Assembly (NCBI GenBank): GCA_964194905.1
Contig: CAXMOD010000073.1
Span: forward strand, 1-47,968
Source: an uncultured Desulfobacterales bacterium
GTDB taxonomy: Bacteria > Myxococcota_A > UBA9160 > JAFDET01
Reading direction: 5' to 3'
Length of the DNA stretch: 47,968 nt
Shown: in pieces, positions 1 through 47,968 of the stretch
Position numbering within the stretch: position 1 is the first letter of the stretch
Layout of the letters: each line of letters begins with the position of its first letter
Made by a program: the position numbers and the translations under genes
Notes under the pieces: model-generated
The model's input: only the letters and a program-made list of their open reading frames with translations
Told to the model about the DNA's origin: nothing
The model's database searches: none

Positions 1-282
1 TTCGTGTTCCGCGACGGACCCATCGAGATCGAAGAAGCCGTGACCCGCACGGGCTTCGAGTCGTGGATCGCCCCCGAGCTCGACGCCATGAGCGCGTGCG
101 TAGACGGCGTGCTGGGGCGCTGCGGCGTGCCGTCCGACGAAGTCGAGCACGTCTTCCTCACCGGGGGGAGCTCGCTCGTCCCAGCCGTGCGGCGCATCTT
201 CGAGGAGCGCTTCGGGGCCGCCCGCATCGACACGGGCGCCGAGTTCACCTCGGTCGCACGAGGCCTCGCGCTGGCGCGCTGA
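1..282 (+). CDS. Hsp70-family (DnaK/YegD-like actin-fold ATPase) protein, C-terminal fragment; the 5' end lies outside the window
   Basis: The frame is open from base 1. The tail ...HVFLTGGSSLVPAVRRIFEERFG...EFTSVARGLALAR resembles the end of Hsp70/YegD nucleotide-binding domains. Stop TGA at 280-282. Confidence 0.6.
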   Translation, partial: FVFRDGPIEIEEAVTRTGFESWIAPELDAMSACVDGVLGRCGVPSDEVEHVFLTGGSSLVPAVRRIFEERFGAARIDTGAEFTSVARGLALAR

Positions 283-291
283 CGGCGCCGG

Positions 292-1503
292 TCAATCAGG
301 CGCGTCGCGGTCGATGTCCCAGCGCCCGTGGATGCCCAGGGCCTTCCGCGCGATGCGCTTGGCTGCGTTGTATCCGCCGCGCCGGTAGCTGACGAAGTCG
401 AGGAACCCGCCGGTGTTGGTCAGGACGACCAGCGCATCCCCGCTCGCGGGCTCTACCACGAACAGGCCCTGAAAGCCGGGGTTGCTTCCCCAGTGCCACC
501 ATGTGGTGGGCTCGGCCGAGCGATCGATGCCGATGCCGGCACCCCACGCAATCCCCGCATCAACATCGACCCGCGGCGCGAAGAGCAGGTCTCGCGTCGC
601 AGGCCGAAGCAGACGGGGCTGCAGCAGCTCGCGCGCAAAGCGGGCCAGGTCTTCTGCGGTCGTGTGCAGGCTGGACGGGAGCAGTACGCGATCCGACCAC
701 GGCTCCACCGGTACCGTGGCGACCGAGCCGGCAGCGATCAGGATGAGCACGAGGGATGCGGCCAGGAACAGCGTCAGGCCCGCGGCGGCCCAGCGCTCGT
801 GGCGACGGAAGAAGCTGCGCGCACCGACGACGCCGCATGCCACCGCCACCAGCACCGCCAGCACGGAGACGACGCGCACGCCGGGATCTGCCGTACCGCT
901 GAGGGTTCCGTAGACCGCGTCTACGTGGCCGATGGCCACGTCGCCGGGGGGCGGTGACGCGTACGTGCTGCGCCGCATGTCCAGCGGATCCAGGACACGT
1001 TTCCGCACGAAATCTTCCGCCGGCTCGCCAGTCTGCGCCTCCAGCATGTGCTGCAACACCAGCCAGCCTTGTCCCGCGTAGTGGAATTCGGCGGGTGGCC
1101 GGCATGCACCGCGAAAGCGTTCAGCCCAGATGTAGTTGCCGAGGCCCGCCGTGTGGGTGAGCAGCTGCAGCAGGCTGGGCGCCTCGCAGCCGTCCGGCAC
1201 GTCGAGGGCCGGTGAGGCGACGGACATGTCGAGCGACCAGACTCCCTCTTCGACGAGGGAGAGGGCAGCGTACGCGGCCACCACCTTGCCGATCGAGGCG
1301 GCCTCGAAGCTCGTCGCGGATGTGACCGCTTCCCCGCTACGGGTGTCTCGCACGCCGAAGGACTCGCTCCACACGAGCTCGCCCCCGCGCACCAGCGTTA
1401 CGCTGGCGCCGCGCACCTCCGCGTGACGCAGGGCACGCTGCACGTAGGGACGTAGCTGTTCGATGGGCAGGGGGTTCCGCGCTGACGCCGATCCGCAGAG
1501 CAT
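292..1503 (-). CDS. Serine hydrolase of the beta-lactamase/PBP (class C-like) family with two internal transmembrane helices
   Basis: SxxK nucleophile motif (ASIGK), a later HWGSNPG motif (KTG-equivalent) and ...LVVLTN. ATG at 1503. Only the C-terminal 403 aa of the 673-aa track ORF look real. An in-frame CTG at 1542 would add a signal-like RRGSLVVVIYSLMLCGSASA. Confidence 0.75.
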   Translation of the reverse strand: MLCGSASARNPLPIEQLRPYVQRALRHAEVRGASVTLVRGGELVWSESFGVRDTRSGEAVTSATSFEAASIGKVVAAYAALSLVEEGVWSLDMSVASPALDVPDGCEAPSLLQLLTHTAGLGNYIWAERFRGACRPPAEFHYAGQGWLVLQHMLEAQTGEPAEDFVRKRVLDPLDMRRSTYASPPPGDVAIGHVDAVYGTLSGTADPGVRVVSVLAVLVAVACGVVGARSFFRRHERWAAAGLTLFLAASLVLILIAAGSVATVPVEPWSDRVLLPSSLHTTAEDLARFARELLQPRLLRPATRDLLFAPRVDVDAGIAWGAGIGIDRSAEPTTWWHWGSNPGFQGLFVVEPASGDALVVLTNTGGFLDFVSYRRGGYNAAKRIARKALGIHGRWDIDRDAPD

Positions 1504-1547
1504 CAGCGAGTAGATGACGACGACGAGCGATCCCCGGCGCAGGGGGA

Positions 1548-2159
1548 CTAGGCCTGTTCGGCCAGGGCCGGCGGGTTGCTGCTGTGGCGGCCGACGAACC
1601 AGCTCCCGTCCACGTCGCGGGTGAGATGGACGATTCCGCCGAGGGCGGGCGTCTCGCGGTCGAGCGTTTCTCCGCTGAGCGACTCGGCGATGACGCGGAT
1701 CACGCCCTTGTGCAGCACCAACAGCGCTGAGCGCGCGTCGCCGGCCTGCAGCTTGTCCAGACCGACCAGGACGCGCGCCCTGAAGTCCGCGCGCGCCTCG
1801 CCGCCGGGGTACTCGAAGCCCTCGCCACCCTTCTGCCAATCCTCGTAGAGGATCGGGTCCGAGGCCTGGATCTCCTCGCGCGTCATGCCCTCCCAGCGAC
1901 CGAAGTCCACCTCGCGGAACTCGGGCACCAGGCTCACCGAGGCGCCCCGGGACGCGATCCACGCCGACTGCCAGGAGCGGCGCAGCGGACTCGCCGCCAC
2001 CGTGCCGAACACCTCGCCTCCCAGCGCGCCAGCCACCGCCCGCATCTGGACGCGGCCCGCGTCCGCCAGCGCGACGTCTCGGCTGCCGTGGAAGCGGATG
2101 CTGGACTCGCCCTCGGTCTCGCCGTGGCGAACGAGCACGATGCGACGCAGCTGGGACAT
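1548..2159 (-). CDS. Histidine phosphatase family protein (phosphoglycerate mutase-like)
   Basis: MSQLRRIVLVRHGETEGE... carries the RHGE catalytic motif. This is the C-terminal 203 aa of the 710-aa track ORF; the remainder is antisense to the M23 gene. ATG at 2159. Confidence 0.8.
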   Translation of the reverse strand: MSQLRRIVLVRHGETEGESSIRFHGSRDVALADAGRVQMRAVAGALGGEVFGTVAASPLRRSWQSAWIASRGASVSLVPEFREVDFGRWEGMTREEIQASDPILYEDWQKGGEGFEYPGGEARADFRARVLVGLDKLQAGDARSALLVLHKGVIRVIAESLSGETLDRETPALGGIVHLTRDVDGSWFVGRHSSNPPALAEQA

Positions 2160-2243
2160 GGCTCCTCCGGACGGTGCGCGGGCACCCTGGGGTTCGAGAG
2201 GCCGGAAGATCGGGAAGCGGCAGCCCCACGTCAACGCCCGCGC

Positions 2244-2315
2244 GGGCCCCACCCGTCCGCACGCCGCAGGCGTGGGCCCAACCCGCCCGCGCGCCGCAGG
2301 CGTGCGGGCCCAACC
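2244..2315. repeat. About 2.4 tandem copies of a 30-32 nt GC-rich hairpin-forming unit in a divergent intergenic region
   Basis: GGGCCCCACCCGTCCGCACGCCGCAGGCGT (2244-2273), GGGCCCAACCCGCCCGCGCGCCGCAGGCGT (2274-2303) and a partial GGGCCCAACC (2306-2315). Each full unit contains the palindrome CGCC-GCA-GGCG(TG). Confidence 0.7.
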
Positions 2316-2354
2316 GGTAGGGGGCTGATAGACTCGCCGCCGGAATCGGGGGAG

Positions 2355-3713
2355 ATGACCAGAAGCGCCTGGATCCTGGCGATCTTCATCGCGCTCGCCG
2401 TAGTGGTGGGCGGTGTAGTGCTCGTGCGCGCGGAGAGCGAGGGGCCGCAGATCGGCGCGCCCGAGGCGCTCTTCCTGGGCAAGGCGCCCCGAACCGTGGA
2501 ACTGCTGCTTTCCGACGGCGGCTCCGGACTGCGCTCGCTGAAGGTGAGCATCACCCATGCGGACGGCGCCTCGCCCGTCTTGGAGCGACATTTCGCGGGC
2601 AACCCCGCCACCGGCGGGGGCCCCGACGCCGAGCGCGTCGAGCTGACCCTCGATCCCACGGCCCTGGGCCTGGTGGGAGGCGACGCGTTCCTCGAGGTGG
2701 AGGCACGCGACTGGTCGTGGCGAGGCTGGCTGATGGGCAACGTCGCCACGCTGCGCGTACCGCTCTCGGTGGACCTGAAGCCGCCGCGCATCACGCTGGA
2801 GAGCGGCCTGACCTACGTGCGCCGAGGCGGCGCGGCCGTCGCGGTCTACCGGGTCAACGAACAGACCGCGCGCGACGGCGTCGAGGTGGGCGAGCGCTTC
2901 TACGGCGGCGCCGACTGGCCGGCGGGCTGTCCGGGCGCCGGCGACGGCTGCCGCGCCGCGGTCTTCGCCGTAGGCATCGACGCGCCGGAGGACGTGAAGA
3001 TCCGCGTGCTGGCGGAGGACCGCGCCGGAAACACGAAGCGGGCGCGCTTCGACGCCCGCGTGCAGGCGCGCGCGATCCCCAACGCGCCCATCCGCCTCTC
3101 GAACAACTTCCTCGAGAACAAGGTCATGGACCTCGCCGAGGAGTGGAACCTGGAAGCCACCGACCAGATCGCCGCCTTCAAGGAGATCAACGAGCAACGC
3201 CGCGCCAGCGACGAGGCGCGCGTGCGGGAGCTGGTGGCGAAGAGCGCCGACCAGCCGCTCTGGGACGGCGCCTTCGAGCAGCTGGCGAACAGCAAGGTGA
3301 CGAGCCTGTTCGCGGAGCGGCGCGTCTACTCCTACGGCGGGGCCGCCGTCTCCGAGGCCACCCATTACGGGTACGACCTCGCCTCCACCGCGCGCGCTCC
3401 GGTCACGGCGTCGGGCTCCGGACGCGTGTCGTTCGCAGGGCCGCTCGGCATCTACGGTGACTGTCTGCTCGTCGACCACGGCATGGGCGTCGTCTCGCTG
3501 TACGGCCACCTTTCGAGCATCGACGTGAAGGAAGGCGACGCCGTGGAGCGTGGCCAGACACTCGGCCGCACCGGACTCACCGGCTTCGCCGGAGGCGACC
3601 ACCTGCACTTCGCCATCCTGGTCGGCGGAACCTACGTGGACCCGCGCGAGTGGTGGGACCCGCGCTGGATGCGCGACCACGTGGCGGTGCGCCTCCAGCC
3701 AGACGGCGGTTAG
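2355..3713 (+). CDS. M23 family metallopeptidase (LytM/peptidoglycan DD-endopeptidase-like) with an N-terminal membrane anchor
   Basis: ATG at 2355 is preceded by GGGGGAG. N-terminal TM segment AWILAIFIALAVVVGGVVLV. C-terminal M23 motifs HYGYDLAS and GDHLHFAILVGGTYVDP. Confidence 0.85.
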   Translation: MTRSAWILAIFIALAVVVGGVVLVRAESEGPQIGAPEALFLGKAPRTVELLLSDGGSGLRSLKVSITHADGASPVLERHFAGNPATGGGPDAERVELTLDPTALGLVGGDAFLEVEARDWSWRGWLMGNVATLRVPLSVDLKPPRITLESGLTYVRRGGAAVAVYRVNEQTARDGVEVGERFYGGADWPAGCPGAGDGCRAAVFAVGIDAPEDVKIRVLAEDRAGNTKRARFDARVQARAIPNAPIRLSNNFLENKVMDLAEEWNLEATDQIAAFKEINEQRRASDEARVRELVAKSADQPLWDGAFEQLANSKVTSLFAERRVYSYGGAAVSEATHYGYDLASTARAPVTASGSGRVSFAGPLGIYGDCLLVDHGMGVVSLYGHLSSIDVKEGDAVERGQTLGRTGLTGFAGGDHLHFAILVGGTYVDPREWWDPRWMRDHVAVRLQPDGG

Positions 3714-3715
3714 CC

Positions 3716-4780
3716 GTGAGGGACGCCGGTGCCGTCCGCAGCGCTCTGCTCGACTGGTACGGCAAGAACCGCCGCGACCTGCCGTGGCGTCGCACCGACG
3801 ATCCGTACGCCATCTGGATCTCCGAGGCGATGCTCCAGCAGACCCGGGTCGAGACGGTCATCCCCTACTACGAGCGCTTCCTCGAGCGCTTCCCCGACGT
3901 GGAGGCACTCGCCACGGCCGACCTGGACGACGTACTCGGGGTGTGGGCCGGCCTCGGCTACTACTCTCGTGCGCGCAACCTCCGCGCCGCCGCCCGCGAG
4001 ATGCGCGAGCGCCACGACGGGCGCGTTCCCGACGACCCGGACGCGCTGCGCGCCCTGCCCGGCATCGGCCGCTACACGGCGGGCGCGGTGGCCTCGATCG
4101 CCTTCGACCGGCCCCAGCCCGTCCTCGACGGAAACGTGAAGCGCGTGCTGGCGCGCATCCTCGATGTGCGGGAGGACGTGACGCGCGCCGACGTGAGTGA
4201 GCGCCTCTGGGACGAGGCTTCGGTTCTGGCCGACGGCCCGCATCCCGGTGACCTCAACCAGGCGCTGATGGAACTCGGCGCCACGCTGTGCACGCCGCGG
4301 GCGCCGCGCTGCGGCGAGTGCCCGTTGCTCCGGCGTTGCGCCGCGCGCCGCGTCGGCGATCCGGAGACGCTTCCCGTGAAGAAGCCGCGCAAGGCCGTCC
4401 CGCGCGTGGAGGGCGCGGCAGCCCTGGTGCTGCGCGAGGGACGCGCCCTCGCCGTGCGCCGCCCGCCGCGTGGGCTGATGGGTGGCCTCTGGGAGCTTCC
4501 GGGCGACGATCTCGGGGAAGGCGAGGCTCCCGCCCGCGGCCTGCGCCGCGCGCTGCGCGAGCGGGTGGGCCTCGAGGTGGGCCGCCTGCGCCCGGCCGGC
4601 AGCGTGGAGCACCTCTTCAGCCACCGGCATCTACGCCTTCACGTGTATCACTGCGCGGTGCAGGGCGGGCGCGTACGCCGGGACGGCCCCGACGCCCACC
4701 GCTGGCTGCCCCCCGCCCGGCTCCTGGACCTGCCCCAGGCGGCGGTCACCAAGAAGGCCCTGGCGCTGGTGCTATCCTGA
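3716..4780 (+). CDS. mutY: A/G-specific adenine DNA glycosylase
   Basis: [35 protein letters not shown], the HhH-GPD motif [12 protein letters not shown], the 4Fe-4S Cys cluster [13 protein letters not shown], and a C-terminal NUDIX-like domain. GTG start lies 2 nt after the M23 stop. Confidence 0.9.
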
Positions 4781-4785
4781 GCGCC

Positions 4786-5871
4786 GTGGCCAGCAGCTTC
4801 GGAAACGCCTTCCGCATCACCACTTTCGGAGAGTCCCACGGCGGCGCCGTGGGGGTCGTTGTGGACGGGTGCCCGCCGCGCCTGCCGCTCGCAATCGAAG
4901 AGATCCAATGCGACCTCGATCGCCGCCGTCCGGGCCAGAGCCAGCTGACCACGCCGCGCCAGGAGCCGGACGAGGCGGAGATCCTCTCGGGAGTCTTCGA
5001 AGGCACGACGCTGGGCAGCCCCATCGCCATCGTGGTGCGCAACAAGGACGCGCGCCCCTCGGCCTACGAGCACATGAAGGACGTCTACCGGCCGTCTCAC
5101 GCCGACTACACCACCGAGGCCAAGTACGGCGTGCGCAACTGGCAGGGCGGAGGCCGCGCCAGCGCGCGCGAGACCGTCGGCCGCGTGGCGGCCGGCGCCA
5201 TCGCCCGCAAGCTCCTGCACACGGCCGCCGGCGTCGAGGTGCTGGCCTGGGTGCGCCGCGTGCACGACATCGAGGCGAAGCTCGAACCGGCCGGGGTGAC
5301 GCTGGAGGCGGTCGAGGCCAACCCCGTGCGCTGCCCGGACCCGGCCGCCGCCGAGCGGATGGCGGCCGCCATCGACGAGGCGCGCGAGCGCGGCGACTCG
5401 CTGGGCGGCGAGGTCGAGTGCGTGGCGCGGAGCGTGCCGGCCGGTCTCGGCGAGCCGGTCTTCGACAAGCTCGAGGCCGACATGGCCAAGGCCCTGCTCT
5501 CGCTGCCCGCCTCCAAGGGTTTCGAGATCGGCAGCGGCTTCGCCGGCACGCGCATGACCGGCATCGAGCACAACGATCCGTTCACGCCCGGCGAAGACGG
5601 GCGACCGCGCACCACGTCCAACCGCTCGGGCGGCGTGCAGGGCGGCATCAGCAACGGCGAGCCGGTGGTGGTGCGGGTCGCGTTCAAACCCACCGCCACC
5701 ATCTCCCAGGCCCAGCAGACCGTGAACGCAACAGGCGAGGCCGTGACCCTGGAAGCCCAGGGCCGCCACGACCCCTGCGTACTGCCCCGCGCCGTCCCGA
5801 TCGTCGAGGCCATGGTCTGCCTCGTCCTCGCCGACCACTGGCTCCGCCAGCAGACGACCGACGTCCTCTAA
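4786..5871 (+). CDS. aroC: Chorismate synthase
   Basis: [45 protein letters not shown] and GRHDPCV signatures. GTG start at 4786, because there is no ATG before the conserved N-terminus. Confidence 0.9.
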
Positions 5872-6248
5872 GGCAGCAGCACGAATCCCGCCACCGCGGC
5901 GGCGGCGGCGAAGAGCACGCCGAGCACCGCGAGCAGCGCGTGGGCGTCGCGGGCGGAGCCGCGGCCGCGCTCGAGACGACGACCCAGCAGGCCCGCAGAC
6001 ACGAAGAGCAGCGCGGTCGTCACTCCGAGCCACGCGTGGAACGTGCCGAAGGGATCGCGGCCGCGCAGCAGGAGCATCGAGAGCGGTCCGGCGATGAAGC
6101 CGGCGGCGATCATCAGCACTCCCGGCTTGGCGAGACGCAGATGGCGCGCGCGCAGCGAGGGATCCCGCGGCGCCAGACCCTGGCGCGCGCGCCGGATCTT
6201 CGAGCCCATCCGCAGCGCCAGCACGCAGACGAGGAGCGTCGCCAGCAT
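5868..6248 (-). CDS. Small integral membrane protein (DUF4079-like, His-containing helices)
   Basis: 126 aa with 3-4 hydrophobic helices and high GC3. The stop overlaps the aroC stop convergently (CTAA). The start is uncertain: the in-frame upstream stretch ...LAYGHPAF has no ATG/GTG/TTG. Confidence 0.5.
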
Positions 6249-6310
6249 GAAGGCCGGATGCCCGTACGCCAGTACGCGGTAGAGCGGCTCTCGAAGCGCC
6301 GGGTCCAGCG

Positions 6311-7036
6311 CTACTCCACCTTGTGGACGGCGTCGCCGGGCAGGCGGCTCAGCAGATCGTCGAGCGCGCTCTGGAGATAACCGGCGTCCCGGGACTCCAG
6401 GGTCAGCAGCACGTGGAACGCCTCCTCCCCGATCTTCGGATAGGAACCCAGCATCAGCTCGGGGAACTCGCTCAGCAGGTCGTTGAGCGCCTCGGCGATC
6501 TGGCTCTCACGCTGCTTCACGTAGACGCGCTTCAAGAGGATGGGGACACCCTTGAAGCGCTGCCGGATCGACTCGAACTTCTTGCGCAAGAGCTCCGGGA
6601 TGCCCGGGAAGATGTGCACGTTGCCCAGGATCACCACGGGGAACCAGAGATCGCCCACGTCCACGAGCAAGGAGCCCTTGGGCACCTCGGCCATCTTGAG
6701 CTGGCTCGGGATGAGATCGCTGCCGATCGCGCGCGTCAGGCGCGCCACGATGGACTCGCTGCGCTCGATCGGCACTCGGAAGGCGGCTGCGATGCCTTCC
6801 ATGGTGAGGTCGTCGTGGGTCGGCCCGATGCCGCCGGACGTAAAGACGTGGTCGTAGGCGTCGCTCATCGCGCGCGTCTCGGCCGCGATGGTCTCCACGT
6901 TGTCGGGGATGACCAGGATGCGGTCCACGTCGACGCCGAGCGCGCGCAGCTCACGGCACAGGTAGGGAGAGTTGGTGTCCACCACCTTCCCAGAGAGGAT
7001 CTCGTTTCCGATTACGAGGATTCCAGCGGTGGGCAT
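6311..7036 (-). CDS. CinA-like / MoCF-biosynthesis (MoaB/MogA-fold) domain protein
   Basis: MPTAGILVIGNEILSGKVVDTNSPYL...VFTSGGIGPTHDDLT is the classic molybdopterin-binding/CinA N-terminal domain signature. ATG at 7036. Confidence 0.8.
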   Translation of the reverse strand: MPTAGILVIGNEILSGKVVDTNSPYLCRELRALGVDVDRILVIPDNVETIAAETRAMSDAYDHVFTSGGIGPTHDDLTMEGIAAAFRVPIERSESIVARLTRAIGSDLIPSQLKMAEVPKGSLLVDVGDLWFPVVILGNVHIFPGIPELLRKKFESIRQRFKGVPILLKRVYVKQRESQIAEALNDLLSEFPELMLGSYPKIGEEAFHVLLTLESRDAGYLQSALDDLLSRLPGDAVHKVE

Positions 7037-7090
7037 GCGCCGAGGGTAACCGAGGGCGCCGGGGGCGCCCAACGGCTACGCTCCCCGGCC

Positions 7091-7375
7091 GTGGACGTGT
7101 CCATCCGGTTCTCCCCCTCGGGCCGGAGCGTTCGGGTGCCGGTGGGCACCTCCCTGCTCGAGGCGGTCCGCAAGGCGGGCCTTCCCATCGCCAGCGCGTG
7201 CGGTGCGAGCGCGCTGTGCGGCCGCTGCGGGGTGCGGGTGCTGACGGGGATGGACACGGGCGAATCGACCGCGGAGACAGACGCGAAGCGACGCAACCGG
7301 GTGGCGGACGAGCTGCGCCTCGCGTGCTTCGTGGAGGTCGAGGGCGACCTCGAGATCACCGCCCCCTACTGGTAG
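7091..7375 (+). CDS. 2Fe-2S ferredoxin (plant/adrenodoxin-like small iron-sulfur protein)
   Basis: Cys pattern C-x5-C-x2-C...C (ASACGASALCGRCGV...LACFVEV). GTG at 7091 (or 7097). Only the last ~94 aa of the 350-aa track ORF are plausible. Confidence 0.65.
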   Translation: MDVSIRFSPSGRSVRVPVGTSLLEAVRKAGLPIASACGASALCGRCGVRVLTGMDTGESTAETDAKRRNRVADELRLACFVEVEGDLEITAPYW

Positions 7376-7405
7376 GGAGCAGTCACAGGACGGCAAGGAG
7401 ACAGC

Positions 7406-8323
7406 ATGCGTATCGGAATCGGCGGACGCGGAACCACGCTGGAAGGCGCGGTGGAAGAGGTGAAGAACGCCGAACTGGCGGGCTTCGCCTCGATCTGGTT
7501 CAGCAACATCTTCGGCCACGACGCGCTCAGCCTGATCGCAGTGGCGGGACGCGAGAGCGAGCGGATCGAGCTCGGCACCGCGGTCGTGCCCACCCACTCG
7601 CGCCACCCGTTCTTCATGGCGCAGCAGGCCATGACCACCAACGCCGCCTGCGGCGGCCGTCTGGCCCTCGGCCTGGGTCCCAGCCACAAGGTGGTCATCG
7701 AGAACATGCTGGGCCTCTCCTACGACAAGCCCGCCCGCCACGTGCGTGAGTACGTGCAGGTGCTGAAGGCTCTCCTCGACGAGGGCCGGGTCGAGCACCA
7801 GGGCGAGGTCTACCGTGTCCGCGGCCAGCTCAGCGCCAAGGATGCCAAGCCGTTCCCCGTGCTGGTGGGCGCACTCGGCAAGCTCATGCGCAAGGTGGCC
7901 GGCGAGCTAGCGGACGGCACCGTCACCTGGATGACGGGCCGGCGCACCCTGGCCGAAGAGATCGGCCCCGACGTGCGGTCGGCGGCGGAGGCGGCTGGGC
8001 GCCCGGAGCCGCGTATCGTCGCGGCGCTGCCGGTTTGCGTGACGACCGACACCGACGCGGCGCGCGAAAGCATCGACAAGATGCTGGCGATGTACCCCAC
8101 TCTCCCGTCCTACCGCGCGATGATGGACCTGGAGGGCGCAACGCGCCCCAGCGACATCGCGCTCATCGGCGACGAGGCCACGGTGCGCAAGGGCGTGGCC
8201 GGGCTCGTGGACGCCGGTGTCACCGACTTCAACTGCACGGTGACCGGTGCCGGCGGCGACGCCAAGGCGTCGGCAGAGCGCACCTACGCGCTGATCGCCG
8301 AGGTGGCGCGGAGCACCTCTTGA
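7406..8323 (+). CDS. LLM-class (luciferase-like) flavin/F420-dependent oxidoreductase
   Basis: AAGGAG lies 6 nt upstream of the ATG. TIM-barrel LLM-family pattern (GFASIWFSN, LGTAVVP, LGLGPSH, PVLVGALG). F420 dependence is inferred, not proven. Confidence 0.8.
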   Translation: MRIGIGGRGTTLEGAVEEVKNAELAGFASIWFSNIFGHDALSLIAVAGRESERIELGTAVVPTHSRHPFFMAQQAMTTNAACGGRLALGLGPSHKVVIENMLGLSYDKPARHVREYVQVLKALLDEGRVEHQGEVYRVRGQLSAKDAKPFPVLVGALGKLMRKVAGELADGTVTWMTGRRTLAEEIGPDVRSAAEAAGRPEPRIVAALPVCVTTDTDAARESIDKMLAMYPTLPSYRAMMDLEGATRPSDIALIGDEATVRKGVAGLVDAGVTDFNCTVTGAGGDAKASAERTYALIAEVARSTS

Positions 8324-9501
8324 GCCCCTCGGACACGAACGGCAAGAAGGGTGGGGCGGGCTTCGCTACGCGCGCCATCCACGTCGGCCAGGAGCCGGAT
8401 TCCGCGACCGGCGCGACGGTCCCTCCGGTCTACCAGACGGTGACGTTCACCCAGGACGCGATCGGCCGGAACAAGGGCTTCGAGTACTCGCGCACCGACA
8501 ACCCCACGCGCCGCGCGCTGGAGGAGGCGCTGGCCTCGCTCGAGGGCGGGCGCTTCGGCTTTGCCTACGGCTCGGGCATGGCCGCCATCGCGGGCGCCAT
8601 GCAGTTGGTGCGCGCCGGCGACCACGTGGTGGTGGCCGACGACCTCTACGGCGGCTCCTACCGCCTCTTCAACCACGTTCTTCCCGAGTACGGCGTTCGC
8701 TTCACGTTCGCCGACGCGACGAAGCTCGAAGAGTTTGCCAAGGCGGTCGAGCCTGAAACGAAGATGCTCTGGATCGAGACGCCCACCAACCCGCTGTTGC
8801 GTCTGGTGGACGTGGCAGCCTGCGCCGAGATCGCCCGCGGCGCTGAAGCGAAGCTCGTGGTGGACAACACTTTCGCCACGCCGCTCCTCCAGAACCCGCT
8901 GGCGTTGGGCGCCCACGTGGTGGTGCACTCCACCACCAAGTACATCGGCGGCCACTCGGACGTGATCGGCGGCGCAGTGGTCCTGGACGACGAGGAGGCG
9001 GCGCAACGCCTCCAGTTCACGCGCAACGCCACCGGCGGCATCCCGGGCCCCTGGGATGCCTGGCTCACCCTGCGCGGCTTGAAGACGCTCGCGGTGCGCA
9101 TGCGTCAGCACCAGGAGAACGCCCAGCGCGTGGCCGAGTTCCTGGTGGAGCGCCCCGAGGTGGCGCGCGTCCACTACCCGGGCCTGCCCGACCATCCCGG
9201 CCACCAGCTGGCGGCGCGTCAGATGCGCGGCTTCGGAGGCATGCTGGCCCTCGACCTGGCGGGCGGCGAGCAGGCCGCGAAGACCTTTTGTCAGTCCACC
9301 CAACTCATCTCCCTGGGCGAGAGCCTCGGCGGCGTGGAGTCGCTCATCGGCTACCCGTTCAGCATGAGCCACGGCGCCTTCCCGCCCGAGGAGAAGCGCC
9401 GCAAGGGGATCAGCGAGGCGACGGTGCGCCTGTCGGTCGGGATCGAGGACGTCGACGACCTGTGTGAGGACCTGGCCCAGGCCCTCGACCGGATCGCATG
9501 A
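8320..9501 (+). CDS. PLP-dependent trans-sulfuration enzyme (cystathionine gamma-synthase/gamma-lyase/O-succinylhomoserine sulfhydrylase family)
   Basis: YSRTDNPTR, the PLP-lysine motif HSTTKYIGGHSD, and SLGGVESL. TTG start at 8320 overlaps the LLM stop (TTGA). There is no ATG before the conserved N-terminus. Confidence 0.85.
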   Translation: MSPSDTNGKKGGAGFATRAIHVGQEPDSATGATVPPVYQTVTFTQDAIGRNKGFEYSRTDNPTRRALEEALASLEGGRFGFAYGSGMAAIAGAMQLVRAGDHVVVADDLYGGSYRLFNHVLPEYGVRFTFADATKLEEFAKAVEPETKMLWIETPTNPLLRLVDVAACAEIARGAEAKLVVDNTFATPLLQNPLALGAHVVVHSTTKYIGGHSDVIGGAVVLDDEEAAQRLQFTRNATGGIPGPWDAWLTLRGLKTLAVRMRQHQENAQRVAEFLVERPEVARVHYPGLPDHPGHQLAARQMRGFGGMLALDLAGGEQAAKTFCQSTQLISLGESLGGVESLIGYPFSMSHGAFPPEEKRRKGISEATVRLSVGIEDVDDLCEDLAQALDRIA

Positions 9502-9860
9502 AGCCCGCCCTCGTCCTGGTCGATCACGGGAGCCGCCGGGCTGAGGCCAACTCCGCACTCGATGAGCTGGCCGCGCTGGTGCGCGCCGCGGATCCCGAGC
9601 GCTGTGTGCACGTCGCCCACATGGAGCTCGCGCCGCCGGAGCTCGAGTCGGCGCTGGGCGCCTGTGCGGCCGAGGGCGCGCGCAGCGTGACCGTCGTGCC
9701 GGTGTTCCTCGGGCCGGGCCGCCACACCCACGAGGACATCCCGCGCCTGGTGCGCGAGGCCGAAGCGAAGCACCCAGAGCTGTCGGTCCGGGTTGCCCCG
9801 CCCCTGGGGCCCCACCCGCTGCTGGCAGAGCTCGTCCTGACACGCGCGGCGGAGGTGTAG
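9498..9860 (+). CDS. cbiX: Small CbiX/SirB-type sirohydrochlorin chelatase
   Basis: 120 aa with LVLVDHGSRR...VVPVFLGPGRHTHEDIP, typical of CbiX(S). ATGA overlap with the upstream gene. Confidence 0.8.
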   Translation: MKPALVLVDHGSRRAEANSALDELAALVRAADPERCVHVAHMELAPPELESALGACAAEGARSVTVVPVFLGPGRHTHEDIPRLVREAEAKHPELSVRVAPPLGPHPLLAELVLTRAAEV

Positions 9861-9890
9861 ATTGAACCGGACGACCGCAGGAAGCTGAGG

Positions 9891-10604
9891 TCACAGCCCG
9901 CGCAGGTGGCGAGCCCAGCGCAGCTCCTCCATGAGTCCGACGATCTCGTCGCGGCGCTGGCGGGCGAAGGGCCCCGGGTTCCAGGCACGTAGGCGCAGCG
10001 GGTTGGGCAGCACCGTGGCGAACAGCGCCGCTTCCTCGGGCTCGAGCTCGGCGGCGGACTTGTCGAAGTAGCGCTGTGCGGCGGCCTCGGCGCCGAACAC
10101 GCACGGTCCGAACTGCGCCACGTTCAGGTAGACCTCGAGGATGCGCTGCTTGGTCCAGAGCAGCTCGATCCACAGCGTGATCCACGCCTCGAGGCCCTTG
10201 CGCAGCGTGCTCGGGTCGGGCCACAGGAAGAGGTTCTTGGCGAGCTGCTGGGTGAGCGTGCTGGCTCCCCGCCGGCGCCCGCCGCGCTCTGCTTCCCGCA
10301 GCGCCTTCTGGATGGATTTTGTGTCGAAGCCATCGTGCAGCATGAACTTCTGATCCTCGGACAGGACGACCGCGAGGCGCAGGTGGGGCGAGATGGACGT
10401 GCGAGGGACCCAGGTCTGCTCCACCTCGGCGCAGGGCTGCCCCGTGGCCGGGTCGTCGCGCAGGCTGCGCTGGATGAACGCCGACGTGTGGATGGGCCCG
10501 CGCCGCAGCATGAGGATCGGCAGCGCCGTGGCCGCCACAACCAGTGCGGCGACCACCACGAGCGCACCCAATGCGCGGAGCGACCAGCGGAGGAGACCGC
10601 GCAC
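9891..10604 (-). CDS. mtgA: Monofunctional biosynthetic peptidoglycan transglycosylase
   Basis: GT51 motifs SEDQKFMLHDGFD, GASTLTQQLAKN, RKGLEAW and KQRILEVYLN, plus an N-terminal TM anchor. GTG at 10604, 5 nt after the antiporter stop. Confidence 0.85.
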   Translation of the reverse strand: MRGLLRWSLRALGALVVVAALVVAATALPILMLRRGPIHTSAFIQRSLRDDPATGQPCAEVEQTWVPRTSISPHLRLAVVLSEDQKFMLHDGFDTKSIQKALREAERGGRRRGASTLTQQLAKNLFLWPDPSTLRKGLEAWITLWIELLWTKQRILEVYLNVAQFGPCVFGAEAAAQRYFDKSAAELEPEEAALFATVLPNPLRLRAWNPGPFARQRRDEIVGLMEELRWARHLRGL

Positions 10605-10609
10605 CCCGG

Positions 10610-11626
10610 CTACCCCCCGTACAGGTAGACCACGAAGGAGTTCAGCAGGTAGAGCGTCACGAGCATCAGGCTCGCCCAGCCCAGCTTCCCGAACACACGC
10701 CCTTCGGGCCTGTACTGGAGACCCACGATGGCCACGCCCGTCATCATCACCGCCGAGAACGCCGAGAGGATGTGGACCGACCCCACGTGCGCGAGGATCG
10801 GCCCCTTGGCGTAGAAGAGGTCCGCGACCGCGATGACTCCGATGTTGAACATGTTGCTGCCGAACAGGTTGGCGACCGCGAGGTTCACGGCGCCGATGCG
10901 GAGCGCGGAGACCGTGACGACCACCTCGGGAAGCGAGGTGATCACCGCGATGAAGAGCGTGCCGACGAAGGTCTCGTACCAGCCCATCGCGCTGGCCAGG
11001 TCCGTCGCCACGAAGGGCAGCCACAGGGAGACCGCGATCACCACCACGCTCGACGCGCCGAAGGCCACCACGGCCTGGGGCAGGGACGTGCTGTTCGAGA
11101 ACTCGGCCGGCGGATCCTCCACGTCCGGATGCTTGCGCTCGTAGCGGAACACCGCGCGCACCGCCGCCAGGTAGATCAGCAGGATGAGGGGCGTGTACAC
11201 ACCCACGTAACCGAGAGACCACCCGACCTCGTCTTCGCGCGCGAGAACCAGACTGAAGCCCACCACGCCGATCAGCAGCACGCCGAGCCCGGCGGAGAGG
11301 ATGTGCCCCTGGCCCGCCAGCTCGAAGACCGAGCGCCCGCGCGACACCAGGTCGAGGACTACCAGGATCACCATGTTGAAGACGCAGCTTCCCAGCACGA
11401 TGCCGACGGCGATGTCCGGCTTGTCGGTGAGCCGCACGGCGCTGATCCCGGTCACCAGCTCGGGCACCGACGTCACCGTGGCGAGCAACGCGATGCCGAC
11501 CCAGGTGCCGCCGAGGCCGGTCTTGTCCGCGATGACGTCGCCGTACCGCGAGAGCGCCGTCCCCGCATAGCCGATCAGCAGCAGCGCGGCGGTGAACTGG
11601 ATCCAGGCGCTGAGAACGTCGTTCAC
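10610..11626 (-). CDS. Ca2+/Na+ (CaCA family, YrbG-like) antiporter
   Basis: Polytopic membrane protein with two alpha-repeat motifs (TSVPELVTG and TSLPEVVVT). The GTG start overlaps the upstream stop (GTGA). Confidence 0.85.
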   Translation of the reverse strand: MNDVLSAWIQFTAALLLIGYAGTALSRYGDVIADKTGLGGTWVGIALLATVTSVPELVTGISAVRLTDKPDIAVGIVLGSCVFNMVILVVLDLVSRGRSVFELAGQGHILSAGLGVLLIGVVGFSLVLAREDEVGWSLGYVGVYTPLILLIYLAAVRAVFRYERKHPDVEDPPAEFSNSTSLPQAVVAFGASSVVVIAVSLWLPFVATDLASAMGWYETFVGTLFIAVITSLPEVVVTVSALRIGAVNLAVANLFGSNMFNIGVIAVADLFYAKGPILAHVGSVHILSAFSAVMMTGVAIVGLQYRPEGRVFGKLGWASLMLVTLYLLNSFVVYLYGG

Positions 11627-13308
11627 GAGGACCCGCTATTCCCTCTCGCGGCACGGCCCTTGCGCGCGCTCTCGGTGATGTAGCGGCGCGAGATGGGCGA
11701 GAGGTCGTCGGGCGGAACGCGGCACTCGATCACGACGAAGTCGCGCACCTCGTGGGCGGCGCGCAGCGCCTCGCGGAGCTCCCGGCGCGAATTCACCTGG
11801 AAGCCGACACCGCCCCAGGCCTGGGCGAGCTCCGCATAGGGCCAGGGCGGAATCTCCAGCAGCTCTCGGCGCGGTGAGACCGGCCGGAAGATCCCCCAGC
11901 CGGCATTGTTCACCAGGACGACGATGGGTGAGAGCCCATACCGCGGCGCGTGGGAGATCTCCATCCCGGTCATCTGGAATGCGCCGTCGCCGCTGACCAC
12001 GAGCGGACGCACGCCCGTCCCGATCTGCGCGCCGAGGGCGGCCGGCACCGCGAAGCCCATGGAGGCGTAGTAGCCCTGGGCGAAGTAGAGGCCGCCCTCG
12101 CGCAGACGCAGCTCGAGACCGCCGAAGAGCATGTCGCCCGACTCGGCGAACACGTGGTAGCCGGCGTGGGCGGCGAGGAACTCGTTCACCTCGACGAGCA
12201 GGTCGTTGACGGAGAGCGGCTTCCCCCGGCTCTTCGCCAGCGGCGTGCGTTTCAGGTTGTCGTGATAGGAGATGCGCTCCTTGAAGCGCGGCAGCTTCTG
12301 GCGAGCCAGCGTGGCCACGAAATCCTTCAGGTCCACGTCGGTGTAGGAGTGAAACGAGACGTTGACCCGGCCACGCACCGCCCACACGGAGCGATCGCGG
12401 CGCACCTGGGGCTTGGAGGCGCCCAGGTTCATGTCGGTGAGGAGCGTTCCGAGCGCGAGCACGAGGTCCGCCTCGCGCACGCGCTTCTGGATCGGCGCCG
12501 GGCTGAACGGGCCGACGTGGACGCCCATGTGCTGCGGGTGGTCCATCGGGAAGATGCCCTTGGCGTCCACGGTGCTCACCACGGGCACGCCCAGCTTCTC
12601 TGCCAGCACCAGGAGATCGCGCTCGGCGCCCACCCGGTAGGCCTCCACGCCGCCGATCAGGATCGGCTTCTTCGCCTTCCCGAGCCATTCCACGGTCTCG
12701 GCGACAGCCTCGTCGAGCTTGCGCTTGTCGGAGCGCTCGCGCGGAAAGCGCCCGTTCCACTCGCGGATCTCCGGCGGTACGGGGATCATGACGTCCACCA
12801 TGTCGCGGTGGATCTCGAGGTAGCCGGGGCGCGACTCGCTCAGGATACGCCCCACGAGCTCGTGCACCTCTTCGGCCGCGCGCTCCGGGTGACTCAGCAC
12901 CCGCGCATCGCAGGTGACCTGCTCGAAGACGCGGTGCTGGCCTTCCACGTCCTTGGCCTGATGGTGCACGCCCGCCAGCTTCTGCTCCGCTTCGCCGGGG
13001 CCGCCGGACACCACGAGCAGCGGGATTTCCTCGGCGTAGGCGCCGGCGATGGGGTTCACCACGTTGTAGCCGCCGGCGCCATAGGTCACGCACACCACTC
13101 CGAGGCGCCGGGCGCTGCGCGCGTAGCCGTCGGCGGCGAAGCCGACGGCCGGCTCGTGGGAGAAGGTGACGATCTCCAGGCCGCGAGCCTCACCGAAGCG
13201 ATGGAAGAGGCCCAGCACCAGATCGCCGGGCAGGCCGAACAGGTGCGTCACGCCCGCGCGCTGGAGGTAGGCCACGAGAAAGTCGCCGAGCGCCATGCTC
13301 GGGCGCAT
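11623..13308 (-). CDS. Thiamine-diphosphate-dependent 2-keto-acid decarboxylase family enzyme (indolepyruvate/phenylpyruvate decarboxylase-like)
   Basis: N-terminal FGLPGD, the TPP motif GDGAFQMTGMEIS...VVLVNNAGWG, and AGAGGAGGG 7-9 nt upstream of ATG 13308. An alternative GTG at 13374 is discussed in the findings. Confidence 0.8.
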   Translation of the reverse strand: MRPSMALGDFLVAYLQRAGVTHLFGLPGDLVLGLFHRFGEARGLEIVTFSHEPAVGFAADGYARSARRLGVVCVTYGAGGYNVVNPIAGAYAEEIPLLVVSGGPGEAEQKLAGVHHQAKDVEGQHRVFEQVTCDARVLSHPERAAEEVHELVGRILSESRPGYLEIHRDMVDVMIPVPPEIREWNGRFPRERSDKRKLDEAVAETVEWLGKAKKPILIGGVEAYRVGAERDLLVLAEKLGVPVVSTVDAKGIFPMDHPQHMGVHVGPFSPAPIQKRVREADLVLALGTLLTDMNLGASKPQVRRDRSVWAVRGRVNVSFHSYTDVDLKDFVATLARQKLPRFKERISYHDNLKRTPLAKSRGKPLSVNDLLVEVNEFLAAHAGYHVFAESGDMLFGGLELRLREGGLYFAQGYYASMGFAVPAALGAQIGTGVRPLVVSGDGAFQMTGMEISHAPRYGLSPIVVLVNNAGWGIFRPVSPRRELLEIPPWPYAELAQAWGGVGFQVNSRRELREALRAAHEVRDFVVIECRVPPDDLSPISRRYITESARKGRAARGNSGSS

Positions 13309-13318
13309 GACCGAGGCC

Positions 13319-13354
13319 CTCCTCTTCGCCGTCTTCTTCGCCTTCTTCTTCGCC
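13319..13354. repeat. Three tandem 12-nt units (minus strand GGCGAAGARGAN)
   Basis: Plus strand: ctcctcttcgcc / gtcttcttcgcc / ttcttcttcgcc. Located between the Nudix stop and ATG 13308. Confidence 0.7.
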
Positions 13355-13370
13355 GTCCTGCGCGCGGGGC

Positions 13371-13928
13371 TCACGGCGCGCCGTCCTGCTCCAGCTCGAA
13401 GCGGTAGAGCGCCGCCACCACCAGCGCATGATCGATCTCGCCCTCTTGCACCAGGCGGCGCAGGTCCGCCAGGGGCACCCGCTCCACGTGGGTCTCCTCG
13501 GCGCCTTCGTTGCGCACGTCCGCCACCTGCCGGCAGCCGCGCGCCACGAACGTGTGGACCCGGTTCCCGAACAGAGCCGGGTTGGGGTTGAGGCTCCCGG
13601 CCGGTGTCACCTCGCGGGGGCGGTAGCCGGTCTCCTCCAGCAGCTCGCGCACGCCGGCCTCCTCGGGGGACTCGCCGGGATCGATGATGCCGCCCGGGAT
13701 CTCCAGGGTGAGCTCGTCCGAGCCGTGTCGGAACTGGCGCACCAACACCACGTGGCCGTCGTCGGTCAGCGGCACCACGTTCACCCACCCGTCGGCGTCG
13801 AGCCGATAGAAGGGGTGGACCGTCCCGGTGCGCGGCGAACGCGCGTGACGGCGACTCACGCTGAAGACGGCGCAGTCCTGGATCGGCTCGACCGAGACCG
13901 CCGGCCACCGTCGGGGGAGCGTCGGCAT
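13371..13928 (-). CDS. NUDIX hydrolase (ADP-ribose pyrophosphatase-like)
   Basis: Nudix box GGIIDPGESPEEAGVRELLEETG. I prefer ATG 13928 over the track's TTG at 13982. Confidence 0.8.
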   Translation of the reverse strand: MPTLPRRWPAVSVEPIQDCAVFSVSRRHARSPRTGTVHPFYRLDADGWVNVVPLTDDGHVVLVRQFRHGSDELTLEIPGGIIDPGESPEEAGVRELLEETGYRPREVTPAGSLNPNPALFGNRVHTFVARGCRQVADVRNEGAEETHVERVPLADLRRLVQEGEIDHALVVAALYRFELEQDGAP

Positions 13929-14065
13929 CGGCGCGAGCGTAGCATGGGGCGCTGCGCGGAAACGGCGGGGATCGATCGTCAAATGAGGGCTAGCATCCGC
14001 GCGCGAGGAAATCCGCCATCGCCTCCTCGAACTTCCGCCGTCAGCGTTCCCAGAGCCAGTTCTAC

Positions 14066-16087
14066 ATGGTTCTGCTGGCGGTGGCCTGTGGTGCGGCCGG
14101 CGCCTTCGCCGCCATCGTCTTCCGAACCCTGATCCGCCTGTTCACGGGCCTCTTCTTCGAGGGCGCCGAGGGCGTGAGCGCAGTGATCGAGGAGGGCTGG
14201 CTGGCCGAGGCGCACGACCCGCTGGAGGTGGCGCGCAGCCTGCCCTGGTACCTGAGCGTCGCGATCCCCGCGGTCGGTGGCCTCATCGTGGGTCCGCTGA
14301 TCTGGTTCTTCGCGCGCGAGGCCAAGGGCCACGGGGTGCCCGAAGTGATGGAGGCGGTGGCGCTGCGCGCCGGCGTCATCCGCGGGCGGGTGGTGGCCGT
14401 GAAGACGCTGGCCTCGGCGATCACGATCGGCTCCGGCGGCTCGGTCGGCCGCGAGGGCCCGATCGTGCAGATCGCCTCGGCCGTGGGCTCCAGTATCGGC
14501 AAGCTCCTGCACGTGACCCCGCGCCAGCTGCGCACCCTGGTGGGCTGCGGCGCGGCAGCCGGCATCTCGGCCACCTTCAATGCACCGATCGCCGGTGCGC
14601 TCTTCGCGGTGGAGGTGATCGTCGGCGACTTCGCCGTCAGCCAGTTCAGCCCCATCGTCATCTCGTCCGTCGTGGCGACCGTGTTGTCGCGCTACTTCCT
14701 GGGCGACCATCCCGCCTTCGAGGTGCCCCAGTACGAGCTGGTCGCACCGTTCGAGTTGCTGCCCTACATGGCCGTGGGCGTGATCGCGGGCCTGGTGGGT
14801 GTCGCGTTCATGCGCATCCTCTACTTCTCGGAGGACCGCTTCGACCGCCTCGCGATGCCGGCCTGGGGAAAGCCCGTGCTGGGCGGCGCGATCGTGGGCG
14901 GCATCGCCATCGTCTTCCCCAACGTCTACGGTGTCGGCTACTCGACGATCACGCCGGCGCTGGAGGGGAACCTGGCCCCCGCAATGCTCGGGGCACTGCT
15001 CGTCGCCAAGCTCCTCGCGACGTCCATCACCGTCGGCTCGGGGGGATCGGGCGGCATCTTCGCGCCGTCGCTCTTCCTGGGCGCGATGACCGGCGGCTTC
15101 TTCGGCAGCTTCATCCACCAGGTCTTCCCGGCCACCACCGCCAGCTCCGGGGCGTACGCGTTGGTAACGATGGGCGCCGTGGTGGCCGCCACCACGCATG
15201 CGCCGATCACCGCCATCATCATGATCTTCGAGATGACCCAGAGCATCAGCATCATCCCGCCGCTGATGGCGGCGTGCGTGGTGAGCACCCTGATCTCGAC
15301 CATGCTGAGCCGCGAGTCCATCTACACCGAGAAGCTCGCGCGCCGCGGCGTGGACGTGCGCAAGCAAGAAGACCCGAACGTGATGCGGCGCCTCTCCGTA
15401 GGCGACGTCATGGACCCCGATGCGGTCACCATCCACGCGAACGCGCGCTTCGAGGAGATCCTCAACCTGGTGGTGCAGAGCGATCATGTGGAGTTCTTCG
15501 TGGTGGACCCGCAGGGCCGCCTGCTCGGCGCCATCGCCCTCAACGAAGTGCGCCGCCTGCTGCTGGACCAGGACGCGCTCAGAAACGTGGTGGTCGCCGA
15601 GGATCTCGTGACGTCCGAGCACCCCACCGTCACGCCCGACGACGACCTCGACATGGTGATGCAGATCCTCGGCCACGCGGATCTGGAGGAGATCGCCGTC
15701 GTCGACCCGGAGGATCCGCGCAAGCTGATCGGGAGCGTCACGAGTCAGCACGCCATCGACGCCTACAACGCCGAGGTGCTGCGCCGCGACCTCGCGGGCG
15801 GCGTCGGGAGCAGCCTGGGTGTCGCCGGCCGCATCCGCCAGGTGGAGCTGGGCGGGGGCTACGTGGTGCAGGAGCTCGACGCGCCGCTGGCCTTCCACGG
15901 GCAGACGCTGCGCCAGCTCGACGTGCGAGTCCGCCACGGCGTACAGGTGGTGCTGATCCGCAGCCCGCTCGAGTCCGACCCCGCGCAGCGAGTGCGCGTG
16001 CCCTCCTCCACCGACCGCATCCGGGAGGGCGACACCCTCATCGTCGCGGGCCCCAAGGAAGAAGTGGAGGCCTTGGGTCACCACTGA
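14066..16087 (+). CDS. ClC-family chloride channel/H+-Cl- exchanger with a C-terminal CBS pair and TrkA-C (RCK-C) domain
   Basis: Selectivity motifs GSGGSVGREGP, GHGVPE and GGIFAPS. The CBS region spans VGDVMDP...VVDP, and the C-terminal segment resembles TrkA-C. An in-frame TAG at 13991 leaves ATG 14066 as the first start. Confidence 0.9.
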   Translation: MVLLAVACGAAGAFAAIVFRTLIRLFTGLFFEGAEGVSAVIEEGWLAEAHDPLEVARSLPWYLSVAIPAVGGLIVGPLIWFFAREAKGHGVPEVMEAVALRAGVIRGRVVAVKTLASAITIGSGGSVGREGPIVQIASAVGSSIGKLLHVTPRQLRTLVGCGAAAGISATFNAPIAGALFAVEVIVGDFAVSQFSPIVISSVVATVLSRYFLGDHPAFEVPQYELVAPFELLPYMAVGVIAGLVGVAFMRILYFSEDRFDRLAMPAWGKPVLGGAIVGGIAIVFPNVYGVGYSTITPALEGNLAPAMLGALLVAKLLATSITVGSGGSGGIFAPSLFLGAMTGGFFGSFIHQVFPATTASSGAYALVTMGAVVAATTHAPITAIIMIFEMTQSISIIPPLMAACVVSTLISTMLSRESIYTEKLARRGVDVRKQEDPNVMRRLSVGDVMDPDAVTIHANARFEEILNLVVQSDHVEFFVVDPQGRLLGAIALNEVRRLLLDQDALRNVVVAEDLVTSEHPTVTPDDDLDMVMQILGHADLEEIAVVDPEDPRKLIGSVTSQHAIDAYNAEVLRRDLAGGVGSSLGVAGRIRQVELGGGYVVQELDAPLAFHGQTLRQLDVRVRHGVQVVLIRSPLESDPAQRVRVPSSTDRIREGDTLIVAGPKEEVEALGHH

Positions 16088-16130
16088 ATCCGATTCAACT
16101 GTTCGATTTATATGATCTTTTCGTTTTTAT

Positions 16131-16158
16131 TTGACTGACCTAGTCGGTTATGTATTCT
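16131..16158 (+). promoter_or_regulatory. Candidate sigma70-type promoter (TTGACT-N16-TATTCT) for the methyltransferase-MFS-TetR operon
   Basis: It lies in an AT-rich island (23 G/C of 70 nt by hand count, 16091-16160), 36 nt upstream of ATG 16194. Confidence 0.35.
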
Positions 16159-16193
16159 TCCGGGTGCCGCAAAGGCCGTCCGGAGGAATCGAG

Positions 16194-16817
16194 ATGCCCA
16201 AGCCCGAGTTCATCGCCCGTCAGTCCGCCCATCCCACGGGCCTGTTGGGTCACCTGGTGGCCCGCGTCATGGCCTTCGACACCGCTGCCGTGAACCGTCG
16301 CGTCTTCGAAGTGCTGGAGCCGAAGCCCGGCGAGCACATCCTGGAGCTCGGCTGCGGGCACGGCCGGGCGCTGCGTCGCGTGGCCGAGGCAGTGGTCCCC
16401 GCTTGCGCCGTCGGCGTCGATCCGTCACCGGTGATGTGTGGCGTGGCCCGGCGTCACGTCAGACGCGCGATCGACGCCGGACACGCGAGGGTCGAACGAG
16501 GCGACTCCCGGCGCATCCCGGAGCCCGACGACTCGTTCGACAAGGTCTTCAGCGTCCACACGCTCTACTTCTGGCCGGACCTGGACCAGGGGCTGCGCGA
16601 GATCCATCGAGTGCTGCGCCCGGGCGGCGAGCTGGTGCTCGCCTTCCATTCCGCCGAGACCCCCGACATCGTCGCCAGCCTGCCGTCGACTGTCTACGAC
16701 CTGCGCAGGGACGAGGAGGTGGCCGACGCGCTCGAGAGAACCGGCTTCGCATCCATCACGATCACGATCGAGCCCAACGAGCTGCGCCTGGCGCGCGCGC
16801 GCGCGAAGGAGAGCTGA
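16194..16817 (+). CDS. Class I SAM-dependent methyltransferase
   Basis: SAM-binding motif ILELGCGHG, then DSFDKVFSVHTLYFW and LRPGGELV. GGAGGA lies 6 nt upstream of ATG 16194. Confidence 0.8.
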   Translation: MPKPEFIARQSAHPTGLLGHLVARVMAFDTAAVNRRVFEVLEPKPGEHILELGCGHGRALRRVAEAVVPACAVGVDPSPVMCGVARRHVRRAIDAGHARVERGDSRRIPEPDDSFDKVFSVHTLYFWPDLDQGLREIHRVLRPGGELVLAFHSAETPDIVASLPSTVYDLRRDEEVADALERTGFASITITIEPNELRLARARAKES

Positions 16818-18247
16818 TGAGCGCTCCCGTTGCCGTTGCAGGAGCCGACGCTGCAGGAACCGGCCGAGCACCGCGGTCGGTGCTCGTCGCGTACGCCGCA
16901 CCCGCCCTTTCGAGCTCGTTCCTCTTCACCGCGGTGAGTCTCTACCTGCTCAAGTACTCGACGGACGTGTTGCTGATGGCGCCGGCCACCATGGGCCTCT
17001 TGTTCGGCATCTCGCGCTTCTGGGACGCGGTCACGGATCCGCTGGTGGGGCACCTGTCCGACCGGACCGATACGCGCTGGGGTCGGCGCCGCCCCTGGCT
17101 GCTGGCGTCGGCGATCCCGGTGGCCGTCGCCTACTACGCAGTGTGGGCTCCGCCGCCGGAGCTCGAGGGCTCGGCCCTCACGCTGTGGATGGCCGCCGCC
17201 ATCGTGATCTTCTACGCGACGATCACCGCGTTCAGCGTGCCGTACAACGCCCTCGGCGCAGAGCTCTCGGCGGACTACCACGATCGTTCACGGGTCTTCG
17301 GAGCAAAGGCCTTCGGCGACCACATCGGCATCATCGCGGCCGCCGGCTCGCTCCTGGTGATGGAGCGCGCGGAGGATCCCCGCGTGGCCGCGGCGTGCGT
17401 CGCCACGCTGGCCGGCGCGCTGATGCTCGGCGGCATCCTGTGGGCGGTGGCCGTGCTGCGCGAGCCCGCCGAGCACCGGTGGCGCGGCGGTGCGCGCACC
17501 CCCTACGCCCGTTTCGCAGACGTGCTGCGCAACCGCGGGGCACGCATCCTGCTGGCCGTCTTCTTCCTGGAGATGCTCGGCTACAACGCGCTGGTCACGC
17601 TGCTCCCCTACGTGACCGAGTACGTCCTCGAAACTCCGGGCTCGACCGCCTACTACCTGTTCGGCACCATCGCGACCACCCTGGCGACGATCCCGCTCTG
17701 GATCCGCCTGTCGCGGCGCTTCGGGAAGGTGAGGGTCTGGACGGCGGCGCTCGTCGTGAAGCTCACCGTCTTCGCGGGACTCGGATTCATCGGAGCCGGC
17801 GACTGGCTCGGCATCGGCGCGCTGACGCTGGTCTTCGGCGCCGCCACCGGGGCCAGCGCGGTTCTCGGCCCCTCGCTGAAGGCCGACGTGGTGGACACGG
17901 ACGAGGCGCTCACCGGCGAGCGCAAGGAAGGGACGTTCTTCGCCGCCTGGGGTCTCGCCATCAAGGGCGCAATCGGCTTCGCCATCCTGCTCTCGGGCTT
18001 CGTGCTCTCCTCGACGGGCTTCCGCCCCAACGTCGCCCAGACGCCGGAGGCGCTGCTGGGAATCCGCGTGCTGGTTTCGGCCTTCCCGCTGCTGTGCCAC
18101 GCGCTGGCCATCGCACTGCTGGTGCGCCTCGACCTGGACGAGAACGCCCACGCGGCGATTCGCAGTCGCATCCGGGCGCGCCGCGCGGCGACGGCTTCGC
18201 GAGGCGCGAGCGCCTGGCTCGAGCCCGCGACGGAACAGGAGCTCTAG
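16817..18247 (+). CDS. MFS transporter, glycoside-pentoside-hexuronide (GPH):cation symporter family
   Basis: 12-TM profile with the GPH signature FWDAVTDPLVGHLSDRTDTRWGRRRPW. The ATG overlaps the upstream stop by 1 nt (TGATG). Confidence 0.8.
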   Translation: MSAPVAVAGADAAGTGRAPRSVLVAYAAPALSSSFLFTAVSLYLLKYSTDVLLMAPATMGLLFGISRFWDAVTDPLVGHLSDRTDTRWGRRRPWLLASAIPVAVAYYAVWAPPPELEGSALTLWMAAAIVIFYATITAFSVPYNALGAELSADYHDRSRVFGAKAFGDHIGIIAAAGSLLVMERAEDPRVAAACVATLAGALMLGGILWAVAVLREPAEHRWRGGARTPYARFADVLRNRGARILLAVFFLEMLGYNALVTLLPYVTEYVLETPGSTAYYLFGTIATTLATIPLWIRLSRRFGKVRVWTAALVVKLTVFAGLGFIGAGDWLGIGALTLVFGAATGASAVLGPSLKADVVDTDEALTGERKEGTFFAAWGLAIKGAIGFAILLSGFVLSSTGFRPNVAQTPEALLGIRVLVSAFPLLCHALAIALLVRLDLDENAHAAIRSRIRARRAATASRGASAWLEPATEQEL

Positions 18248-18948
18248 TGGCCCGCACGATCCCGGAGAACCGCTTCGACGAGCTGGTGGACGCCGCGACC
18301 GAGGTGTTCATCGCGCGGGGCTACCGCCTGACCCAGATGTCCGACATCGCAGACGCGGTGGGCGTGGCCAAGGGCACCCTCTACGGCTACGTCGAGAGCA
18401 AGGAGGCGCTCTTCGCGCTGTGCCTCTTCCACGCCGATCGCAGCGGGGTGATGGAGCGCCCGGCCACGCTTCCGGTGCCTACCCCGAAGCGCGGAGAGCT
18501 CTCCGCACTCGTGAAGCAGACCCTCGCCGACCAGTCGCTGCCGCCGGCACTCTCGGCCGCGCTCGCGCGCGAGCGTGCAGACGACCCGCGCGCCGAGCTC
18601 GAGTCGATCGTGCGCGAGCTCTACGAGCTCTTCGAGCGCTTCCACCGGTCCGTCAAGATGATCGACCGCTGCACGGACCACCCCGAGCTGCAACAGATCT
18701 GGCAGACCCACGGGCGCGAGGCGCCGCGCGCCGCCCTCTACCGGTACCTGGAGATGCGCATGACCGGCGGCCAGCTGCGCCGGGTGGCCAACGTCCGCCT
18801 CGCGGCGCGCATGATCATCGAGGTGGCGTCCACCTGGGCGATCCACATCAAGTGGGACCGCTCGCCCGAGGCGTTCGCCCCGGACGAGGCGCGCGAGAAC
18901 GCGATCGACTTCCTGGTCACCGGACTCGCGCTGCCCCCCGGGTCCTGA
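18247..18948 (+). CDS. TetR/AcrR family transcriptional regulator
   Basis: N-terminal HTH FIARGYRLTQMSDIADAVGVAKGTLYGYVESKEALF. The GTG overlaps the upstream stop by 1 nt (TAGTG). Confidence 0.85.
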   Translation: MARTIPENRFDELVDAATEVFIARGYRLTQMSDIADAVGVAKGTLYGYVESKEALFALCLFHADRSGVMERPATLPVPTPKRGELSALVKQTLADQSLPPALSAALARERADDPRAELESIVRELYELFERFHRSVKMIDRCTDHPELQQIWQTHGREAPRAALYRYLEMRMTGGQLRRVANVRLAARMIIEVASTWAIHIKWDRSPEAFAPDEARENAIDFLVTGLALPPGS

Positions 18949-18963
18949 CGGGGCGGAGTTGAG

Positions 18964-19542
18964 CTAGAGCCGCTCGTTCAGGACCACGTCCACGCCGGAC
19001 GCGCCCGGCTGGGCCGGGGTCGGGGCCGCGCCCTGGATGTCGCCATCGCTCCGGGTGGTGGCGTTGCCGTCGCCGTCGAGGCGCGCGGACACGTGGAGCG
19101 GGCCCGTGAAGGGTCGCGCCTTGATCATGCGGTCGTCGGGCCCCAGCTCGTATTCGAGCGGAAAGCTCGGCGACTCGATGCGCCGCGCAGCCAGGGGAGG
19201 TCCCCCGCCCGGTCCGCGGGCGATGATGAAGAGCACGCCCCCCGGCCCGAACCCGGCGGCGTGCTCGGCCGAAATGCTCACCGTGCCGCGGATCGGCGGC
19301 CCGGAAGGCGCCGCGGCGGCAACCGGCGCCGGTGCTCCGCGCCCGCGGGGCGGCGCGGGCGGCTCGCTCGGCGCCTCGGTCGGCCGCACCGGATCGCTCA
19401 CCTCCGGGGGAAAGATCCGGGAGAGGTCCGGCGTCTCCGGCTTCTCATCGGGATCGAACGGCTCGACGCGCCGATCGCACCCGAGCGAAAGGAGCAGGCC
19501 GACGCAGAGGAGCGCGCAGATGAACGTTCGACGGGGCGGCAC
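18964..19542 (-). CDS. Predicted lipoprotein with a Pro-rich linker and a CcmI-C-terminal-like beta domain
   Basis: GTG start, signal peptide plus lipobox-like LLSLGC, a Pro-rich spacer, then GTVSISAE...VLFIIAR...ARLDGDGNATTRSDGDIQG. Confidence 0.6.
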   Translation of the reverse strand: MPPRRTFICALLCVGLLLSLGCDRRVEPFDPDEKPETPDLSRIFPPEVSDPVRPTEAPSEPPAPPRGRGAPAPVAAAAPSGPPIRGTVSISAEHAAGFGPGGVLFIIARGPGGGPPLAARRIESPSFPLEYELGPDDRMIKARPFTGPLHVSARLDGDGNATTRSDGDIQGAAPTPAQPGASGVDVVLNERL

Positions 19543-19603
19543 GGGCCGGAGGCTAGCGTTTTGCCGGCCCGATCGAGTAGCCTTGTCCTTTGTCCGCCAA
19601 TGA

Positions 19604-19690
19604 GAAGCCTGGGGGTGGCCCGCAACGCGCGGGCCTGAGATCAGACCCTTCGAACCTGAACTCGTTCACGCGAGCGTAGGGAAGGCAGCC
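19604..19690 (+). promoter_or_regulatory. TPP (THI-box) riboswitch
   Basis: GGGGGUGGCCCGC-aacgc-GCGGGCCUGAGAucagACCCUUCGAACCUGAaCUCG-uucacg-CGAGCGUAGGGAAGGC. The CUGAGA, ACCCUU.GAACCUGA and GCGUAGGGA cores are conserved, with P3 (GGCCCGC/GCGGGCC), P5 (CUCG/CGAG) and P1 (GCCU/AGGC). It lies 59 nt upstream of thiC. Confidence 0.9.
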
Positions 19691-19748
19691 GATCCCAAGA
19701 CCCCTCGGCGCTCCCAGACCCGGAGACCCATCCGGAGGAGCCCGAGCC

Positions 19749-21533
19749 ATGTCACAACGTCACGAACATCCGCTTCCGCCTCTTCCCCCGCTGGGGAACA
19801 ACCCGTCCACCCAAGCCGAGGGCACCACGCCCAGCAGCTTCGCGAACCCGCCCCAGCTGGGCGGGCCGCTCTCCTTCTCGTCGCCGGACACGCCCGGCAT
19901 GCCGCCGCCGTCGCCGAAGACCGCCTGGGACTTCCTGCCCGAGGGTTGGGAGCGGGATCCGGCCGGCGGCTTCGCCGTCGCCCCGCAGGGTTTCGTTCCC
20001 GTGACGCAGCTCGAGCACGCGCGCGTCGGAAACGTGACGCACGAGATGCGGCGCGTGGCCGAGCGCGAGCCGCACCTGACACCCGAGCAGGTGCGCGACG
20101 AGGTGGCCGCGGGCCGCATGGTGATTCCCGCCAACAAGGCGCACCTCTCCTACGCCCTCGACCCCATGTGCATCGGCCGTGCCAGCAAGACCAAGATCAA
20201 CGCCAACATGGGCGCGTCGCCCGTTTCGAGCTCCACCGACGAAGAGGTGGAGAAGCTGACCTGGGCCGAGCGCTGGGGCGCCGACACGGTGATGGACCTC
20301 TCCACCGGCGGCGATCTCGACGGCACGCGTGAGGCGATCATCAAGAACTCGACCGTGCCGATCGGCACGGTGCCGATCTACTCGATGATCATCGGGCGGA
20401 AGATCGAGGATCTGACGCGCGAGCTGATCCTCGATCAGATCGAGCACCAGGCCCGCCAGGGTGTGGACTACATGACCGTCCACGCGGGAGTCCTGCGCGC
20501 ACACCTGCCCCACGTGCAGGACCGCCTCATCGGGATCGTGTCCCGGGGCGGCTCGCTCCTGGCCAAGTGGATGATCCACCACGAGCGCGAAAACCCCATG
20601 TACGACGCGTGGGACGACATCTGCGAGGTGCTGCGCCGCTGGGACGTGACCTTCTCCATCGGCGACGGGCTGCGCCCCGGCGGCCTGGCCGACGCCAGCG
20701 ACCGCGCGCAGCTCGCCGAGCTCTCCACGCTCGCCGAGCTGACGGAGCGCGCCTGGCGCCACGGGGTCCAGGTCATGGTGGAGGGTCCGGGCCACGTCCC
20801 GTTCGACCAGATCGAGTACAACATGAAGCTCCAGCGTGCGCTCTGCCACGGCGCGCCGTTCTACGTGCTGGGGCCGCTGGTGACGGACATCTTCCCCGGT
20901 TACGACCACATCACGTCGGGCATTGGCGCCACTGCGGCCGGCTACCACGGAGCCGCGATGCTCTGCTACGTGACGCCCAAGGAGCATCTCGGGCTCCCCA
21001 AGCGGGACGACGTGAAGCAGGGCTGCATCGCCTACAAGATCGCGGCCCATGCCGCGGACGTGGCCCTCGGCATCCCAGGGGCGCGCGACCGCGACGACGA
21101 GCTGACCAAGGCCCGCGCCGCGCTCAACTGGGAGAAGCACTTCGAGCTCTCCTTCGACCCGGACACGGCTCGCGCGTACCACGACGAGGACCTCGACGTG
21201 GACACGGACTTCTGCGCCATGTGCGGGCACGATTGGTGCAGCGTGCGCATCAGCAAGGAGATCATCCAGTTCGTGTCCGGCAAGGACGAGGCCTACGCCT
21301 GGGACAAGCCCCAGGTGACGGCTGCGCTGTCATCGGATCAGCGCGAGATCCTGGAGAAGCGTGGGGTGCTCTCGCCCGGGGAGATCCACCGCCTGGCGAG
21401 CAAGACCCGCAAGGCCATGAGCGCCGTCGAGGGCAAGGCGGCCTGCCACAGCGACCTGACGGACGACGATGACGCTCGCTCGCTCCAGGACGAGCGCATC
21501 AGCGTGGAGGAGTTCGTCCGGAACGGTGCGTAG
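19749..21533 (+). CDS. thiC: Phosphomethylpyrimidine synthase (radical SAM) with N- and C-terminal extensions
   Basis: [42 protein letters not shown] and the C-terminal CxxCxxxxC (CAMCGHDWC). GGAGGAG lies 8 nt upstream of the ATG, and the riboswitch is upstream. Confidence 0.9.
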
Positions 21534-21554
21534 GCGGAGGCGTCGAAGGACATA

Positions 21555-21596
21555 CAGAAAACGCCCCGGGACCCGTGGGCCGCCGGGGCGTTCTGT
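21555..21596 (+). terminator. Stem-loop downstream of thiC (candidate intrinsic terminator)
   Basis: AACGCCCCGG (21560-21569) pairs perfectly with CCGGGGCGTT (21583-21592). The flanking ACAG/CTGT extend the stem. It is followed by TTCTGT rather than a long U-tract. Confidence 0.5.
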
Positions 21597-21695
21597 CCGA
21601 ACCTCACCCCCCCCTGGCTTGGCTCGGAAGCTGCCCATATTGTTCGGTCCGAGGTGCCTCCACTTGAGCACTTTATGCCGCCTGGCTGCCGCTTC

Positions 21696-22733
21696 ATGAG
21701 TGAGCAACTTCGCCTCACCGACTCCAGTCTCCCGGACTTCCTCCGGGCACTGGGATTCGTGGGCCCGGACGAGGCCGTGTCGGTCGAGAAGGCCGGCGAC
21801 GGAAACATCAACTGGGTGCGCCGGGCGCGGCTCGCGGACGGCCGTAGCTGGGTGGTGAAGCAGGCCCGTCCGACGCTCGAGCGCTTCCCCCAGTACCGGG
21901 CGGACCCGCGCCGCATCGTGTTCGAAGCGCGCTATTTCGAGCTCGCCTCGGAGCTGGCCCACGAGCCGGGCCGGGCGGGAATCTGCCCGGAAATCCTCCA
22001 CTTCGATGAACGCGAACGCGTTCTCATACTGGAAGACCTGGGCGATGCAGAGCGCCTCGACCAGCGCCTGGAGCGCGGCTTCGACGCCCGGGCCACAGGG
22101 GAGGCGCTGGCCGCATTCCTCGCCGCGGTGCACGCCGCCACCACCGACCCCGGCCTCGTCGTCCGCTTCGACAACGACGGGATGCGCCGCCTGCACGGCG
22201 ATCACATCTTCGCGCTGCCCTTCGAAGAGAACGACTTCGGGCTGGCAGCCGAAGTGGAAGCCCGCGCCGTGGGGCTGAAAACCCCCGATTTCCGCGTGCT
22301 CGCCCAGGACGCCTACGACCGCTACCTCGAGCCGCGCGGGGCGCTCGTGCACGGCGACGTGCAGGCCGGGAACGTGCTCCTCCCGCCGGGCGGTCCCAAG
22401 CTGCTCGACGCGGAAATCGCCCATGTGGGCGATCCGGCCTTCGACCTGGGCACGCTGGTGGCCCACCTGGCGCTTCCCGCCGTGGCGCGCGGCGCGGTGG
22501 CCGAAGCACTCCCGGCAGTCGAGGCCACGTGGAACGCCTACCTCGCAGAGCGGGGCGCAGCCGCACCGGCTTTCAGCGAGGTGGCACGCTACGCCGGGCT
22601 CGAGGTCCTGCGACGCACCGTGGGTGCAGCACGCGTGGCGGCGATCGAGGCGGTGGAAGCGTCGCTCGCCGCCATCGACTGGGGCGAGCGCCAGGTGCGC
22701 ACGCCGGCGCAGGAGCCGTCCGGACTCGGCTGA
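21696..22733 (+). CDS. Phosphotransferase (APH/ChoK fold), 5-methylthioribose kinase (MtnK)-like
   Basis: GDGNINWV..., VVKQARP, HGDVQAGNVLL and LLDAEIAHVGDPAFDLG resemble MtnK signatures. ATG at 21696. Confidence 0.65.
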   Translation: MSEQLRLTDSSLPDFLRALGFVGPDEAVSVEKAGDGNINWVRRARLADGRSWVVKQARPTLERFPQYRADPRRIVFEARYFELASELAHEPGRAGICPEILHFDERERVLILEDLGDAERLDQRLERGFDARATGEALAAFLAAVHAATTDPGLVVRFDNDGMRRLHGDHIFALPFEENDFGLAAEVEARAVGLKTPDFRVLAQDAYDRYLEPRGALVHGDVQAGNVLLPPGGPKLLDAEIAHVGDPAFDLGTLVAHLALPAVARGAVAEALPAVEATWNAYLAERGAAAPAFSEVARYAGLEVLRRTVGAARVAAIEAVEASLAAIDWGERQVRTPAQEPSGLG

Positions 22734-22735
22734 CT

Positions 22736-23623
22736 CTAGTCGGCGGGGATCGTCTCCGGCTCGGACTCGGGGGCGTCTTCCTCCGCCTGGCCGATGACCT
22801 CGTGGATCCAGCGCAGCCGGGCGTAGTCGAAGCGCCGGTCCGCCAGCACGTTGAACTTCACGACCTCGAAGTAGGGTGACAGGTCGAAGTCGCGCGGGGT
22901 CAGCAGGGTGGGGTGCCGACGCCGGAAGACGCCGCTGTACTGTGCGTGATCTCGGCGGGGGCGGCGGGCGAACGGGCGCCGACGACGGGGCGGAGCCGGC
23001 GCCAGCGCGTCCGGGAACTCCACCTTCGGTTGGATCGGGAAGCCGATCCCATGGAAGAGCCGCGCCAGGTGGCTGGAGCAGATCACGTCGGTGGCGGCGC
23101 CGCTCCCGAGGAAGGCCGCGCGGCGTCGCTGGTGCGCCGGCCGCAGCGCCGGCAGCAGGTAGCGCATCAGGTCGAGCACGTTGCGCACGTCGTAGCGCCA
23201 GCCGAGGCTGTGCAGCGCCTCGTCGAGGATCTTCTTGAGGTCGTGGGGCTTCAGATTGTGGGGCCGGCAGATCCGCAGGTTCAGGTGCATGTACTTCGAG
23301 AGCGGCGACGCCACGACGCCATCCATCAGCGCCTCGACCACCATGTCATGGGCCTCGTCGCCGAAGCAGGCAAGCGTCTCTGCGCGCATGTGCTCATCGC
23401 GCTTCAGCAGCTCATCGCCCACGTAGAGCGCTGCGTGCGACCAGGAACTCTGGGTGAGGTAACGGATGACGGCCGAGATGCGCTGGTCGCCCTCCACCAG
23501 CAGCACGTCGCCCTTGCGGACGTGGCGCTTCAAGGCTTCGGGGTCGTTCCAGCCCCGGCGCTCGTACGTGGCCAGCGGTCGGGTGAGGAACTCGAGGAGT
23601 TTTTGGAAGAGCCAACGCTGCAT
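22736..23623 (-). CDS. YiiX/'lipo-like' family permuted papain-fold (NlpC/P60 superfamily) putative hydrolase
   Basis: MQRWLFQKLLEFLTRPLATYERRGWNDPEALKRHVRKGDVLLVEG...SSWSHAALYVGD...DVICSSHLARLF. ATG at 23623. Family assignment is from memory of similar 'lipo-like' proteins. Confidence 0.55.
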   Translation of the reverse strand: MQRWLFQKLLEFLTRPLATYERRGWNDPEALKRHVRKGDVLLVEGDQRISAVIRYLTQSSWSHAALYVGDELLKRDEHMRAETLACFGDEAHDMVVEALMDGVVASPLSKYMHLNLRICRPHNLKPHDLKKILDEALHSLGWRYDVRNVLDLMRYLLPALRPAHQRRRAAFLGSGAATDVICSSHLARLFHGIGFPIQPKVEFPDALAPAPPRRRRPFARRPRRDHAQYSGVFRRRHPTLLTPRDFDLSPYFEVVKFNVLADRRFDYARLRWIHEVIGQAEEDAPESEPETIPAD

Positions 23624-23889
23624 GCCCGCGTCTCCGGCGTGCCGAATCCCCCTTTCCTTCGGCAGGACGCAGCGAGGGGAGGAGACAACGGCGACCGATT
23701 CCTGTGAGGGCAATCACCCCCGCGCGATCGCTACCAACCGAAAAAACCAGGGAAAAGCGGCGCAATCCGTAGCCCTCGGGTGGGCCGTGATGTATCTTAA
23801 CTCGTCGTTGGGAAAAGCATAGGTTTTTCAGATACTTAGGCGAGGCTTGAGGCATCGGGCCCGCGTCGTACGCCCCTGTCAAGGCAGCC

Positions 23890-24093
23890 ATGAACGTCCG
23901 GATCAAGACCACGCTCGAATTCTCCATCACGGAGGGCGCCCTCGAGGACGCCCTGGCCGAGTACGACGAGATCACGGTCGAGGGGGCCTTGCGCGAGGTC
24001 CTGGACAAGGCCATCGCCGTGGACAATATCGAGGTCAAGGTCGTCGAGGGCCCGAACACCCTCGAGGAATACGACCGGCAGTCCGGCAGCTAG
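23890..24093 (+). CDS. Small acidic hypothetical protein (67 aa)
   Basis: ATG start and strongly G/C-biased third positions. No family recognised. Internal EGALEDAL / EGALREVL repeat. Confidence 0.55.
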   Translation: MNVRIKTTLEFSITEGALEDALAEYDEITVEGALREVLDKAIAVDNIEVKVVEGPNTLEEYDRQSGS

Positions 24094-24112
24094 CCGACCC
24101 GCCACCCCTCCC

Positions 24113-24562
24113 TCATCCAAACAGATCCAACTGAACCATGCCCTGGGGCCGCTCCGGCTCGGGAGCGGTAACGGGCCGCGTGTGCTCCGTGGGCGCGGAG
24201 GCCCGGGCGGGCGCCGGCGCGTACACCGGACCCGGCCGGTAGATCCCCGCGCGACGCGCGTAGTCGAGGATCCGGAAGTAGTACGCCTTGAAGCGCGGTC
24301 CGTGGTCGAAGTGCCGGAGGTGCGCCAGCTCGTGGCAGAGCGTGTTGATCAGGCTCGAGTACTTCAGGGGCCGGCCCGTGCTGGCGTGACGCAGCCGGAT
24401 GCGGATGGTTCCATCCGAGTAGCAGATGCCGTAGCGGCTGGTCGCGTTGGCGCGATCCGCTTCGATGGAGCGGTACTCGAGCTCGAAGCGCTCGGCCAGT
24501 GCGCGGCCGTCGCGGTTGAGCCGGTCCACCAGCTTCTGACGGGTCTTGCGATCCACCCCCAA
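24113..24562 (-). CDS. SprT-like / DUF45 (WLM-type) zinc metalloprotease with a C-terminal QLDLF beta-clamp-binding-like motif
   Basis: RYGICYSDGTIRIRLR...LINTLCHELAHLRHFDHGPRF (HExxH plus a downstream H), then a Pro/Ala-rich tail ending MVQLDLFG*. Start is TTG 24562 or GTG 24556. Confidence 0.7.
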   Translation of the reverse strand: MGVDRKTRQKLVDRLNRDGRALAERFELEYRSIEADRANATSRYGICYSDGTIRIRLRHASTGRPLKYSSLINTLCHELAHLRHFDHGPRFKAYYFRILDYARRAGIYRPGPVYAPAPARASAPTEHTRPVTAPEPERPQGMVQLDLFG

Positions 24563-24608
24563 CGACTGAACGTAGCCCCTCCACCCGCCGAGTAGCTAGG
24601 CTTCCTTC

Positions 24609-25274
24609 ATGGCCGACCTGGATGAGATCCCCATCTTCCCGCTCCCACAGGTGGTGCTCTTCCCTCGGGTAGCCTGCCCTTTGCATATCTTCGAGCCCCG
24701 CTACCGGCAGATGGCCGAGGCTTCGCTTGCGGGAAGCGGGTGCGTCGGGATGGTGACGGTGCCCCCTGAGCACATCGACGATATGGGCGGCGATCCCCCT
24801 GTGTTCGACGTGGGCTGCGAGGGGCGCATCGTCGAATCGCAACGCCTCGAAGACGGCCGCTACAACGTGCTGCTCATGGGTACGCACCGCTTCCGCATCG
24901 AGTCCGAGCCACCGCGCGCGGAGGGGCAGCTCTATCGCGTCGCGCGGGTGGAGCCGCTAGGGGAAATCCTTGACGAACAGGACGTGGAACGCGTCGGCAC
25001 GCTGCGCCAGCGAGCGTTGGATCTGCTCGCAGCCCTGATCGAGCGCGCCAGCGGAGGGAAACAGCGTTTCGACCCGGCTCCGTTCGAGAACGACGACGAC
25101 ATCGCGGCCGTCAACACGCTCTGCCAGATGCTCGACCTCGATCCGCCGGAGAAGCAGGGCCTGCTGGAGGAGTCGCGTGTCGCGGAACGCCTCGACCGAT
25201 TGGTGGGCCTGCTCGAGTTCCGCATGGCGCAGCTCTCCTCCGCCCCGGGTGGGGCCCAGCGCACCGTTCACTGA
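24609..25274 (+). CDS. LON substrate-binding (Lon N-terminal) domain-only protein
   Basis: IPIFPLPQVVLFPRVACPLHIFEPRYRQM...DGRYNVLLMGTHRFRI is the typical Lon-N/PUA-like domain, with no AAA+ or protease domain following. Confidence 0.8.
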   Translation: MADLDEIPIFPLPQVVLFPRVACPLHIFEPRYRQMAEASLAGSGCVGMVTVPPEHIDDMGGDPPVFDVGCEGRIVESQRLEDGRYNVLLMGTHRFRIESEPPRAEGQLYRVARVEPLGEILDEQDVERVGTLRQRALDLLAALIERASGGKQRFDPAPFENDDDIAAVNTLCQMLDLDPPEKQGLLEESRVAERLDRLVGLLEFRMAQLSSAPGGAQRTVH

Positions 25275-25653
25275 TTTTCTCGAAAAACGAAGAAAGAATC
25301 CGAAAAACTCCGGAAAACAAAGATCCATAAATCGGCGCCTCGCGCGCCGGCGTGCTCGCGCGTCTCTCGTGAGTGCGCGAAGCCGCCTCAACCCTTTCGC
25401 CCGAAACCTGCGGAATACCATCGCGATCCGCCTTTGTAACGACGGTTTTCCGTCGGTGTCGTGCATGCAATCGGAACCGTGTTTGCGCGCTGGAGCAGCT
25501 TCCGTCGTCACCAATTCGCCATTGCGATGCACGGCCGGCCCGTGCAGAATCCCCCGGCGAATGCGGCAGAACGGATCAGAACCCCCCGCATTCTCCAAGA
25601 ATCCACTTAGAATCGCCTAAACCAACGAAAGAACCACCCGAACCGCGCCAGAG
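25275..25653. promoter_or_regulatory. dnaA upstream control region / candidate oriC segment
   Basis: AT-enriched 5' part (21 G/C of 60 nt, 25271-25330). AGAATC at 25295, 25546, 25598 and 25609, all on the + strand. GAAAAAC at 25282 and 25302, plus GAAAAC at 25313. Inverted repeat GAATGCGG (25559-25566) / CCGCATTC (25586-25593). TAGAAT at 25608-25613. Confidence 0.35.
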
Positions 25654-27021
25654 ATGCTCCCCCCTCAACTCTGGAACGGCGTCCTGAGGCGCCTCACGCC
25701 CGAAATCGGGACCTTCGCCATGGAGGCGTGGGTTCACCCGGTGCGTGCCGAAGCCGACGGAGACGCCCTGTGCCTCTTCTGCCCCTCGGTGTTTCACCGG
25801 GAGCGCGTGCGCCAGCGTTTGCTCGAGCGCATCGAACGCTGTGTGGGCGAAGAAGCGGGCCACCCCGTGCGCGTGAGACTCGAGGTGGGCGCGGGTTCGG
25901 CTCGCGACGCGGAGCCGCACGCGACTCCCCAAGCGGAGGCGACCCCCGCGCCGATCGCGCCGTCCGTGCGCGCAGTCCGCGAGCAACCGCCCGCCCAGCG
26001 GGCGTTGCCCTACTCGTTCGACAACTTCGTGGTCGGCGCGTGCAACGCGCTGGCTCGCCAGGCCTGCCTGGAATTGGCCGCCAACCGCCGCAGTACCCTT
26101 TCGTCGGTCTACATCAGCGGCGCGCCGGGGCTGGGCAAGACCCACCTGGCCCGATCGGTCGTCGCCGAGGCCGCTGGAGCCGCGCACGCCCTCTACGTCT
26201 CGGCTGAGACCTTCACCAGCGAATTCCAGTCCCACGTGCGCGGCGGGCGCATGGAGGCGTTCAAGCGTCGCTACCGCGGCGCAGACCTGCTGGTGGTGGA
26301 GGACGTCCAGTTCCTGCCGGGCAAGAAGGCCACCCAGCTCGAACTCTTCCACACCATCGACCACCTGCGCGACGGCGGGGCGCGCCTCGTCTTCACCGCG
26401 GACCGCCCGCCCTGGGACATTCCGGGGCTCTACCCCCGCCTGCGTTCTCGCTGGAACGGCGGCCTCGTCGCACAGCTCGAGCCGCCCGACGCCCAGGTGC
26501 GCCGGAAGATCCTGCGCACGCGAGCCGCGGCCGGAGGCGTGCGCATCCCCGGCGACTGCCTCGACCTGCTGGTGCAGCGCCTGCGCGGCAGCGTCCGCGA
26601 CCTGGAGGGCGCGCTGATCCAGCTGGTCGCCACCTCGGCACTGCTGAAGCGGCGAATCGATCTCGAGCTGACCGAGCAGGCGCTGCACAAGGTGATGCCC
26701 CGGGCCGGCGCCGGGCGCAGCATCGAGCCGCGCGACGTGGTGGAGGTGGTCGCCGCGTTCTTCCAGACCACACCCGCGGCGCTGGCCTCGCGCTCGCGCC
26801 GGCGCGACGTGCTGCTGCCGCGCCAGCTGGCCATGTACCTGGCCCACCGCTACACGGACGCCTCGCTCACCGAGATCGGGCGCGCATTCGACCGGGACCA
26901 CCCGGCCGTGAAGAACGCCGTCGGGCGCGTCGAGCGCGGCATCCTGGAGCGCGCTCCGCTGCGCTACCAGGTCGAGGCCCTGTGCGCCCGCCTGGACGAG
27001 CGCCTCGGCTCAGCTTCCTGA
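25654..27021 (+). CDS. dnaA: Chromosomal replication initiator protein DnaA
   Basis: Domain I LWNGVLRRL...EAWV, Walker A GAPGLGKTHL, Walker B LLVVEDVQFL, RLRSRWNGGL, and domain IV AMYLAHRYTDASLTEIGRAFDRDHPAVKNA. Confidence 0.9.
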   Translation: MLPPQLWNGVLRRLTPEIGTFAMEAWVHPVRAEADGDALCLFCPSVFHRERVRQRLLERIERCVGEEAGHPVRVRLEVGAGSARDAEPHATPQAEATPAPIAPSVRAVREQPPAQRALPYSFDNFVVGACNALARQACLELAANRRSTLSSVYISGAPGLGKTHLARSVVAEAAGAAHALYVSAETFTSEFQSHVRGGRMEAFKRRYRGADLLVVEDVQFLPGKKATQLELFHTIDHLRDGGARLVFTADRPPWDIPGLYPRLRSRWNGGLVAQLEPPDAQVRRKILRTRAAAGGVRIPGDCLDLLVQRLRGSVRDLEGALIQLVATSALLKRRIDLELTEQALHKVMPRAGAGRSIEPRDVVEVVAAFFQTTPAALASRSRRRDVLLPRQLAMYLAHRYTDASLTEIGRAFDRDHPAVKNAVGRVERGILERAPLRYQVEALCARLDERLGSAS

Positions 27022-28263
27022 GCCCCCCGGATTGGCCGCTTTCCGGCCGCCTTCCTCCGCCAGCCGCCAGCGCGTGGGGCCGGAGAGCTCCTGCTCCACC
27101 GGCGGCTCCAGAGAGGGCGGGTCCTTCTCGGGGTCGTCGAAGCGGCGCAGCGTGCCGTAGGTGGTGCTGCGCTCCACCGGCATCCGCCCGATCTCGCGAG
27201 TCAGACGGCGCATCTCCTCCTGCGGGAGGTTCTCACCGAAGTCCGCCCCCGACTCGCGGCTGATCGACTCCTCCATCAGCGTGCCGCCGAAGTCGTTGGC
27301 GCCGGACATGAGCCCGAGCTGCGCGACCTTGGGCCCCATCTTCACCCACGAGACCTGGATGTTCGTGATCCAGGGGCGCAGGAAGAGGCGCGCCACGGAC
27401 ACGAGCCGAAGGTCCTCGAGCATCGAGGAGCCGGGTCGCGCGTGCATGTGGTTGAACAGCACGTTCTTTTCGTGGATGAACCCGAGGGGCACGAACTCCG
27501 TGAAGCCGCCCGTCTGCTTCTGGATGTCGCGCAAGAGCCCCAGGTGCTGGGCCACGTGGCCGTGATTCTCGATGTGGCCGTACATCAGCGTGGACGTCGA
27601 GCGAAGGCCGATCGAATGCGCGGTGGTCACGATCTCCACCCAGCGGTCGCGCCCGAGCTTGCGCGGCGACACGACCTGCCGCACCTCGTCGTCCAGGATC
27701 TCGGCCGCGGTGCCGGGCATCGTCCCGAGACCCGCCTCCACCAGCCAGCGCAGGTAGTCCGCCAGCTCCATGCCGCTCTTGCGGTGGCCGAAGTCGACCT
27801 CCTCGGGGGAGAACGCGTGGATGTGCACCTTCGGGAAGGCGGCCTTCAGGGTCTCCAGGATCTCGTGGTAGTGGGTGTGGTTCTTGCCCGGGTGGATGCC
27901 GCCCTGGATGCAGAACTCGGTCGCCCCGCGGGCCACCGCATCGCGGCCCTTCTCGATCAGCACCTCCATCGGATGGTCGTAGGCGTCCGTCTCGTCCTTG
28001 TGGCGCGCGAAGCCGCAGAAGGAGCAGCCCACGTAGCAGACGTTGGTGAAGTTCATGTTCCGGCACACGACGTAGGAGACGTCGTCACCGTTGTCCTCGA
28101 AGCGTACCAGGTCCGCTGCCCGGGCCAGCGCGTGGAAGTCGGCACCCTCGGCGCGCAGCAGCCGCTCCGCGTCCGACACGTCGAGCTCGCGGCCGGACAG
28201 CGCCCGGTCCACGATGTCCGCCACCTGCGGGTCGATTCCACTCAGCAGACGCTCGATGCTCAT
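27010..28263 (-). CDS. cofH: 7,8-didemethyl-8-hydroxy-5-deazariboflavin (FO) synthase subunit CofH (radical SAM)
   Basis: CNMNFTNVCYVGCSFCGF radical-SAM cluster, then FCIQGGIHPG and GANDFGGTLMEE. The ATG overlaps the cofG stop (ATGA). Confidence 0.85.
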   Translation of the reverse strand: MSIERLLSGIDPQVADIVDRALSGRELDVSDAERLLRAEGADFHALARAADLVRFEDNGDDVSYVVCRNMNFTNVCYVGCSFCGFARHKDETDAYDHPMEVLIEKGRDAVARGATEFCIQGGIHPGKNHTHYHEILETLKAAFPKVHIHAFSPEEVDFGHRKSGMELADYLRWLVEAGLGTMPGTAAEILDDEVRQVVSPRKLGRDRWVEIVTTAHSIGLRSTSTLMYGHIENHGHVAQHLGLLRDIQKQTGGFTEFVPLGFIHEKNVLFNHMHARPGSSMLEDLRLVSVARLFLRPWITNIQVSWVKMGPKVAQLGLMSGANDFGGTLMEESISRESGADFGENLPQEEMRRLTREIGRMPVERSTTYGTLRRFDDPEKDPPSLEPPVEQELSGPTRWRLAEEGGRKAANPGGSGS

Positions 28264-29519
28264 GCTGCCGCTACTCCGCTTGTACTGGCGCTTTTACTGG
28301 CGCTCTTGCCGGCGCCCGGGGATCGTACCCAACCTTCGTGGTCCACGAGCCGCAGCGCTGCCTCGCGCACGGCAGGAGCGAAGCGTTCGGGGCGACCCAG
28401 CAGATCCTCAGGATAGACCGGAAGCCGTTCGACGAGTCGCTGGCCCGCCGCCTCGGTGCGGCGGCGCAGCTCCGGCAAGGTGGGCCAGGGCGCCTCCGGG
28501 TTGATGAAGTCGAGGGTCACCGGCGAAACGCCGCCCCAGTCGTTGAGGCCCGACCTGAGGAGCAACTCGAGCACCTCGGGCGCCAGGTTCGGCGGCGCCT
28601 GCACGTTGTGCTGCGGGCCCAGGACGAGGCGCGTCAGAGCCACCCAGCCTGCCACCAGCGCGTCATCCAGCGGCGACTCGGCGCGCATGCCGGTGCCCGG
28701 CTTGGGATGGAAGGGCTGCACGATCGTCTCCTGGATGTGGCCATGGCGCTCGTCCAGGTCGCGGATGGCGAAGAGCGTGTCCACTCGCTCCAGCTCGGTC
28801 TCGCCGATCCCGAGGAGCAGGCCCGTGGTGAACGGGATGCCGAGCTCGCCGGCCTCCTCGTGCATGCGCAGGCGCACCGCGGGCTTCTTGTCGGGCGCGT
28901 GGAAGTGCGCGCCGCCCTTCGCGCACAGACGCTCGCTCGTGGACTCGAGCATGAGGCCCAGCGAGGCATTCCACGGCCGCAGGCTCTCCATTTCCGCCAC
29001 GCTGAGGATGCCCGCGTTGGTGTGCGGGAGCATGCCGCCCTCGAAGCCGATGCGGCAGGCGTCCACCAGGTAGTGGGGCGTGCTGTTGTAGCCGCGCTGG
29101 GACAGCCAGTCGCGGTGTGAGGCGTAAGCGATCTCGGGCTTGTCGCCCAGGCAGAAGAGCGCCTCGATGCAGCCCGTGGCCACGCCCCCGCGCACTACGT
29201 CGGCCACCTCGTCCAGGCTGTAGGTATGGGCCTCGGCCGAGTCCGGCTGCTTGGCGAAGGTGCAGTAGGTGCAGCGGTCCCGGCACAGGTTCGTGAGCGG
29301 GATGAAGACGTTGCGCGAGAAGGAGACGACGTCGCCCTTGCCGCGCCGCTTGCTCTCGAGCGCGCCCTCGCGCACCGCAGCGCGCACGCCGGCGTCGTGC
29401 AGGTGCAGGGCCAGGCGCTCCGCCGGCGGGCGGGCGAGTGCGCCCGAGTCGACCGCCTCGGCGACCAGGCGTTCGGCCTCGGCACGGGCGAGCGGTGCTC
29501 CGGATGCGGGAGCAGTCAC
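28260..29519 (-). CDS. cofG: FO synthase subunit CofG (radical SAM)
   Basis: VFIPLTNLCRDRCTYCTF cluster, then HTNAGIL, TTGLLLGIGE and QPFHPKPGT. GTG 29519 overlaps the sulfite reductase stop (GTGA). Confidence 0.85.
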   Translation of the reverse strand: MTAPASGAPLARAEAERLVAEAVDSGALARPPAERLALHLHDAGVRAAVREGALESKRRGKGDVVSFSRNVFIPLTNLCRDRCTYCTFAKQPDSAEAHTYSLDEVADVVRGGVATGCIEALFCLGDKPEIAYASHRDWLSQRGYNSTPHYLVDACRIGFEGGMLPHTNAGILSVAEMESLRPWNASLGLMLESTSERLCAKGGAHFHAPDKKPAVRLRMHEEAGELGIPFTTGLLLGIGETELERVDTLFAIRDLDERHGHIQETIVQPFHPKPGTGMRAESPLDDALVAGWVALTRLVLGPQHNVQAPPNLAPEVLELLLRSGLNDWGGVSPVTLDFINPEAPWPTLPELRRRTEAAGQRLVERLPVYPEDLLGRPERFAPAVREAALRLVDHEGWVRSPGAGKSASKSASTSGVAAA

Positions 29520-31249
29520 CCCGAATCCTCCAGTCCCACCCAGGCACGCAGCTGGGCCGGGTCGGTCTGGTGCAGGAAGTCGCCGACCGGGAGGCCGGCG
29601 CTGTTGTGCTCCTTCACGGCCTGGAAGAGTCCGACGAGAGCGGGAATCATCTGTTCCTCGGGAAGGCGCCCGTAGAGAGTATGGGCAATGCGGGTGCCCT
29701 GGCGCGAGCCCCCCACCAGGATCACGTGGTCGTTCTTGCCGTAGCCGTAGATACCCACCTCGGCGCTCGGCGGACGGACGCAGTTGTTGGGGCATCCGGT
29801 CATGCGGATGACCGCATCCACGTCGCCGCAGCCCGCTGCCTCGATGGCGTCGAGGTAGATCGGCAGGATGTTCTCCGCGTCGGTCATCGCGAGCCCGCAG
29901 GTGGGCAAGGCCGGGCAGGCCATCGCGTTGCGGCGGGCTATCGAGACCTGCGCCGGATCCGTCACGCCCTCTTCGGCGAGCAGCGCCTCCAGCGCCGCAC
30001 GATCGCGAACGCCGCACAGGATCAGGTCCTGCTGACCCGTCAGGCGCACACCGCAGCCCAGCTCGGTCACCGCGCGGCGCACGGCGCGACGCAGGTCCGG
30101 TTTGACGCGGCCGTTCTCCACGGAAATCCCGTAGTAGCCGCCGCCCCCGCGCTGCTCGTGCCAGCCCAGGTGGAGGTTCATCGGGGGGACCGTCACCGGC
30201 TCGGCGTCGGCCAGATCCACGCCGAAGGTGCCGCGCAGCTCCTTGCGCACCCGCTCGAGACCGAGGCGGCGGATCGTGTACTTCCAGCGCGCCAGCTTGC
30301 GGTCCCTGCGCTCGCCGTGATCGCGCTGCAGCACGGCGATGCCGCGCACCGCGTCCACCACCTGGTTGCGTCGCACCCGGCCCAGGTACTCGCCGAGGAG
30401 CGCCGCCGTGTGGGGGTTGTTGTGGGTGAGGCCCATGCCGCCGCCCGAGTAGAAGTCCCACTCGGCGCCGTCCGGCGTCACCGGGATCAGACCCACGTCG
30501 TTGGTGAGGACGTCCACGGAGTTGTCGCGGGGGTGGGCGATCCCCACCTTGAACTTGCGCGGCAGGTAGTTGGGCCCGTACACGGGCTCTTCCGGCGTCA
30601 GGTTCTTCGCGCCGTCCTCGGTCGACAGGAAGATCTGGAGGTAGGCGCCTGTGCGGGGCGCCAGCTCGTCCGCGATCTCCCGGGCCAGCGCGCTTCCGCC
30701 CGGGTCCGCGTCGGGGTCCAGCCCGTCGATCGGCGAGCACATGACGTTGCGGTTCACGTCGCCGCAGGCCGCCAGGGTGCCGCCCGTCAGGTACGCCTGG
30801 TTCAGGTGCTTGACCAGGGCTCGCAGGTCGCGCCCCCTCACATGGTGGTACTGGATGGACTGGCGTGAGGTGATGCGCAGGGTGCCGTCGGCGAAGCGCT
30901 CCGAGGTGTCGTCGAGAGCGCACCACTGCTCCGGGGAGAGCACACCTCCCCCGGGGTTCTTGATGCGGATCATGAAGACCAGGTCGCCGGTCAGGCGGCC
31001 GCGCTCACCGCGGATCTGCTGCTTGTAGATCCCGAAGAACTTGGAGAGCTCCTTCGCGACCTTGCCGATGGTCTCGGTCTCGCCCGCCTCCATCGCGCCG
31101 AGCTCGTCGGCGAAGGTGTGGGGCTGCTTGGGGTCGAGGACGTGGAAGAGCCCCTCGCTGGCCAGCTTGATCTTCTCGTTCTTGCTCATCCCCTCGACCG
31201 AGGCGTTGCCGAGGGTCACGGGAGCCTTGGGGGAGGGTTCCCAGGCCAT
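29516..31249 (-). CDS. cysI: Assimilatory sulfite reductase hemoprotein (siroheme/4Fe-4S), CysI-type
   Basis: YLPRKFK, RRDRKLARWKYT, and the siroheme/cluster cysteines ACPALPTCGLA and TGCPNNCVRP. The layout is colinear with E. coli CysI. AAGGAG lies 7 nt upstream of ATG 31249. Confidence 0.85.
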   Translation of the reverse strand: MAWEPSPKAPVTLGNASVEGMSKNEKIKLASEGLFHVLDPKQPHTFADELGAMEAGETETIGKVAKELSKFFGIYKQQIRGERGRLTGDLVFMIRIKNPGGGVLSPEQWCALDDTSERFADGTLRITSRQSIQYHHVRGRDLRALVKHLNQAYLTGGTLAACGDVNRNVMCSPIDGLDPDADPGGSALAREIADELAPRTGAYLQIFLSTEDGAKNLTPEEPVYGPNYLPRKFKVGIAHPRDNSVDVLTNDVGLIPVTPDGAEWDFYSGGGMGLTHNNPHTAALLGEYLGRVRRNQVVDAVRGIAVLQRDHGERRDRKLARWKYTIRRLGLERVRKELRGTFGVDLADAEPVTVPPMNLHLGWHEQRGGGGYYGISVENGRVKPDLRRAVRRAVTELGCGVRLTGQQDLILCGVRDRAALEALLAEEGVTDPAQVSIARRNAMACPALPTCGLAMTDAENILPIYLDAIEAAGCGDVDAVIRMTGCPNNCVRPPSAEVGIYGYGKNDHVILVGGSRQGTRIAHTLYGRLPEEQMIPALVGLFQAVKEHNSAGLPVGDFLHQTDPAQLRAWVGLEDSG

Positions 31250-31301
31250 TTCCACTCCTTGGGACGAGGCGCGGGCCGCTGGCGCCGAGGGAGGCCGGAT
31301 T

Positions 31302-32252
31302 CTAGCGGCTTTTCGAGGGCTTGTAGACATTGACGCCCCTCTCGGGGGCCGTCCGCCAGCGCCGGTGGACCCACGACCAGTGGTCTGGTGCGCGCCGGAT
31401 GGCCTCCTCGATGGCACGCGTCATACGCTGAACGTTTTCGATGACCGCGGCGTCGAGATCGTTACCCGCCTCCTCCGCGCTGACGAAGGGGACGGCAGGC
31501 CCGAAGCGGGCCACCCGGCCGCTGCCATCCGGGCGCCGGAAGAGGAAGCCCGGCACCACCGGCGCGCCGGTGCGCATCGCGAGGCGGGCCGGGCCGTCGC
31601 GGGTGCAGGCCGGGCGCCCGAAGAAGTCCACGAAGACGCCCTCGCCCCGGGGCGTGTCCTGGTCGAGAGGCATCCCGATGATGCGCCCCTGGCGCAGGGC
31701 CCGCAGCACCGCGCGGGCCGCCGAGCCGCGCCGCAGCGCCTCGACGCCCGCCCCGCCGCGCCACTCCTCGAGTACGCGCTGGAACCCGGGAAAGCTCTGC
31801 TCGCGGTGCACCACGGAGACGGGGATGCCGCGCGCCGCGCACGCCGCGGAGAAGAGCTCGAAGGACCCGAAGTGCGCGGTGAGCAGGATGGCGCCGCCCT
31901 CGGGCGTGGCGCGCTGGGCCGCCTCGATGTGCTCGAAGCCCTCGAACGCGACCAGCGCTTCGGACGAGTCGAGGTCGAGCCGCGCGATCTCGGCCGCATC
32001 CACCAGGTGCTCGGCCAGATGGGCGAACGACTCGACGAGGATCGCGTGGCGCTCCTCGGCGCTCTTCTCCGGGAAGGCGATCTGCAGGTTGGTGGCGGCC
32101 ACGCCCGTCCGCGGTCCGCCGAGCCGCGCCCAGGTACGCCCGAAGGAGCGGCAGCCGGCCAGCGCAACGCGGCGCGGCAGCGCTCGCACCGCGGCCAGCA
32201 GCAAGCGCAGCGCGTGATAGAGGATGGTATCCAGGAAGGAGCGGGCGGACAC
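31302..32252 (-). CDS. Lysophospholipid/lipid A biosynthesis acyltransferase (LpxL/HtrB family)
   Basis: The LTAHFGSFE (HX4D/E-like) motif and overall family pattern, with C-terminal DHWSWVHRRW. GTG start lies 7 nt after the folB stop. Confidence 0.7.
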   Translation of the reverse strand: MSARSFLDTILYHALRLLLAAVRALPRRVALAGCRSFGRTWARLGGPRTGVAATNLQIAFPEKSAEERHAILVESFAHLAEHLVDAAEIARLDLDSSEALVAFEGFEHIEAAQRATPEGGAILLTAHFGSFELFSAACAARGIPVSVVHREQSFPGFQRVLEEWRGGAGVEALRRGSAARAVLRALRQGRIIGMPLDQDTPRGEGVFVDFFGRPACTRDGPARLAMRTGAPVVPGFLFRRPDGSGRVARFGPAVPFVSAEEAGNDLDAAVIENVQRMTRAIEEAIRRAPDHWSWVHRRWRTAPERGVNVYKPSKSR

Positions 32253-32259
32253 GCGGGGA

Positions 32260-32634
32260 CTAGAGGTCCTCGCGGGTGCGCGTGATACGGATGCCCGCGT
32301 ACTCGAGCACGCCGCTGATCGGCTTGGGCTTGCGGACGGTCACCGTCACCCGCTCCACGTCGAACTTGCCGAGCACCGCCGCGGCGATGCGCGCGCCCAG
32401 CGCCTCCACCAGCTTGTGCTCCTGGTTCGAAGCCACGTCCTCCACGATCTCGTAGATGCGCTTGTAGTGGATGGTGGAGCGGATGTGGTCCGTGCGGCCC
32501 GCCGGGCGCAGGTCACAACCCACCTCGAGGTCGAGGGTCACGGGCCGACGCATGCGCCGCTCTGCGGCGGTCACTCCCAGCGCCGCCGGCACCTGGATCC
32601 CCTCCAGGAGGATGACGTCTTCGCCGTTGGCCAT
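32260..32634 (-). CDS. folB: Dihydroneopterin aldolase
   Basis: 124 aa. GVTAAERRMRRPVTLDLEV...TIHYKRIYEIV...LVEALGARIA is typical of FolB. Confidence 0.8.
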   Translation of the reverse strand: MANGEDVILLEGIQVPAALGVTAAERRMRRPVTLDLEVGCDLRPAGRTDHIRSTIHYKRIYEIVEDVASNQEHKLVEALGARIAAAVLGKFDVERVTVTVRKPKPISGVLEYAGIRITRTREDL

Positions 32635-32645
32635 GGTCGACGTCC

Positions 32646-33650
32646 TCAGCCACCGATCTGGGACATCGTGCGCCCGGGCTTCACGAACATCCCATCGGTG
32701 ATGTGGTGCTTCTTCTCCTTGGTGGCCACGGCGCCGTGCAACAGCGCCACCAGCTCGGCGTCATCGGCTCCCGCGCGCAGCGCGCCCAGCAGGTTGTGCT
32801 CGCGCAGCGAGAAGAGACACGTTCGGATCTTGCCGTCCGCGGTGAGGCGGATGCGGTTGCAGTCGGCGCAGAAGGGCTGCGTCACCGAGTCGATGAAACC
32901 CACTAGGCCCGGCGCCCCGTCGCTGAAGATCCAGTCCCGGCTCGGCGCGTGGGGGTCCTGGTCGGGGTGGGGCTCGATGGGGAAGACCCCGCCGATGCGC
33001 TCGCGCAGCTCGGCGCCGGGCACCATCACGTCGGTGCCCCAGTTGCTGCCGTGCTCGAGCGGCATGAACTCGATGAAGCGCACCTCGAAGCCGCGCTCCC
33101 GGGCGAAGCGGGCGAAGTCCACGGCCTCGTGATCGTTGCGATCGCGAATGACCACGCAGTTGATGCTCATGGGGCGGAGCCCCGCGGCGTCGGCGGCGTC
33201 GATCCCGGCCATCACCTGGGAGTGGGCGTCGCGCCTGGTGAGCGAGCGGAAGTTCTCGGGGTCGAGCGAGTCGAGGCTGATGTTGACGCGCTGGAGACCC
33301 GCCTTGCTGAGGGGCTCGGCCAGGCGCGTGAGCTGGGTGGCGTTGGTGGTGAGGGCCAGGTCCACGAGGTCCGGGATGGGCGCCAGGCGCCCCACCAGGC
33401 CGGGCAGATCCTTGCGCAGCAGGGGCTCGCCGCCGGTGAGGCGCAGCTTGCGGATCCCGCTCGCCACCGCGAGCCGCGCCACCCGCTCGATCTCCTCGAA
33501 GCTCATCAGCTCCTTGCGCGGCAGCCACTCCACATCCTCGGGCATGCAGTAGAAGCAGCGCAGATCGCAGCGGTCCGTCACCGAGATGCGCAGGCTCTCG
33601 ATCCGCCGCTGGTAGCGGTCGCTGAGGGGTCGGAGGGGCTCGGCGGACAT
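32646..33650 (-). CDS. moaA: GTP 3',8-cyclase (molybdenum cofactor biosynthesis, radical SAM)
   Basis: LRISVTDRCDLRCFYCMP cluster, LTGGEPLLR, the C-terminal cluster CADCNRIRLTADGKIRTCLF, and a GG C-terminus. Confidence 0.9.
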   Translation of the reverse strand: MSAEPLRPLSDRYQRRIESLRISVTDRCDLRCFYCMPEDVEWLPRKELMSFEEIERVARLAVASGIRKLRLTGGEPLLRKDLPGLVGRLAPIPDLVDLALTTNATQLTRLAEPLSKAGLQRVNISLDSLDPENFRSLTRRDAHSQVMAGIDAADAAGLRPMSINCVVIRDRNDHEAVDFARFARERGFEVRFIEFMPLEHGSNWGTDVMVPGAELRERIGGVFPIEPHPDQDPHAPSRDWIFSDGAPGLVGFIDSVTQPFCADCNRIRLTADGKIRTCLFSLREHNLLGALRAGADDAELVALLHGAVATKEKKHHITDGMFVKPGRTMSQIGG

Positions 33651-33697
33651 GGGCCCGAGAGACTAGCAAGCGCGGGAGGTTGCTACCCTCCGGCGCC

Positions 33698-34894
33698 ATG
33701 GCCGACCACCCCACCCTGGAGGAGATCCGCGCCCGCGAGGCGGCCCACTTCCTGCCCGTCGTGAACCGGCTACCGGTGGCGCTGGTGGAGGGCCGCGGCT
33801 CGCGCGTGCGCGACGTGGCCGGCAAGGAGTACGTGGACCTCACCGGCGGCTGGGGCGTCACGGCCATCGGCCACTGCCATCCGGCGCTCAGCCGGGCCAT
33901 CGCCGACCAGGCCGGCCGGCTGATGCAGACCACCAACCTCTTCTACACGCTGCCGCAGCTCGACCTGATCGAGACCCTGGCGGCCAGGACCCCCGAGGGC
34001 CTGACGCGGAGCTTCCTGGTCTCGAGCGGCGCCGAGGCCGTGGACGGCGCGCTCAAGCTCGCGCACCGGTCCACCGGCCGGCGCCAGTTCGTAGCGACCC
34101 ACGGGAGCTTCCACGGCCGCACCCTGGGCGGGCTCTCGGTGATCGGCCAGGCCAAGCACCGCGAGCGCTACGCGCCGCTGCTCCAGGAGCAGGAGTTCGT
34201 CGCGTTCGGCGACCTCGCCGCCGCCGAGGCCGTGGTGGGCGAGCAGACCGCGGCGGTGATCGTGGAGCCGATTCAGGGCGAGGGCGGCGTCCAGGTGCCG
34301 CCCGCCGACTACCTTCCCGGCCTGCGCGCGCTGTGCGACCGCAGCGGTGCGCTGCTGGTCGCCGACGAGATCCAGACCGGCGTCGGACGCACCGGACGCT
34401 GGGTGGCGGTGCAGCACGACGACGTCACACCCGACATCCTGACCCTGGGCAAGGGCCTCGGGGGAGGCTTTCCCATTGCCGCCTTCCTGTGCACGGAGGC
34501 CGTGGCCAAGTCGGTGCAGCCCGGCGACCACGGCGGGACCTACGCCGGCAACCCGCTGGCCTCCGCCGCGGCGAACGCCGTGCTGCGCGTCATCGACGAA
34601 GAGGGTCTGGTCGAACGCGCCTCGTCTCTGGGCGCTGAGTTGCGCGGGCGCCTCGACGCCTTCGCCGCCGAACATGCGGAGCACGCCGAAGGCGCGCGGG
34701 GCCGCGGCCTGCTCCAGGGCCTGGTGCTGCGCGACGCCGAGCGCGTGGCGACGATCCCGACGCGCGCCATCGAGCAGGGCGTGCTGGTGAACGTCACCGC
34801 GGGCAACGTGATGCGTTTCTTCCCCGCCCTCAACATCCCGGAAGAGGATCTCTGGCCCGCGCTCGACCGCGTGCTCCGGCTGGTCCTCCCGTAG
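33698..34894 (+). CDS. argD: Class III PLP aminotransferase (acetylornithine aminotransferase-like)
   Basis: GSFHGRT, EPIQGEGG, LLVADEIQTGVGRTG and the PLP-Lys motif DILTLGKGLGGGFP. I prefer ATG 33698 over the track's TTG at 33680. Confidence 0.75.
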   Translation: MADHPTLEEIRAREAAHFLPVVNRLPVALVEGRGSRVRDVAGKEYVDLTGGWGVTAIGHCHPALSRAIADQAGRLMQTTNLFYTLPQLDLIETLAARTPEGLTRSFLVSSGAEAVDGALKLAHRSTGRRQFVATHGSFHGRTLGGLSVIGQAKHRERYAPLLQEQEFVAFGDLAAAEAVVGEQTAAVIVEPIQGEGGVQVPPADYLPGLRALCDRSGALLVADEIQTGVGRTGRWVAVQHDDVTPDILTLGKGLGGGFPIAAFLCTEAVAKSVQPGDHGGTYAGNPLASAAANAVLRVIDEEGLVERASSLGAELRGRLDAFAAEHAEHAEGARGRGLLQGLVLRDAERVATIPTRAIEQGVLVNVTAGNVMRFFPALNIPEEDLWPALDRVLRLVLP

Positions 34895-34903
34895 CCGTCG
34901 CTG

Positions 34904-34922
34904 GCGGGACACGCCGTCCCGC
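34904..34922 (+). terminator. Short GC hairpin after the aminotransferase gene (weak terminator candidate)
   Basis: GCGGGAC-acgcc-GTCCCGC starts 10 nt after the stop. There is no U-tract. Confidence 0.3.
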
Positions 34923-35004
34923 ACCCCGCGCCTCGTCGCCCCTAAACGGGTGTACCATGCGTAGCGTCGCGAATCGCAGGATCGGAGAGCGGGAGGGTTG
35001 TGCC

Positions 35005-36228
35005 ATGCAAGGCGTGATGGACGGAGTCAAGGTGCTCGAGGTGGCCCAGTGGTGGTTCGTGCCGGCAGCGGGCGCGGTGCTCGCCGACTGGGGCGCCGAC
35101 GTGATCAAGATCGAACACCCCGTGATGGGCGACGGCCAGCGCGGTCTGGCTGCGTTCGGGTTCAAGTCCACCGAAGGCAACGTGGACTTCATGATGCAGC
35201 AGTCGAACCGCGGCAAGCGCAGCGTGGGCCTCGACATCGGAACGCCCGGCGGACTGGCCCTGCTCTACAAGATGGTCGAGCAGTGCGACGTCTTCCTCAC
35301 CAACTTCCTGCCCGACGCACGCGAGCGCCTGAAGATCGACGTCGAGGACATCCGCAAGGTCAACCCGAACATCGTCTACGTGCGCGGATCCGGGCAGGGA
35401 CCCAAGGGACCTCAGGCCGGCAAAGGCGGCTACGACGCCACGTCGTTCTGGTCGCGCGGCGGCGTCGCGCACTCGCTCACGCCGCCGGGCCTGGAGAATC
35501 CGGTCATGCAGCGCGCCGCGTTCGGCGATTCGATCGGGGCCATGACCGTCGCCGGGGGAATCGCCGCCGCGCTGTTCGGCCGCGAGCGCACCGGCCGCGC
35601 GCCGGTGGTGGACATCTCGCTTCTGAACACCGCCATGTGGGTGCTCGGTCCCGACATCGTGGCGAGCCCTCTGGTCAAGAAAGAGGGCGGCTTCATCCCG
35701 CGTTTCTCGCGCACGCAGGCGCCCAACCCGGTCGGCAACTCATACAAGACGAAGGACGACCGCTGGCTGCTACTGATGATGCTCCAGCCGGACAAGCACT
35801 TCGCCGACTTCTGCCAGCACGTGGGCCATGAGGAGTGGATCAGCGACGAACGCTTCGCTGCCGCGCCTCAACGCTTCCAGAACCGCGAGGCGCTGATCGA
35901 GATGCTCGACGAGATGTTCGCCCAGCACACGCTCGCCGCGTGGACCGAGAAGCTCGCCGACATCGAGGGTCCGTGGGCACCCATGCAGAGCGTGGACGAG
36001 ATCCACCACGACGTGCAGGTCGTCGCAAACGACTACCTGCGCGAGGTGGACGGTGCGGACAAGGGTCACTTCAAGCTGGTGGCGAGCCCGGTCCAGTTCG
36101 ACGAGGAGCCCATCGAAATCCGCGGCCCCAGTCCCGAGATGGGCCAGCACACCGAAGAAGTGCTGATGGAGATGGGCATCGACTGGGACGAGATCGCGCG
36201 CCTGAAGGAGGCCGGCGCGATCAACTGA
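35005..36228 (+). CDS. Family III CoA-transferase (CaiB/BaiF/Frc family), canonical domain order
   Basis: GVKVLEVAQWWFVPAAGAVLADWGADVIKIEHP..GD, NRGKRSVGLDI, and CDVFLTNFLP. GGGAGGG lies 7 nt upstream of ATG 35005. Confidence 0.85.
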   Translation: MQGVMDGVKVLEVAQWWFVPAAGAVLADWGADVIKIEHPVMGDGQRGLAAFGFKSTEGNVDFMMQQSNRGKRSVGLDIGTPGGLALLYKMVEQCDVFLTNFLPDARERLKIDVEDIRKVNPNIVYVRGSGQGPKGPQAGKGGYDATSFWSRGGVAHSLTPPGLENPVMQRAAFGDSIGAMTVAGGIAAALFGRERTGRAPVVDISLLNTAMWVLGPDIVASPLVKKEGGFIPRFSRTQAPNPVGNSYKTKDDRWLLLMMLQPDKHFADFCQHVGHEEWISDERFAAAPQRFQNREALIEMLDEMFAQHTLAAWTEKLADIEGPWAPMQSVDEIHHDVQVVANDYLREVDGADKGHFKLVASPVQFDEEPIEIRGPSPEMGQHTEEVLMEMGIDWDEIARLKEAGAIN

Positions 36229-36259
36229 GCGGAGCCGAAAGCGCCGGCCCGCGCCCGCG

Positions 36260-37261
36260 TCACTCCCCGTCGTGCAGGGCGTCCACCAGACCCCACTCGA
36301 GGGCACGCTCGGCATCGAGGCGCGCGCCCGAGAGCGCGAGCCATGCGGTGCGTTGGCGGCCGATGCGGCCCGGCAAGCTGGCTGTGCCGCCGGCGCCGGG
36401 CACCAGGCCCATGGCAACCTCGGGGAGCTGGAACCAGGCGTCGCGGCGCGCCAGCAGCCTCGCGGCGAAGGCAGGGAGCTCCACCCCGGCACCGACGCAC
36501 GCCCCGTGCACACGCACCTCCACCCGCTCGGCGATCCGCGCCAGCAAGCGCCCGGCGTTGCGCGCGCTGCGCACGGCATGGGCCGTGGCTGGATCGGGGC
36601 GCGTGCCGAATTCGTCCAGGTCGCCACCTGCGCTGAAGCAGGGGCCCGCGCCCTGCAGGAGCACCCGCTCGATCCCCGGGTCGCTCTCGGCCACGGCCAG
36701 CGCTTCGCACAACGAGTCGCGCATCTCCGCGGAGTACGCGTTGCGGCGCTCGGGACGATCCAGGGTCAGGTGCAGCGTGGCGCCGTCGCGCTCCGCGAGA
36801 ACCGCGGGCCTTTCGCCCACGGGCGGCGCCGGGCGCGGGCCACGCTCCGCGAGCCAGGCGGCGAACTCGGGCCCCGCCTGGAGCGTGGAGTAGACCAGCG
36901 ACTCGGCCACCAGCGCCTCGTGCACACCGAGGCGCTGCGAGTGGCGAAGTAGCTGCACCAGCGCAGCGGCGGCCTGGGGATTGCGCTTCGTCGCCTCCAC
37001 TACCGGCGCGAGCTCCGCTTCCGACGTGCAGTGCACGTCGAAGGCGTCGAGCAGCACAGCACCGGCCGCCGACGCCGCGTCGGCGCGCCACGCCACGCAC
37101 GGGCACGCAAGCTCCGCGAGACGCTCCGCAGGGGCGAGGTCGTCGCAGCCCGTGGAAACGTCGACCAGCAGGATCGGCTCGGCCAGGGCCGAGAAGCGTT
37201 CCGTCGCGCTCGGGTCGCGCAGCGCGTCGAGGGCGTCGGCAAGCGGAAGCGGGGCGCTCAC
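36260..37261 (-). CDS. Enoyl-CoA hydratase/isomerase (crotonase) family protein with atypical domain order
   Basis: The core is LTLDRPERRNA...GAGPCFSAGGDLDEF...VHGACVGAGVEL...MGLVPGAGGT. GTG 37261 overlaps the upstream stop (GTGA). The N-terminal 130 aa carry crotonase C-terminal-helix-like sequence (ESLVYSTLQAGPEFAAWLAER). Confidence 0.75.
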   Translation of the reverse strand: MSAPLPLADALDALRDPSATERFSALAEPILLVDVSTGCDDLAPAERLAELACPCVAWRADAASAAGAVLLDAFDVHCTSEAELAPVVEATKRNPQAAAALVQLLRHSQRLGVHEALVAESLVYSTLQAGPEFAAWLAERGPRPAPPVGERPAVLAERDGATLHLTLDRPERRNAYSAEMRDSLCEALAVAESDPGIERVLLQGAGPCFSAGGDLDEFGTRPDPATAHAVRSARNAGRLLARIAERVEVRVHGACVGAGVELPAFAARLLARRDAWFQLPEVAMGLVPGAGGTASLPGRIGRQRTAWLALSGARLDAERALEWGLVDALHDGE

Positions 37262-38739
37262 GTGCTCGCCGCAAGCTGCTCGCGCACCACGCGGCGCAGG
37301 AGCTTGCCGGTCTCGTTGTAGGGAAGCTCGTCGCGGAACTCGATGCGCTCGGGCACGCGCGACGAGCGCAGCCGCTCGCGCACCCACTCTCGCAGCTGGT
37401 CGCGCAGCTCGTCGCGCTGGGCGTTCGGATCCACTTCGTGGCGCGGGACCACAACGGCAGCCACCGCCTCGCCCCACTGTTCGTCGGGTACGCCGATCAC
37501 CGCGCAGTCTGCGACGGCTGGATGCGCGAGCAGCACGTCCTCGATCTCGCCCGGTGACATGTTCTCGCCACCGCGCACGATCACGTCGTCGATGCGACCG
37601 TCGAGGAAGAGGTAGCCCGCCTCATCGAGGCTTCCGGCGTCGCGAGTGGGGAAGAAGCCGTCTGCCAGGAGTTGACTTCCGCCGCCCAGGTATTCGCCGG
37701 ACACCTGCTCGCCGCGTACGTGAATCTCGCCGCGCGCGCCGCAGGGCGCGGGCTTTCCGTCCTCGTCGCGGATCTCCACCTCCACCAGCGGGAGCGGCTG
37801 GCCGACCGACACCAGCCGGCGGCGCAGCGCCGGATCCTCGCTCGCGGCGGCCTCGCGGTGGTCGTCGGGGGTGAGCACGGAGATCGTGCTGCTCGTCTCC
37901 GTCAGGCCGTAGGCGTTGGTGAAGTCCGTGTTCGGCAAGAGGCGCATGGCCCGTTCGATCACCGGCTGCGGCATCTTGCCGCCGCCGTAGGCCAGCGCGC
38001 GCAGGCGGGGCAGCTCGGCGTCCCGCGCATCGCCGAGCGCGTCGATGATGCGCGCCAGCATCGTCGGCACGACGAAGGCATGCGTAACGGCTTCGTTGCG
38101 CGCCAGGTGCAGCCAGGCGTCCGCATCGAAGGCCGGGAGCTGCACGAGACGCCGGCCCGCGTAGACCGACGACAAGATCGAGGCGATGCCCGCGATGTGG
38201 TAGGGCGGCACCGACACCAACGTGGCCTCGTCCTCGCCCGCGGCGCCGAACTCGACCGAGCCGAGGATGTAGGAGACCAGGTGCTGGTGGCGCAGCAGCG
38301 CCGCCTTGGGGGGGCCGGTGGTGCCGCTGGTGAAGAGCAGCACCGCGATCTCGTCAGGGTCCATGCCCCACTCGGCCTGCGTCGTCTCGGCGTCACCCAG
38401 GGCATGAAGCAGGAAGTTGCGTCGCCCTTCCGCGCCGCGCACCAGGTGGGCAGGCTCCACGCGCGCGAGCAGTGCGTCCAGCTCTCCGGCGGCAAGCCGG
38501 TAGTTGAGGGGCACGAAGGGCATGCCGGCCCAGCTGCTGGCAAAGAGCAGCACCGGAAGCGCCGGGCTCGACTCGTCCAGCAGAGCCGCGTGGCGGGCAC
38601 CGGAATCGCGAAGCAACGCGGCACCACGCCCGGCCGCGGCGAAGAGCTCCGCGTAGGTCAGGCGCTCGCCGCCGCTCACGAGCGCCACGCGGTCGCCGTG
38701 ACCCGACCGGGCCATATCGAGCAACATCATCACGTTCAT
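37258..38739 (-). CDS. Acyl-CoA synthetase / AMP-dependent ligase (ANL superfamily)
   Basis: AMP-binding motifs LLFTSGTTGPPKAA, YGLTETS, PTRDAG and GENMSPGEIE, with a C-terminal ETGKLLRR. ATG at 38739. Confidence 0.85.
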   Translation of the reverse strand: MNVMMLLDMARSGHGDRVALVSGGERLTYAELFAAAGRGAALLRDSGARHAALLDESSPALPVLLFASSWAGMPFVPLNYRLAAGELDALLARVEPAHLVRGAEGRRNFLLHALGDAETTQAEWGMDPDEIAVLLFTSGTTGPPKAALLRHQHLVSYILGSVEFGAAGEDEATLVSVPPYHIAGIASILSSVYAGRRLVQLPAFDADAWLHLARNEAVTHAFVVPTMLARIIDALGDARDAELPRLRALAYGGGKMPQPVIERAMRLLPNTDFTNAYGLTETSSTISVLTPDDHREAAASEDPALRRRLVSVGQPLPLVEVEIRDEDGKPAPCGARGEIHVRGEQVSGEYLGGGSQLLADGFFPTRDAGSLDEAGYLFLDGRIDDVIVRGGENMSPGEIEDVLLAHPAVADCAVIGVPDEQWGEAVAAVVVPRHEVDPNAQRDELRDQLREWVRERLRSSRVPERIEFRDELPYNETGKLLRRVVREQLAAST

Positions 38740-38746
38740 CGCGAAC

Positions 38747-39058
38747 TCAGTCGGAAGCGGGGAGCGGCTTTGCGCCCTTGATCGTGAGCGCCGCTCCGGC
38801 CGCCGAGAGCGACCCGTCTCCGGGCTTCGTGCACAGCACCTCGAAGGTTCCGGCCTCGTCGACGTAACGCTTGCCGAGCTGCGTGCCGCCGGCGAAGTCG
38901 GGTGAGGGGGGATCGCCTGTCGGCTCGGCGCCGACGTCGAGCATGGGCGCACCGCCGCAGGAGAGCTCCACCTCCGCGTCCTTGGGCACCGCGACCACCA
39001 TCACTTCGGTGGCGCAGACCGCACTGCGCAGGCGGGCTCCGGGCTTGATCTGAGGCAT
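38747..39058 (-). CDS. Small conserved-looking hypothetical protein (103 aa) heading the ACS-crotonase operon
   Basis: ATG with GGAG 8 nt upstream and high GC3. ...LGKRYVDEAGTFEVLCTKPGDGSL...KGAKPLPASD. No family name recognised. Confidence 0.55.
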   Translation of the reverse strand: MPQIKPGARLRSAVCATEVMVVAVPKDAEVELSCGGAPMLDVGAEPTGDPPSPDFAGGTQLGKRYVDEAGTFEVLCTKPGDGSLSAAGAALTIKGAKPLPASD

Positions 39059-39066
39059 TTCCCACG

Positions 39067-39117
39067 CTCCGTCGGTGCTAGTTTCCCTGATCCTGGCGTT
39101 GAACGAAAGCGACGGAG
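39067..39117. promoter_or_regulatory. 8-bp perfect inverted repeat whose two arms carry the SD sequences of the two divergent genes
   Basis: CTCCGTCG (39067-39074) and CGACGGAG (39110-39117). Read on each coding strand, this gives CGACGGAG 7-8 nt upstream of the start codon. Confidence 0.35.
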
Positions 39118-39124
39118 GACGAAA

Positions 39125-40375
39125 GTGACCGGACCGGCCCTCGATCCCCAGCTCGCGTGGGCCCTCTCGGGTGCGATGGCGCTCTCGGGGTACGCGCGCG
39201 GGACGCCGCGTCTCGCGCCGGGACCGCTCGCCACGTTCGCGCGCGACGAGGTCGAGGCGCTCGCCAGGGCTTCCGGATCCGCTCGGCTGCGCGCGTTGGA
39301 CGGCGCGGCTCTGCTCGGCGAGCGCGCGGCAACTGCGGGCCTGCGGCGTCGCGGACGCACATCGCCCGGCGGAAGCTGCCGGCTGCTCCGCACCAACGAT
39401 GGCTGGCTGGCGCTCAACCTGGCACGCGCCGACGACGTCGCGCTGCTGCCCGCTTGGCTCGCTTCGGAACCCGACGTCTTCGCGCGCGAGCCGTGGCCGG
39501 CGGTGGAGGAGCGCTGCCTGGACGCCGACAGCGACGATCTCGTGGAGCGCGGGGGCCTGCTCGGCCTTCCCGTTGCACACGCGGCGTCGCCCCTGCGCCT
39601 CTGCCCAGAGGCCCATGGCATCGCGGCCCGCGGTACGAGCCGCGAGCCCCGCACACAGCCGCTCGTGCTCGATCTCTCGTCGCTGTGGGCCGGCCCCCTG
39701 TGTACGCACCTGCTCCAGCTCGCGGGAGCACGGGTGATCAAGGTGGAGAGCCCCTCCCGCCCCGACGGCGCGCGTCGCGGTCCCCGTGCCTTCTTCGACC
39801 TGCTCAACGCAGGCAAACGCAGCGTGGCGCTCGACCTGGGCGGCGCGGAAGGACGCGCCGCGCTGCGGCAGCTGATCGAGCAGGCCGACATCGTGGTCGA
39901 GAATTCACGGCCGCGTGCGCTCCAGCACATGGACATCTCCGCCGAGCGCAGCGTCGCGGAAATCCCCGGCCTCGTGTGGGTCTCCATCACCGGCTACGGC
40001 CGCGCCTGCGACCGGGTGGCGTTCGGAGACGATGCGGCCTGCGCGGCGGGTCTGGCGGGCGCGGTGGGCGACGCCGCTGGGCCGCTCTTCTGCGGCGACG
40101 CCATCGCCGATCCGCTCACGGGAATCCACGCCGGGCGCAGCGCCTGGGAGGCGCACCGCGCGGGGGGCGGGGTTCTTCTCGACATCGCGCTGCGCGACGT
40201 CGCCGCGTTCGCTTCCGCCGGCGCCGCGGGCGAAGCCCGGGTGGTGCGCCGCGAAGGCACGCTCGCCGTGGAGAGCGCGAGCGGCTGTGCACCTGTGGCG
40301 CCTCCGCGGCGGCGCGCGCTCCGTGCAGCAGCGCGTTCCCTGGGCGCCGACACGCACGCGGTGCTCGCATGTTGA
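39125..40375 (+). CDS. Family III CoA-transferase-like protein with apparently permuted domain order
   Basis: The N-terminal signature of the family (LVLDLSSLWAGPLCTHLLQLAGARVIKVESPSRPDGAR, NAGKRSVALDL, ADIVVENSRP, VSITGYG) begins only at about residue 190. Residues 1-190 resemble the small/C-terminal domain (DGWLALNLAR...LLPAWL...GLPVA). GTG start with GGAGGA upstream. Confidence 0.7.
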   Translation: MTGPALDPQLAWALSGAMALSGYARGTPRLAPGPLATFARDEVEALARASGSARLRALDGAALLGERAATAGLRRRGRTSPGGSCRLLRTNDGWLALNLARADDVALLPAWLASEPDVFAREPWPAVEERCLDADSDDLVERGGLLGLPVAHAASPLRLCPEAHGIAARGTSREPRTQPLVLDLSSLWAGPLCTHLLQLAGARVIKVESPSRPDGARRGPRAFFDLLNAGKRSVALDLGGAEGRAALRQLIEQADIVVENSRPRALQHMDISAERSVAEIPGLVWVSITGYGRACDRVAFGDDAACAAGLAGAVGDAAGPLFCGDAIADPLTGIHAGRSAWEAHRAGGGVLLDIALRDVAAFASAGAAGEARVVRREGTLAVESASGCAPVAPPRRRALRAAARSLGADTHAVLAC

Positions 40376-41706
40376 TCACCGATGTCGAGGTCGCCGGGTG
40401 CAGTGTCGATGTGCGCCTCGCCGCGGGTCGCGTCGCCGAGATGGCCTCGTCTCTGACGTCGCGGCCCGGCGAACGAACCCTCGAGGCGCGGGGAGGCGTG
40501 CTCCTTCCCGGCCTGCACGATCATCACATCCACCTCCTGTCGCTCGCAGCGGCGCTCCGCTCGGTGCGCTGCGGCCCGCCGCACGTGCACACGCGCGCCG
40601 AGCTTTCCGTGGCCCTGCGCGCCGCGCCGGGCGACGGCTGGCTGCGCGGCGTGGGCTATCACGAGTCGGTCGCGGGCGAGCTTGCGCGCGCCGATCTCGA
40701 CGCGTGGGTGGGCGACCGGCCGGCGCGGATCCAGCACCGCACTGGACGCTTGTGGATCCTCTCGTCGGCGGCCTGCCGCGAGCTGGGGATCGAGCGCGGC
40801 GACGGCCGGCTCTTCGACGCCGACGCCCGGGTCCGCCGGCGTCTGCGCGATCTCGATCCGCCGGATCTCTCGCCGGTAGGCGCCCTCCTCGCGCGATGCG
40901 GCATCACCGGGGTCACGGACGCCACGGCCCGGAACGGCCCCGAAGAGCAGGCGCTGCTGCTCCGCGGCGCGCAGAACGACACGCTGCCCCAGTGCCTGCG
41001 CATGATGGGCCGCGAGGCTCTCCCGGAGCATCCCACGCGCGCTGAGCTGAAGATCGTCCTGCACGAAGACGCGCTGCCCCCTCTCGAAGACCTCGTCGCG
41101 CGCGTGGCACGCTCCCACGCGAGCGGCCGCGCCGCGGCCTTCCACTGCGTGACCCGCACGGAGCTGGTCTTCGCGACCTCCGCCGTGGCGTCGGCGGGCG
41201 TGCCGCGCGGAGATCGCATCGAGCACGCGTCGGTCGCGCCACCGGAGCTCGTGAAGCCCCTCGCCGAGCTCGGCATCGCCGTCGTGACACAGCCGGGCTT
41301 CGTGGCCGAGCGCGGCGACGCCTACCTCGTAGACGTGGAGCCGCGCGACCGGCGCTGGCTCTACCGCGGGCGCGGCTTCCTCGACGCCGGAGTGGCCCTC
41401 GGCGGCGGAACCGACGCTCCCTTCGGCGAGCCGGACCCGTGGCGTGCGATGCGTGCGGCGGTCGAGCGCCGCACCGACGGCGGCGCCGCGCTCGAACCCG
41501 ACGAGGCACTGACGCCCGAGGAGGCGCTGGCGCTCTTCACCACCCGCGCCGACGCGCCCGGCGGTGCGCCGCGCCGGGTTGCGCCGGGTGAGCGGGCAGA
41601 TCTCTGCCTGCTGGACCGCCCCTGGGTCGAGGCGCGCGAACGCCTGCGCGCCGACGACGTGCACGCCACATGGTGTGCCGGCCGTCTGGCCTACCGTGCG
41701 CCGTAG
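40369..41706 (+). CDS. Metal-dependent amidohydrolase (Amidohydro_3 / YtcJ-like)
   Basis: LLPGLHDHHIHLL metal-binding motif, a later HC.T and a C-terminal GGTDAPF. The ATG at 40369 overlaps the upstream gene by 7 nt. Confidence 0.8.
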   Translation: MLITDVEVAGCSVDVRLAAGRVAEMASSLTSRPGERTLEARGGVLLPGLHDHHIHLLSLAAALRSVRCGPPHVHTRAELSVALRAAPGDGWLRGVGYHESVAGELARADLDAWVGDRPARIQHRTGRLWILSSAACRELGIERGDGRLFDADARVRRRLRDLDPPDLSPVGALLARCGITGVTDATARNGPEEQALLLRGAQNDTLPQCLRMMGREALPEHPTRAELKIVLHEDALPPLEDLVARVARSHASGRAAAFHCVTRTELVFATSAVASAGVPRGDRIEHASVAPPELVKPLAELGIAVVTQPGFVAERGDAYLVDVEPRDRRWLYRGRGFLDAGVALGGGTDAPFGEPDPWRAMRAAVERRTDGGAALEPDEALTPEEALALFTTRADAPGGAPRRVAPGERADLCLLDRPWVEARERLRADDVHATWCAGRLAYRAP

Positions 41707-41807
41707 CCTCTGGGCTCTCCTCGGCTACGCGCGCAGGATCTCCTCGAAGCGTATAGTGATCATGCCACCATATTCAAGAAAGCTTATTAACTTCTGATAG
41801 TTAGAGA

Positions 41808-43010
41808 TTATCCACGCGGCAGGCCCAGGACGCGCTGGGCGATGATGTTGCGCTGGATCTCGGAGGTGCCACCCGCGATGGTGTTGGAGAAGGTGTGCAG
41901 GTAGCGCTTGGCCCAGGGCGGCTCGCGCTCGTCCATCATCCCCCAGCCCGCCCAATCCACGTCCAGGGCGTCGGCCCCCTGCGCTTCCAGGGCCAGCAGC
42001 GTCAGGCGCTGCACGATCTCGCTGCCGAAGAGCTTCAGCACCGAGTGCTCGGGCGACGCCTCGCCGCGCGCGAACTTGGCGAAGCCCTCGTAGCCGAGGA
42101 ACTTGAGCGCCTGGCTGTCGACGTAGAGGGCGGCGTACGCGTCGCGGAAGACCGGATCGGCGCCGAAGCGGGTGCCGTCGGGACGCTCGCTGCGGCCGAG
42201 CTCGGCCAACCGCTCCAGCTCCGTTTCGAGGTGGGCCGCCTGGCTGGTCCAGAGCATGCCCCGCTCGTGGGCGAGGGAGCCCGTCGCCATGGACCAGCCC
42301 TGGTTGAGGACACCCACCAGGTTCTCGCGCGGCACACGGGCGCCGTCGAAGAACACCTCGTTGAAGTCGGCCCGCTCGGGGTCGGTGAGCTCCGGCATGG
42401 GGCGCACCTCGATCCCGGGACTCTGCATGTCCACGACGAGCACGCTGATGCCGCGATGCTTGGGAGCCTGGGGATCCGTGCGCACGAAGCAGAAGCAGTA
42501 GTCCGCGTGGGCGGCTCCCGAGGTCCAGACCTTCTGGCCGTCCACCACGAAGACGTCACCGCGCAGCTGCGCGCGAGTCTGGAGCCCCGCCAGGTCGCTC
42601 CCCGCGCCGGGTTCGCTCATGCCGAGACACCAGGAGATCTCGGCGCGCAGCGACGGAACCACGAAGCGCTCCTTCTGGGCGTCGCTCCCGTAGTCCCGGA
42701 TGGAGGGCACGATGATGGTGAGGCCCTGCGGGTTGTAGCTCCGCATCACCGGCACGCGCGCCATCTCTTCGAAGTAGACGAGCTGCTGCACGGGCGTGGC
42801 GTCGCGCCCGCCGAGCTCGCGCGGCCAGCCGGGCACGAGCCAGCCCGCATCGAAGAGGCGCCGCTGCCATTCGCGCGCCCACTCCGGCATGTCGGCCGAG
42901 GAGCGCGAGGGCTCTCCGCGCACCGTCTCCCGGTCGGGCTGGTTGCCCTCGAGCCAGCTGCGCAGCTCGGCGCGGAACTCCTCGGTGGCGGCGTCGTAGT
43001 GCAGCTTCAT
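41808..43010 (-). CDS. Acyl-CoA dehydrogenase (FadE-like)
   Basis: ACAD N/M/C domain pattern: CLGMSEPGAGSDL, VDGQKVWTSGA, and IAGGTSEIQRNIIAQRVLGLPR. Confidence 0.85.
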   Translation of the reverse strand: MKLHYDAATEEFRAELRSWLEGNQPDRETVRGEPSRSSADMPEWAREWQRRLFDAGWLVPGWPRELGGRDATPVQQLVYFEEMARVPVMRSYNPQGLTIIVPSIRDYGSDAQKERFVVPSLRAEISWCLGMSEPGAGSDLAGLQTRAQLRGDVFVVDGQKVWTSGAAHADYCFCFVRTDPQAPKHRGISVLVVDMQSPGIEVRPMPELTDPERADFNEVFFDGARVPRENLVGVLNQGWSMATGSLAHERGMLWTSQAAHLETELERLAELGRSERPDGTRFGADPVFRDAYAALYVDSQALKFLGYEGFAKFARGEASPEHSVLKLFGSEIVQRLTLLALEAQGADALDVDWAGWGMMDEREPPWAKRYLHTFSNTIAGGTSEIQRNIIAQRVLGLPRG

Positions 43011-43017
43011 GCTCGGC

Positions 43018-44112
43018 TCAGAGCTCCAGCAGCTCGGCGATGCGCGCGCGCTGCTCGGCGGCGCCGCCGAGCAGCAGGTCGCAGGTCTTGGCGCGCTTCA
43101 CCAACAGATGGACGTCGCTCTCCCAGGTGAAGCCCACGCCGCCGTGGATCTGGATCGCCTCCTTGCACACCAGACGCTGGGCGTCGCCGGCGGCGGCCTT
43201 GGCCATGGCGGCGGCCAGCGCTCGACGCGGGTCGTCTTCGGCGATCACCATCATCGCGAAGTAGGCGGTGGCCCGGGCCTTCTCCACGGCCAGGAACATG
43301 TCGGCGCACTTGTGCTGCACGGCCTGGAAGGAACCGATGGGCCGGTCGAACTGGATGCGGCTCTTCGCGTGCGCCAGCGTGATCTCGAGCAGCCGCTGGC
43401 AGGTGCCCACGCTCTCGAGCGCCAGCGCCACGCGCGCCGTGTCGAGCGCGCGCTCGAGCGCCGCAGCGCACTCCCCGGGCGTACCGAGCACACGCTCCGC
43501 ATCGACACGCACGCCGTCCAGGCGCAGGTGTGCCAGCGGACGCGAAGCGTCGAGACTCACCACCGGCTCCGACTTCAGACCCTGGCGCGGCACCAGGAAG
43601 AGGCCGACGCCATCGCCCCGCTCGATGCGCGCCGCAACGATGATCTCGTCCGCCGAAGCGCCGTCGAGCACGAAGCGCCACCCGCCGTCCAGCATCCAGG
43701 CCGCCCCCTCGGGCCGAGCGCGACAACCCGGCTCTCCGCCGGCCGCAAGGGTGCCGGTCAGCGAGCCGGCGGCCACACCCGAGAGCACATGCGCGCGCTG
43801 GCCCGCCTCTCCGCACTCCTCGACCAGCGGCGCGAACCAGGTGGTCGTGGCCAGGAAAGGGCCCGGGGCAAGGGCCCGGCCGTGCTGCTCCACCACCAGG
43901 CCCAGCTCCTCGAAGGAAAGGCCCAGCCCGCCCAGCTCTTCGGCAATTGCGATGCCGGTCCAGCCCAGCTCCAGCGCGCTGCGCCAGGGCTGCGCCGCCG
44001 GGCGCCCCGTCTCCACCACGTCCCGGGCCACGGAGAGCGGGCATTCGGCCTCCAACACCTCGCGCACGGCGTCGCGCAGGCTGCGCTGGTCCTCGCTGAT
44101 CTCGAAGTCCAT
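43018..44112 (-). CDS. Acyl-CoA dehydrogenase family protein (second subunit-like partner)
   Basis: ACAD-like fold pattern with QFDRPIGSFQAVQHKCADM and IQIHGGVGFTWE. It ends 7 nt upstream of the next ACAD gene. Confidence 0.8.
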   Translation of the reverse strand: MDFEISEDQRSLRDAVREVLEAECPLSVARDVVETGRPAAQPWRSALELGWTGIAIAEELGGLGLSFEELGLVVEQHGRALAPGPFLATTTWFAPLVEECGEAGQRAHVLSGVAAGSLTGTLAAGGEPGCRARPEGAAWMLDGGWRFVLDGASADEIIVAARIERGDGVGLFLVPRQGLKSEPVVSLDASRPLAHLRLDGVRVDAERVLGTPGECAAALERALDTARVALALESVGTCQRLLEITLAHAKSRIQFDRPIGSFQAVQHKCADMFLAVEKARATAYFAMMVIAEDDPRRALAAAMAKAAAGDAQRLVCKEAIQIHGGVGFTWESDVHLLVKRAKTCDLLLGGAAEQRARIAELLEL

Positions 44113-44130
44113 CGGCCGTGTGGTAGCATA

Positions 44131-44147
44131 TCTGACACACCGTCAGA
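44131..44147. promoter_or_regulatory. Candidate operator palindrome TCTGAC-N5-GTCAGA in a 50-bp divergent intergenic region
   Basis: A perfect 6-bp inverted repeat immediately downstream of a TAGCAT hexamer (44124-44129) and 16 nt upstream of ATG 44163. Confidence 0.3.
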
Positions 44148-44162
44148 AACCGGAGTCCCCCC

Positions 44163-45248
44163 ATGGCCCTGACCCCTGATCAGCGGATCGTCTCCGCCGA
44201 CGACCACATGGACGTCCACGTTCTGCCCCCCGACCTCTGGCAGCAGCGTCTCCCCGAGAGCCTGCGCCAGCGGGGGCCGCGCGTGGAGGAGACCGACGAC
44301 GGGCCGTTCTGGATCGTGGACGGCGCGCGCGTCTCGCCCAGCGGCCGCAAGCAGGCCGGCTACATCCGCGCCGACGCCCACGGCTTCCGCCCGGGGCAGC
44401 CGGAGTCGCGCCTCGAGGACATGGACCGCGACGGCGTCCAGACCCACGTCATCTACAGCCCCTTCACCACCCAGCTCCGCATCGAGGAGCCGGAGCTGCG
44501 GGCGGCGAGCCAGCGCGCCTACAACGATTGGGCCGCCGAGTTCAACGCGGCGGACCCCAACCGTCTCGTGTGCCTGGCTGACATCCCCAGCCACGATCCC
44601 GAGGCGGCTCGCGACGAGATCCTGCGCGCGGCCGGGATGGGCCACCGCGGCGCGATCATCCATCAGTTCCACGGCCCCGAGCCGGTCTTCGAAGACAGCT
44701 GGCACCCGTTCTGGGATGCGGTGCAGGAAACGGCGCTGCCGATCTCGATTCACCTCGGCCCCGGCATGCACAGCATCAAGCCCCAGCTCGGCTCCTGGCG
44801 CATGCCGGCCTTCGTGGCGGTGGTGCCGATGCAGCTCGACGAAGTGCTCTCGGGCATGGTGTTCTCCGGCATCCTGGAGAAGCGACCCAACGTGCGCCTC
44901 GTGCTCGGTGAGGCCGGGCTCGGCTGGATCCCCTATGTGGTGGAACGCCTCGAGCACGAGCTCGACAAGTACTGGGACAACATCAAGGACCACCGCCTCG
45001 AGATGCGCCCCGCCGAGATCTTCGCGCGGCAGATCCACGTCACCTACGAGGACGAGAAGCTCGGCGTGGAGCTGATCCCGCGCATCGGTGTCGGCAACGT
45101 GATGTGGGCGTCCGACTACCCGCACGGCGACAGCACCTGGCCCGAGTCGCGCAAGGCGATCGACGAGTCGCCGATCGCCACCCTCGGCAAAGACGCCATG
45201 CAACGCATCATCGCCGACAACTGCGCGGCGCTCTACGGGATCGAGTAG
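44163..45248 (+). CDS. Amidohydrolase_2 family protein (ACMSD/decarboxylase-hydrolase-like TIM barrel)
   Basis: N-terminal SADDHMDVH metal motif and C-terminal VMWASDYPHGDSTWP. Confidence 0.8.
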   Translation: MALTPDQRIVSADDHMDVHVLPPDLWQQRLPESLRQRGPRVEETDDGPFWIVDGARVSPSGRKQAGYIRADAHGFRPGQPESRLEDMDRDGVQTHVIYSPFTTQLRIEEPELRAASQRAYNDWAAEFNAADPNRLVCLADIPSHDPEAARDEILRAAGMGHRGAIIHQFHGPEPVFEDSWHPFWDAVQETALPISIHLGPGMHSIKPQLGSWRMPAFVAVVPMQLDEVLSGMVFSGILEKRPNVRLVLGEAGLGWIPYVVERLEHELDKYWDNIKDHRLEMRPAEIFARQIHVTYEDEKLGVELIPRIGVGNVMWASDYPHGDSTWPESRKAIDESPIATLGKDAMQRIIADNCAALYGIE

Positions 45249-45260
45249 CCCACTCGACGC

Positions 45261-47651
45261 CTAGCTCAGCTCGATCCTCGCGCGGGCGCGAACGTCCGCC
45301 GAGGAGTGGCCGGCCTGCAGCTCGAAGGCGCCGGGCTCGACGGCCCAATCGTGGCTGGCCGGGTCCCAGAAGGCGAAGGCGCGCCGATCGAGGGTGAAGC
45401 GCGCGGTCTGCGTGGCGCCCGGCTCGAGGGCGAGCTTGGCGAAGGCACGCAGCTCCTTCTCTGGGCGCTGCACGGTAGCCTCCTCGTCGTGGACGTAGAG
45501 CTGCACGACTTCCTGCCCGGCGCGATCTCCCGTGTTGGTCACGTCGACCGAGACGTCCACGCTGCCGTCGGGCTGCAGCTCGGCGCGCAGCTCGCCGTAG
45601 TCGAAGCTGGTGTACGAGAGCCCGTGGCCGAACGGGAAGCGCGGCGCGATGCCCTTCTTGTCGTAGTAGCGGTAGCCCATGAAGAGGCCCTCGCCGTACA
45701 CCACGCGGCCGCGCTCGCCCGGGTAGTTTACGTGGGTCGGGTTGTCTTCGAGCCGCGCGGGCCAGGTCTGGGGCAGGCGCCCCGACGGGCAGGCATCGCC
45801 GAAGAGCACGTCGGCCAGCGCGCCCCCGGCTTCCTGGCCGCCATACCACAGCGTCAGGAGGCCGGGCAGCGTGTCGAGCAGCGGATCGGCGATGGGCGCG
45901 CCCGCGTTCAGCACGACGACTGTGCGCGAGTTGGCGGCTGCGACGCGACGCGCCAGCTCGAGCTGACGCCCCGGAAGCGAGAGGTCTGCGCGGTCGCTTC
46001 CCTCGGTCTCCCAGTCGCTGTTGAGGCCGATCACGACGACGGCCGCGTCTGCGTCCCGCGCGGCGCTCTCGGCGCGCTCCATGGCGTCGGGCGCGATCGG
46101 CTCGAGGCAGCCCACCAGGAGGCCGCCCAGAACGGGGGCTCCCTCCTTGCTGTACTCGAGGGTGATTTCGAAGGGACCGTCGAGCTCGATCTCCGCGGTC
46201 TTCTCCGCGCTGCCGGCGCCGTAGAAGGAGCTCCCCTTCTCCTGCTGCGTCCAGTTGTCGATCACCTCGCGGCCGTCGATGAAGAGCCGGCTCTTGCCGG
46301 CGCTCGAGACGCCGAAGGTCCACACGCCCGGCCGCTCCGGCTCTACGCGCCCCTGGATGCGCACGCTGAACGACGCGGGATCGACCGCGTCGGTGAAGTG
46401 GCCGAGCCACGTGAAGTCGATCCGCCGCGCGGGAATGCTCAGCACGGGCTCGCCGGCGAATTCGAAGCCCGCGAAGAAGTCCATCCGGAAGTCGCCGCGC
46501 AGGACGGGCAGCACCTTGTGGTTGGTGCAGCCGGGCTCGTAGCTGATCTCGAGGCCCTGGCGCGCGCGCAGACCCTCGAGAGGCGAAACGCCGTAATGGG
46601 GCGCCACCTTCGAGCTGCCGCCGCCGATCACCACGGGCTGCGCCGCGTTGGGGCCCAGAACCGCGAGCTTCTGGACGCCGCTGAAGGGCAGCACTCCTTC
46701 GTTGCGCAGGACCACGATCGACTCGGTAGCCGCCTGCCGCGCCACGGCACGGTGCTCCGGGCGATCGACCGCTTCCTCGGCGTCGGAGACGGCGCCCTGC
46801 AGGATGCCGGCGCGTTCGCGCACCTCGAGCATCCGGCGTACGCAGGCGTCGAGATCCTTCTCGTCGAGGCGGCCGGCCTTCACCGCCTCCAGCAGCTTGG
46901 CGCCGCGCCAGCGTCCCGGCCCGGGCATCTCCAGGTCGTTGCCCGCGCGCACGGAGTCCTCGGTGCTCTGGGTGCCGAACCAATCGGAGACGACGAAGCC
47001 TCGAAAGCCCCACTCGCCGCGCAGCACGTCGGCCAGCAGCGGATGGTCGCACGCGTAGGTGCCGTTGATGCGGTTGTACGCGGTCATCGCGCACCACGGG
47101 TCGGCCTCCTGCACGACCGCTTCGAAGGGATGCAGGTAGAGCTCGCGCAGTGGGCGCTCGTCCACCTCGGAGCTGATGCTGTGACGCTCGAACTCGGAGT
47201 CGTTGCACACGAAGTGCTTCACGCAGGCACCCACGCCTCGGCTCTGCACGCCGCGCACGAAGGCCACGCCCATGCGCGCCGAGAGGTGCGGGTCCTCCGC
47301 GTAGCATTCGAAATTTCGACCGGCCAGCGGCGTGCGGTGCAGGTTCACCGTGGGCCCCAGCACGACGTGCACGTTCTTGGTGATCGCCTCGTCGCCGATC
47401 GCGACGCCCACTGCTCGAACGAGGTCCGGATTCCAGGTGGCGCCGAGTGCCGTTCCGCAGGGGAAGCACGCTGCCGCCACGGAGCCGGAGAGGTCGCCGC
47501 CGCGCACGCCGTGGGGCCCGTCGCTCACCTTCAGCGGAGGAACATCCAGGCGTTCGACACCGGCCGCGTGCCACAGATCCGACCCCGCCAGCAGGGTCGC
47601 CTTCTCTTCCAGCGTGAGCTGCGCCAGCAGCCCATCGATCGCTTCAGACAT
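45261..47651 (-). CDS. Glycoside hydrolase family 3 beta-glucosidase with an inserted PA14 domain
   Basis: KHFVCNDSE, the nucleophile region GFVVSDW, a PA14-like insert (FRMDFFAGFEF...SFSVRIQGRV...FIDGREVIDNW), and a C-terminal Fn3-like domain (YGLSYTSF...VVQLYV). ATG at 47651. Confidence 0.9.
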   Translation of the reverse strand: MSEAIDGLLAQLTLEEKATLLAGSDLWHAAGVERLDVPPLKVSDGPHGVRGGDLSGSVAAACFPCGTALGATWNPDLVRAVGVAIGDEAITKNVHVVLGPTVNLHRTPLAGRNFECYAEDPHLSARMGVAFVRGVQSRGVGACVKHFVCNDSEFERHSISSEVDERPLRELYLHPFEAVVQEADPWCAMTAYNRINGTYACDHPLLADVLRGEWGFRGFVVSDWFGTQSTEDSVRAGNDLEMPGPGRWRGAKLLEAVKAGRLDEKDLDACVRRMLEVRERAGILQGAVSDAEEAVDRPEHRAVARQAATESIVVLRNEGVLPFSGVQKLAVLGPNAAQPVVIGGGSSKVAPHYGVSPLEGLRARQGLEISYEPGCTNHKVLPVLRGDFRMDFFAGFEFAGEPVLSIPARRIDFTWLGHFTDAVDPASFSVRIQGRVEPERPGVWTFGVSSAGKSRLFIDGREVIDNWTQQEKGSSFYGAGSAEKTAEIELDGPFEITLEYSKEGAPVLGGLLVGCLEPIAPDAMERAESAARDADAAVVVIGLNSDWETEGSDRADLSLPGRQLELARRVAAANSRTVVVLNAGAPIADPLLDTLPGLLTLWYGGQEAGGALADVLFGDACPSGRLPQTWPARLEDNPTHVNYPGERGRVVYGEGLFMGYRYYDKKGIAPRFPFGHGLSYTSFDYGELRAELQPDGSVDVSVDVTNTGDRAGQEVVQLYVHDEEATVQRPEKELRAFAKLALEPGATQTARFTLDRRAFAFWDPASHDWAVEPGAFELQAGHSSADVRARARIELS

Positions 47652-47668
47652 GGACGCAGTGTACCCCG

Positions 47669-47968
47669 CTACCAACGCCGCACTTCGGGAAGGACCTCGG
47701 CGGCGAAGAGGCGCAGGCTGGCCTCCGCTTCCTCCAGCGACATTCCACCGTAGTACGAGATCACGTTCAGCTCGAACTCCCCGATCAGGTCGAAGCGCCC
47801 CCGCAGCTTCTCCAGCTGCTGCGCGGGATCGCCCCAGCAATTGACGGAGCAGTAGGTGCGCGCCGCCGTCTCGAGCCCCACCGCCTTGAAGGCCTCCGAG
47901 GCGTTCGCGTACGCGTCGTACCCCTTCGTGTCCTTGAAGTGGTCGCTCATGATCTCGTAATGCTTCAC
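47669..47968 (-). CDS. LLM-class (luciferase-like) oxidoreductase, C-terminal fragment; the start lies outside the window
   Basis: The tail ...CWGDPAQQLEKLRGRFDLIGEFELNVISYYGGMSLEEAEASLRLFAAEVLPEV resembles LLM C-termini. The frame is open to the window edge. Confidence 0.6.
   Translation of the reverse strand: MKHYEIMSDHFKDTKGYDAYANASEAFKAVGLETAARTYCSVNCWGDPAQQLEKLRGRFDLIGEFELNVISYYGGMSLEEAEASLRLFAAEVLPEVRRW

Follow-up and report, generated by a model that had tools for sequence, protein, structure and literature searches.

Ferredoxin-type sulfite reductases (SiRs), such as those of plants and cyanobacteria, are stand-alone enzymes. In E. coli and Salmonella, sulfite is reduced by CysJI, in which the hemoprotein CysI is paired with the flavoprotein CysJ. 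In Fsr of methanogens, a Dsr-like reductase and an F420H2 dehydrogenase of the FrhB/FpoF-like type form one fused protein. In the Corynebacterium fpr2-cysIXHDNYZ and Mycobacterium sirA-cysH-che1 clusters, the gene for a CysJ-independent reductase is accompanied by those for a small protein resembling ferredoxin and for a sirohydrochlorin ferrochelatase of the CbiX type. The two FO synthase subunits, CofG and CofH, are encoded by separate radical-SAM genes in archaea and cyanobacteria and are fused as FbiC in actinobacteria; FO-only use occurs in cyanobacteria and some other bacteria.

The window analyzed here is a stretch of 47,968 nucleotides from a metagenome-assembled genome (83% complete) of an uncultured Myxococcota order, in which a sulfite reductase gene (sir) directly precedes cofG and cofH. 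From this arrangement, the initial annotation proposed that sulfite reduction may be wired to a deazaflavin-dependent electron supply, or at least co-regulated with FO synthesis. Sir shares its domain layout with the plant and cyanobacterial ferredoxin SiRs and, like them, is a siroheme/4Fe-4S hemoprotein of monomer size; here too no flavoprotein subunit was found, and a siroheme-related operon includes the gene for a 2Fe-2S ferredoxin. Unlike those enzymes, Sir falls below the cut-off of the ferredoxin-type model, belongs to a lineage-specific clade, is encoded before cofGH and would receive its electrons from a donor that we infer. Sir is also homologous to CysI, but CysJ was not found here, sir lies outside a cysJIH-type operon, and the cysH-type genes are on other contigs. 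As with Fsr, F420 is made and sulfite is reduced by a siroheme enzyme, whereas Sir is of the assimilatory Sir/CysI type. The Corynebacterium and Mycobacterium clusters hold a similar combination of genes, but here the reductase gene is 20 kb from the ferredoxin-CbiX pair and is tied to cofGH. CofG and CofH themselves are ordinary, encoded by two separate genes with an ATGA overlap, as in archaea and cyanobacteria.

Layout and conservation of the sir-cofG-cofH unit

All three genes lie on the minus strand: sir (29516..31249), encoding an assimilatory siroheme sulfite reductase hemoprotein of 577 aa (P0001), cofG (28260..29519, GTG start) and cofH (27010..28263, ATG start), the latter two encoding radical-SAM FO synthase subunits of 419 aa (P0002) and 417 aa (P0003). 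The translations are free of internal stops. Both overlaps described in the initial annotation were confirmed by re-reading the minus strand. In GTGA at 29516-29519 (minus strand GGTGACT), GTG 29519-29517 is the cofG start and TGA 29518-29516 the sir stop; in ATGA at 28260-28263 (minus strand CATGAGC), ATG 28263-28261 is the cofH start and TGA 28262-28260 the cofG stop. The cofG reading frame stays open further upstream of GTG 29519, and cofG probably starts at or near 29519, since the alignment of orthologues supports that position. Downstream, dnaA (25654..27021, plus strand; TIGR00362, 354 bits, cut-off 344) converges on cofH, and the two 3' ends share 12 nt, closing the unit. Upstream of sir is a block on the same strand (31302..33650) that consists, by family matches, of genes for an lpxL-like acyltransferase (31302-32252), folB (32260-32634) and moaA (32646-33650).

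A sigma-70-like promoter candidate on the minus strand (31299..31327; TCTACA-17 nt-TAGAAT) is located inside the 3' end of the lpxL-like gene, ~50 nt before the sir ATG. Promoter calls in this study are matches to consensus only. This candidate is the sole promoter-like site between 26500 and 34200, where 0.2 would be expected by chance, and L036 and L037, the closest relatives, have both kept it. With an Rfam scan, no RNA element was detected within the unit or close to it. Because of the 4-nt overlaps and the presence of the sole promoter-like site of this 7.7-kb region just upstream of sir, the three genes of this genome are very probably transcribed and translated as a single unit, in line with the translational coupling described in the initial annotation.

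The linkage is not unique to this genome. According to gene calls that were heuristic in the relatives, P0001-type sir occurs in 45 of the 61 genomes of the order and is directly upstream of cofG-cofH in 35 of these 45; counted by locus, sir is followed by cofG-cofH in 53 of 64 related loci. cofG, and likewise cofGH, is found in all 61 genomes. The block order moaA-folB-lpxL-(sir)-cofG-cofH-dnaA is conserved across the order (dnaA follows cofH in 24 related loci), and in genomes without sir, cofGH occupies the same chromosomal place directly after lpxL or folB. The sir-cofGH adjacency persists despite several flank rearrangements, for example with argD(-) as the neighbour of sir, with insertion of a divergent GGDEF gene ahead of sir, or with different downstream genes. 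No sir was found within ~6 kb of cofGH at 20 loci from 10 other Myxococcota families.

The cofG/cofH 4-nt overlap is present in nearly all relatives. Between sir and cofG, the relatives have a spacer with a median of ~70 nt, and overlap or abutment of these genes is limited to the family of the source genome and a few other lineages. In 35 of 67 loci, compared with 4% of shuffles, an extended -10-like element (TGnTAnnnT) precedes cofG by 30-68 nt, and it is present also in the sister order and in loci without sir. Since most relatives have the ~70-nt spacer with this element, the sir-cofG fusion in the source genome is derived; the spacer appears to have been lost, with fusion as the result, in more than one lineage. 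Furthermore, sir bears its own promoter/operator-like motif, which was not seen at cofG, and the cofGH promoter-like element is apparently operator-free in most relatives. Co-regulation of sir with FO synthesis, as the initial annotation suggested, is plausible in the source genus alone.

Other genes can occupy the position of sir. A non-orthologous NirA-type reductase (751 aa, 27% identical to Sir) fills the place ahead of cofGH in at least 4 genomes from 3 families, accompanied by a rhodanese gene and, in a single genome, by cysK. The genes for a third reductase type never lie in the neighbourhood of cofGH. The three types are mutually exclusive within the order, exactly one being present in 60 of the 61 genomes. 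One protein, x33 (P0005), matched no Pfam or NCBIfam family, and its Atlas look-alikes are all 'hypothetical'.

The sulfite reductase, its electron donor and the F420 pathway

Sir contains two NIR_SIR and two NIR_SIR_ferr domains (PF01077 and PF03460), the siroheme/4Fe-4S cysteine motifs CPALPTC (CX5C) and CPNNC (CX3C), and RKFK. Residues C445, C451, C486, C490, R231, K232 and K234 are invariant among 24 orthologues; we take their roles, as cluster/siroheme cysteines and basic substrate-binding residues, to be those of their E. coli CysI counterparts. The sole NCBIfam model that Sir passes is NF010029 (sulfite reductase; 470.3 bits, cut-off 457), the name of which says NADPH-dependent. Together, the domain pairs, this model and the ligand motifs identify Sir as an assimilatory siroheme sulfite reductase hemoprotein of the Sir/CysI superfamily. 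Both equivalog models gave scores under their cut-offs, at 379 bits for TIGR02042 (ferredoxin sir; cut-off 731.5) and 346 bits for TIGR02041 (CysI; cut-off 756.55), and the ferredoxin type is still the closest characterised one: the closest solved structure is that of the maize ferredoxin-SiR (5h8v, 315 bits; E. coli CysI, PDB 1aop/6c3m, 249 bits). The nearest relatives outside the order are <40% identical, and the order's proteins form a clade of their own. In agreement with the initial annotation, the protein is of normal length and has no fused F420H2-oxidising domain, as no extra domain was matched in its 577 aa. It is the sole sulfite reductase found in the source genome, which also carries an APS reductase gene (contig C74) and a PAPS-reductase-like gene (contig C69).

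No cysJ is present in the window, as had been noted before, and the CysJ model TIGR01931 had no match in the 83%-complete source genome and was over its cut-off in 0 of the 61 genomes of the order. The accompanying premise of a CysJ requirement for CysI-type proteins is weak, because the score of Sir is better with ferredoxin-type SiR, a stand-alone kind of enzyme, than with CysI. We read Sir as a CysJ-independent and probably ferredoxin-dependent assimilatory sulfite reductase. A ferredoxin donor is hinted at by the failure to find CysJ, the higher ferredoxin-SiR score, and a conserved ferredoxin gene in an operon with cbiX.

This ferredoxin gene belongs to a second sulfur/siroheme group on the plus strand (7091..9860), which may possibly be relevant to the electron donor of Sir. 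Family matches identify its genes as those for a 2Fe-2S ferredoxin (P0007; 7091-7375), an F420-dependent LLM oxidoreductase (P0006; 7406-8323), a cystathionine gamma-synthase-like enzyme (8320-9501) and a small CbiX/SirB chelatase (9498-9860). The operon lies 20 kb from sir-cofGH and is kept in at least 20 relatives; in at least 9, it is on the same contig as cofG at a distance of 16-42 kb, so that synteny extends over tens of kb. CbiX has experimental precedent as a siroheme ferrochelatase (PMC4063343). The ferredoxin-CbiX pair is the core of the cluster and is retained in the sister order too. The ferredoxin at 7091, named as a candidate partner in the initial annotation, is conserved and co-operonic with CbiX but is not dedicated to Sir: genome G016 retains it without sir, NirA-type reductase or CbiX, so that the hypothesis of a dedicated partner, disappearing along with sir and CbiX, was rejected.

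Among the 61 genomes, 60 of which carry a siroheme enzyme, none gave a match to a canonical precorrin-2 dehydrogenase (TIGR01470). We considered whether the LLM enzyme beside CbiX substitutes for this dehydrogenase. The idea was weakened because the ferredoxin-CbiX operons of several families, and those of the sister order, contain no LLM gene, and also because TIGR01470 is silent in some control genomes that use siroheme enzymes, such as Synechococcus and Corynebacterium.

The FO synthase genes are well supported, with 400 bits for cofG against TIGR03550 (cut-off 213) and 447.6 bits for cofH against TIGR03551 (cut-off 374), and the translations contain the radical-SAM CxxxCxxC motifs CRDRCTYC and CYVGCSFC, respectively. 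The remaining F420 genes, which the initial annotation had proposed to look for, are present: cofC, cofD and cofE are located on contig C137, all above their cut-offs, so that the F420 pathway is complete, and the genome encodes Fno and has 28 LLM matches. A domain search found no FrhB-type F420H2-oxidising domain (PF04432) in the source genome, and only 5 of the 61 relatives have one, none of them in the source genome's own family; the FrhB/FpoF-like domain that characterizes Fsr was found neither fused to Sir nor as a separate partner in the 83%-complete genome. cofGH-type genes occur in 92 of 301 sampled Myxococcota, a phylum not mentioned in a 2021 review of F420, and the occurrence of CofG/CofH in this Myxococcota group, in all 61 genomes of the order, is new.

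Interpretations of the linkage

We lean towards explaining the sir-cofGH unit by genome architecture rather than by new redox wiring. In the common ancestor of the order, a sulfite reductase gene would have been placed between lpxL and cofGH, in a housekeeping block beside dnaA, and most members would have kept separate promoter-like elements for sir and cofGH. In the source genus, the spacer would then have been lost, with the result that translation of cofGH would now be coupled to that of sir and its transcription would probably begin at the sir promoter. Sir would take electrons from ferredoxin and reduce sulfite from the APS/PAPS reductases encoded elsewhere, while CofG and CofH would feed a complete F420 pathway serving many F420-dependent enzymes. 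According to this model, F420 would have no direct role in sulfite reduction. Speaking against it are the persistence of the adjacency through flank rearrangements, the NirA-type reductase with rhodanese and cysK in the slot of sir, the apparently repeated loss of the spacer, the LLM gene in the ferredoxin-CbiX operon, the NADPH-dependent name of NF010029 and the retention of the candidate ferredoxin in G016.

A true coupling of F420 to sulfur metabolism would have F420H2, generated by Fno or other dehydrogenases, deliver electrons to Sir through a mediator, e.g. a flavoprotein reducing the 2Fe-2S ferredoxin, or would make F420 necessary for activation of the reductase, e.g. in siroheme synthesis, with selection keeping the genes adjacent. 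Several observations are consistent with this: the adjacency in 35 of 45 genomes, the use of one slot by two non-orthologous reductases, rhodanese and cysK, the widely kept operon of ferredoxin, LLM, cystathionine synthase and CbiX genes, the failure to find CysJ, the missing TIGR01470 matches, and the rise of the overlapping fusion in the source genus. However, same-slot replacement can also result from homologous recombination between relatives via the conserved flanks, the silence of TIGR01470 extends to some siroheme-using controls, and the LLM gene is not a constant member of the operon. LLM enzymes, moreover, transfer hydride directly and lack a one-electron relay, and the FrhB/FpoF-type domain that could oxidize F420H2 was not found in the source genome. 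cofGH is universal in the order, stays in place without sir and is preceded in most relatives by a promoter-like element of its own, while the reductase type varies, its third form is never nearby, and the linkage is absent at the 20 loci outside the order. A functional reading is weakened too by the synteny, which spans tens of kb. We also found nothing relevant in the literature on a link between F420 and sulfite reductase in bacteria or in Myxococcota. We regard such coupling as unlikely, and the wiring to deazaflavin proposed in the initial annotation is not borne out. The broader proposition, that sulfite reduction or siroheme-enzyme maturation in the order depends on the deazaflavin pool, via an F420H2-oxidising mediator to ferredoxin or an F420-dependent siroheme step, strikes us as similarly doubtful, and F420-driven sulfite reduction is unsupported and improbable.

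The unit might alternatively reflect a shared supply, in which the SAM-consuming Fe-S enzymes CofG and CofH are placed behind the sir promoter to tie FO synthesis to sulfide, cysteine and methionine. Both are radical-SAM proteins, the neighbourhood includes folB and moaA, two cofactor genes of which moaA likewise encodes a radical-SAM protein, and sir, cofG and cofH are fused into one unit in the source genus; yet most relatives have the separate, apparently operator-free element at cofGH, and dozens of enzymes need F420 whatever the sulfur status. We consider this reading quite improbable. Still less probable is that sir encodes a nitrite reductase, or some other siroheme enzyme, instead of a sulfite reductase. 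Its scores under both equivalog cut-offs and its distance from proteins outside the order would allow this, but Sir passes NF010029 and reaches only 134 bits with nitrite reductase models (cut-off 594), no second candidate for a sulfite reductase was found in the genome, which has APS/PAPS reductase, and the Sir type and the other two reductase types are mutually exclusive in the order. Finally, the precedent of FO-only use raises the question of whether cofGH only makes FO as a photolyase antenna chromophore. This was rejected, its probability being close to nil, given that cofC, cofD and cofE, Fno and many F420-type LLM enzymes are present, and that the 83%-complete source genome gave no match to the photolyase FAD_binding_7 domain.

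If the link were functional after all, bacteria would provide their first case of assimilatory sulfite reduction coupled to F420, and the roles of this cofactor would reach further beyond archaea and actinobacteria; the deazaflavin-dependent reading, if true, would describe a bacterial, non-fused counterpart of methanogen Fsr. Whichever applies, a whole uncultured Myxococcota order is documented here as making F420 and having many F420-type enzymes, and one order holds three mutually exclusive types of sulfite reductase, two of them sharing one chromosomal slot. With genome architecture as the favored explanation, the locus illustrates that a tight operon in one genome can represent a recent fusion of adjacent transcription units rather than a shared function.

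The sir-cofG-cofH unit in the window

Sir (29516-31249, 577 aa), cofG (28260-29519, 419 aa) and cofH (27010-28263, 417 aa) are intact frames on the minus strand. The initial annotation described them as joined by overlaps, and this was borne out by the sequence and by family models: GTGA at 29516-29519 links sir to cofG and ATGA at 28260-28263 links cofG to cofH. Family models also placed moaA, folB and a gene for an LpxL-like acyltransferase 5' of sir, on the same strand and with short gaps. The dnaA gene is convergent with cofH, the two 3' ends sharing 12 nt (27010-27021), and is the next gene after cofH in many relatives; therefore, the unit is probably close to the replication origin. Within 7.7 kb, a single sigma-70-like site was seen, TCTACA-17 nt-TAGAAT at 31327-31299; it lies ~50 nt 5' of the sir ATG. 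An Rfam scan found no RNA element near the unit. Elsewhere in the window, a TPP riboswitch (RF00059, 63 bits) was observed at 19601-19699 on the plus strand, 5' of a 594-aa gene at 19749-21533.

CofG and CofH scored above the TIGR03550 and TIGR03551 cut-offs, respectively. Sir exceeded the NF010029 cut-off (470 bits vs. 457) and fell below those of the classic CysI model (346 bits vs. 757) and the ferredoxin-Sir model (379 bits vs. 732). It contains the usual two NIR_SIR/NIR_SIR_ferr domain pairs, and its cluster cysteines and basic residues showed no variation across 24 orthologues. Among solved structures, it matched maize ferredoxin-dependent SiR best, at 315 bits, and E. coli CysI less well, at 249 bits. 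All three genes belong to known families and are ordinary examples of them; their arrangement is lineage-specific.

Conservation of the linkage and reductase replacement

We sampled 61 genomes from 12 families of the order; cofG was present in all 61 and sir of the window's type in 45. These 45 were sorted using coordinates from the sir and cofG searches, plus tblastn within loci. Sir was directly followed by cofG-cofH in 35, separated from it by a 1-7 kb insertion with the order kept in two, located apart from cofGH in three, and not assignable at contig ends in five. An independent scan of species representatives found cofG 3' of sir in 53 of 64 related loci and in none of 17 outgroup loci, where Sir was <40% identical. 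Ten other Myxococcota families, with the sister order included, provided 20 cofGH loci for comparison, and neither type of sir was found within ~6 kb of any of them.

Relatives keep the entire block moaA-folB-lpxL-[sir]-cofG-cofH|dnaA. In genomes lacking this sir type, cofGH comes straight after lpxL or folB, with dnaA next. In many relatives the contig with cofG also carries the ferredoxin-LLM cluster, at a distance of 16-42 kb. Because the block is conserved despite the unrelated functions of its members and is kept without sir, and because the synteny is long-range, the conserved linkage does not show functional coupling.

The median sir-cofG spacer in related loci is ~70 nt long, and nearly all of these loci share the ATGA overlap between cofG and cofH. 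An extended -10-like element (TGnTAnnnT, typically CGTGGTATGCT) was located 30-68 nt 5' of cofG in 35 of 67 loci, compared with 4% of shuffles; examples are the sir-cofG spacers of L041, L053 and L065 and the lpxL-cofG spacer of L117. This element is conserved across the class; it is found in the sister order and at loci without sir, and has disappeared where sir and cofG abut. Upstream of sir lies a promoter-like motif of its own. In many relatives (L015, L022, L046, L055, L072, L074 and others), a GGAATT-N8-AATTCC palindrome followed by a GCTAGTCT-type -10 box is found ~60-160 nt 5' of sir, and the palindrome looks like an operator. The window and its two closest relatives lack this palindrome, and neither cofG nor the ferredoxin-CbiX operon was found to have it. 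The spacer, the separate promoter-like motifs and the absence of sir near cofGH in other Myxococcota families likewise give no sign of functional coupling. From these points and the block synteny, we conclude that the overlap in the window is derived and arose by compaction of two adjacent units.

Another reductase type was present in 15 of the 16 genomes without the window's sir type. Nine encode a 751-aa NirA-family sulfite/nitrite reductase (P0004 type), which has a C-terminal extension of ~170 aa and is 27% identical to Sir, and six encode a third, NirA-like type, which was never near cofGH in genomes of the order; the remaining genome, G016, has no reductase type and also lacks CbiX. No sampled genome of the order carries more than one of the three types. 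The 751-aa type occupies the sir slot, between lpxL and cofG, in at least four genomes from three families. It is followed by a 192-aa protein (P0005) and a rhodanese, with cysK in addition in G028; this cassette lies upstream of cofGH at 2505-5710 of L116 (G045:C143) and also in L118 and L122. P0005 matched no Pfam or NCBIfam family and has look-alikes in Acidobacteriota and Myxococcota. Selection is hinted at most strongly by this replacement of the reductase in situ, which recombination between relatives via the conserved flanks can also produce.

Electron donor and siroheme synthesis

The initial annotation had proposed that sulfite reduction may be wired to a deazaflavin electron supply, or at least co-regulated with FO synthesis. 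This reading is partly supported: members of the order share the linkage, and sir and cofGH are likely co-expressed in this genus; there is no support for the deazaflavin electron supply. FrhB/FdhB domains were not found in the window's own genome, and just 5 of the 61 genomes of the order, none of them in the window's family, have an FrhB-family domain. F420 is an obligate hydride carrier, and LLM enzymes are not known to have a one-electron relay; therefore, there is no candidate for a direct route from F420H2 to Sir. Likewise, cysJ was not found in the own genome (83% complete), and no CysJ scored above the cut-off in any of the 61 genomes. A CysJ-like diflavin reductase (~400 bits, below that cut-off) was observed in family f10 (G029:C204, G022:C103, G014:C420), in ~1100-aa open frames in two genomes and not near sir.

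The most economical candidate donor is the conserved ferredoxin adjoining the siroheme chelatase CbiX, although this ferredoxin is still present in the sir-less G016. Its four-gene operon (7091-9860, plus strand) encodes a 2Fe-2S ferredoxin, an F420-dependent LLM (331 bits vs. 234 for TIGR03564), a cystathionine gamma-synthase-like enzyme and a small CbiX/SirB chelatase. TTGA and ATGA overlaps join genes of the operon, which is kept in at least 20 relatives. Ferredoxin and CbiX form an invariant core, kept also in the sister order. Several families and the sister order lack the LLM; this gene and the metB-like gene are inserted into the core only in some families.

Canonical precorrin-2 dehydrogenase (CysG N-terminal/SirC, TIGR01470) was found in none of the 61 genomes, 60 of which carry a siroheme-type sulfite reductase; this model was also silent in control genomes that use siroheme enzymes. 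The TIGR01470 search of the order gave no candidate for the dehydrogenase step of siroheme synthesis. The own genome carries SUMT, as a CobA-HemD fusion within a hemA-hemC operon, and CbiX, for which there is experimental precedent as siroheme ferrochelatase (PMC4063343).

F420 in the organism and the order

The own genome is a 3.3-Mb MAG (70% G+C, 83% completeness) of which the window is one whole contig. It contains cofD, cofC and cofE on contig C137, Fno and 28 luciferase-like (LLM) matches, and no photolyase domain was found in it at this completeness. Therefore, the organism makes F420 and uses it widely, and a role of FO merely as a photolyase antenna was rejected. An APS reductase and a PAPS-reductase-like gene are also present. 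At G000:C69:16515-18794 an LLM-class oxidoreductase is divergent from the PAPS-reductase-like gene, a further case of an LLM beside a sulfur assimilation gene.

Among 301 Myxococcota sampled, 92 carry cofG. Our literature searches found no paper describing F420 in Myxococcota and nothing relevant on cofG/cofH with sulfite reductase; a 2021 review of F420 gives archaeal Fsr alone as an example of a sulfite reductase that depends on F420, and Myxococcota do not appear in it. Altogether, the findings are of moderate to low interest, which lies mainly in the order-wide use of F420 in Myxococcota and in the replacement of reductases in one slot.
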